64,000 bases of DNA, from positions 9,176,001-9,240,000 of the forward strand of contig CM119373.1 in NCBI GenBank assembly GCA_051294905.1, written 5' to 3'. The stretch's first letter is position 1; every line of letters begins with the position of its first letter. This document shows positions 1 to 64,000 of this stretch, piece by piece. The position numbers and the translations under genes are program-made. The notes beneath the pieces are model-generated. The model had not been told where the DNA came from and ran no database searches. It was given only the letters and a program-made list of their open reading frames with translations. This DNA comes from Botryllus schlosseri (Eukaryota).

Positions 1-127
1 CTATAAAAACCAATAATAAATATATATAAATATATACAAGCAAAAACTATAAAAACCAATAATAAATATATATAAATATATACGAATACAGTAGCATATA
101 AATATAGCCTAAGTGAGAATTAAATCG

Positions 128-1215
128 TTATAAACTAATAGGCCCAACTTGAAAGTAGTTCTCAATAAAGGTGTTTCTGACTGCCCTTCCGGACAGAGTA
201 TCGTCTTGTGAAGGAGGAGTTGTGATGTTGACGTCATAAACACTCGGCTCCAAGTCCTCGTCTTCGGGCAGGGGTTGCTTCAAGGCAAGGGGTTGCTTCA
301 AGGCAACTGCTACGTTATGTAAGCACGCAATTGATATTATTATTGAGACGCTGCTTTGCAATTTTGTTCTCAGTGGGATTCGGAGAACACGGAATCTTTG
401 TTTCATCACTCCGAAACATTGTTCAATTCTTGCGCGAGTCGCAATGTAAGCGCGATTATATTTTTTCTCCCGTTCCGTTGTCGGGTTGATTATTGGAGTT
501 GGTAAATGTTTTAGTAGCGGGTAGCCATTGTCTCCCAACAGAATTCCATCAATTTTTCCATCATCAAAATCGTCGGCCAGCCTTGAATTCCGGAAAATCC
601 TGGAATCGTAGCACGAGCCCGGCCCGCGCACGACAATATTCATTATTTTCTGGTCCGCATTGCATACGACTTTCACGTTAACCGACATGAAACCCTTTCG
701 GTTGTGGAACGTTTTGGCGTTATCGCCAACGAGAGAGACTTTGGCGATATGCGTGCAGTCGATTGCCGCAACCACTTCCGGGAACTTTTTACTATATAAA
801 ATTGAGATTTTAATGTTGCAGTGTTATGCATTGAGTGCATGAAACTAATTTTATGCTTAGATATCGCGTACGCCACACGGTGAACACTTCTGCGCGCAGT
901 GTGGCGAGAGACGCCAGCAAGGTCTCCATCTGTGACTTGGAAATGACCGGTGGTAAAAAAACGCAATGCTATTGTCAGTTGCAGCAGAGGATGTCGGGCA
1001 TGACTCCTGGCTTGAAAAATCTCGTCACCTTGTATTGTATTAAATATTTCAATAACTGCGTTTTTGTATAATCTATATCTTTTAATAAATTCTTTGTCGT
1101 CGTATTTTTCAAACGGATTCTTTACATCCCTCAGCCGTCTGCGAGGAATGGCTACAGATTGGAAAATTTCAAGTTCCTCTATCAAATCAGTCATTTCTTC
1201 GACTGTTATTCGCAA
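128..1215 (-). pseudogene. PIF/Harbinger DDE transposase (HARBI1-like), family A, one frameshift near 780
   Basis: ORF 673-1215 gives the N-terminal HTH part (NPFEKYDDKEFIKRYRL; LLQLTIALRFFTTG). ORF 128-775 gives the catalytic part (AAIDCTHI; GDNGYP; RIEQCFGVMKQRF). The frames are offset just before F-P-x-V-V-A-A-I-D. Confidence 0.9.
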
Positions 1216-1339
1216 AATGGTCGATATTTCGGTTTTGGGACGACAACAATCAAAACCTACGCCGTTACCTTAGCGACGACTTTGGATCATGACGTCATTT
1301 AGATAAAAATAAATCTGGCAACCTATTTCGGGATTTTTA

Positions 1340-1604
1340 CATATCGTCGCAGTGGAATCAAAGTATCTTATGTCCATTTTACACATTTTGGGAAAATTAA
1401 CTTTGAGTGAAGTTTTCATCTTCTTTCAGTCATGTATTGGCCCCGATTAACTTTGATACACTGAGACAGACGTAAGCATGGCTAAGAAATGACCGAAAGA
1501 TATACAAAACTTTCAGAAAAGTCGATTTTTTTCAAGTTTAAAGAAGGGAGCTTCAAAATTTGAAAACTGGACATAAGATACTTCGATTCCACTGCGACGA
1601 TATG
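1340..1604. mobile_element. MITE with ~40-bp terminal inverted repeats
   Basis: Left CATATCGTCGCAGTGGAATCAAAGTATCTTATGTCCA; right end reverse complement CATATCGTCGCAGTGGAATCGAAGTATCTTATGTCCA. No clear TSD. Confidence 0.85.
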
Positions 1605-2469
1605 GGGTTGAGTGTCAAGCTCCACTCAGTTAAGTTGAGTGTGAGGAAACTTTAAGATCTCGAAGTTAAGTTTGAGGAACAGGCGTGACTCAGTCGAGTG
1701 ACAGCAGACACTTAAGTTGAGGAAACCACCCGTAGTCATTAAAAACTTGTGTAACCGCAGAAATTTCTGGCCTAATCTGGGTACACGACGTAGCACTGTT
1801 AGCTGTCTTCGCTCCGGTTGAAACTCAAACACGGGTCTTCTTGGGTGAAGTACGGTTTTTAATGATCCAAATTCCCAGCGTTTATACAACTGACCAAATA
1901 ATTTATAACACAATCCAAATTCCTAATACAAACAAATACTACGAATTAAATAACAAACTACAATGATACGCCCATAAACTAAACTATTTGAGTCAAACTA
2001 TAATATGCGACCAACATCATGCAGTGCGCCACGTGAAGTGATGGATTCGAGGCGACAATACCATCATTCATGCGTCATAAAAAGAATCATTGGTCCATAG
2101 CGAAGGTAGAATTCTGCGACAACAGATAGTAGTAAATGGACGATTCTCACCGCTTTAGCGCCCCCTATGGACGGATGGCGGTCATAATTTTGCCTCCATA
2201 AGGCTACCATTGTGTGCAGAAATATTGCAGTTGTTTTTCCTTTATGGCGACTCGTTACTGCGAATGCATGAGTTGTTAGTTATTGCAACACTACTAATGC
2301 CTGATTTCATGTCATTGCTAGCGAAATCCAGACCCTACTTCTTCATTATAGCTGTTTGAGAAGCCTTTAGCGTGTGACTGTATTTTTGCTTTAACTGAAC
2401 TGCTGCTGACTGAGTCTTTTGATGTCACTAGTAACAGTAACAATTTACACAGCAATGTATGGAGCTTGT

Positions 2470-3360
2470 ATTTTCTGAGTTGTTGACGGGTCTACCAGAG
2501 TTCAGTTTTGCCGACGTAGACAGGATTGTCAGTGAATCGAGAGGTAATGGAAATAGCAAAGGCTGAATCTTACATAAGAGATTTTAGAGGCATGTTGTAA
2601 TTTATACTAGCAGAGGTCCTTGGTAGATTTATTCAAGCACTCAAATTAGGCTCCTAACTGGCTTTGAGAATTAGACTTCGTGACTTTGCAAGTATCATCA
2701 GAGATCCTGATGAGTTTGAGCATGTCAGTATCAGAACAGTGTTGTTGGGGTCAATGCTTGATATTGCATATTGTCAAAACAAAAAATTGTGCTGGAAACT
2801 AAAATCAAATAACTTGTCAGCAAATTGTTTAGTAATAAACAAATACGAAGCTTTACAATATAACTACAAATTGCTGTCCTTGCAATGTTTCCAGTTGCAC
2901 TGCCCCAGTCCGATGATTGTCGAGTGCACCATATACTGCTGCAGTATTTCATGTTCCAGGTGCAGATGTGCCTCATCGACCAGCCACAACGCCACGGACC
3001 ATCGATGATCGACAAGGATCAGCCATGGAAGGAAAGGAGAAGAGTTGATTGGTTTGCTCAGAAGTTACCCTGAACATGAGACTTCTCATATCACTGAGAG
3101 CTCAAAGTGACAATGGCCTCTGTAACGAAAAAGTCACCTTAATTTTATACTTGCTCGCTCACGCATTGAAAGAGAGAGTTCAGTTCTCTGGAGCAAGGGT
3201 TTGAAGGAGCACACTGCACATACCGACTTGAGAACGAATGCAATACACGCTTCATGAAGAGATTTACTTGTTCCGTCGGAAGATGACATAATCTCACTGG
3301 AAACAGCAACTGAAAGCTTACGAACGCTGTCCATTAATGCTGTAGAATGCATACAAATGT
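2470..3360 (+). pseudogene. Decayed second gene of an ISL2EU-type element (SWIM / YqaJ-type accessory protein)
   Basis: Broken frames give LPEFSFADVDRIVSES, ESYIRDF and ATESLRTLSINAVECIQ, which resemble the N-terminal part of these accessory proteins. It is convergent with the THAP transposase. Similarity judged by eye only. Confidence 0.35.
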
Positions 3361-3441
3361 ACTAAATGCCCATATACGACTGGTAAATAGGCTATATTAG
3401 CCTAAATATAAGAGTAGTCCACAAATATACGGTAATAATGT

Positions 3442-3509
3442 TCTGCGGCCCGCAGCGGTTTTTGCTGTTATGATGCGGCCCGTTATGCAAGGAAAGTTGA
3501 GAACCCCTG
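3442..3509. mobile_element. hAT (Charlie-like) MITE right-end fragment
   Basis: GCGGCCCG subterminal motifs and terminus AAGTTGAGAACCCCTG (reverse complement CAGGGGTTCTCAACTT). Confidence 0.55.
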
Positions 3510-3654
3510 AGCTAGATTGTCATGGACACCTTGCTCATTTGCGGGATATGAAAGCGTCATGGCGACCGGGAGATCTTTCATTTAAACTGGGTTTAAACTT
3601 AGTTCTCCACGGTGGACACATCCACCAAGCCGCTAGCTAACTCCCAGTTGTGTC

Positions 3655-3904
3655 CAGAGGTGGTCAGTAACGAAGTACTCCTACTTCTTGAAGTACTTGA
3701 AGTAGATTTTTCCTACTCACACTACTTTTTAAGTAGTTATGATTCTAGACTACTTCTACTTGACAGTTTTCAGTTTTGTAGGCAAAATAAACGTAGAATA
3801 CCTACTTACTTACTTACTTGTGAGCCACCACTCCTACTACTTGAGTAGAAATTCCGGCATTACTTCTACTTGAGTAGCGACGGTGACTACTTTGACCACC
3901 TCCG
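3655..3904. mobile_element. hAT MITE, 250 bp
   Basis: TIRs CAGAGGTGGTCA / CGGAGGTGGTCA; perfect 8-bp TSD GTTGTGTC (3647-3654, 3905-3912); internal CTACTT/GAGTAG repeats. Confidence 0.92.
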
Positions 3905-4079
3905 GTTGTGTCCCGGATAGCTTTGTGCATAACTGGCTAGCTCCTAGCAAATAGCGGACAAATTGTCAATATATCTGATAATTTGTCAATATACAATACC
4001 CAACAGAACTGTTGAATGTTATTTCTATGTTTATTGAGCAGATAAAAAATGAATGGGTGAGCAATGTAAAGCAGACTTG

Positions 4080-6360
4080 ACTTGTGTGTATGTAGCCACT
4101 ATGACCATGTGGCGTGATACCAATCAAGCATTTACAAGTTACATAGTTCTTATAGTAATAAAAAAGTTCACTCTGAAGAAACAAGCATGATGGTGTCTGC
4201 ACTCGTTATTCACAGTGTCAGTCTATTATTAGCATGTGTGCTACTATAATTTCCTCATCTGAAGGATCGGGCATATGTTCTCTAATTTTCTCTCTACTCA
4301 CTCAAATTGCCGATTTCCCAAGAGTAAAATCTGAAAAATTTGCCCAAGTTATCGATAACCTTCTAACAGATGCAGTGGACAAGTTGAATCGAACACCAAG
4401 GTGAAACTCCAAAGCCTTGGTGAATCCGACAAAGAAATAAAAACAGTTCGTCTTGCAACTTGACAAAGTTTTGAATTTGCCTTTACATTGAAATTCTTCA
4501 ATATACCACTTCTGACATCATTTTTAACAGCTAATCAAAGTGGAACAGTTGCAGCTGTTGATGAGACTATATCAAAAAACTTCAAAACCAATCCGTAACT
4601 TGAAAATCCAGAGTAATACAGAAACATATATCATCAGATGCCTTGAATCGTGCACAAAATCAGCTTCTCCAGCTCGCTACTTGAATCCCGAATTATTCCC
4701 TTTGCTTTAGATGACTTTTCGAAGAGGGGAAAATCTTCTTCACAATATGTGTGATCCAGCAATGGCTGTTGTAGATATGAAATCTGATTGTTGCTACTTG
4801 GACCAGGAATTTCTTCTGGAGTATGATGTCCACTACAAATACAGTTAGATGCATTAATAACATGCCGACAGAAATGAAAACAGTCATGGTTATGGTATAT
4901 TTACGATCAACTAAAAATAGCAGTTATTCAAGTACATCTACGTTTTTCAAGTAATTAGTACCTTTTACTAAATAATTAATGTTGGTGGCATAACCAATTG
5001 CAGAAAATAATTTAAAGTAAACAATCACAAATGAGCCGAATTGGATAAAATGTCTGTCAGCTTGCCACACACTAATATCACTAATAATGTTCGGTCATAA
5101 TGTTTGTCGCAGTTCAAGTGATACAACAGCTTGGGATTGAGCTCTGGATTTTGCTGCACTAATCATAATAACCAGTAATACTTTTACGCGATTCTAGAAT
5201 GGCCAAGCACTCCTTGGAATTTTTCAATGAGTTGTGCAAGTTATATTTTTGGCTGCAATGCACTCTACATATTGTTCGAAAGGCAGTATCAAGTAGTGAT
5301 TGGACTCTCCATTCCAACCAATTGATATATGTGCCGAGTTCGCGAAATGTACCAGTCATTGTTAAGAATTGAAAGTAATTTGTAGCATCATATCATGTCA
5401 GTTTACATTGATCTCACCTCTGATGCATGTGCAACACCCTTCTTGATGGTGACGACTTCATCCACTTGAATATCCCAGGAACTGCTCCAATTTTCGAATA
5501 GTGACGTCTGCAAGACAAAATCCTCGTCATTAAAATGTTCCCTTCAAGCACGTGTATTTCCAGTTATCTAGACAAAAGTCAATAGCAATGTTATCACAGG
5601 GTTGTAAATGTAATGACTCGACTAGAGTCAGACCCGAGTCACGACTTTCTGATGACTCGACTTGACTCGAGTCATTTTCTGAAAATACGGAAATGATTCG
5701 ACTCGACTAGAGTCAATTTGTGTATTGACTCGACTTAGACTCGAGTCACTGCGCATTACTCGAACCAACTCATATGACTCGAGACTCGGACGGCCAAGGC
5801 CAACATTTCATGTTAATTTCGAAGAATAGTAAAGTAACCACACGATTGGGATTTGGTTCTGATACTTGAAAATGTGACCAGAAATTGCTAAATGTGAGTA
5901 AAATTAGTATATTATAAATGCAAACCATTAGATATCACTAAACAGAGTTAAAAAGTGGGTTTAACGAGACTTTAACTGGAAACTGAACAGTCAAAATAAT
6001 GACTTGAACTCGGACTCGAGTCATAATACCATGACTCGGACTCGACCCTCTGCTCTATAACTTGGACTGGGACTTGACTCGGTGAATTGAAAATGACTCA
6101 ACTTGACTCGAGCCAAAACTATAAAATGGAGATTGACTTGTGACTCGGAGCCTTGTGCCATGGTTACAACCCTGCGTTATCACAAAAGAAAAGGAGAGAG
6201 TATAATCTGATTGAAACACTTATGGTAATTTACTCACTTAAAAATTCGGCCCGACTTCACGTCAAATTTTTTATATCCATTTCTTCCGGGGAAAAGATAG
6301 ATTCATGGTCTTTCTTGAGTTGAGTCGTTGTTGCATTTGAGAACCACAACAATGATAGTG
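4080..6360 (-). pseudogene. Intron-containing THAP + DDE_Tnp_4 transposase (ISL2EU/Harbinger-related), decayed and 3'-truncated
   Basis: THAP pieces HCC..RKKWI*KI*REVGPNF | ITGNTR..EHFNDEDF..GAVPGIFKW, joined by GT-AG intron 6237-5568. Linker LLDHTYC, then DELFLFL..ITWANF..SREKIREHMP, then QTPSCLFLQSELFYYYKNYVTCKCLIGITPHG. Confidence 0.75.
5597..6174. mobile_element. hAT MITE with GACTCGA subterminal repeats, inside the THAP intron
   Basis: TIR CAGGGTTGTAA at both ends; 8-bp TSD TGTTATCA / CGTTATCA (7/8 match). Confidence 0.9.
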
Positions 6361-8519
6361 TGATCTTCCTGTCACAGTCCACGATCCCGCATCTCCATTC
6401 ATGTCTGTTATCTCACAGTCACAGGCAATATAATAGGTTGTTTACTGTAAAAGTTCTTTGCAAGAAACCAACATGTCCATACGGTATCAAACATAAACTG
6501 TATTACACGAATAAATTAAATTAACTAATTCTAATTACGTAAATACACGACCAGCTATTTACAAATATATGTGCACTATATCTTAGGAGAGGTTAAGTTG
6601 ATATGCCACGTTCTCGGCTTCTCGTTCTCGTGAGTAACGAGTTGTCACAACACAAACCAGTACCGAAAGACTTCGTAAAACGACTGAAAATAGGCAGTTT
6701 TTCGCTCAAAAAGATTCCATGCTAATACTGAACGTGTTATTTATCTTAATTTAGCATCGATACCCTGAACAGCATCAAATCGACAACCCACGGAGATAAA
6801 TAACGAAACCAACTCCAAAACTGCCATCTGCGCGCATGAAGCACGATTCACCGGCCGCCATCCGTTGACCATAATGGCGGCGCTCGTGAGCAAAAATGAA
6901 AATCGTGCATACCATCATCACATGCAGACTCCCATTTGCAGGTTACTGTAACGCAAATTTTATCCCTTCATGGGTTAATAAAGTATGGACAGCAAAAAGT
7001 ATAATTTTGGGTCGACACGGTGCCAGAGTTATCTATTAATATTTATGTAACATTAGTTGAATTTATTGCAAAATCCTGCGATAGTTTTTTACACATTCAA
7101 GGTCAAGGTGTTGGGTACTGGAGCGAATAAGCGAGACACGCAGAAAATATGGCGTTATCATGAGAATTCATGATAAGATTTGCCCGACTGGCTTTCCTGG
7201 AAAACATGGTCGTACATATTTATCACGTAACTAAACGCCTGGATTGTAATTGGCGTAGAGACGAGTCTTTGGCCGGCTGGGTATTTAACTTCAAGTTAAC
7301 TATCTGCTTTCTTTCACCTAATAGTCGTAAATAACGCGGAGTTTAAAAGGGTCAGAATATGCAACTACAGGTCACATTACTTTGGTAAGTTTAAAATTCG
7401 GCTGCGTGTCGTTATGTTAACTTTACTGCATCTCTCTGGTATCGAGTTACCGTATGTTAACGATTATGCAATTTGACTCCTTAATTTCCTGAATTTGCAT
7501 CGCATATCAAGCGTTAACCGTCAGTTTGAAATATGTGGTTGCCGCGAATCACTGGCTACAGCTGGCGAATTCATAATCCGCTTTAATTAAAATGGCCGAC
7601 AATTCATTCCTCTGGTCATTTTTGGTTGTTCCTAGCAATTATCTTCGGTACACGTATACTACATTAATACCTTCAAGTTCAGATTATTCCACCCTACATT
7701 TCCACCATTTTTTCTACGTTTACACGCCGAATTTTATTGGTGTTAAGTTCACCTGTTCCATATATACGATCAAGTGAACTTTTATCAAATTTATGCTTCG
7801 TCATTATTCACTACTATTCTCTCGAATTTCATTCAGTGTTCTCCGTGTAGGATAGGATATTAGGTATACTTGTACCAGATATTAGAATGTCAGCAACTTT
7901 TTACGGTCATAGTTACTGCCACATTAACTAATTTATCCGGCCAACTCGCCATGATCATTCCTGAAATCAACACAAACGCGGCCACTGACTTGAGATAACC
8001 ACAAAATAGCATCAAGTTTTAAATCCACTTGTAGTTTACGGATTATTTGGATTCATCGATAGAGAATATTGTTGAACTCGTGAGTATTCTATTTCAATGA
8101 ACTTTCGTTTTTTATACCGACTGTGAAAGTTAATATGGAATCGTAAGACTTGAAACAAATCACGTATTTGTTTGATGATAACACAGACATGACAAAAAAC
8201 ATTACCGAGATTTTATAAACTAGTCATATTACTCTACACATCTACCAATATCAGACTGCAAGTCGTCAAACTTTTTGTTTAAAGTAACATTTCACTTTTG
8301 GAATCGGATTCGTTATAGTCATACAAATTGTACTAAACCCAACATCAAAACAAAAGAACTTTTTAGTTGATTAAAATCAAATCATTCGACTTGGGCTTTT
8401 TTAGATTGCACGCGACAATTCGTAACGAATGAGTTGTAACCAAAGTTAAGATATCTTTGTGTCCACTGGTATAGAGGATGAATCAAGCTAACACAGTCAC
8501 GAATCGACGTTTCTGAGTA

Positions 8520-9130
8520 TTTCACGGATGTAATAAACTTGATAGTGTCGCCTATCTAAAAGTATGCATGCGTTTGATTTCCATACCGACTGTTGCGATG
8601 TTTGGGATTCACTTACAATGACCGAGGGTGAGGACTTAACATCAGCAATGTGGTTACTGTCGGAATTGGAAACAGATAATTGAATACATTACACAGTGTG
8701 AAAATATCTCTTTGATATCAAAGCACTATCCCAAGTACACGAACACTTTCTATGGAACGTGCTAAATGTAAAATATCGCGAGGTTACACTCTAAGACTTT
8801 GATCATTACAAAAGTAAATTGGGATATGTTTGCTAGACGCATCCAATTCAACTAGAAGTGTCTAGTGCACAACACTCGTAATATCAAGGAAGTACTTGCT
8901 ACACTGTAATTCGCTAAACGTGTTTTGCATTGTTGTTCATTTGCAGTATTGATTGAAATTGTTCTTGAACCCTCAAATAATAATTCCCGACATGAAACCA
9001 AGCTGCTGCAAGTCGTTACCATCACAAAGAAACACTTCAAATTTTTTGTTATTTATTTTTATATATTAAATAGAAACTTTCTTCTTCTGTAGCAATGCGG
9101 CTACTGGTTGGAATTGAACCAAAGTTGGTG
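8520..9130 (+). pseudogene. Heavily decayed hAT (Charlie/Buster-like) transposase C-terminal remnant
   Basis: Fragments VAYL, FPT*NQAAAS and AMRLLVGIEPKL resemble the hAT C-terminus. Many stops. Confidence 0.3.
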
Positions 9131-9289
9131 TGTTGGCTTAAATTAGGTAACCTAACAATTTTATCAAGTAGCCAGTGCGATTTGAGAAAAAACGGCATTT
9201 TTAAAGAGCCAACGAATTCACGTCTAGATACAAGCTGGTAGAGAATCAACAGATAAACGTTTATGTAGAGGTGCAGTTTTGCTTTCACA

Positions 9290-9480
9290 TTATCAGGTGG
9301 TTGACCAGAAAAAGGTCAACTTTCCTGCTCAGCTCCCGAAATAGTCGCCGGAGCGTTACTTTAGTGCTGATTTACTTTTATCTTCGTCGAATTTTCCTTA
9401 CATTTACCAAAAATTCTCAAAAATGAGGACAAAATCTCAAAAAGGAGGATACTTCTTAAAATTGTTAGATTTTCTAAAAT
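9290..9480. repeat. Internal fragment of the AAAAGAGGAC hAT MITE family
   Basis: CAGGTGGTTGACCAGAAAAAGGTCAAC and AAAATGAGGACAAAATCTCAAAAAGGAGGA match the interior of the copies at 35114 and 35639. Confidence 0.55.
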
Positions 9481-9489
9481 AACTTAAGG

Positions 9490-9770
9490 CTCAATTCCAA
9501 CCAGTAGAAAGCAATGCTAAGAGAAAATATTTTGGATTAATTACAAATAGAGACTTTCGAATTTTACCAGCTACCTCATGATATTGTTAGATTGTGTATA
9601 AATATGATTCATAGCAAATTTGGCTCAATTGAAAAGCATTTTTGAACCACACTGAAGAGTATTAGATACTCATCCATTCTATTCGCCCAAAAATGCAACG
9701 AATCATGGCCTTCAAATCTACACATGAGCTTATCAGTCCCTTCCAAGTAGGCTACTTGACCATCTGAGTC
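9490..9770 (-). pseudogene. hAT transposase dimerisation-domain remnant
   Basis: DKLMCRFEGHDSLHFWANRMDEYLILFSVVQKCF followed by LLVGIEP, the same motif as the plus-strand remnant near 9100. Confidence 0.45.
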
Positions 9771-10849
9771 GTTTCATTGGCTCTAATTAAACTTTGATTC
9801 GATTGTTTGCTTGTATAATTGAAAAGTCTTGAGTACTTTGATTGCGGAGGATCTATCACCTCTTCATCACTGGATGATTTTGTACAATGCATTGCTACTA
9901 TGTACCATTGTCTTTTGTTGTTTCCGGCGGCATATCTGATATCAGACGAGTGCAACGAAAGCAGTGGTGACAAATAGCGATGTCGACCGAATTCGTCACA
10001 TGCGTAGATCTAACCATTGTGAGAACCAATAGGCATGAAAACGACTTAAAGCGCATCTTCAATGAAATCGATCGTTACATGTAATTCAGTAACAAAACCC
10101 CGGGCATCTTATTGACTCACATCCACGAACGAACAGGCCCTGCTGCGAGCGGGATTTGTTCTGGTCGACTTGAACCACTAAAATCGTAGTGTCGTCGACC
10201 GAAGCGAGCGGACGACTTAGCTCTCGCGCGGTAACTCTCCTGAAATACGACAGTCGTGTCCCTGACACCATTCCTATGCCGATTATCGTCGCTGCCAAGC
10301 AATTGCGGATATTTTCTTTTGTGATCGGTCGAGTAAGGTCACCATCGAACGCTTCGGAGTTCATCATTTCAAACGATGACTTTTTAAAATTGTTCCTGTA
10401 AGCGTTCCCACCTACGCTGAAACCGTCACGTATTTTATCGAGCCGTGCGGTTCGCCAGTGCCCCGACACATAAGCTTGGCTTATCGATCGCGTGCAAATA
10501 GAACACCGCGATCGTGAGTGATGTCGCTTCGTCGGTACTGAGTAACGTGCAGACCTGAAAAAGTATCAATCGTTTGATCCTGATCACGTTAATTGTACCA
10601 TTTACAATCCTACTCTTTTGCGATTTGAACTTCCGTCAGCTTGTGTACGACGGTTCGCAGGTGTCGAGATAAATGTCCCTTAGTCCATTTTTGGCAAATG
10701 CGGCACCTGTATTTTCATACGCGCTTTACCGGGCGAATCTTTATAGGACTGCTCGCGATGCGTGATAATATTAGCGGAGTTGTATGTGACAAATGACGAG
10801 AGACTCACCTGATCGCTTCGACATTCGCCGTGTCCATATCGCTTATCAC

Positions 10850-11668
10850 TAGGGCAATTTTTTTTGACATGTCAAAAAAAGTCAAAACTGTAGCGTTAGG
10901 TCAAAATTTGTCAAAATTGTTCACAAAGTCAAACATTTTTTGACCTCAGCATTTCGTTTGTATCGTAGATTTTGCGCTGTCGGTGAACTTATCATTTGAT
11001 ATTTTACAGCTTGTAGCCTATTTTATAGGCCTACCGTTGTAAACGGACCATCGTCTGTTCATTGTGAATCATAAATGGTCAAATGAAACAAATAGTGACA
11101 TGGTTTTATGGTCAACGTACCGCAATATCCTAGCTGAAGCAAGACTGCTTGGACATTGCATGGTTCTTATATCAAGAAGCGCAAGCTGAAAAATTGTGAT
11201 ATAGACAACATTGTCAGAATGAAGCAACACGGTTTGTCACCAGCAGTGTGCACACAACTTAAGTGTTGTCAGCCAACAAATGCTGCTGTTGAACGTTCTT
11301 TCTCCGTTCTTGGCAAGCTACGTAGTAAGGACAGACACTTTCTACCCGAGAATGTAGGAAAGGATCTTTCGTTGTACTACAACAAATTTTAATTATTTCC
11401 ACCAGAATACGTAATGTAACTACTGGAATTCTTCACAGGGCCAGATTTCGTTAAAATACTAGTTTTTCATGTAAAAATCTGTCAGTTTTTGAGCCAAAAA
11501 CGTTTTTTCAGGCCAATCTACTTTGTAACGACAGACAGTTCCAACCAGAAATGAAGATAAGTAGTACAATTTTAACATTATATGCTAAAATACCTAATTT
11601 GCATAAGCGAGGTCAAAATTTGGTCAAATTTCCGTTTTTTTAGGTCAAAAAAGGTCAAAATTGCCCTA
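10850..11668 (+). mobile_element. hAT internal-deletion derivative, 819 bp
   Basis: TIR TAGGGCAATTTT; perfect 8-bp TSD CTTATCAC (10842-10849, 11669-11676); GGTCAAAA subterminal repeats. Confidence 0.93.
11156..11392 (+). pseudogene. hAT transposase C-terminal dimerisation domain (remnant, frame open for 78 aa)
   Basis: QPTNAAVERSFSVLGKLRSKDRHFLPENV matches the hAT xERxFS motif. Confidence 0.75.
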
Positions 11669-11739
11669 CTTATCACCGAATCGCCGATTTGATGCGAGAG
11701 AATCGTACTAGCGCAGCGTTACACGCCAAGGTTCACCAC

Positions 11740-12989
11740 CAGAGATGGCCACAGTCCGGTTCAGGAGCCGGAGCCGGAGCAGGATTTTGATGAATTTTAC
11801 TGAGGCCGGATCGGAGCCGGATTCTGAAACTGCCATGTGAGCCGGATTTAAACAGGATTTGATATTCATAACAAATATTGGGTGATAAAGGTTCATATCT
11901 TTTATTCAATGAAAAAAGCTGCTTCGATATTATTTCCGTAGTTAAATGCATTCATTGCTATGGATCAAGCCCAGGCTGGTTCCGACAATAAATGACAACG
12001 TTGAAACCGCTGATACCAGTCACGTCGTTGAAATGCGTAAGCAACATAAGTAAAGTTTCTGCAATGATGAGATTACTGCTGGATGAGATGAGGACGAAGG
12101 CAGGCTCCAGCAAGCGAGCTGCAGAAGTGTTTGTTTTCGAATTCAGTTGTTCCTCAGACATTGATTCTTATACTTCCTGTTCATCAGCCATTAGGGTACT
12201 TGATATCAGTTGACAGGATGACAGAAAAGCGAGGTATCGGTATTGTTGCAGAATGCAGAGGTAACTGGTGGTTCTGATTTCTGATGTCATTTGGAATGAT
12301 TGTGTGGTGTGGTAATGTATGAATATATGCTGGCATGGTCAATTGGTCGTGTTTATGATTTCGGAAACACACTAGAAATGAAGTACCACCGGTACTCTAT
12401 GATTGATTGTGCACATCATCATGCTGATTATATAATATTATATATATTTCCTAATCATTGCTGCTCTATCAAGTGATCATTTTGATTGATTCATCCATTT
12501 TGTTTGATACATGTCTGTTCTGTGAAAATTTAGTTCCATTCTTCAGTAGTAGGCCCTACTCTAGGCCTAGTTGTCTTGGCCAAGTCACAATGCACAATAT
12601 CTGATTTTGTTGTTGGCATCATGGCATGCCTAGGTTACTATGTTTACCCTCTCCGTAAAGCAACTAATATTGCTTTCTCTGTTCTCACAGTCTTTTTTGC
12701 TCATTTCCCCTGCATAGTTCCTACTACTGGCATTTATATTCAAGATATATACCGTACCTAACATTATTGATTCGAAATGTGATATAAATAAACCCTTGTA
12801 AGGCATTACTTGACACTAATTTGTTGATTATAATGTTCATATCTGTTTTGCAGGCTATATTTAATGTGAAATAGCACTAAAGCAATAGCAGGATTTTTTC
12901 GGATCCTAATTTTGTTGCTCAACTGTCGGACTCCGAAATCCTATTCGACTGTTTACGGATTCCCAAAATCTGGAATCCGCCCATCTCTG
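11740..12989 (-). mobile_element. Non-autonomous hAT element, 1250 bp, with decayed transposase C-terminus
   Basis: TIRs CAGAGATGGCC / CAGAGATGGGC; perfect 8-bp TSD TTCACCAC (11732-11739, 12990-12997); GGAGCC/CCGGAT subterminal repeats. Confidence 0.9.
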
Positions 12990-13282
12990 TTCACCACTAA
13001 ATGCGCGCCGCTACGCAAATAAAGGGCCGAGGCCAATTCCTCTCCTTAACAAAGCAGTCCTTAAGTGCGATTCTCTACTCAACTAAGTGCAGATCGATAC
13101 TCAATCTTAAGTGCGCGTCAATTCTTGTCACTTAGTTGAGTAACGATTTTCAGACGTCATTTTCGAGAATCGTGTTGCCAGATTTTATTTACTCCGAACC
13201 TGATATGCTTGATTGGTTTCGTCATGACAACAGGAGGCTGTCGTCCGAAAATCGCCACCACAGCGTATGGTGGGCTACACAC

Positions 13283-24994: not shown

Positions 24995-27900
24995 TGGTCA
25001 TCGATGGCGCCGATATGCGTATTTCTCTAAAATATGCGCATTTTTCTCTTACTGATCATTACAAATGTAGAAGACCTCCAAAACTGATCATTACAAATGT
25101 AGAAGACCTCCAAAGTAATGAAATCTTGCCAAGCGCGACGAAAAGTTTAAGTTGAATAAATCTCCTCTAACAAACAAATGACCAAAGAAATTTGGGCCCT
25201 TTTGAGCTCCCCCAAAGCAGTTTCAGGTGCGGCAGTTACGTTCTTGGGAGATCGTATAACTCTTGTGTACATTAATATGGCCGCTGTTTCACTCACATCG
25301 CGAAACCCAATAATCTAATCCCCGCATCCACTGTGTGATTGCGGTTTTACTGCCATTATGGCGCGGATTGGGGCTGGGCCAGCTTCAAACAATTCTTTGG
25401 TGAAAGGGTTACTGCACAGATGTGTGGAGATAGAATATTTCAATGTTTAAGCTGTCCCCAACACGCGGCCCGCGAGGTCATATTTTGCGGCCCACGACTT
25501 GATTTGAGATTTCGGAAGAACGATTAGAAAACAATTTGAAAGGTAAAAGTTACGCGCAATGGCCCAAACATTGCCAAGACCGAGACGTTCAGAAAACGGC
25601 TTAGGGCTTTGGTTCTGAAACTGGGGCCTTGTGGGGGCGTAAAAGCATCTGAAGAAGGCGCGGAGCTGCGGCAAACTGAACCTTTTCTCGTGCTCCGTGC
25701 GATTCATCTCGTTTTCAGAGTTCTCGTTTTCAGAGTTACAGTTATTGCTATGTGTATAATACGGAACATATTACATGTGCACATTCATATAGCTAATTAC
25801 TTATGATTTGATTACACAGGCTGGGCGTGAAGTCCAAGGCAAAATCGCGGAGTGGTACGATATACAGTTCGCATGCATCAAACAGGGACGCGCCACATTC
25901 TACGATCGTACCCGATCGGATGCAAGATGTGCCATAAAGCGTTGCACGTGTCAAATACGATTATCCCGACAGTATTACTTCCGCAGCGGTACGAGTAGCC
26001 AATTGTCTGGCAAGAGTCACCAGTCACTAGAAATCTGTAAGTGATACAGGTATATCAAAAACAGTGTTGAAAAGTATCAAAAGGGCATTCATACCATACA
26101 TTCATGTAATACAGAAGCAGTGGAAAAATCCGGCTTCTTGGTTATTGGTCCGTTACGTAGTCTAGTAAATCCGGATGATGAAATTGGCTGCGAAAAACAC
26201 TGAAACTGGAACGGAACTCATTGAATCCAAATTTGAGAAAAATAAAACCGGAAAAATTATTACTTCGCATTATCGTGGATAAATCAACAAATCTCTGCTG
26301 AAATACAAAAATGCTGTGTCATCGGTCGTTGCGTTGCACGAATCTCGATAACAGGAATCGACAAATAGCATGCGGGGACACAATACCGCGTATATGAAAG
26401 AAGCACCTTTTCCTGGGCTGTTACCACCACAAACATTCGAAGGGTGTTGCCTTACACACTTGCCAATAAAGTCTCGCACCAAGCGGAAAATATCGAAGAT
26501 ATGGATACTGTAGCCGTTAAATGTGACGCAAACCACATTTGTTGGTTCGATATACTCTCCACAAGATCATCACCTGCTTTTACGTGTAACGGACCCGCAC
26601 CCAGCAGGCAAAAAACACTTCCGATCCCAATGGCTGGTCTGGTTGACAGTGACAATGATATACCGATATATCGAAAATTCCGCTTCAATTGCTTGCTTAC
26701 AAGAAACAAATTTTCTGCGTCAATCCGGTATACCCAAAATATGTTGTTCGCTATACCCAAAATATGTTTCGTCTGTTTTGTTATACCCTGTACTCTGGCG
26801 AAAGCACGTTACCTCGCTGACAGTCAGCAGTGATGACGAATATATCTCACGATTTGACTCTCATTCGGTCCTTCACCAATTGATTTCAAAATGAAATTGA
26901 TCGGGCATTTATTTCCGCACGTGAACAACACCACCCGGTGTTATACGGGGGTTCAAATTGGAGTGTTCGGTCAAACAATCGGATTCAGCCAGCTGCGGTG
27001 TTTGTGTTTGCATGCCTGCGGACGCAGTATGTTTCCCTAAGCGTGTTTCCCTAATTGGCTTAGTTATTATTGCTGCTCCGCCGATCAGCTTGATAGCCAA
27101 ATCGCACAAATTCGAGCATGGATACTATTTAAGATCATCTGTTACGCCACGAAATTGGACGCGAGAATACACCACATTAGGTCTGCCGTGCCCAAAGGTC
27201 ATACATACCGTTTCATGAATACTTGTACTTGGTGGATCCCATACGTCATCGATCTGATTAGTTGCATTCCTGTTGTGTGTCTGTATTCGCAGTTATCGTA
27301 ATTATTATATTATTGTTATATTTCTTGTTCATTAAATGTGCATTTCAATTGTTGTCGTGATACTGCTTCCGAATGCTTGTTGGAGAAATCGGACCCTTTC
27401 CCGCCGTCGGGAACGCGTGAATTGCTGAATTCCGAAATGCTCTTTCGAAAGACATTACTCACTACCTGTTCGATATCCACACCGGACATGCGGAATTAAT
27501 CGCTATTCGCATGAGCTACGAATGCACTAATGCATTGTGCGGCACTAATATATATGTGATATGCGACCGGATGTTTACCGTGCCAGTAGTTCAGCTCTGC
27601 ACCCGTACCAGTAGTTCAGTTCTGCACCCGAGTCGTACGCCTCGCAAACCAACTAAAGCGGTTATAATTGCGAAAGGCATATCGCGATTATATATGGTAA
27701 TCATAATTACCGCGACGGAGATTCACTGATCTTAGTGAATCGATTCGTAAGATTTGAGCATTGATCGTTGCTACCAATTCGGCAATTTCGCGGCTTCTTA
27801 TGCGGCCTTGTAAAGAAATGGTGGTCATCTGTATCACAGACCAACTGACATTTTGCGTTCGACAAAAGATTTTTTGCCTTTTCCAAGCCAGGGGGGTTAT

Positions 27901-28101
27901 TACATGCTCTTCGTAAGAACAAAAATCTTCGGTATTCTGAAAATCGCCGAACATTTTTTATGATCGGTATTCCATGCGATCTTGTCACGAACACGAAGAA
28001 AAAAATATTCGGGAATCCGCACAATTATATACGGGAAGCTGCGAACAGTCAATACCATTCGTGTTCGTACGATCGCCATTAGGAAGACTTATTTCGGTAT
28101 C

Positions 28102-29145
28102 ATGGCTGCCCGTTATTTCTTTGTAAATGATCGCACATCGCACTTTGGAAGAGGTCAAGAACGGGAACATTTTGACTTGAACGAGTGGAGCGAGAACGAA
28201 GTCGTTACAGAATTTCGAATGAGCAAAGATGAAATCGATTATTTGTGTTCACTACCTGCATTAAGGAATAGCATGGAACCATTAGGTTATCGTTCGGCAG
28301 ACCTAACTTTACAACACAAAGTTTTGATATCTCTGAAAACGCTTGGTTCAGGGAGCTTTCAGAATTGCAGTAAAGATTTCTTGAACGTATCGCAGCCAAC
28401 TGTGAGCAAAGTGTTGGGTGCATTTTGCGATTCAATGCTTTCGATGGCTCCAAATTATATTTATATGCCAAGAAATAACTCGGAAGTCACTGCCGCAAAA
28501 CGCTGTTTTTATCAAGTAGCGGGTTTTCCTGGCGTAATCGGCTGCGTTGATGGATCTCATATCCCCATAATTGCTCCGCATGATGATGAGTTTGCTTATG
28601 TCAATAGAAAAAGATTTCACTCTATTAATATCCAGGGAATCTGTGATGCAAATCTTTTATTTACCGATGTTGTGGCAAAATGGCCTGGATCAAACCATGA
28701 CTCTTTCATACTTCAAAATTCAAGGATTTTTGACGATTTCGAAAGAGGCAAATTCGGCGATTCTTGGCTTCTGGGGGATAGTGGTTACCCGTTAAAGAAC
28801 TGGCTGATGACTCCTATAATCGGCGGAAACACGGAGGCAGAGAAAAAATACAATAGGCTACACCGCAAAACACGTTGCTTGATAGAAAGAGCATTTGGTG
28901 TGCTGAAAAGTAGGTGGAGGATATTAGACCACACGGGAGGAAGTATGTGTTATTCTCCTGCGAAAGCTGCAAAGATTACAGTGACATGCTGCTTGCTTCA
29001 CAACATCTGTCGCAGGAATGGAACGCCACTGCCCAACTGTAATCCGGATTTAATTTGCCCCTGGGATGTTCAAGACCACGACGTAACTCTCACTGCAACT
29101 CCTACAGCATTGAGGAAAAGGCGGAAAATTTTGGAACTACTGTAA
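28102..29145 (+). CDS. Harbinger DDE transposase (HARBI1-like), 347 aa from the first ATG
   Basis: Uninterrupted ORF with GCVDGSHI, GDSGYP and IERAFGVLKSRW (complete DDE triad). Confidence 0.96.
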   Translation: MAARYFFVNDRTSHFGRGQEREHFDLNEWSENEVVTEFRMSKDEIDYLCSLPALRNSMEPLGYRSADLTLQHKVLISLKTLGSGSFQNCSKDFLNVSQPTVSKVLGAFCDSMLSMAPNYIYMPRNNSEVTAAKRCFYQVAGFPGVIGCVDGSHIPIIAPHDDEFAYVNRKRFHSINIQGICDANLLFTDVVAKWPGSNHDSFILQNSRIFDDFERGKFGDSWLLGDSGYPLKNWLMTPIIGGNTEAEKKYNRLHRKTRCLIERAFGVLKSRWRILDHTGGSMCYSPAKAAKITVTCCLLHNICRRNGTPLPNCNPDLICPWDVQDHDVTLTATPTALRKRRKILELL

Positions 29146-29167
29146 AAACTTTGATATTTATTAACTC

Positions 29168-29917
29168 TCACACATCAAAATTATAATAAACAGGCTGTTG
29201 AAATTCTTCCCTGGCTGCTAGGTCCTGAGATGTTTGAGGGTTCATGCTACGCAATATGATATCGTTGTGTCTTTTGAACTCGAGTAGGAAATTTGAGAGA
29301 ATAGTATTAGTTGCACGGAGTTCCTCGTGGATTTTCTTTATACCATCTTTAATCTCGAGCTCAGCCTTCACAATTTCTTCCCCTTGTTGCTCTCGTCGGC
29401 TTAGTTTGACTCTATTGGATGACGAGCGACCGTCATCGGTAGGAGTGGTTCTTTTCCTCGTCAATGGGGTCACTGGCATCAATGACGCACAGCTATTCAA
29501 ATTTACTGGAGGAGCCGGTGTTGCAGCAGCTGATGCCAAGTATGCCACATCACAGTTTTGTGTATTCGGGATACCTTCTGTGTAAATAGCTCCAATGAAG
29601 TTCGCGATTCTGAAATGCAATTCCGAAGGGACGCTTGCTTCATTTTCACCACCTCCAGTCTTAACTAGTTCTCTTCTGTACTCCGCCACCGATTTTTTTG
29701 CCAGTGACTTCAAATCAAACCACTTTTTTTTTACTTTTTCTGCCTCCAACTTTGATCCATACCCTGCGGCGTTTATTGTTACAGTAATTTCCTGCCATCT
29801 TGCATCAACCATGGCCTTGGTTTTGGAATTGGAGATGGCTCCAGTAAGAAAGTTATAGCTCTCTTCTACCTTCTCAACGAGCAGATCAACTTCTTCCATA
29901 CACCAACGCCTCGGCAT
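29168..29917 (-). CDS. Harbinger Myb/SANT-like DNA-binding protein, 249 aa, intronless
   Basis: WCMEEVDLLVEKV..RWQEIT..KVKKKWFDLK..KTGGG followed by a coiled-coil C-terminus. Confidence 0.93.
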   Translation of the reverse strand: MPRRWCMEEVDLLVEKVEESYNFLTGAISNSKTKAMVDARWQEITVTINAAGYGSKLEAEKVKKKWFDLKSLAKKSVAEYRRELVKTGGGENEASVPSELHFRIANFIGAIYTEGIPNTQNCDVAYLASAAATPAPPVNLNSCASLMPVTPLTRKRTTPTDDGRSSSNRVKLSRREQQGEEIVKAELEIKDGIKKIHEELRATNTILSNFLLEFKRHNDIILRSMNPQTSQDLAAREEFQQPVYYNFDV

Positions 29918-30175
29918 GTTGCTGACTTTTTACTACGGTACCGGTACAGTGTACCAGGTACACTTAACCATGGATTCTCAGGCATGGCATTATGATGTCA
30001 CTGTTAGGTTTCACACTTCCAAATCATCGCGAACAGAAGCCACGAGTACGAACAAAACATGTAATAGGTATCCCGAAGATAATTATTCTGTTCGGTTGAG
30101 CAAGTCCCGCACACGAACGCGATCGCGAACGCGATCACGAACGCGATCACGAATGAGCATGTAATAGCCCCCCAG

Positions 30176-31880
30176 ATCTCCACTGATACAGTTGAATATT
30201 ACAATTATAACCAAGAAGAGTTTTTGCAACTTTTTTTTACAACTCCGGCAGCATCCTAACTACTCAGAAGCTATGTACCTTGTTAGTTCAGACCTCGAGG
30301 ACTCCCTGCAAACCGACATCAACGCTTCTATGGAAGAAATCCTCAGAATCACCTACGAGGGGCCGCACAAACTCATCTCGATTACAACCTTTATGAAAAA
30401 GAAATGCGACGAAACGCTCGATAATAAAAATGAATACGCCGAAGATATCAATTCAAAAACCGACGAGATCAGAAGAAAACTACACAAACCAGAAAGAAGA
30501 CAATGGGATAGAGCAGTGGTCCCCAACCTTTTTCGGCGTCAGGGCCAAATTTAGAATGTTAGAGTACGGTCGGGGCCGCACGAATACCAGGGCAATAAAA
30601 CGGACCTAAAATAGTCATTTAAATATGAAAATTGGCATTGTTCCGATCAATCGCTTGACGCCATTGGGCATTGTTATGGCCATTGTGTTGCGGCGCTAGG
30701 GTTCCTGGACCTCCCATCGTGTCGTGCAACAAAACCCTAACGGAAAACATATCCGGATACGTGGAAAACTATCTTAAACCTCCGGTGAAAAATACACCAA
30801 GTTTTGTCGTAAATACACCAAGTTTTGTCGTGACACCACGGACTTCTTAAACAAACTCAAGAACGTCAATCACTTGAAATCAGCAACATGTTAGTCACCA
30901 TGGACGTGTATCATCCCTGTATACGAGTATTCCGCAAAAAGATGACAAGGAAGCGGTCGAAAGATCTCTTGTAGAAAGTGGACATCCATTGAAAAACATC
31001 ATCGTGGAACTAATCGGCTTCACGCTGACGCACAACATGTTCAAATTTAACCAAGACATATTTCTGCAGCTTCAAGGCATGGCAATGGGCACGAGATTTG
31101 CTCCGCAATACGCGAACCTTTTCATGCACCATTTTGAGGCGGATTTCATGGAGAATCAAACATTTCGGCCTATATTTTACACGCGGTACATCGACGACAT
31201 ATTCATGATATGGACCCATGGCGAACGGTCTCTACAAACGTTTCACGAGGCCATATAAACCAATTCCACCCTAATATTCGCCTAACCATGGAAAGCTCAA
31301 TGGTTGCAGTTCCCTTCCTCGACACGCTCGTCAACACCGAAGAAGGCCGTGTTTTCACGTCACTCTACCGCAAACCAACTGACTCGGGTAAGATTTTATT
31401 TAAATTACCATAGTTCTCATCCGTTACACTGCAAAAAAGGAATATTGTACAGAAAAGCCCTTCGAATACACAAAATCTGCTCAAAGGAAGAGGACAAAAA
31501 TGATCACTTGGAAGTTTTGAGAAATGAACGAACCAAATCTGGCTACGACCAACAGCTAATAATGACTCAAATAAAGAAGGCTCCCATGTACCACGTGAAG
31601 AACTCCTTGGTTGCAGTCCGAATAATGATGAGGAAGCACGAGATCACAGAGTGCATCTGGTCACGACTTATTTTCTGGGAGCAGAAAGGATCCGCATTTT
31701 CTGGGAGCAGAAAGGATCCGCAAGATTTTGCGAAAACATCAGCGAATACATAATAATGATCCAAAATGCAATGAAGTATATCCGAGGAGGCCTACTTAAG
31801 CCATAAGACAACCACGCAGCTTGCGTAACATTTTAGTGAATAGCGAACTACCCCGGTCAAGACAAAAAAAACGGCGTGGA
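30176..31880 (+). pseudogene. Penelope-like retroelement reverse transcriptase, frameshifted, ends before the GIY-YIG domain
   Basis: PIVSCNKTLTENISGYV, DTTDFLNKL, QLQGMAMGTRFAPQYANLFM, RYIDDIFMIW, PFLD, YRKPTD, HSSHP..K, and RSLRNILVNSELP. Confidence 0.92.
30514..30600. mobile_element. hAT left-end fragment inserted in the PLE
   Basis: CAGTGGTCCCCAACCTTTTT terminus. Confidence 0.55.
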
Positions 31881-31920
31881 AAATCGTCATGGTGATACCC
31901 TCCAACTCCACCAAACCTGA

Positions 31921-34260
31921 AAAAAGACCTTCAGAAAACTCTTCGCTACCTTCCGTAACATTATGTTACACACCCAAACTCTTCTTTCACTCTTCTCACA
32001 ACACACTTTAACCTTCACACGTAAAAATAACTCTACTATCGTAGAAAACCCAGACAACTCTACTATCGTAGAAAACCCAGACATTGTACAACGCATATCA
32101 AACTACTTCAACAACCTCAACTCCGCCCAAGAGAAACTCGACCTCATTGTAAACTTAAACTACAAAAATCCAACATTAACCGACACATGTAAGAAGTTTT
32201 CGACAACCTTCAACCAAGACGTTTACAACCTACTCGTTAACACACCAGAATTTAATCGACAAAGACACAACACAGGAGTTTAACACACCCCACACACCTT
32301 TTCATAACTTTACCACTTTCAAACTTTCCTCCTCTCTGTCGGAGATATTAAGTTTAGGACCCTCTTCTATTCCTACACACAGCATTATGGCCACCAAAAC
32401 ACTCACAAATCAAATCACGCACTCTGTATTAGACCTACTACTGAAAACTAACACTCACCACCAAATTCCAACTAAACCTTTTAAGCACCACACACGATCC
32501 AAATCATTACCTCTGTCACAGAAATTAAATTCTGTCATCCGTAAAGCGCACTCGACATACACCAACTGCAACACAAGAAATATCATACTGAATACCTTGG
32601 ACGAACTGGAAATCTTCAGAGCCACAAAAACCTACTATCAACCACACCAAACCAACATCTTCCAAAGCCCAAATCGACAACATCAAGATAATAGCAAATA
32701 GAGATGACATCATTATTAACGTAGCCGATAAGAATCTAGGATTTTGCATGAATACGACGGACTGGTACATACATGAAACCGCACGCCAACTTCAGCATAA
32801 CTTATACAGTACACACCTGTATCACTGAACTTGGACACAGCATTCAACGATAGGACTGATATCATAAAAAAACATTCGGATGTTTTAGATGCACAACACA
32901 TTTCTTTCCTAGAATATCGAACCAAAGATAACTGCCACGTCCCCTTATTTAACCTATTACCAACCCCACAAATTAGGAAAAGGACCTTTTCACCATACCG
33001 ATGAACATAAACTTAAAGCCAGACCCATTATTTCGGCTCACTCATGGATCACCGTAGAACCTGGTAAACTTTTGGGCAACATACTTTCAGAATGGAAAGA
33101 AGACTACATCCAATATCTTCAAAATATGGACATCACACCTACACTGACCAAAAACAGTCGTGAGATCACTTACGCCCTAGATAAAACACCTGTCATCGGA
33201 ACCCTTTTCAACACCCAAATAATCACCTTCGATTTCGAATCGCTACACACCAATCTCAAAAACATTTACGCCATAAATAAAATTAAATCTACACTCGCCA
33301 TCCCCAACATCTACACTCACCATCCCCGACAACATCTTCAACCTTACCATGGATCTCTTCACTTTTGCCAGAGTCTTTGTTTTTTTTCTTCTGCCGATGA
33401 CCTATATAAACAAAGAGATGGTTTAGCAATGGGAAGCTGCTACTCTGCACAAGCCGCCGATCTTACTCTTGCAATCTACGAAGAAGACATATTATCCGAA
33501 ATCTTTACTATTTGGCCATTAATAATTTTCCGCAGATATTTAGACGACGGACTTATAATTACCCACCTATACCATGCTCACCTGAACAGCTTCACCAGTT
33601 ACATCAGCAATATATACCCATATACCCCGCACACTTGATTATTAACATTCAGCTGCAACCTTATTCACAACCTCTTCCTTAATCTTAACATACGTTTCGA
33701 CGAAAGAACCCTTCAAAAAGGATTGATTGGTCATAATACTTCAAACCCGCTTCCCTTTAATCTTATATTCCACACGACAGCAACCATCCCCCTCACACTT
33801 TCACTGGAATTGTAGCAACCGAAATAAACCGGTACAACCACACAAATTCGAACCGTAAATATCTGAAATACACAACGCATACATTCGCATAGATTCAAAA
33901 GTAGACTTCACAAACTTAATTACCCCAGAAGAATCATAAAACAATGCAAGATTATCGCCAACAGAGGTACGAAGAGAGAAAAACTCACCCGTAATCTGAC
34001 CTACATCACACACCAATTCTCCAAAGTCTTCAACCACAAAGAACAGATCCGAAGAATTACCAAACGCAGTTACCCCAGCCCCTTTGGCATTGGATTCAAA
34101 ACTGGAAAGAAATTAAAGCAATATTTTACAAATAACAAACTGATCCACAAAAAGATGAAGACAAAGAAGAAACTGAGCAAGTCAAAAAAGAAGAAGAACC
34201 ATCATTCTAAATTTCAAACACCTTGGGCATTTCCACCTTTCCACCCGCATTACCACTAGC
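31921..34260 (+). pseudogene. PLE-type reverse transcriptase (several frameshifts), basic C-terminal tail, no GIY-YIG
   Basis: FHNFTTFKLSSSLSEILSLGP; DIIINVADKNLG..DWYI; PHK..KARPIISAHSWIT; FDFESLHTN; YKQRDGLAMGS; RRYLDDGLII; SNHPPHTFTGIVATEINRY; RLHKLNYP; GFKTGKKLKQYF; then KMKTKKKLSKSKKKK and a stop. Confidence 0.88.
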
Positions 34261-35113
34261 ACTATTATACAGCATTATTCTTCGTCCCTAACTTTACCCT
34301 TTCAGTTTTCTATACATACATACGTCATACATTTATGCTGCCATGAACCCAACCCATATCTAACTTGCACTCCCCACCTCCATCTTACAGTCCCTAGGAT
34401 ATATTGTCCCCTACCTATACCTTACCCACTCACTAATATAACCCTTTATAGTAACTTTAACCATACCCTAACCGCTAACCCGATCTTCTTTGAACCCCTA
34501 TATTATATTTTATATGACTCATCACCCCGATCCGTACCCTAACCCACCCACCTTATCTCTCCTTACTTTGACTTTACAGTGACATTAACATTTTACCCTT
34601 ATCCTAGAAATGTTTATAACACTAATTGACGTAACAAACCCCAACATTATCCTAACCCACTATGATTGATACCGACCCTTTTAATTAGTTGACCAAAATG
34701 CTAACATTTTACCCTCTCCCATTTACAACCTTAATAACAATGTAATATACTAATTGTTGCCATAAACCCTAACCCACCAACCCATAGAACCCTAAATCCA
34801 CTAACTTTGAGCACCCATTTTCACTCTAACAATTTACCCCCTCCTAACCCCCCCCCGCCATTATTACCCACTCAACCCTCACCTTACCCATACAATCTAT
34901 ATATTTAATAACATATCAAGTTACCGGTCCTTTATAATTTTCACTTATAACATAGCTTTATAGACGTACCCACCCTCATACAACCCCATTACATTATCTT
35001 AATACTCACTAATTAGCCTACCATACTCTCTTCATATTACCTTTATCTCCACCAGGTACACTCTACCCCCTCCCCCACCCCATTACATTATCTAGCCCTT
35101 TCAAACCATAATA

Positions 35114-35469
35114 TAGGCTTACCATATTTTGGAAATCTAAAAAGAGGACACTTTTTCAGAAATTTCATACTTGCAAAACCGGAGAAGAATTCTCAAAAAC
35201 CGGTGAATTTTTTCCCACTTTGTGATCGGTTGACTAAAAAAAAAGTCATCTTTTCGCTCAGAGCTAAATTCACCGTTTTTCACCCCGGAGCTTCACTTAT
35301 GTGCTAATTTGCGGCATATCACTCGCAATTTGCTCTGAATCTGACCTAAATTTTCAAAAAAGAGGACAAAATCTCAAAAACGAGGACAAAAGGGCGTCCT
35401 CCGAGGACACTTTCAAAAAAGCCAAAAAAGAGGACAAATCCTCTTAAAAGAGGACGTATGGTAAGCCTA
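35114..35469. mobile_element. hAT MITE (AAAAGAGGAC family), copy 1
   Basis: Perfect TIR TAGGCTTACCATA; perfect TSD CCATAATA (35106-35113, 35470-35477). Confidence 0.95.
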
Positions 35470-35638
35470 CCATAATATGACCAGTTACTTTACCTCTACC
35501 CACCTCCTACCAATCTATCCCTCCCCCATTACGCCACCCAGTTGATATTATCTATTGTACATATACATCTATACCCCACATCTACTCCGTATCTAGCATT
35601 ACAACTTTGCACTCAAGCTAACACCATATACCCTAAAC

Positions 35639-36146
35639 TAGGCTTACCATATTTTGGAAATCTAAAAAGAGGACACTTTTTCATAAATTTCCAACTTTCA
35701 AAATCGGAGTAGAATTCTCAAAAACCGGTTAATTTTTCCCACTTTGTGACTGGTTAACTAAAAAAAAAAAAAAAGGTCATCTCTTCCGCTCAGAACTCAA
35801 AATACCGTTTTTCTCCCCACGTTGCCAGGTGGATGACTAAAAAAAAAAGGTCATCTTTTCCGCTCAGATCTCAAAATAACGTTTATTACTCCACATCGCC
35901 AGATGGATGACTAAAAAAAAAAAAAAAAGGTCATCTTTTTGCTCTGAGCTAAAATCACCGTTTTTCACCCGTCGGAGCTTCACGTCTGTGCTAATATGTG
36001 GCATATCACTCGCAATTTGCTCTAAATCTGCTCTAAATCCTAAAAAAGAGGACGAAATCTCAAAAAAGAGGACAAAAGGGCGTCCTCCGAGGACACTTTC
36101 AAAAAAGAGGACAAATCCTCTTAAAAGAGGACGTATGGTAAGCCTA
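35639..36146. mobile_element. hAT MITE (AAAAGAGGAC family), copy 2 with internal duplication
   Basis: Perfect TIR TAGGCTTACCATA; perfect TSD CCCTAAAC (35631-35638, 36147-36154). Confidence 0.95.
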
Positions 36147-37256
36147 CCCTAAACCTAACATTATATGCCATACCCCTCTCCTATTATCCCTATACCGCTA
36201 TAATTGCCACTAATACATATTTTAGATATCTATACCACATACACACCTTCATATACTCTCCGCCATCATACATACCCCACTCAGCTTGATAGTCACATCT
36301 TCAAATAGCCAGCTTCTGTAAATTCACATCTCTTTGTTATATTCGATCGTAAAAATTCCAAATGGATCCACTACAGAAATCATATACTGTGCCTTAAAAT
36401 GTGAAGTATATTTTTCTGTTTCGCTGCCTTCGGCAGCTCAACACAGTGACACCATGTAATATTTTAATTGACACTTTTTTGTACGTGTAGTTTGACATTT
36501 TACTGTACGCGTTGACACTTTTCTGTACGTGTATTGTACTACAACGTGTATTATACTACAAACACCTTATATCGTATCCAATTTTAGGAGCACAGCTTAC
36601 TTCACGCATTTCTAATATAAACTACATCTTTGTGCCTATGACGTCATAAAGTACACAATTCTGGAATCTGGAAAGCTCTCTCGCGCACTATGATGTCATA
36701 ATATGTATATGTTCAAAATTCGAAATCTTTTTGCGTTGCTCTCTTTGCGTTACTTTCGCTTTATCACCTGATAAAGGAGTAGAGCTCCGAAAGCTCGTGT
36801 AACTATAATAAAGTTATATTCACACAAGTGGACGGTAAACTGGGTGTGGAAGCTATCAAGGTCTCACGCATTTGAGACAGATCACTAGCTCTTCTATTCA
36901 TAGGCCCTGTAACACAGTTGTTACATGATGCATAATATTGATTCATATCTGCACAGTTGGCCCAAGCTTTTTCACTATAAATTCTATTTCGAAATTCAAG
37001 ACTGAGTTTGAAGTTTATAACCAAATGCTGTGGTATCATACTACAAGGTATATGGAAAACCCACCTCCCAATCTATTATCTGTACCTCGCCTCGAACTGC
37101 TAACAGAGCTTTTGAATGAGAAGTCCGCACTAGAGCAGGGGTCTGAAAAACATTGGCATACTAATAATTACCGGTCGGTATGGTATGCTATTCCACATTA
37201 CAACGGATAATTAAACTTCCATGAACTGCATTAGTTGCGGGCTTGTCGGCTCTTTA

Positions 37257-37550
37257 TCACATAAGGTCATATCCATTCATTGTCTCATACACTCCTGACA
37301 AGGCAGGGCGCATATGATATCTCTCCCCTCCTGTCCTTTTCTGATCATCTTTATACTCTCTTAGTAGCTTTTGCACCCCAAAATCTACCTGGAACACTTG
37401 TTGAAATATTGCTGTAGGCATCCCTGTGTTTACTACTCTTTTTACTATCTTTTCGTGGTATAAAGTCCACTGCTCAACCAATACAACCGTTTCCTCCACC
37501 GTCCAAGTATATCCCCTTGACTGTGCATAGTCATCGCTAGCCATTTTCAC
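37257..37550 (-). pseudogene. Myb/SANT (trihelix-like) DNA-binding remnant, probably Harbinger-derived
   Basis: YTWTVEETVVLVEQW..QKLLREYKDDQKRTGG. Confidence 0.55.
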
Positions 37551-38029
37551 TGGCTAAATAAATAACGTCAGGAGTAACCAAAATAACTAACATCTCGTGT
37601 CATGATCATATCTGATATCAACTGTCGTACTCGAAGGACACCAGCAGTACCGGTACCGTAAGTCAATATGAATAGAGGGTTTTCGAAAAGCACGAAATGA
37701 TTGACAGTTAGGTGAAATGAGTACGGCGCCACCTACGTTCAATGTTCATATTGCACATATTTTAAAAACATTTACGGAAAATATTACGTTCACGCCAGAG
37801 GGGTTACGTTCGTATTGAATGATTTCGATAAATGTTTACAGGATACAATGTTACCGAAACTCAGTATGACTCAGTATGAAGCATGACGACACCCTAACTG
37901 TGCAGTTGAACGTTTTAATCATCATTATCCTAGCCTATAGTATGAACATAGTCAGTAGTTTGAGGCTGACAGAACCTGCTTACTTCGGCCTCATCTACAA
38001 AAAATATGGTATTACCAACCATTTGACAG

Positions 38030-38430
38030 AAAATGGCTGAATGATCTATTTTGCAGCAGTGGCTGAGAGAGGACAAATTCAATGCCATCAGCAGTTTTTG
38101 ATCTATAACCCTGAAAAATCACAACCGCGAGGGGCTGATTCGTCATTCTCAAACGCAAAAACACCAATATAATTTCAATGCCAGAAAGAGTCTGCTGATT
38201 TATCCAAAATTCGAAACCGAAAGATATTCCTTTAGGAGAAAAGGTGTCAAGAGCAGAATTATTCATAACTGGATTTATGGCAGAGCATGACACTCCTTTT
38301 AGGCAGGCAGCTCATTTTATTGAGACAATGAAGAAAGCTTGTCCTGACAGCCAAATCCCTAAAAGCATGACTTTGAAGAAAAACAAGGCCTCATACTTAC
38401 TTAATGCAACATGGGATGAGGATACCCCCA
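38030..38430 (+). pseudogene. hAT transposase N-terminal remnant
   Basis: RAELFITGFMAEHDTPF..HFIETMKKACPDSQIPKSM resembles the AEH..PF..FPDS motif of hAT N-termini. Confidence 0.6.
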
Positions 38431-38694
38431 AAGATGTGTGGATTTCATAGAAGGCAGGCATATATAAGCGATCCAGAATTGCTACTAACATACAGCATGA
38501 AAGAGAGGGAGGTGAAGAAAGATGCCGCACGGCTATTCGAGAAGCTGAACGAGGAGCGCAAGTGGTTGGGGAGGCCGCCCTGGCGCGCCATATATGCCAA
38601 TTGATGAAAGAGAATGAAATGGTTCAGTCAGAGCGAGATACCATGCACCACAACATAAGAACGAAGTCGCTAAACCAGATCAAGCCTGAGGCTA

Positions 38695-38955
38695 ATGAAG
38701 ATTAATGACATCAGCGTCACACCAACAACTAAATACTGTCTTCAAATGACGGGCGAGGCCACCGCGATGACTGCTGACATTCTCAACCAGTTATTTGGTG
38801 TTGGACGATTTTTTAACTGGCTTCCTGAATTCTTGCTTTCACACTCCGTTATGGTGGTCGATCCATTTGCTCCACCTTCCAACGACAATACGTTGAAGGA
38901 GTTCGGCAATATCTTGCACAACAACAACATATTTGTCATGCTCTTGAGCCCCTAA
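38695..38955 (+). pseudogene. Possible degenerate superfamily-3 helicase (parvovirus NS1-like) fragment
   Basis: CLQMTGEATA-MT looks like a damaged Walker A. SVMVVDPFAPPSNDNTLK resembles the Walker B/B' region of invertebrate parvovirus NS1, as recalled from memory. Confidence 0.3.
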
Positions 38956-40362
38956 CTCGACAGCGTTATAGAGACTCATTTCAATGTCCTAAGGAAAGCA
39001 GATTACAAACAAGAGGAATCTCCTCCATTTTACAGGAGATACAGGAAAACGCGATTGTGATTTTCGTTGATTCCAATCAAAGTAATGAAAGTATTCCATA
39101 TCATTCAGGGAAATTTGCAGATAAGATTATGCATATTGTACTGGGGCGTGTCGCCTCAACTTCACATTTGATGCTCGGATATTTGGGAAGACATGAGCAA
39201 AATAAGGATGGCATATCTGAGATTTGCAAAAGCACCACTGATCGATGTAAGAGACCTTGTGTGACGGGAAACGTACCATGTACGTACATCAGTGGCGGCT
39301 CGTCCTATAGGGCAACTGGGGCATTGCCCCACCTAATATTCTGTTCAATAACAATTCTTTACCATTTATAGACGCACACCAATCTATTTATACCGAAATC
39401 ACAGCGAAAATCGTATTCTTCTTGTCCTTTCGCTTGTAAATTCCCATTTATAGCGAAGTCTCTGCGAAAATCGAATTCTCTTCCGTGTTTCCGCTTTGCG
39501 AATGCCTAGCCGGGGCATGCCCCGGTAGCGCTCATAACAAGCTTTCACTGTCTATTCTCACAAAGCCGCGCACAATAAAGAAACGGTGATTTACTCTCTC
39601 CTATTCGTAAAATGGCCGGGCAACCGGGGCAAATAGCCTGGTCGCCGCTAAGGTGTGATGTAACAATCGTATCTATATCTGAACTCGAGTACCGTAATAT
39701 GCGTTTAGTCGACCTTTGCTGGTATAGGTCGATTTTGATGGTGCCATCATTAAGTTACTTGTTTACGTTGGAAAACGCCATTGTGACGTCATCCTAATAA
39801 AAAGTAGCTTGCAGCCCTTTCCGCACCACCCGATATTGTCACGAGCCGCCACTGACGTACATGCGCAGAGTACCCAGATAACAATACACAAGGATCGATT
39901 GAACAGCAAATCACCCTTAAATATGACTTTTTGGAAGGAAGAATCAATCCCAGTGACAACTTCGCGCAAATTCATGAGAAAAGTCATCATACATTCCAGA
40001 CCAGTAAACTGGTAACGATAGTTGTCGCATGTTTATCCGTAGACTGTCATGTATAGTATTCAATAAGTATGTCTATTTCCCGCCAGTGGTAGTTTTTTTT
40101 TTAGTGATCGTATGTGACTAGTCAGTTATAGATGATCATCGTAAGCTCGTCTTGATGCTTTTCTTAAATGCGCGGACCCATGGTGACATAGGTGGAGCCA
40201 AACATGTTTACTATACAAATACATACCCATTTTGAAGCATCAGCGACGTGGCGTCAGGCAATGCCTCACCTGGCTACCGTATTTTCAACATTTTGCCACC
40301 AAAATCACGCAACTTGCTTATCCTATTCATTGTTAGAAAATAAAGTTTGAAACATATGCTAA

Positions 40363-41990
40363 GGGCCGAGGCCAATTCTTCCACTCGGTAACGATTCTCT
40401 ACTCAGCAACGATTTCGATACTCGCACTCAAATGCGTCCGAATCTGCACTCAAGTCCAAGTCAGACCAGACTTCAGTGTCAATTTACACTGCCGAGCAGT
40501 CAACCGCAGGACGTACCTTGGCATATCAGCCAATTGGCCGGCTGAACGAAACAAATCTGTATGCTGCGGAGTTAGCAGTTAGCATTTCGTTGAGTAAAAG
40601 AGAGTTGGTTGTGGGTATGATACGATGGGTTGGTAATCTTGGTATGTATGTGGACTTCTACTACAACATTTTGAACTTTCTTGTTGCACAAGGTCTAGAA
40701 ATAACGGTCATTGATGTTATTTGAGAGATACAGAAATATGGCTTCTGATGCAATCGTGCGACGGGAGCCGAATTTTAAGGCAAAGCCCCTTAATAAAATA
40801 TAAAGTTAGTGTGGCTTTCAAGGAGCGGGCTAGGTAGCTGTTGTCAATGGAATTTAATGCTGCCGGTATCAGCTGCGAGCGATCAGTCCAATGCCTCAAA
40901 AAAGATGGCAGAACATGAAAAATCGCTACAAGGCAGATGCCGCGCAGCTTAAGAAAGAGCAGCGCAAAACTGGGGAAGGGACAATAGAGGTTGATGTTGA
41001 CCCTCTGGGTAAGGGAGTGGGATGTGTGTTGGAATTTGGGAGTGGGATGTGTGTTGGAATTTCCATGTTATGTGGGGCGGCTCAACATGAAAATTTGCTT
41101 CATAGCCGTCGTTCCGGGACAAATATCCGACCTAAATAATCCCTTCAACGATGATGTGAATAGAGAGATATTATCTTATGTGTATTATTATTATATTCTT
41201 TATTCACAGTAGAACTGGTAAATAAACACATAATCCGGGAAGCAACCTGCCCCCAAAGGAAAATGGCGAGATTGAAGTAAATTTTTAAAATTTCAGTAAT
41301 AGAGTCAAATTGTTATCACTATTATATTCTTATTCACAGTAAGAAACTGGTCAATACACACATAATCCGGGGAGCAACCTGCACCCAAAGGAAAATGGCG
41401 AGATCTGAGTAAATTTTTAAAATTCCAACAATGCAGTCAAATTGTTATTCCTATGCAATACATGGAGAAGTCAATTACAGAATTGCAGTAGATGAAGAAT
41501 TGGCAAGGGTTACAGATCAGAGGTAGAGATGATTGAAAATGAAGAATCGAAATTACAGAAATGATGCTGTGATTCACTAGTATAATTTTAGTCTAGTGGT
41601 GCATTCAAGGCCTTCCGAAGAATATGCACAGTTCCCAATACCGTGATCTTTTGGATCATGTCGAATCGAACGAACGTTACCCGGAATCTGTTGGATATGT
41701 CTCGTTAGTTTTTTGCTTACGGATCCTGTAGCGCCAATGACGATCGGTACAATGTTTATTTTGCATCGCCACATCTTCTCACATTCCATTTTTAGGTCCG
41801 CGTATTTAGACTGCTTTTCTGATTCTTTTTGTTGTATATTGTGATCAGCTGGGACAGCCAGTTCAATGAATAAGCATTCTCTCTTTTAGTTTGGTGATCA
41901 TATTACAAATATGGGTGGTGCTTATGTGTATAGTGAATACCGAATACTTTTTCATAATTTTAGTTGTAGTACTCAATTCCGCAAGCTTGA
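40363..41990 (+). mobile_element. Partial second copy of Harbinger family B (TIR plus decayed Myb/SANT gene from ATG 40738)
   Basis: TAA|GGGCCGAGGCCAATTC start; colinear with the reverse complement of 18210-19160; deletion and frameshifts in the Myb ORF. Confidence 0.9.
41186..41920 (-). mobile_element. 5'-truncated R4/Dong-type non-LTR retrotransposon (restriction-like endonuclease end plus 3' UTR)
   Basis: FIELAVPADHNIQQKESEKQSKYADLKMECEKMWRCKINIVPIVIGATG; (TAA)n tail; 11-bp TSD CTTATGTGTAT (41175-41185, 41921-41931). Confidence 0.88.
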
Positions 41991-42329
41991 AAGAAGTGTC
42001 TGTAACTATCCATTAAATCAATGAGCATTCTCACGGAATTTCAGGTTTTACAGTAAAGACTGTGCGGCAGCATCTACTACTGTTCTCCTTGTCATCAATG
42101 TATGAAGCTCAAAGTGAAGCATGAAGAGTAAAGACTCATAAATTCGTAAATTACGTAGGGTGGAAAAAGTGGAAGGCAGCAAGTTGAGTTCCCAGGCAGT
42201 AGTCACAACTGTTTCAAAAGAGAGGCTTCAAGCTACAGTTACTGGATATAGAAAATAGTAAGAATATAGCAGTGTGGCTGGAAACGGAAACCACTAATGT
42301 ATATTACTCAATCTTGATTTAATGAATAT

Positions 42330-42800
42330 AGGATGCCTGATTTGGTTAATGAATTGGAAGAATCAGGGCTTCAAGGGTTACACGAAATGGAGGGAATTAT
42401 TCAGAATTGCTCCAATGATGATGAATACTTGAAACAATGGTTGACAACTCAACAAGCACTCCCTGAGTGCTGGAAATTTGGAAGAAGATATCCACCTTCA
42501 GTCATTAAGTGCCTTTTTGAAATGCACATTTTAAGCTTGTCAATTGAGCATTGCTTGTGCTTTACAGATATTGTCTTGTGATGTATGCCAAGTCATCTTC
42601 TGCGTATCGACGCCTCCAGCGCATCATGGTACTGCCTTCATCTCGAACACTGAGAAGACATAAAATGGAAGGATCTGGAAGAGCTAGCTGTGGCTTTCAA
42701 GCAAGTGTTGCTGAAGGACTGCTGGTGGCGATAACTAAATCTGAGAATGAGTTTGATAAAATGGTGGCGGTAGCTGTGGATGAAATGTCCATACGAAGTA
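42330..42800 (+). pseudogene. P-element/THAP9-like transposase fragment with a 59-nt intron
   Basis: Splicing 42509-42567 (GT..TTTACAG) gives GRRYPPSVIKYCLVMYAKSSSAYRRLQRIMVLPSSRTLR..VAVDEMSIR. Confidence 0.78.
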
Positions 42801-42869
42801 AGAGCTGTCAAACTGCAAGTCGCCTAAACACCCGCAGTATTTAGTCTGCCGCTGTGCGGACGGCACCGC

Positions 42870-43150
42870 TATGACACCCTTATTGTCTATACTGGAAAGA
42901 AATTACGCGGCGCGGGGCTGATGAGTACCAGGGATCCAATATGCCGTGAGAGACAACGGCAGGATAAATAGCGAGATATTTGCGGACTGGTTCAAAAAAT
43001 TCAGCAAGAACGTGGCGAAGCGACCACTTCTGTTGATATTTGACGGCCATTTGAACCACGTATCACTAAAAGTGATCGACTACGCTATGAAAGAAAATAT
43101 ATAATTTATTGAAATTCCCGCTGCACCTGACGGATGTATTGCAACCACTC
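42870..43150 (+). pseudogene. pogo/Tigger DDE fragment
   Basis: NGRINSEIFADWFKKF..RPLLLIFDGHLNHVSLKVI. Confidence 0.72.
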
Positions 43151-43382
43151 AATGTAGCGTGTTTCGGCCCAATCGAATAAAAAAAATGAGAGGATGTCTT
43201 AAATAGTTGGGTAAATGTACATTGTACATGGCAAGTGAGACTGGGAAATTTCGCAGCCCAATTCGGTAAAGGAGATTGGAGTTGCGGTCTTTAAAAAAGT
43301 ACATAAGTGAACACCCCAAAAAGCTCAACAAATGCGTGTTAGAAGGTAGCGTGGGTGATGTAACTTTGGACAGTGGCACGCA

Positions 43383-43603
43383 GGGGGTTACCATACGTCC
43401 TCTTTTAAGAGGATTTGTATTTTTTAACAAAATTGTAAAGATGAAAAATATCCGGTTTTTCGGGAGTCGAGACAAAGTGACGACCTTTTTTGTTTTTTAG
43501 TCAGCACAGAATTTGTTGTAGAAAATTGTTCAAATTCAACAGTTTTCTTCGTCGGAGTTTTTGAAAAGTGTCCTTTTTCGGATCTCAAAATATGGTAATT
43601 CTA
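43383..43603. mobile_element. hAT MITE (AAAAGAGGAC family), degenerate reverse copy
   Basis: GGTTACCATACGTCCTCTTTTAAGAGG..AAAATATGGTAAT; TIRs degraded, TSD not preserved. Confidence 0.7.
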
Positions 43604-44199
43604 GAGCTAGACACTCTGGACATTCAAGTTTCACTGCCTGAACCGTGCTTCAGCACTTTGTTGTATGAGCGAATGGGTCCAAAACCAGAAGCCGTCCATG
43701 AGGAGTGAGATCCCGCGTGTTTTTTAGTTCAATACTTCGACCCAAGCCTCGACCTCTTCAGAGGTCAAAAATTCTAGCTTCGAGTAATTAATTTTCAAAA
43801 GGATGAAAGGGCCGATCAACGTCATAGTGCTTTCTTTGCTTGGTCTGTTTAGTAGATATGGCTGATGTTCAATTGGATATATGGCTCATTTAAAATGAGT
43901 ATGTCGTGCTTGGTTGGTTGAGTTTACTGCACATGGTAGCATGCACCAAAGAAATAAATGGTGCGATGTGTCTGGAATCGGCGTGGCCAGACACTTGACA
44001 GTAATATAACACTAACGTCAGCCACATGTAAATCCAATTTGAAACAATCTGGTCATCTCAAAATACACGCCTGACTGTAATATTAGAGATACCTGAAGTA
44101 GTTCCAGCCTACATGTTCTCCGGTACATTTCCAAACCGGGACTCTCAATGGTAAACTAGGCAGTTCTACATGTCAGCAGGATTACAAGCTGGCATATAC

Positions 44200-45545
44200 A
44201 TTAACCGACATCCACACCTATTTCTTCACAGTCCCAAAACGACATGGCGAAAAACTGTAATTGTTAATGAGCATTAACTTCCAACATCTTCCTTAAAATA
44301 CATGATTATATGGAGAATGAGGATGTTTGGGTCTGGAATCTGCTCTGATTTCTTGGCATTCAACATCTCCACACAATTGCTTTTTATGAATGTGACCGTA
44401 TGAAACACACATCTCCAAAACATCCTTCGTATAATTGACATCAACCACAGTTAATTTTCATATGTGTTTGCATAACACTCTGATCACTCGCTCATAAATA
44501 AGCAATAAAAAGGTTTCACAAGCAGATTTGTTCCTTAATATTGAGCATACAATCAACATAAATAGCCAACTAAAGGTAAAAGGAGAAACTCCTCCTTTTT
44601 TCTGAAATGCATCCAAATGGCGTGTCGGCAATTGAACATTAGCAAAAATGAACTTTTGTTTGAATGACCAACTATTCTTTACCCGCAATCAAGTTGCAAA
44701 ACTCTTGGGGTGGGACTGCAAACAGCTCAAAGATGGCATAGGGAACATTTCTAAGAGTGTCTGGTACGCTTGGCAAGAAACAGAACGTAAAAGCAAGCAG
44801 TACCGGATCATATTGCCAGAGAAGATGGCATGGCCAACAGCCTTGTAGTATCTTAGATTATGCAGCTTCTTTTAAAATATCTACTTCGGGATCCACGTCA
44901 TCAAGACTGTCCAAATAGCTCGGGAAGTTTAGTAGCGCACATTTCCGTTTGAGCCTAGCATTGCCGGTTGAGCTGAACCATGTCGGTAAAGGCACAGGTA
45001 TCCCATTATGTTGCAACTGCACCCTCAATCAGCTGTCGATTTTTATGGCATTCTTGATTTTAGGAAAGCCTTCCAAACATAACTCGTGGTACATAACATG
45101 CTGATCCCCTGCTTTATGACATGTATACTTGGGAGGGGCAAGACTAGCATCGATCTCTTCAAACCCCTTGACTGTATCGGATGCATTGAAATCCTCTAAC
45201 TGATCTGGTTGTTTCGATCGATCTCGCGGAGGTGCCCGTGTTGTTCAGCTACTGGGCAGAGTTGAGGGAAGTGCCCGTTGTGCTGACGAATAAATCGTAG
45301 ATACGGGATTCAATTCTCAACGTAATGTATGACGTTTTCTGTGCAGAATATAACGGTCTTCGAAGTGTTTGATACATACTACCGAAAATTTGGTCGGTGT
45401 CCACTGTCCATGCAGCACACAGTTCCTTATTATTAAGGGGAAAGCGAAAACTTGAGACTTTAGCAGATTTGGCAGTAGTATATCCAGAAGTACATCCGAC
45501 CACGCAACACTCAAGAAACATAGTCTATTATTAACCACACTAGAA
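44200..45545 (-). pseudogene. THAP + P-element-type transposase remnant
   Basis: THAP CCVVGCTSGY..SFRFPLNNKELCAAW..WTPTKFSVVCIKHF; then LRYYKAVG..MIRYCLLLRSVSCQAYQTLLEMFPMPS. Confidence 0.75.
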
Positions 45546-46029
45546 ACGAATATTAACAAATGACAGATCACCAACATGAGTACTGGTAAGCCAATAGAGA
45601 AATAATACAATGAAGCTGTTGGAACACAACGTTCTTCGCATCATATTGAACCAGCGACACTGTCGAGAAACCATAACCTGATTGCTAACTAAACTATAAA
45701 ATACTCCTCGTGAATTTCATCTAAATAACACTAGAAAACAAATACAATGCGACGAACACGACCACAACGCTACACTCGAACTTCTGCAAATTTCTGACCA
45801 CCACGAAAACAACTCCGCCGGTATACGGCCGTAAACCAAACTTTACGCTGATTGGTCGAGAGACAATGGCCATGGATACGGCGAAACAACGGAGGACGCT
45901 GCATTTACCTAAGCGTAGTTGATACTACATTATATTCATATAGCCGTGTAGACAGTATAAAAACGACAAGATTACAGCTAATGCTTATTTGTTCATCAAT
46001 AACAGAATTATTAGGAAGGGAAATTAAAT

Positions 46030-46580
46030 ATTTAGTAACATATACTAAAATATAATGCCGAAATACTGCTGATTTTGATTTGTTTTTGATACGCCCGCAA
46101 ATTTTTAGAACATATGGAAAATGGTACAAGTTCTTCTGTTAAATTCCATAAATGGCATCGAAATGCTTCGATCAGTCGCAGCAATTTCCGCCATTCAGAG
46201 GAGAAAGCTCGCAACCAATAATTATTATAAAAGAATGCAACGAAGGCCTCAAACTGCCCCAACGAAGCCTTGGTCACCATTGCTTCGTTAAGTGGTGGAC
46301 TTTCAAGAACAGCATCTTCAATATGTAAATCGCAGAATCTACCATCCTCGGTGATGTGCGCATGGTTTTCGAAATTGTTTCATAACGAAAGGCAAAGCAT
46401 GCAACTCCTCAGAATCATCTCGGGGTAGGTAGTGACTGGTTTTATCTATTTCTTCGAAGGATGTTTTTGCAACCAGCACATCGTCTTCGATATTTAGTCC
46501 AATACGCAAATGATTGCTTTCATTCTGAAGATTCCAAGACTGCCACTTTCCTTTCAAAACCTCAAATACATCCACTTTGC
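46030..46580 (-). pseudogene. DNA transposase remnant (hATm-like, assignment uncertain)
   Basis: LPRDDSEELHAL, FRKPCAHHRGW and HLWNLTEELV resemble the PRDDY / PGAxHxARW / HLWYL motifs. Confidence 0.55.
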
Positions 46581-47582
46581 GCCCGGTACATAGGCCATGC
46601 CGAAGATCTGCTTAGCGCCCAGTACATAGGCTATGCCGAAGATCTGCTTAAACACCCCGGAGAGAATTATCTCAAGCACTTCGGGACGACATGCGGTCTC
46701 GAGTAATAAGGGGTGACTAAATAATAAGAGCTTTCAACAAAACACAGGCACTATTGAATTTACCTCTGTTGGATGAGGTTGTGTCGAAAAACACATAGCT
46801 AAGCAACGGTCCGCTATGCCCCAGTCATTTTAGCATATTATTGTATTGCGTTGGATTGATTCAACCCTGTTCCAGATGCCAACGCTGTTTGTTGTTCCAA
46901 GCGGCTTTATGTTGTATTGAAAACTTGCCAATATAGCAATGTACTCTTTGAGGACATTTGATTCCCAGTCCTCAGCAGCTTTAGCTTCTCACCTCAATGA
47001 AATTGTGGTTGGTCTGCCATTGATCGGGAATTTGAATTTATTCTTTATGTCTGTTAACATTTTGCTGCGCGCAATATTTCTGGACGTTGTTAAGGTCAGC
47101 ACAAAATCTACAATAAGTGATGATAACACATCATTCAATCTATTTTTTGAAAGCTTATGCCTATTGGACGAAGCAAATACACTACTTTGAGCTGACGTTC
47201 TTCGTAGAACTTTGAAAAAATGAAATTGGGCTTTCTCACGCCACTGCAGCCGGGCATTTCATCTTCTGTAGATCTGAACGAGGCAAAAGAGCCCTCAGTA
47301 CCGCTAATAGATATAATTGTGCCTGGTGATATTACTGGTGACGAAGCACTGTGTCTGGTGATATTACTGGTGACGAAGCACTGACGTTTGAGATTTATTG
47401 AATTCAGATTTCTTATCTAATTTGGTGTTTTTGTGATTCATCGATAGAAAATGCATATCATCATTTTTCTAGAGTTGAAGCCAGCTCTTTGAACATGACG
47501 AATGTAGGTAATCTACCCAAAACATTCATTTTCGACTCCGTCCGACTCGCTGCTACCGTTGGTCTTATTCTTTCCATTGACG

Positions 47583-47884
47583 CCGTTGCTATTTCACAAA
47601 CGAATGAACCGTAATCGCGAGCTTCGGAAGGAATCGTAATCGCACCGCATACATTTGGGGAGAGAGCTCATGGTATACTACAGAATGTGTTCCTTGAATA
47701 TTTTTTCGAATACAATAAAATCCGTCTTTATTTCCGTTGCTATTTCACAAACGAATGAACCGTAATCGCGAGCTTCGGAAGGAATCGTAATCGCACCGCA
47801 TACATTTGGGGAGAGAGCTCATGGTATACTACAGAATGTGTTCCTTGAATATTTTTTCGAATACAATAAAATCCGTCTTTATTT
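47583..47884. repeat. Apparently perfect 151-bp head-to-tail duplication
   Basis: Units 47583-47733 and 47734-47884 read identical. Confidence 0.92.
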
Positions 47885-48339
47885 CCCTCCAACTTAACAT
47901 TGGTATTGTGCCATGCTCCCATATCGTCCCAAAATACGCGTAACATGTGGCTTTCCTTCTGTTATGTTTAGCGTGTTGTCTACTTAGCATGTTGTGTACT
48001 AAAAAGTAGACGTTACCTTTCCTGCCAATCGGGGATACCGTTGATCGGTGTTCTGCAGAAGGCGCCATACTTCGTGTATTCCCCCAATACCAACGCATTC
48101 ATTACCACCCATTGGCAATTTTTTTCGAGAAACCCGACCCTTCTGCGCTTGGTATTTCATCATTATTTCGCAATTGGTCATATGTCGGTGGACAACCTCC
48201 GATTTGACTGATGGCCGTGCGCAGCTTCTCGACTTTTCGATTGAATCCGGTATATTTTGTTTTTGATGAATAATCATAGGTATGGGTCGAAGTTATCTTC
48301 GTTTCGAATCGAATCAATATTCGATTCTGAATATTTCAA

Positions 48340-48480
48340 TGCCTTCGTTAATATAAAATCTTGATAAATTCTCTCTCGTATTCTTCAAACGGATTCTTCA
48401 CAGCCCTACGGCTACGAGAAATCGCTGCAGATTGCAAAATTTCAAGTTCCTCAATCAAAGCAGCCATTCTTCGATTTATC
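48340..48480 (-). pseudogene. 5' fragment of a Harbinger family A-like transposase
   Basis: MAALIEELEILQSAAISRSRRAVKNPFEEY, colinear with 1080-1200. Confidence 0.75.
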
Positions 48481-49189
48481 ATTATTGGCGGAATGGTCCT
48501 CGTTCATCAGGGCCACCTGATAACGGCTGACCTGCGCAGCCGCTGCCGACATCGCATGATATTGTTTTTTTCTCCGTTATCTCGGCCAGGACCGCCTCCT
48601 GTTTAAAGCGCCGAGCCTCACGACGCTTTTGTTTATAGGCCCGCGCTTTCGCCAGACGATCCTGACGCGCGTTTCGAGCAACAACATTAAAAACGGCATC
48701 TGTTTCCTTAATACAGGACGGAGGCCCAGAATCCGTCCCATCCCAAATAGAACCGGTTGATATACTTCGACATCGTCTTTCGCCTCCGCCTCGTTCGGCA
48801 CGTTGGTGAACGATCGCTTCGCTTCAATCTTTCGAGGCGTTGCGCAGTAGCGGCGCCGAGCTCATTCGTGAAATTCTGCAATGGCTCCATGCTATTCAAT
48901 GCGTCCTGCTAGCTTGGCGACAGTCAAAAGCGAATGGACGCTTTTCATGTGGCGCACTCGCGAGGAAATGTCCAACTCGGCACGGACACTATAGGACAAC
49001 GTAACAAAAGGAGCATCACGCTGACGTCAAAAAAAATTTGCATCTCCAACGCACGTCACACGAGGTTCGCACTCACACTAGTGACCTCACAACAGAACTG
49101 ACAGACGGTCTATGTCCCCCGAAAGGCATAATAAAATAAGACCACAGTCAACTCAACACACATATCACGCATATGGAATATTATATATA

Positions 49190-49460
49190 CATTCTCATCA
49201 GACCTTGTGTTCGTGTTTTGTGATTTGCTGGGATTGAAATTACCGAGTTTTATGTCCACAGAACTCTTGATGATGTGTTCGGGGTACCCGTTATCGATTA
49301 GTATTTTGCGAATATATTCTAGCTCAGCGTTCATTTTACATCCGAACATATCATCAAGGCTCTGTGCGCCAACGTGCCGATCAAATTTAGTTAACGGCGA
49401 TTCGTGCTAAACGAATTCCAGCGTATATATTGCCCTGTAAACGTTGGCTTCCGGTAAACC
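49190..49460 (-). pseudogene. Penelope/Poseidon-type RT thumb fragment
   Basis: KPTFTGQYIRWNSF..HRAL..ELEYIRKILIDNGYPEHII. Confidence 0.75.
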
Positions 49461-49879
49461 GAAGTGACAAAGCTAATACCCGTTTTTCCACTAGAACGTC
49501 TAAGAATGAGTTAGCACGCTCTTTTTCGAATGTGAATTTCTTTTTCAATTGTGAATTTTAAAGACGAGTGTAGAGAATTCAGGTTATCAAAGAAGCCATC
49601 GAACTCCGTCTCATTTTGACAGATAACGAAGCTGTCGTCGACATAGCGACGGTACATAATGGAGGCTTGGTTTTATCTGCGGCGAAAAGTCTGTTCTCAT
49701 GGTTTTAACGTTCGCGTTCACACAGAACCTTATCCAAAAGGTTCGCGTTCAGACGAACCTGAAGCTTTCAGAGGTTCACACCATCCCTACTGTGTACTGT
49801 TCATTCCTGCTGATTATCAGCACTCATACGTAACAATTGAGAGCAACGCGTTTGACCGATTGCTTTCGTAATGTTATAT

Positions 49880-50466
49880 TATAGAATGTAAACGTGGAAT
49901 GGCAGCGACCGATTTTGCAGCTTCGTTCCGCTTCGCTGAAGCTTTACTCAGACTTATTTTACGGCAGCTACTGTAGGATTTCTGGCAATCCAAAAGCTGT
50001 CTTCCAGAGCTCAGAATTTACTGAATCCGGTCTTGATCGAAAGCTACTGTCGCACTGATTCCGAAAATGTAAATAAAAATATGATCAGGCACTGAACCGC
50101 TTAGAATTCGCCCTCCAAATCTGAATTATCGGCATTGTCCGAACAATCGAAGAGCCGCAATGGGTCATTGTTATGGTCATTGTTATGCGATCATCCGATT
50201 GTTCTGAACAATGCAGATTTTGGATGTTGAGGGGGGTTTTTAATCTCAGTACGGTGCTTCACCATATTTTGATTGATATTTTCGAAATCAGTGCGACAGT
50301 AGCTTTCGATCAAGACCGGATTCAGTAAATTCTGAGTTCTGGAAGACAACTTTTGGATTGCCAGAAATTCTACAGTAGCTGCCGTAAAATAAGTCCGAGT
50401 AAAGCTTCAGCGAAGCGGAACGAAGCTGCAAAATCGGTCGCTGCCATTCCACGTTTACATTCTATA
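49880..50466. mobile_element. Palindromic MITE with ~280-bp inverted arms
   Basis: TATAGAATGTAAACGTGG..CCACGTTTACATTCTATA; arms near-complementary; possible TA TSD. Related copy at 63662. Confidence 0.9.
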
Positions 50467-50530
50467 GTTATATGATAAATACAAAGCATTGCTAAAACTG
50501 AGCAATCTGAGCATGCGTCTTTTTCAAGTA

Positions 50531-50592
50531 TCCAGAAATGGTCTCGCGGGCCGGATGAAATGGCCTCGCGGGCCGTATGTTTGACATCCCTG
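50531..50592. mobile_element. hAT right-end fragment
   Basis: CGCGGGCCG repeats and terminus GTTTGACATCCCTG. Confidence 0.6.
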
Positions 50593-51438
50593 GCTTAGAC
50601 GGTAAATTACAAATAGGGATAAGGCAATATCCAGATGTAGACATTCCCAAATCAAACTTACGGGACACAAGCAGTTGAGAAGATATATATCTCCAGGAAT
50701 TTCAGTTTTTAGATATATATCTCCAGGCATTTCAGTAAAACTATGATCTTTGTGTTGCTTTAGACTGGTATCCCTAATTGATTTGTACCGTGACACCACC
50801 AGATCAATCAAACGACGATTGAATTCATATTCCACCATTCAATAGTGTATAGAATTTACGCTATGTTTAGGAATGAAGCCGAACTGAAAGAGAAGATATG
50901 CACAAAACAAAATAATCACAAAACAAATGAACTCCGCTAACAATGCAAGAACATCAGATTAGTAAAGTCGTCTCGAAGTCAAACCGTATTGGAGTGACGT
51001 CATGAGACGGCTAGCCGAAGTGCTGTAATTCCGATCGAGTTTACATGGTCATGTTTGTCGCAGCGCGAGTAATACACTGCACTTCGGATTCAGCTCGGAA
51101 ATATGTTACGACAGTTGAAATAACCTGAAATACTTTTACGCATTTCTAGGATGGCCAAATATACCTTGTATATATATTCTTTCTGATACCGAGTTGTGCA
51201 AGTTATATTGTTGGCGACACTCGCTGACGCTGAACAAATTAGACCACGTGCATATTAGAAAACAGTATTATGTACGGGCAGAGCTTTCATTATCAGCCAG
51301 CTGAAATACGTGCCGGTTTCATGAAATACGAACATGAAATATTGGTAGACAACGGTAGTCTGGATTCGTTTTCAAGGATAATCCGACCATTATCAACGAA
51401 AAACTGAAATAACTCCGCTTCTACGTGTTGGTATTGAG

Positions 51439-51690
51439 TCAAATTTGTTTTTCATCGTCTTTGAAGACAGCTCAACAATTTCATGGGGTCGGCAGAAAGG
51501 ATTGGCAGAAAAATTTGATTTTTTTTTTCAATTTTCTGTAATAAATTAAAATTTCTTATTGGATCTGCGGAGTTCTATACTTGTTAGTATTGAACCAAAT
51601 TTGGTGTGCAGCAGTTTTTTAGGGTAACCTGACAGTTTAATCTGTGAATGGCTGGAATCCGGGGAAAAGGTTATTTTCGAACAGCCCTAG
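51439..51690. repeat. Dispersed ~240-bp repeat, copy 2
   Basis: Colinear with 24758-24994, with the same end points. Confidence 0.85.
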
Positions 51691-52204
51691 GTCATTGATT
51701 CCGAACCGATGAACGAATACAGAGTTAAATATACACACAAAGGCGCTGTATCGCAAGAAGCATGTCAAACTACGTAATTGCACAGCCTCAGTTTATAGTT
51801 ACCAGCCAGAATAGAGATGGAGAAACGAATTGATAAGATGCAATACATTACCCATTTACTAATAGATATTAAATCATTCGAGCCTGCGCCAACGGTTAAG
51901 GACTATATAAACTATATTCGACTTGAATTTGAATAAAAGAGGCGGTTTGGTTAAGGTAAGAGCGGAGAGTAGAAACATGCATTTTGCTATTCTATTACTT
52001 TACTGCTATAGAGTCGAGACAACGTAAGCTGTAAGCTACGATTACTTCGTTTGCGGTCAACTTAATTTGTGAGAGAGCAATCGAGGCTCGGTATGAAATG
52101 CACTGTCATTGAATGATTGGTAGCTCTCACGGGTCACACAAGCGTTTCACGAACAACCCGAACATATGCACGGGTACTGTGATTTTTATCGACACCGACT
52201 ACTT

Positions 52205-52339
52205 GATGACTTGAAATTGACTCGTGAATTCTGCTCCGACTCAATCCACATTTCTGAGACGCCAAGTCAAGTCATTTTACCAAAGGGACTCGAGTCAAGT
52301 CAATGCGAAAAAGGTGTGACTCGAGTCATCCCAACACTG
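52205..52339. mobile_element. hAT MITE right-end fragment with GACTCGAG repeats
   Basis: Repeats as in 5597-6174; terminus CCCAACACTG. Confidence 0.55.
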
Positions 52340-52973
52340 AAATGTTGCACACTTGCTAATAACGGAAGCATATTCAATGTGTTGAAAATTTTGATATCGA
52401 CACCATATATTCTCTTTATCACTTCATACATTAAGTGCGTCGTATATCTTATTATTAACGGAACCATGGTTGTTGGTTGCTACACCGTGTTCAATTTCAT
52501 AATGTGTAATTGTTTGTGAAGTGTCGGCATTTATCGCAATGTGTCTATCTTTTGTATGTATCACTAATGCTACATGCGGTTTCCGTTCAAAGCTATCTAC
52601 CAAAGCGGACCGTACCTAGTGACACGTAAGCGAACGATAATCAACCATTTGGTAGTACTCTTTTTTAGATTTTTCGAATTGTGACGTGATTGGCTTCGTT
52701 TTGGCTGATTGGCTTCGTTTTGGCAACATTCATACCAATTGTTGCGGTATATGAAATGATCTGGTTATCTATTGTATTGCACATGATTCTGGGCAAAACA
52801 AGCTGCGAGAGTTTTTACGATGCATGTGCAAAATGTGACGACATGGTAACTTCATTGACGGGCGGTAAGCGCAGTTGCAGTCGTTCGCAGACGGTTGAAT
52901 TCATCCATGATCTTTTGTAGAGGTTTTGAGCTGAGTGAGGGCCTTTTCAAGAGCATACATATGGTATTAGGAT

Positions 52974-53456
52974 TAGGGCTGGGCAAAATCGAGTACCTGA
53001 GTGATTCGATTCTGAATCACGTAATATGCTTCGGGTCGAGTAATCGAGTATCAGTCATTATGACGTCATAAAGAATGTAATATGTCAAAGTTCAAATATG
53101 TATATTTTATGTAACAACAAAGAATATAATGCCTGTTATCCATCTCATAAAAGATACTTTGGTATTTTTCGACCATACCGATTTCATTGCACCTGGTGAC
53201 AATGTTGTGGGATGATCATGACTTCGGAAATGTGCTATTTCCAGCAACATACGTAGCTTTGTACTATATGTTTCGTACGCCACGATACGAGCAATCAAGG
53301 TTTCAGGGCTTCCACAGTGAAAATGAGTATCAAAACTATAATTCTCGTAGATAAATTAACTTTCAGTGGCGAGGAGCGTATAATTTCAGACTCGAAAAAA
53401 TCGTCTTTTACTACTCGATTCAGATTCGAGTACTCGAATCATTGTGCCCAGCCCTA
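52974..53456. mobile_element. hAT MITE
   Basis: TIR TAGGGCTGGGCA; TSD ATTAGGAT / GTTAGGAT (7/8 match); TCGAGTA repeats. Confidence 0.87.
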
Positions 53457-53617
53457 GTTAGGATCTGTCCGTATTGGTGCTCTGGACTACCCACCTCGAA
53501 TGGCTTTACAGGTACCTTTTGCAGAATCGAAATCTATCGATGGGATTGTTCCGTACGTAGAGAAGACTTTTATATGACCAGCAGCAAATTGTGAAAAAGC
53601 TGCTGCAAACTAGAGTA

Positions 53618-55250
53618 GGGGAGACCGGGGACAATTGTAACACGTTTCGTATTTTTGGACATTTAGTGTATTTTTCATGAACATTTTTTTTCCAAAGTTT
53701 TACACAAAGAAACTATGAACTCGATAGTTCATACAAGAACAACAATGCAAATCAATCAACAATATACATCATGGAAATTTTTGATCGCGAAAATCGTCGC
53801 TCAAATGTTACAATCGCCCCGTACCCCAGGGCAATTGTACCACCGATGTGAGGCAATTGTAACAGTTTTCATTATAACTCAAAACGAACGAAATTGAAAA
53901 CAGAAATGGGAACATAAATGTTAACATTGCAAAAAAGACTGACAAAAGAAATATTGGAAGGCTTCCAGGCTATGCCTCCTCGCAGTTTTGGCAGTTAAAT
54001 ACTGGGTCTTCCGTCGTGCATTCCTCATGCGCTCAAAGTGCACAAGAGACACATTTGATCCATTTCTCTCCTGGGCGACTGTTGCTGAAATGCTCATCAC
54101 AAATCAGACATGTGTTAAATTCGTCTGTTTCTGATGTTTGGGATGATTGCGAAGATCCTTTCTTCTTTGGGAAAGTTTTTTTTGACGTCTGTTCGCCATC
54201 GTTTTCCGCCTAGTTTCAATGATTTGGTTTTTCACTGGTGTGTCAGTAACTACGGCTGATTTACGCCTTTTTCTATTTGTAACTTTCCGAGGTGCTGCTT
54301 TTGGAAATGGCCGGAGTTTAACTGGGGAAAATATTTCGTCAATCCTGAGACTTGTGGAAGGTTCCAAATTAATATATGCCTCTGGTGCGTTCTGCAAAAC
54401 AGCCGGCGATGGGATATTTGACAAATCGTCTCCGTATCTGGAATCATAGCTGCTCCCACATCTCCCTGATCATGTTCGGCTCCTTCCCCCGAGGTCCCGT
54501 TGCTTATCGTGCATAACGGATTGGGTCTGTCGGTCACCCGAGAAGGTGCGAAATCGACCTCACTGAAGATATCTTCGTTAAATGGGACAAAACCGGTACA
54601 GGAAAACGAGGACACAACATTTTGTGGCTTCAAAGCCAAGGGCAGCGCTTTGCTAACAATTCCAGGGACATGGTAGATTATCATAGTAGTGCTAGGATTC
54701 CCCATCATCCAGCTATCACATGCCGAATTGATAGCTTTCTTAAATGGACCAAAAACTCCTCTATCCAAAGGCTGCAGCTTGTGTGATGTATGGGGAGGGA
54801 AAGTGAGCATGACAATATGTGACGCCTTACAAAATTCCAGGGCATTGAGGGATAGGTGTGACTCATGATTATCTAGTAATAGAAGAACTGGCCGCTCTTT
54901 TGTAGGCTTGGCATGATCGGAAAAGTGCTTTAAGAAAACAACAAAGTCTTCTTCCTGCATCCATCCGGACCCATTGGCCAATCCAGTGCAACCGATCGGC
55001 CCATCTCTTATAAAGTGTTGATGAAATTTCTTCCTGGGAAAAACGAAAAGGGGGGAACACTGTTACCTGTTGCATTGATTGCTACGGCCCATGTAACCAA
55101 CGTTCCTCTTTCTTGTGATGTCATTGATCCAATCTGTTTCTTTCCTTTTTGTGCCACAATCCGATCGGGCCTCTGCACTGTTGTCACGCCTGTTTCGTCA
55201 ACGTTGTATATATTTTGAGGAAACTTATAACGGATATCGATGCCGTATCT
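53618..55250 (-). mobile_element. pogo/Tigger-type transposon, 5'-truncated; DDE domain plus C-terminal PHD finger, pseudogenised
   Basis: YNVDETG, GSGWM, LLLLDNHESH, FPPHTSHKLQPLD. PHD CLIC..WIKCVSCAL*AHEEC..CQNC carries a premature stop. Terminus TA|GGGGAGACCGGGG. Confidence 0.92.
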
Positions 55251-55289
55251 TCTGATACCAAGACGAAGACGTCAACTACAACACTCTTC

Positions 55290-56070
55290 ATTACCATCTT
55301 CTGCAATCAACAAGTACAGTAGCATTATCATGTCGTTCAGTTTGTAAGTAGCATCGATGAATAATATTTCGAGATATGTGAAAAAGTCTGTTTTTACATA
55401 TCTTTGTCTTTAAACGCCATCGGTTTGTCGGTACATAGTATATCATTAAAACTAAATTCAACAGAGCAAGTGGCCATATTCAAAAGTTCAACCAAAACTT
55501 TACGCGAGAAAGGGGGTGGTGGCAAATCACTATCGTATAGCGCGCAAGCACAGATATCAATTGTCTCTTTCAACGGTGCGTTCGTGAAAAGACTAGTGAT
55601 ATCATAAGACCCGAGGAACATGTTCGAATGCGGCAGGTTGGTGGTCTTCACCTCGCGCGCAAACGTAAATGAATCGGTGGCGCAGGGCGAGCCATACAAT
55701 GAACGCACTGGTTCTAAAATAGCAATCAGCCATTTCGCCAGCTTGTGCTGAGCCGATCCAATCAGAATCGGCCGAACGGGCACGTTCGTTGGATTTGTGC
55801 GTTTTAGGAAGTCCATACAATCGTGGCCTCTGCGATCCGACTGGTCTGATGGACGAGTAAATCTTCGATGTTATGGAGCCATTTTCCTTTAGGCGGAATC
55901 GCGGTATCGTCAAAATTAGCAGCGGGACACGGTGCCTTGAATTTCGTTTCATCACCCAGTAATGAGTTCATTTTTAGTATGTAATCCTGTTTGTTCAAGA
56001 TAACAACACCAGAACCTTTGTCGGGTTTGGTGATGTGTATGCTCGGATTCTTTCGCAATGCTTCAATGGC
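55290..56070 (-). pseudogene. Penelope/Poseidon-type RT fragment
   Basis: KPDKGSGVVILNKQDY, RPRLYGLPKTHK, PVRPIL, YDITSLFTNAPLKETI. Confidence 0.87.
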
Positions 56071-56769
56071 GCGAACAGATTACCAAACAACGAATAGGGT
56101 AACACAACTAGTACGAATATCGTAACACAACAAGTAGAACAAACAATGAAACAAAAGCAACACAACAAATATAAGTCTAGAAAACGTAAACAATGAAATT
56201 TGTTCAGAAAAAGTAAACAATGAAAGTTGAACAAACGAACAATAAAACAACATGAACATCGAACAGTGAAACTAAATATGAAGAGGGCAGTAACATATAT
56301 TTTTGTAGTTGTTTCGACGCGACACTCCAATCGTAATGATCTTAATTTACCAGGCATCGAATCCTGTCTGCTGCACTAAATCTGCTTCGGACTCGGCAAA
56401 CCTTGCGTATCAGTCTTGTATTCAATCGCAATCAAGCAACCCAAATCGAATAACACACAATGTGAACTTCGGATTTGCTTTGAGAATATCAAGATGCTAA
56501 TACAAAAGAGTAAGATTCGCAATAGTGGTCACTCGCCCGTTGCTCGGTGGAATGGAGGGCGAGACAACAGTGACGAGGGCAATTTATACAAGCGAAAAAA
56601 AACAATATAAAACAGTAATCGACAGTAATCAAAACAAATCACTAAAATCGTACAATTAGTACAAACGCGAAATACAAACAGGGAAAGTTGAAAGACGAAC
56701 TGATTCCTCTAAAAACGTAATCAATAAAGGATAGAAAAAACGTGCGCAATCGCAAACAGTAGGATGCCT

Positions 56770-57270
56770 TCGAAAATTTGCCGCATCAGCGCAGACTGGA
56801 CTCCGGCCAGAAGTACCGCGTTAAAGAACTGCGGAGCCAGAAGGCAAATGAAAAGTTGTTACAAAATCATCCATGGACTTCCATGGACTTCACTAAGTCA
56901 AGTCGTACTGTTGAAAGATCTTCACACCATCGGCACCTTAAAATCCAGCGAAGTGTCAGCATTAGAAGCGACACCAAAGGAACTGGAAGAAATTCCAGGT
57001 AAAGTATTTGTTTCCGGTGGTTCTCATCAAGTATAGTGACTAATGTGCTCTTTGTTTGCTTCAGCTAAAAATTGGCCACTAGCTGCGCTCGCGGTTTGTC
57101 TGCACTTGATGTTGTTTTGTTGCTATGATGTCACAATTGGCTGTATGCAATGTAGTTATATGCAAGTTTTTGAAATTCTCTTTATGCCGACGATTACCCC
57201 TGAAGAGTGTTGGCTCGAAAAGCTTCGGGTTTTAATATATTTGTAATATGAATATATTATTAAAATGTAT
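56770..57270 (+). mobile_element. PLE 3' end: decayed GIY-YIG C-terminus and pseudo-LTR region
   Basis: RVKELR..HPWTSMDF..HLKI..SIR resembles the distal GIY-YIG half. It is followed by a hammerhead-like motif and an AT-rich tail. Confidence 0.45.
57196..57230 (+). ncRNA. Candidate minimal type I hammerhead ribozyme
   Basis: ACCC-CTGAAGA-G(TGTTGGCT)C-GAAA-AGCT-TC-GGGT: conserved core, 4-bp helix I, palindromic AAGCTT helix III; helix II is weak. Confidence 0.5.
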
Positions 57271-57519
57271 ATTGAAGTTATGTACCTCAAAAGTCTCTTC
57301 TAATCTGTTTATGTTACTGTTACTGTTAGTTAATTGCTTTTTTAGTGTCTTAGTTGCACTAGTTCGTTAACTTATTCGATGCGTCCTGCGTACGGGGATC
57401 TCTCTTGTTGAGTTGCACGAGTTGCTGATCTTGTAGTGTGCCACTGCACTCTCCAACTCCTCACAAGAGGCGAACTTACTATCCTTATCAGTGATCAGCG
57501 GTCTGTGCTTTTCGAGAAT

Positions 57520-57630
57520 CCGAATCCCTCCGACAACTTTATTTTCTGAGGAAAATTCCCTCCGACTCCGAAGAGCTCACTGAATCCAAGACTCCCGAGA
57601 CACTCCGAAGAATCTCGTCAAGTATACGAA
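57520..57630 (-). repeat. Internal fragment of the E2 hAT MITE family
   Basis: Reverse complement of about 15530-15635. Confidence 0.7.
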
Positions 57631-58057
57631 CCATCCATATTGGTAGAGGTAGGCTATATAATAACATTGTCCAAGAATCTCACATGTACAGCTCCGCTGA
57701 GAATATAGTTCTGCACTAGAATATCACTAGTTATATCTCTGAAACAGAACGAAAAATAAATAAATCGAAGACGGTACTCGCAAGCATTAGGAAGGAACTT
57801 GCAAGGGTAGTGCAACAGTAGTGTGGTCCTAGGTTGTCTTAATGTCCTGTATACTGTTGCAAGCTCTTCAATTCACAGCACAGTTCTCTGACACGACTGT
57901 ATTTGCGTGGAAACGACAAGAAGAGACGTTCGTCCTAGTAGCGGTTAAATGAGTCTGGCATCACGAGATCAAACGATCGAGTTTATACTACAGTAGTATG
58001 AAAGAATGGTTGTAACATTTAGCCAGAGGGAAACGAATTGCGGAAAACGTCATGAAG

Positions 58058-58322
58058 TATTTAGCCATTAGGAATACGGATCACGAAATACTCGCGACAT
58101 GGAAACGGCAGAGACAGGGATATCTATGTAGAACTTTAGTTTTACGTAACAGAGATGGTGAATTTTAGCCAATAGGAATACGGATCACGAAATAGTCGCG
58201 GCACGAAAAAGGCAGAGATATCTTTCTAAACTCTAGTTTTACGTAACAAAGTTTGTGAAATTTAGCGAGTAGGAATACGGATCGCGAAATAGTCGCGGTA
58301 CGAAAAAGGCAGATATATCTTA
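58058..58322. repeat. Tandem repeat, ~100-bp unit, about 2.6 copies
   Basis: GGAATACGGATC at 58071, 58175 and 58272. Confidence 0.85.
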
Positions 58323-60329
58323 ATAAAACTTGCGCAATACACAAAACGATACTGGCTTTGACTAGTTACAAGATGTAAGATACAATGTATGTTGGCCACA
58401 CATGATAGTCCTAATAATACGGTAAAGTGCAATTCACGTTGACAGAGTCAACTACAGTAGCACACAGAGAGAACACCGTTAACTTGAAGTGTAAATGAAG
58501 TTCATCTCCCTTGGGAAGTATTGCATCTAAGACCGAAGGAAAATGACAAAAAATAACAGCAATTCAAATCACAGAGATTATTAGAACAACGATGAAAAAA
58601 TCATCAGCGAGAGGCATCATTACAGACTTAACATTATTGCATTAGAACATTGAATCATTTACTAGAACGTCGTTTATGCAGGTTTCCTCTGAAGCTGAGG
58701 GAACTTCTGACTTGAAGTTCATTAGTTTTTAACCAATTTCTTCGTCAAACTGAATGCAAGCGTCCTAAGGAAAAGCGTCGAAATAGTACTTATAATCTTT
58801 TCAATGACTTCTATCTGGAATTCGCCTGCGTTATCAACATAATCTATAAAATAATCTACCAAAATAAGGGGACAGGACAACGACTGATTGTAGTTTTTCA
58901 ATATCAACCGACTCTGATCTGGAAAACATGGCGTGATTTAATTCTTCTTAATATGAAGCCAGCGGATATATTATATGATATCAGCGTCTCTGGCAGATGT
59001 ACTAGCAGGCAAACTAGTAATACCTGAAGCAACGATATCATCACTTTTGTCCAAAAGATATATAGAAGCACCATACACATCTGGAACTGGCTCACGGAAA
59101 CAGCCTAGAAAGAAAAATCCGACATCAATTCCGAAAACTGTTCCAAAATGTTATCCGAATTCCTGTTTTTTAACTTTTCCCTCTCTTACTCGAAGATATA
59201 TACCAGTTCCAGGCACAAGATTTACTGAGATAAGCGCCCCATCTCCGTTATCCATGTTGAGATCAAGGTCGACATCCGATGTTACAACAGCATCCTCAAT
59301 TTCATCTAAAATTGATTCCGGAATCCTATGCTATTCTTCAGTAGCGTTTGCCATATTTAATTTCCTATGATATAAAATATTGACAATGGCGAATTGCTTG
59401 ATCATGTGAAAGGTTTCTTCCTGTTCCAACAAGACAACGAGGGTGGGTTTCAAAAAGTTGTCCTAATTTAGTCCTGGCTTTTAAGGTCGATAAATGACTT
59501 GCCCAAGTCGCCAGGGTCTGGCGGTCTTAAATCTGTTTCAAATCTCAATTTGGCGCCGGGCTCGGCCAAGTCGGTCTGTCAGTGCGATTAACCCGTTGGC
59601 TGCGATGCGACGAATTACACTGTATGCTCCGTCGCTGTAGCGAGTTCAACACTGAACCGAGGCCAGATTGTTATTGTTTTGAGTTGCTCGCTGATGTTGT
59701 TGAGTAAAGCGATGCAATGAAGGAATATGAAATTGCTATAATAGTTGTTGTAATTTACGGACGGATGATAAGAACAGAATCCCGAGGAAGTATCTGGCAG
59801 ATGTTCAGAACGGTTTCGCAAGGAATTCGAAGAAATAGTGCGACTGTGATTCCGATATTTGAAGACACAACTGCCTAGCGTTTTGGCATGTTAAATGATA
59901 ATAAAGATATATATGCTCTTAGGGGTGCTGAAGACTTACTGCACCACTATTATGCCTAATAACATTGGCCGAAAAGTCAGCCCAGTGCTTTTCGTGTTGA
60001 AAAAAAGATCTCGTGCAAGTGCTGCATTGGGTATTGCAATAGCCTGACAATAGCCTGCCTCTGCCTTCCCAATCTAGCACTTCAGACACTGCAGATTTAG
60101 CTAAATTTGATGAAATACTTGAAGTTGAAGCGCTCAACACACTCACATGGTATCGACTCCTACAGATAAATCTGCACGACAATGCATGATCTTGAGATTT
60201 TTTTTCTAGCTAGTGCAGTTGCTCGTCAACGTAATGGTTTCAAGTTAACACACTACCAATATTTAGCATGGAGTTTATTATAAATATATCACGTACTACT
60301 CAGTGTGCATGCTATATAAAATACTAATC

Positions 60330-62314
60330 ACGCAATATCAAACCAGAGTACCAGACTCATGTTGCGCTACCTACAGCAAACATCTACAAATAAATTATGT
60401 ATTGAGCAATCTCTTGGTTCAAAGACTTACGAAAGAGTTGTTGACGTTCGACTTTGTCCCAAAATTCATCACAATTGACCTCATCGATCTCTTGATCAAC
60501 ATAAGACGAACTTAGATGCGATTCTGAGCATCGAAACTTCCACGATCAAAATTGTCGGTCGATTACCACATAAATCACAGCCTAAGGAGTATTTATGATC
60601 AGAAATAGCTTCGAAATGCAAATACGCGTTTCGAGTCTACTTTTAGCTCAAGGCGCGCCGAGAGCACTTTGGACAAACGTCCGACTGGAAGGAATTCTTT
60701 CACTCCCTCTCTCAATGTTAAGCAAAGATCGATGGTTAAAAACAAATTATCGTCGAACTTGTAAGTAGTCTTGATACCTGTAACACATATTTCATTGTGT
60801 GCGCTGGCGATAAGTAACACATATTTCATTGTGTGCGCTGGCGATAATACGCTTTTAAATTTTCGATAAGTTCATTAAAACCCAGAATCGTCGCTTCACT
60901 AGTTATCAACCGAGGTCCCCAGAGAGATTTTACACTCGTGACATGTGGTTTCGGACGGATACAGTGCACTTGAACAGTCGTTCGTACTACGTAATTTGGG
61001 TGAAATATGCAACGGAATTCGTTTATTTGCCTTTTATGTATTCGCACATTTTTTTAAGTACAACATCCTGCGGTGGGTATATAGATTTATATTAATATCA
61101 GGACGCTGTTCGTATTGTTCGATGTCTTCCCCTTCGCTATCCTGTATTGTTCGAAATTTGTCGAACATATCTTTTCCCGCCAAATACCACTTGCAAACAC
61201 ATTTGTGAACACACAATACTTTATGCATTGCAACAGCTACATGACATGCGACTGAGTTCCATATCTGCAGATACCACTACTCTCCCAAGACGACAAAAAT
61301 AATAGTTTGTTTCACCAGAAAATATGGAAAACATTAGATATCGGCCGTGATGTATGGCATGCAGGAGTTGAGCAGATGCGTCGTTCGTTTTTTTTATGAC
61401 ATTCCCGGCAATTATCTATTTTTCTCTGCGTAAGCCACCTATACGGACCCGTGTGCGACAGTTTCATTAAATCGTTGTTTTGAAGGGCTTATAAGGGAGA
61501 TAAGCGGGATTGTTTGAAGCAATTTAGCGGGATTGTTTGAAGCAATTTCCCAGTGCTTACATTCTGTCGCCGGACGATCGCTTTGCCAGTGAACCCGAAT
61601 ATAATTCATACAATCACCGTTGTCGCACTCCACTGCGGTGGAAAGTCTGCACTGTGCAACGTTTTTTCGAACGTGGACATGATAGGGAATTCTTCCTCGA
61701 GCGCTCATTCGAACAAGGTATATTCCCCGCATTTCAACTACATTATATGCCATGTTCTCTGTTTCCACACTGTGATCTCGTCGGCAATGCTGTGCAGTAG
61801 AGCGACTATTCATTGTTTTGAAACAAATCGAACATTCATCCAATTTTCCATTTCCTTTCTTGGACTTTTCAGTCGTGACGATACGAGATTCTGCGAACAA
61901 CGGTCGAGTAAATTTTGGCTCGTAAAAAACTGCCGGACTCTGCAGCTGATTTTGAATGTTAGTTGGTTAAATGTATTTCGAAGTAATAATAGGATATTGT
62001 TCGGCTGCATATTGGGCAGTGCTAATGAGTTTTTTTCTGATCCCTGTCGAGGCCATCATGATCAATTTCACATGGTAGACATTTGTAATCTTCAAATGCA
62101 ATTGTTCTGCGACGATGGGCCTTTTATAATGATTTTTCTGATGTGAGTCGTATTTAATCACCACTCGACACAAACGGCAATGCCAATGCCCCTTTTTATA
62201 GTGGAAATTACCGGGGCACTCCATGAAAGTGCTGCTGTAGTACCCGGGACTGTTAACAACATCGTTGAGACAATTCTTGTGGAGTACATCTGAAGCATCT
62301 ACCATGGCGCTCAA
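60330..62314 (-). pseudogene. Zisupton/KDZ (HMGXB3-like) transposase remnant, N-terminal zinc-finger region
   Basis: HWHCRLC and HCPICS fingers; GIYLVRMSARG..VHVRK..CDNGDC..ECKH; SWIM-like CVHKCVCKWYL; YRYQD..FDDNLFLTIDLCL; CDLCGNRP; VNCDEFWDKV. Confidence 0.68.
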
Positions 62315-62429
62315 ATAACATTTGTACTTTAATTATATCTGCGAAAACTAGGATTGATGATGACGAATGAAATAATTAGTATATTAAAATATCGTCCATA
62401 GAGGCATAAGCAATGATTGGGAGAGCGTG

Positions 62430-63140
62430 TCATCTAAGTTACAGCGATGTCTTATCGATATTGAGCTCTGAGCTCTGGATGACACGAAATCGTCTCAAGT
62501 TGAACAAAGAGAAAACTGAACCCATCATTTTACTCCAACCTAACGCCCCATCGACCACAATCAATAATTCACCATCAGATTCAGACCAGACACCATCCAG
62601 GTCAAGACACGTGTACCTAACGTAGGTATTATTCACTTCGACGACATGCTCTCAATGAAAAAACATATCAACTATAAAAACCGAAGATCTGTTTCATGTA
62701 TATCCGCAAGGTCAGTCGAATCAGGAATTACGTATCTGAGGATGCAAGGAAAATGCTCTGCTTTACGGGGTAGACCAAATTTGCATCGACAAGACCCAAA
62801 ATATCGCTGCTCGTCTGGTGACTCGGTCAATAAAGCGCGATCACGTAGCGCCGCTCCTTAGACCCCTTCATTGGTTACTCGTGGAATTTAGGTCTGAATA
62901 CAAGTGACTGTACGCCGTACGTGTACGTCTTCAAATGCATGGAGGAAAGTGCACCAGCTCATCTTCGTGAGCTAGTGACAATCTACAATCCCGGAAGAGC
63001 GTACGTTCTCAGTCGCAAAAACTCTTGTCAGTTCCAAGAGTCAGAACATCGACCTGCGGGCAGAGAACCTTTTCTTCATCGGCCGCTATTCTGTGGAACA
63101 TAACGACAGTCGAAAATTTGTCCAGTGTCAACAGACATTA
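62430..63140 (+). pseudogene. L2/CR1-type LINE reverse transcriptase 3' fragment
   Basis: WMTRNRLKLNKEKTE, FDDMLSMKKHI, AARLVT, LHWL, FKCMEESAPAHLRELV. Confidence 0.85.
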
Positions 63141-63169
63141 TGACAACGACACCATGAGACGATTTGAAA

Positions 63170-63636
63170 TCTCTATGGTGCCATGTTCCATCATATGAGA
63201 CCAAAATATCGATCGATGATAGTATCATCAGTTATATAATGATCATCCAACTGGAAGACGCCTCGCAATTTTTTGCCAGCAGCTATGTACTGTTCATCAC
63301 AAGCCCCTTTCACAGGAATTTGAAATGTTCTTGTTGTGTTTTTCCCAACAGCTTGTTGTCTTTCTCCCAACAGCTTTGAACAGATGGAGAAAGCATTCCA
63401 AAAATACAGCTGATTCTTGAAAATGCTTCTCTGCCAAGACATAATAATGCCACCATCGAAAATGATGCACGCACATTTACTTCATGCGAACGTTTCTTCA
63501 TTTGGGACGTAGACATTGATGTTTTTGCGCAACACTTTGTACACGCCAACTCACAAGACAGTCCATTGTACGTTCCCTCATCAATAACTGCAATGGAGCC
63601 TCCTTCACACGTTTGGGACACTGCTTCAGAAATCAT
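63170..63636 (-). pseudogene. Kolobok-type (Mutator-like domain) transposase N-terminal remnant
   Basis: GLSCELACTKC..TS..EVNVRA..LG..FSRI, followed by a degenerate D..V..DGTW region. Confidence 0.6.
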
Positions 63637-63661
63637 GTTATCGATATTTGGAACGTGAAGG

Positions 63662-64000
63662 TATAGAAATTAAACATGGAACGGCAACGACCGATTTTGC
63701 AGCTTCGTTCCGCTTCGCCGGGGCTGGAGTGGAGAGTGGTTTTGCGTAAGCGACTGTAGGATTTCTGGCAATCCAAAAGCTATCTTCCCGAGCGCAGAAA
63801 CTATTGAATTTGGTCTTGATCGAAAGCCACTGCTGCACCGATTCCGAAAATATAAAGTAAAATAATGATCAGGCACTGATCCACCTGGAATCTGTCCTCC
63901 AAGTCTGAAATATCGGCATTGTTCAGAACAATCGGGTAACCGCAACACAATGACCATAACAATGACCCGTTGCGACTCTCCGATTGTTCGAACAATGCCG
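63662..64000. mobile_element. Second copy of the palindromic MITE family, cut by the window end
   Basis: CGACCGATTTTGCAGCTTCGTTCCGCTTCGC and GATTTCTGGCAATCCAAAAGCT shared with 49880-50466. Confidence 0.88.

Follow-up and report, generated by a model that had tools for sequence, protein, structure and literature searches.

The window analysed here is a stretch of 64,000 nucleotides of Botryllus schlosseri (contig CM119373.1, positions 9,176,001 to 9,240,000). On its + strand, positions 31,890-36,444 hold one dead, 5'-truncated and frameshifted copy of a Penelope-like element (PLE), as delimited by blastn and by a drop in G content. The copy contains two later MITE insertions and has lost about 906 bp of its 3' UTR. 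It aligns by blastn with an intact copy elsewhere in the genome (L036:2055-6675), at 93% identity over the main coding block (31,890-34,715) and 83-95% over the 3' UTR blocks. An earlier note, made from the letters alone, had placed the element at 31890-34260; the element is indeed there, but that span ends too early, since the alignment with L036 carries it to 36,444.

The coding part falls into three segments, all on the + strand. The first (31892..32698), delimited by alignment, starts with VIPSNSTKPEK at about residue 192 of the intact open reading frame (ORF), and contains what is left of a helical linker together with two N-terminal PLE motifs, FHNFT (32300-32314) and LSLGP (32348-32362). 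The second (32702..33635), recognised by motifs and homologs, contains the fingers and palm of the reverse transcriptase (RT), with ADKNLG (32724-32741), RPIISAHSWIT (33021-33053), FDFESL (motif A, 33228-33245), QRDGLAMG (motif B, 33411-33434) and YLDD (motif C, 33537-33548). The third (33639..34256) contains the thumb and C-terminal region, with SNHP (33779-33790), NYP (33918-33926) and GFKTGKKLKQYF (34092-34127), followed by a lysine-rich tail and a stop, with no GIY-YIG domain. Every motif that the earlier note had named could be located, distributed over three reading frames, as could the lysine-rich tail at the frame end, which finishes at 34256. A 241-aa piece (32913-33635) has matches in about 30 copies of the family within this genome (E values down to 1e-117) and in 238 proteins among 1.84 billion representatives, so the RT signal is not a product of chance. 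Pfam, applied to the window copy's own pieces, did not match the RT domain.

The description of the copy as decayed is borne out by 70 substitutions and 16 indels relative to L036 over the aligned 2.4 kb (31,890-34,300). Fourteen of the indels lie in the coding part, where 11 shift the frame; several are small tandem duplications, and there is one in-frame stop, at 33758. Relative to the intact ORF, the 5' truncation falls near codon 192 and removes an OTU domain. The roughly 125 codons upstream, in which the earlier note saw no GIY-YIG, are not the N-terminus of the element; the copy is truncated at its 5' side, and the domain missing there is therefore uninformative.

Downstream lies a G-poor (about 7% G) 3' UTR (34257..36422, + strand) with scattered reverse-complement telomere-like motifs in CCCTAA registers. 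It is interrupted by a 354-bp MITE-like element (35115..35468, no strand assigned) with terminal inverted repeats AGGCTTACCATA / TATGGTAAGCCT and the target duplication ACCATAATAT, which is missing from the homologous L036 site, and by a second, 506-bp member of the same MITE-like family (35640..36145, likewise unstranded) with the target duplication ACCCTAAAC. The internal deletion, at 36333..36335 (+ strand), corresponds to L036 positions 5658-6564 and has taken with it a conserved structured RNA block. The copy closes with the conserved 3' terminus (36423..36444, + strand), a hairpin GCTGCC-TTCG-GGCAGC followed by TCAACAC, and flanking DNA begins at 36445. The G content of the window falls sharply at 31,900, from about 22% to 6-10%, and recovers past about 36,300. 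Hypermutation after insertion was rejected as the main cause of this depletion, since G is just as scarce in intact copies and in distant relatives. A G-to-A excess persists in the window copy.

The sequence on both sides belongs to a different, canonical PLE, also on the + strand: the 5' flank (30660..31889) includes an RT that matches RVT_1 (E 1.2e-6), and the same family continues on the 3' side (36445..36864).

Intact copies and their open reading frame

The genome also holds intact copies, each with one ORF: 961 aa in L036 (1481-4363), 951 aa in L037 (4493-7345, minus strand) and 960 aa in P0001. This ORF encodes, from its N-terminus onward, an OTU cysteine protease, then a helical linker, a PLE-type RT and, at its end, a lysine-rich tail. 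Pfam assigns OTU (PF02338) in intact ORFs with E values of 1.7e-11 and 5e-12 (45.2 and 46.9 bits, against a gathering cutoff of 23.3), and a protein atlas agrees. The catalytic motifs DGxC and HF are present, with DGACFFHA and LHFWSL conserved in L036, L037 and P0001, and the domain is a predicted cysteine protease or deubiquitinase. Its part of the structure model is of low confidence (pLDDT under 50), residues 150-190 are disordered and carry no annotation, and a PDB sequence search gave only weak OTU matches and none to the RT. The dN/dS ratios are 0.08 for the OTU domain, 0.22 for the linker and 0.12 for the RT, at synonymous sites near saturation, and purifying selection acts on all three parts. 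The OTU domain would most likely strip ubiquitin-like modifiers off the element's protein or RNP, or else trim a polyprotein. A search of the open-access literature found nothing that links OTU domains with PLEs; Arkhipova is said to have mentioned OTU-like domains for some Poseidon-type PLEs in 2006.

The central claim of the earlier note, that there is no endonuclease (EN) at either end, holds for the intact copies. Neither Pfam nor a custom HMM, which does pick up 18 hits elsewhere, found GIY-YIG at the N- or C-terminus of the three intact ORFs, so that longer copies with such a domain, which the note had named as a counter-case, were not encountered there. An HMM built from GIY-YIG-bearing relatives likewise found none in any forward frame of 33,800-36,444. 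One candidate for a hidden endonuclease, a T5orf172 match (GIY-YIG clan, E 0.28) in the lysine-rich tail of the window copy, was discarded: it is below threshold, has no counterpart in the intact ORFs and is negative with the custom HMM.

The parent of the window copy was probably an autonomous retrotransposon family of about 5.8 kb, an EN-less PLE with an OTU-RT protein that primes on pre-existing DNA ends.

Insertion and priming

How would an element without a nuclease enter the genome? At the window copy, about 340-400 bp of the host PLE are missing between the flanks, a loss deduced from the coordinates of host-PLE paralogs in which the two flanks are separated by 409-460 bp (such as C16:9908523-9909173 and 9909583-9909976; others are on C4, C2, C9, C10 and C12). 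Neither the window copy nor any of three young copies shows a target-site duplication (n=4, without empty-site controls). The lack of duplications, together with the replacement of some 0.35-0.4 kb of an EN-bearing host PLE, fits endonuclease-independent insertion.

The 3' ends are precise. The terminal UUCG hairpin ends every copy, and its 16-nt core GCTGCCTTCGGCAGCT is identical in the L036, L037, L038 and L039 subfamilies; the full 22-mer terminus is conserved in the L036 type, with 37 exact copies in the genome, and the flanks diverge immediately beyond it. Nine of 16 single-copy 3' flanks begin with TG, which are the first letters of the element's own 5' end. A block within the 3' UTR, at L036:6150-6300, is conserved above the level of the ORF and shows compensatory pairs.

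In the mechanism that we propose, the G-poor element RNA would be translated, and the RT would recognise the structured 3' UTR through the terminal hairpin and the conserved internal block. Synthesis of cDNA would start from one defined position, the 3' end itself or immediately beyond it, and the RT, having no nuclease, would prime on the 3'-OH of existing DNA ends such as breaks, nicks and eroded ends. The C-rich CCCTAA-like tracts may aid annealing to G-rich single strands; the precise 3' ends speak against priming by annealing at internal tracts of this kind. Such priming would be expected to yield 5'-truncated copies, no target-site duplications and sometimes loss of target DNA.

The same element could instead borrow nicks made in trans by the GIY-YIG nuclease of co-resident EN-bearing PLEs, or land in their cleavage or replication intermediates. 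PLEs with an endonuclease are very abundant in this genome, and the window copy sits inside a canonical one, near its endonuclease-coding end. The host ORF at 30660..31889 heads toward a GIY-YIG-like start as judged by eye; a candidate GIY-YIG remnant there (31,700-31,889) was dropped, this by-eye likeness not being significant by HMM. Borrowed nicks are nevertheless an unlikely source of ends, considering that insertions of EN-bearing PLEs normally leave target-site duplications, which none of the four copies shows, and that the flanks of other copies are unrelated, the nested case examined being a single one.

Kinship and distribution in the genome

PLE motifs are conserved across 22 aligned sequences, both the core motifs and the N-terminal HNFT and GP-F-IP. 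Relatives carry PF28514 and PF26215, and PLEs with GIY-YIG are among the more distant matches. The 16 closest relatives are only 22-30% identical, come from a number of unrelated environmental assemblies and all lack an endonuclease. They share a C-terminal motif, KKLK..L.TKK.LH.K, that is common to all the EN-less relatives, every one of which ends just past it. The tree is unrooted, with rows chosen by similarity to the query and no named Athena, Coprina, Naiad, Neptune or TERT references; in it the OTU-RT clade (100/100) falls within a clade of 20 rows (99/97), none of which has GIY-YIG, although some rows scored in this way may be truncated gene models. All 16 GIY-YIG-positive rows are in a separate clade of 30 rows (99/96). 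On sequence grounds, the family is assigned to an RT clade without GIY-YIG, far from the sequences that bear it. Nesting of the RT in an endonuclease-positive clade, the other counter-case in the earlier note, is not seen among the GIY-YIG-bearing rows of this tree, and the note's placement of the copy as a decayed member of an endonuclease-deficient lineage is supported by both the intact copies and the tree position.

Structure prediction (AF2) gave a model of residues 200-945 of the intact copy with pLDDT 85-95. The best PDB match of its RT by Foldseek is the telomerase reverse transcriptase (TERT) 3du5 (E 1.8e-7), with several other TERTs in the top 30, and the telomerases are followed by Prp8, LINE-1 ORF2p and group II intron RTs; TM scores against the PDB lie between 0.28 and 0.43, low values that reflect the several domains of the query. 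Among AFDB clusters the best match is U5H1J9, an EN-less RT of 704 aa that aligns end to end (TM 0.69), and whose accession series we take to be that of Microbotryum, a Coprina host.

Could the endonuclease have been lost recently, inside an EN-bearing clade, with the OTU domain gained later? Secondary losses have precedents, such as shrimp MjPLE01 and Chlamys PLE-X (PMC8557442), and the C-terminal K-K-L-K motif corresponds to the pre-endonuclease linker of EN-bearing PLEs. Against a recent loss stand the relatives and the distant, well-supported position of every GIY-YIG row: since the nearest 16 relatives are all EN-less, any loss would have to be an old one, in effect equivalent to an EN-minus lineage. 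We regard a recent loss as improbable. The family is instead classed, from its sequence, as an EN-minus PLE, a kind already known, Athena and Coprina being compared by description.

The suggestion in the earlier note that the lineage is telomere-associated finds no support in the positions of the copies, which are interstitial and dispersed, with none abutting a telomeric array. Relative to contig ends and telomeric arrays, the 37 exact 3' termini are interior, on 15 contigs, and the window itself is 9.2 Mb from the start of a contig of 38.4 Mb. The telomere repeat of this genome is TTAGGG, and a genome pattern search for (CCCTAA)2 no more than 30 nt beyond the 3' terminus gave 0 matches. The sole telomere link of the family is the excess of CCCTAA-like motifs in its G-poor 3' UTR, with 36 CCCTAA-register hexamers observed where 11.1 are expected, and 6 9-mers where 0.38 are expected. 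This excess, roughly threefold among hexamers and 15-20-fold among 9-mers, is found in the window copy and L036 and is weaker in L037; the motifs are dispersed through the 3' UTR and not at its terminus, and the ORF shows no excess. No telomeric repeats were found in the contigs of the environmental relatives.

If the family were truly specialised for telomeres in the manner of Athena and Coprina, its interstitial copies would be remnants of earlier chromosome ends or of breaks since healed. This reading would account for the enriched reverse-complement motifs, and perhaps for a mild crowding of RT-bearing copies (7 of about 30 within roughly 1.4 Mb of contig ends); leads from the protein atlas and AFDB also point to rotifer proteins. 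It is difficult to reconcile with the absence of any 3' end joined to CCCTAA repeats, with the interior termini, and with a young copy, 99.3-99.4% identical to another, at position 23.76 Mb on a contig about 41.8 Mb long. Nor does a hammerhead ribozyme adjoin the telomere-like motifs: Rfam gave no hammerhead or other ribozyme at E<=1 in L036, L037 and window 29.5-38 kb, at E<=5 in the tandem units described below, or at E<=10 in the conserved block, and a core-motif scan found the CUGANGA...GAAA arrangement on neither strand. We consider telomere specialisation very improbable.

The young copy (C1:23.755-23.759 Mb) is 99.3-99.4% identical over 3.1 kb to one on C8 and has different flanks, and the family has therefore been active recently. 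It has a non-autonomous relative, a 1.36-kb tandem unit in head-to-tail arrays that shares the element's 5' ~90 nt and 3' ~500 nt. Tandem arrays were found for this relative and in one RNA/DNA contig; no pLTR lies beside autonomous copies. RNA data are of low depth, mostly 95-99% alike, and contain splice joints only as antisense GT-AG; no full-length sense-strand transcript was seen in these data, which neither show nor exclude sense transcription. Long intact ORFs under purifying selection might also suggest a domesticated host gene derived from an RT, but the dozens of copies, many of them truncated or decayed, the defined termini, the non-autonomous derivative and the near-identical copies at different loci make this scarcely credible.

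Comparison with known systems

EN-minus PLEs have so far been described as telomere-bound, relying on terminal telomeric repeats and a hammerhead ribozyme, and are thought to be akin to the ancestor of telomerase. Athena elements are the EN-minus PLEs of bdelloid rotifers (Gladyshev & Arkhipova 2007, via PMC8557442 and PMC5537684). The present family resembles Athena in its PLE-type RT without an endonuclease, its extended helical N-terminus, its 5'-truncated copies and perhaps its telomeric motifs, which are reverse-complement and lie on the 3' side. Its closest clusters in the protein atlas, mostly rotifer proteins without GIY-YIG, are a lead in the same direction. Compared by description, the present family differs in that it does not sit at chromosome ends and its telomeric motifs are dispersed over a 2.3-kb UTR instead of terminal, and also in its final UUCG hairpin, the lack of a detected hammerhead, the N-terminal OTU domain and the host group. 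Coprina elements are the EN-minus PLEs of fungi, protists and plants. They are alike in having a single EN-less RT ORF, and the family's best fold cluster, EN-less U5H1J9, matches end to end; compared by description, the present family differs in its animal host, its OTU domain, its interstitial spread and the absence of a hammerhead.

Canonical EN-bearing PLEs (Penelope/Poseidon, Neptune, Nematis, Hydra) share the RT motifs (HNFT/GP, ADKNLG-type, RPI, FDxxSLYT, GxAMGS, YxDD and SNHP), 5' truncation and non-autonomous derivatives, and perhaps the head-to-tail arrays. The present family, in contrast, has neither a C-terminal CxC linker nor GIY-YIG, forms a separate supported clade, and is without a hammerhead and, at the copies examined, without target duplications. 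The likeness to TERT comprises the fold, with Candida, Tetrahymena and human enzymes matched besides 3du5, and a C-rich, G-poor template strand with CCCTAA registers. The family is nonetheless multi-copy and mobile, copies its own 5.8-kb RNA, shows no match to TEN or TRBD, and is only 10-13% identical. Endonuclease-independent LINE-1 insertion at breaks and dysfunctional telomeres also involves truncation, target deletion and a lack of target duplication; it differs in the class of RT, and in the present family the lack of an endonuclease is the normal state and the 3' ends are precise. A papain-like OTU domain is fused to the replicative enzyme of a parasite in Helentrons (PMC6431247) and in the nairovirus L protein (PDB 6oat) as well, whereas in the present family its fusion partner is a PLE RT.

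Perhaps these features mark a primordially EN-free lineage of animal PLEs that has left the telomere niche, a third EN-minus kind beside Athena and Coprina. Such a lineage would combine an OTU domain with a telomerase-like RT, share a hammerhead-free structured 3' module with its tandem partner, and spread through the genome interior by way of pre-existing DNA ends. We advance this broader view tentatively, as possible but somewhat short of probable. If the family falls inside a known clade, it would be one more PLE among those already catalogued, distinguished by an uncommon accessory domain. If the broader view is right, a telomerase-like RT can colonise the interior of a genome without a nuclease of its own, and the family would offer a natural system for the study of how an RT finds its primer, of the role of a deubiquitinase in a retroelement, and of the recognition of RNA ends by PLEs.

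Architecture and kinship of the OTU-RT family

A search of the window's own genome (495.5 Mb, 219 contigs) with a 241-aa open piece of the decayed Penelope-like element (PLE), at 32913-33635, uncovered about 30 copies of its family, here called OTU-RT, several of them with open frames of 918-991 aa. All protein analyses used naturally intact copies, and no repaired or consensus sequence was constructed. The intact frames considered here are those of two copies from the same genome, L036 (contig C8; L036:1481-4363, 961 aa) and L037 (951 aa), and of a database protein from an SRA assembly, P0001 (960 aa). From its N-terminus, the intact frame encodes an OTU cysteine protease, a linker of about 180 residues modelled by AlphaFold2 (AF2) as long helices, the reverse transcriptase (RT; about residues 330-930) and a short basic tail. 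The protease matches Pfam PF02338 at E 1.7e-11 and 5e-12, scoring better than the curated cut-off requires, a protein atlas gives the same family, and the OTU motifs D-G-A-C and H-F are conserved in the intact frames.

No GIY-YIG endonuclease is detected in the intact frames by Pfam. A custom GIY-YIG HMM, built from GIY-YIG-bearing hits and able to recover 18 such proteins among the hits, has no match in the family, in its 16 nearest relatives, or in any forward frame of the 3' part of the window copy; nor does the 2.3-kb 3' UTR contain a second sense ORF of at least 70 aa. An earlier note had described the window copy as a decayed PLE lacking an endonuclease. The copy is indeed a decayed, truncated member of an endonuclease-less lineage, but the truncation hides the OTU protease found in intact copies. 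No paper joining OTU proteases and PLEs was found in the open literature. OTU-like domains have been noted in some Poseidon-type elements, and for this reason the fusion may already be catalogued in Repbase.

The RT piece has only 18 matches below E 1e-10 among 1.84 billion representative proteins. Besides P0001, the nearest are unnamed proteins of 600-850 aa on contigs of about 3-7 kb from unrelated environmental assemblies. The nearest relatives all terminate a few residues past a motif, KKLK..LLTKK.LH.K, that aligns with GFKTGKKLKQYFTNNKLIHKK of the window. A maximum-likelihood analysis (LG+C20 PMSF) of 89 RT cores places the four OTU-RT rows in a single clade (support 100/100) within a 20-row clade (99/97) that includes no GIY-YIG-bearing row. 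The 16 GIY-YIG-positive rows all belong to another clade, of 30 rows (99/96), and many lineages intervene between the two. This separation supports the proposal of an endonuclease-deficient lineage.

The AF2 model of the intact protein has a mean pLDDT of 75, with residues 200-945 at 85-95. Its best match among solved structures is Tribolium TERT (3du5, E 1.8e-7), followed by Prp8, other telomerases, LINE-1 ORF2p and group II intron RTs. The top AlphaFold-DB cluster is an endonuclease-less RT of 704 aa that aligns end to end (TM 0.69), and rotifer proteins that carry DUF8422 and HTH_animal but no GIY-YIG make up most of the closest protein-atlas clusters. The matches from these two databases point toward Coprina and Athena, as leads rather than tests.

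The window copy and its decay

The window spans C3:9,176,001-9,240,000. Three-frame translation of its 29.5-36.5 kb part reveals two different RTs, both on the + strand. The first (about 30,660-31,889; motifs GMAMGTRFAPQYANLFM, YIDDIF and YHSSHP; Pfam RVT_1, E 1.2e-6) belongs to a canonical host PLE of the endonuclease-bearing type, of which two parts flank the window copy, at 30660-31889 upstream and 36445-36864 downstream. The second is the window copy itself: every RT motif previously listed for it was found, at 32,300-34,127 and spread over three frames, and its reading frame stops at 34,256 in a lysine-rich tail. A G-poor stretch starts abruptly at 31,900, where G content falls from about 22% to 6-10%, and runs to about 36,300, interrupted by two islands. 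These are MITE-like copies with inverted ends (AGGCTTACCATA) and target duplications of 9-10 bp, one at 35,115-35,468 (10 bp, ACCATAATAT) and one at 35,640-36,145 (9 bp, ACCCTAAAC); both sit in the C-rich 3' UTR.

The copy aligns with L036 over 31,890-36,444, with 93% identity in the coding block (31,890-34,715) and 83-95% in the 3' UTR blocks; compared with L036, the two MITEs are additional and about 906 bp of the 3' UTR is missing. It is 5'-truncated, because its first residues, VIPSNSTKPEK, correspond to about residue 192 of the intact frame. Over the aligned 2.4 kb (31,890-34,300) it differs from L036 by 70 substitutions and 16 indels; 14 of the indels are coding, and 11 of those shift the frame. 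One in-frame stop is present, at 33,758. Rather than point mutations, several of the changes that break the frame are short tandem duplications, perfect or nearly so: 27 bp at 32029-32083, 22 bp at 33287-33331, 8 bp at 33612-33627 and 10 bp at 33876-33896.

Substitutions against L036 (31890-35638) are also strand-asymmetric, with G-to-A at 6.2% per G site versus C-to-T at 2.2% per C site, and only 6 of 21 G-to-A changes lie in CpG context. Sense-strand G is 11-19% throughout the family and its distant relatives. The asymmetry and the low G content are compatible with long-term G-to-A pressure on a cDNA route.

Termini, short partners and the telomere question

All subfamilies end in a 3' hairpin, GCTGCC-TTCG-GGCAGC, followed by TCAACAC in the L036 type, TCATCAC in L037 and in the subfamily copy L038, and TTACAAC in another, L039; flanks diverge directly beyond. 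Exact matches to the 22-mer terminus number 37 in the genome. The last 200-600 nt are far commoner than the RT (at least 535 candidate places), and their occurrences include arrays in which a 1.36-kb non-coding unit is repeated head to tail (L054-L060, C17:1.934-1.947 Mb; L062, C5:0.817-0.819 Mb). The unit has in common with the autonomous element about 90 nt at the 5' end (L036:882-970) and about 500 nt at the 3' end, and successive units are joined at CAACAC + TGTGATCAATCCGGATCACGACG. These common ends place the 5' end of the element near L036:882, for a full length of about 5.8 kb. Of 16 single-copy insertions, 9 have a 3' flank beginning with TG, just as the 5' end of the element does; internal initiation on a tandem-derived RNA, a process demonstrated in an endonuclease-bearing PLE (PMC11167929), would be compatible with this. 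In a subset of copies (L063-L069) the terminus is directly followed by another repeated unit, GGTGGAAACATTTTTGACCGCCTTCGGCG, with a similar UUCG-loop hairpin, a hint that related short elements may form composite arrays.

A 3' UTR block of about 190 nt (L036:6150-6300; L037:3165-3320, minus strand), deleted from the window copy, is conserved above the level of the ORF across subfamilies, with CUGA(U/C)GA in a loop and compensatory changes (CG to UA) in the closing helices. Rfam and the arrangement of the core reject it as a hammerhead, and searches for hammerheads and other Rfam ribozymes were negative.

The telomere repeat of this genome is TTAGGG. CCCTAA-register hexamers are in excess on the sense strand of the 3' UTR (36 versus 11 expected in the window copy, 52 versus 15 in L036), as are telomere-register 9-mers (6-9 versus about 0.4), with no excess in the ORF. 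Location nevertheless gives the suggestion of telomere association no support: no 3' end has (CCCTAA)2 within 30 nt, and the termini are dispersed at interior positions on 15 contigs. RT-bearing copies are concentrated at C3 0.8-1.3 and 6.4-9.2 Mb and C10 2.5-4.4 Mb, and their excess near contig ends (within about 1.4 Mb) is only mild. The family is not telomere-bound. Craig et al. 2021 (PMC8557442) describe Athena and Coprina as attaching to G-overhangs via terminal reverse-complement repeats that adjoin a hammerhead ribozyme; two of these three features fail in OTU-RT.

Beyond the L037 copy, 640-930 bp past its 3' end, lie four (TTAGGG)2 dimers in 290 bp (L037:1754-2044), reading CCCTAA in the element's orientation. 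Separately, a single 3-Mb stretch, C3:6.4-9.2 Mb (L005-L008, L013-L016, L022-L026), holds more than half of the RT-bearing copies, and several pairs there score identically (for example C3:6791069 and 7954719), a pattern suggestive of segmental duplication or of a TE-rich island.

Insertion, transcription and maintenance

In paralogs of the host PLE on C16, C4, C2, C9, C10 and C12 its two parts lie 409-460 bp apart, and therefore about 340-400 bp of host sequence is missing at the insertion, expected to be the part encoding most of its GIY-YIG domain. The window copy has no target duplication. A copy on C1 (23.755-23.759 Mb), truncated at its 5' side within the RT, likewise has none. Truncation, absence of duplication and target loss would be expected from endonuclease-independent insertion at a pre-existing break, which, judged from these few copies, is the probable mode.

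RNA data (one bulk run, one single-cell run and two contig sets) give low, patchy coverage, and the reads derive from other copies, since they are mostly 95-99% alike. The splice-like joints on family copies all show CT..AC on the + strand, that is, GT-AG in antisense (L036:900-6800 in runs X24, X22, X11 and X18, for example 1334/1505, 3002/3339, 3537/3872 and 4223/5570), and this pattern suggests that spliced antisense transcripts run through some of the copies. These data argue neither for nor against sense transcription.

The C1 and C8 copies are 99.3-99.4% identical over 3.1 kb in different flanks, and the family has therefore been recently active. Between subfamilies, with synonymous sites near saturation, dN/dS is 0.08 for OTU, 0.22 for the linker and 0.12 for RT; the low value for OTU indicates that the protease is a maintained part of the element.
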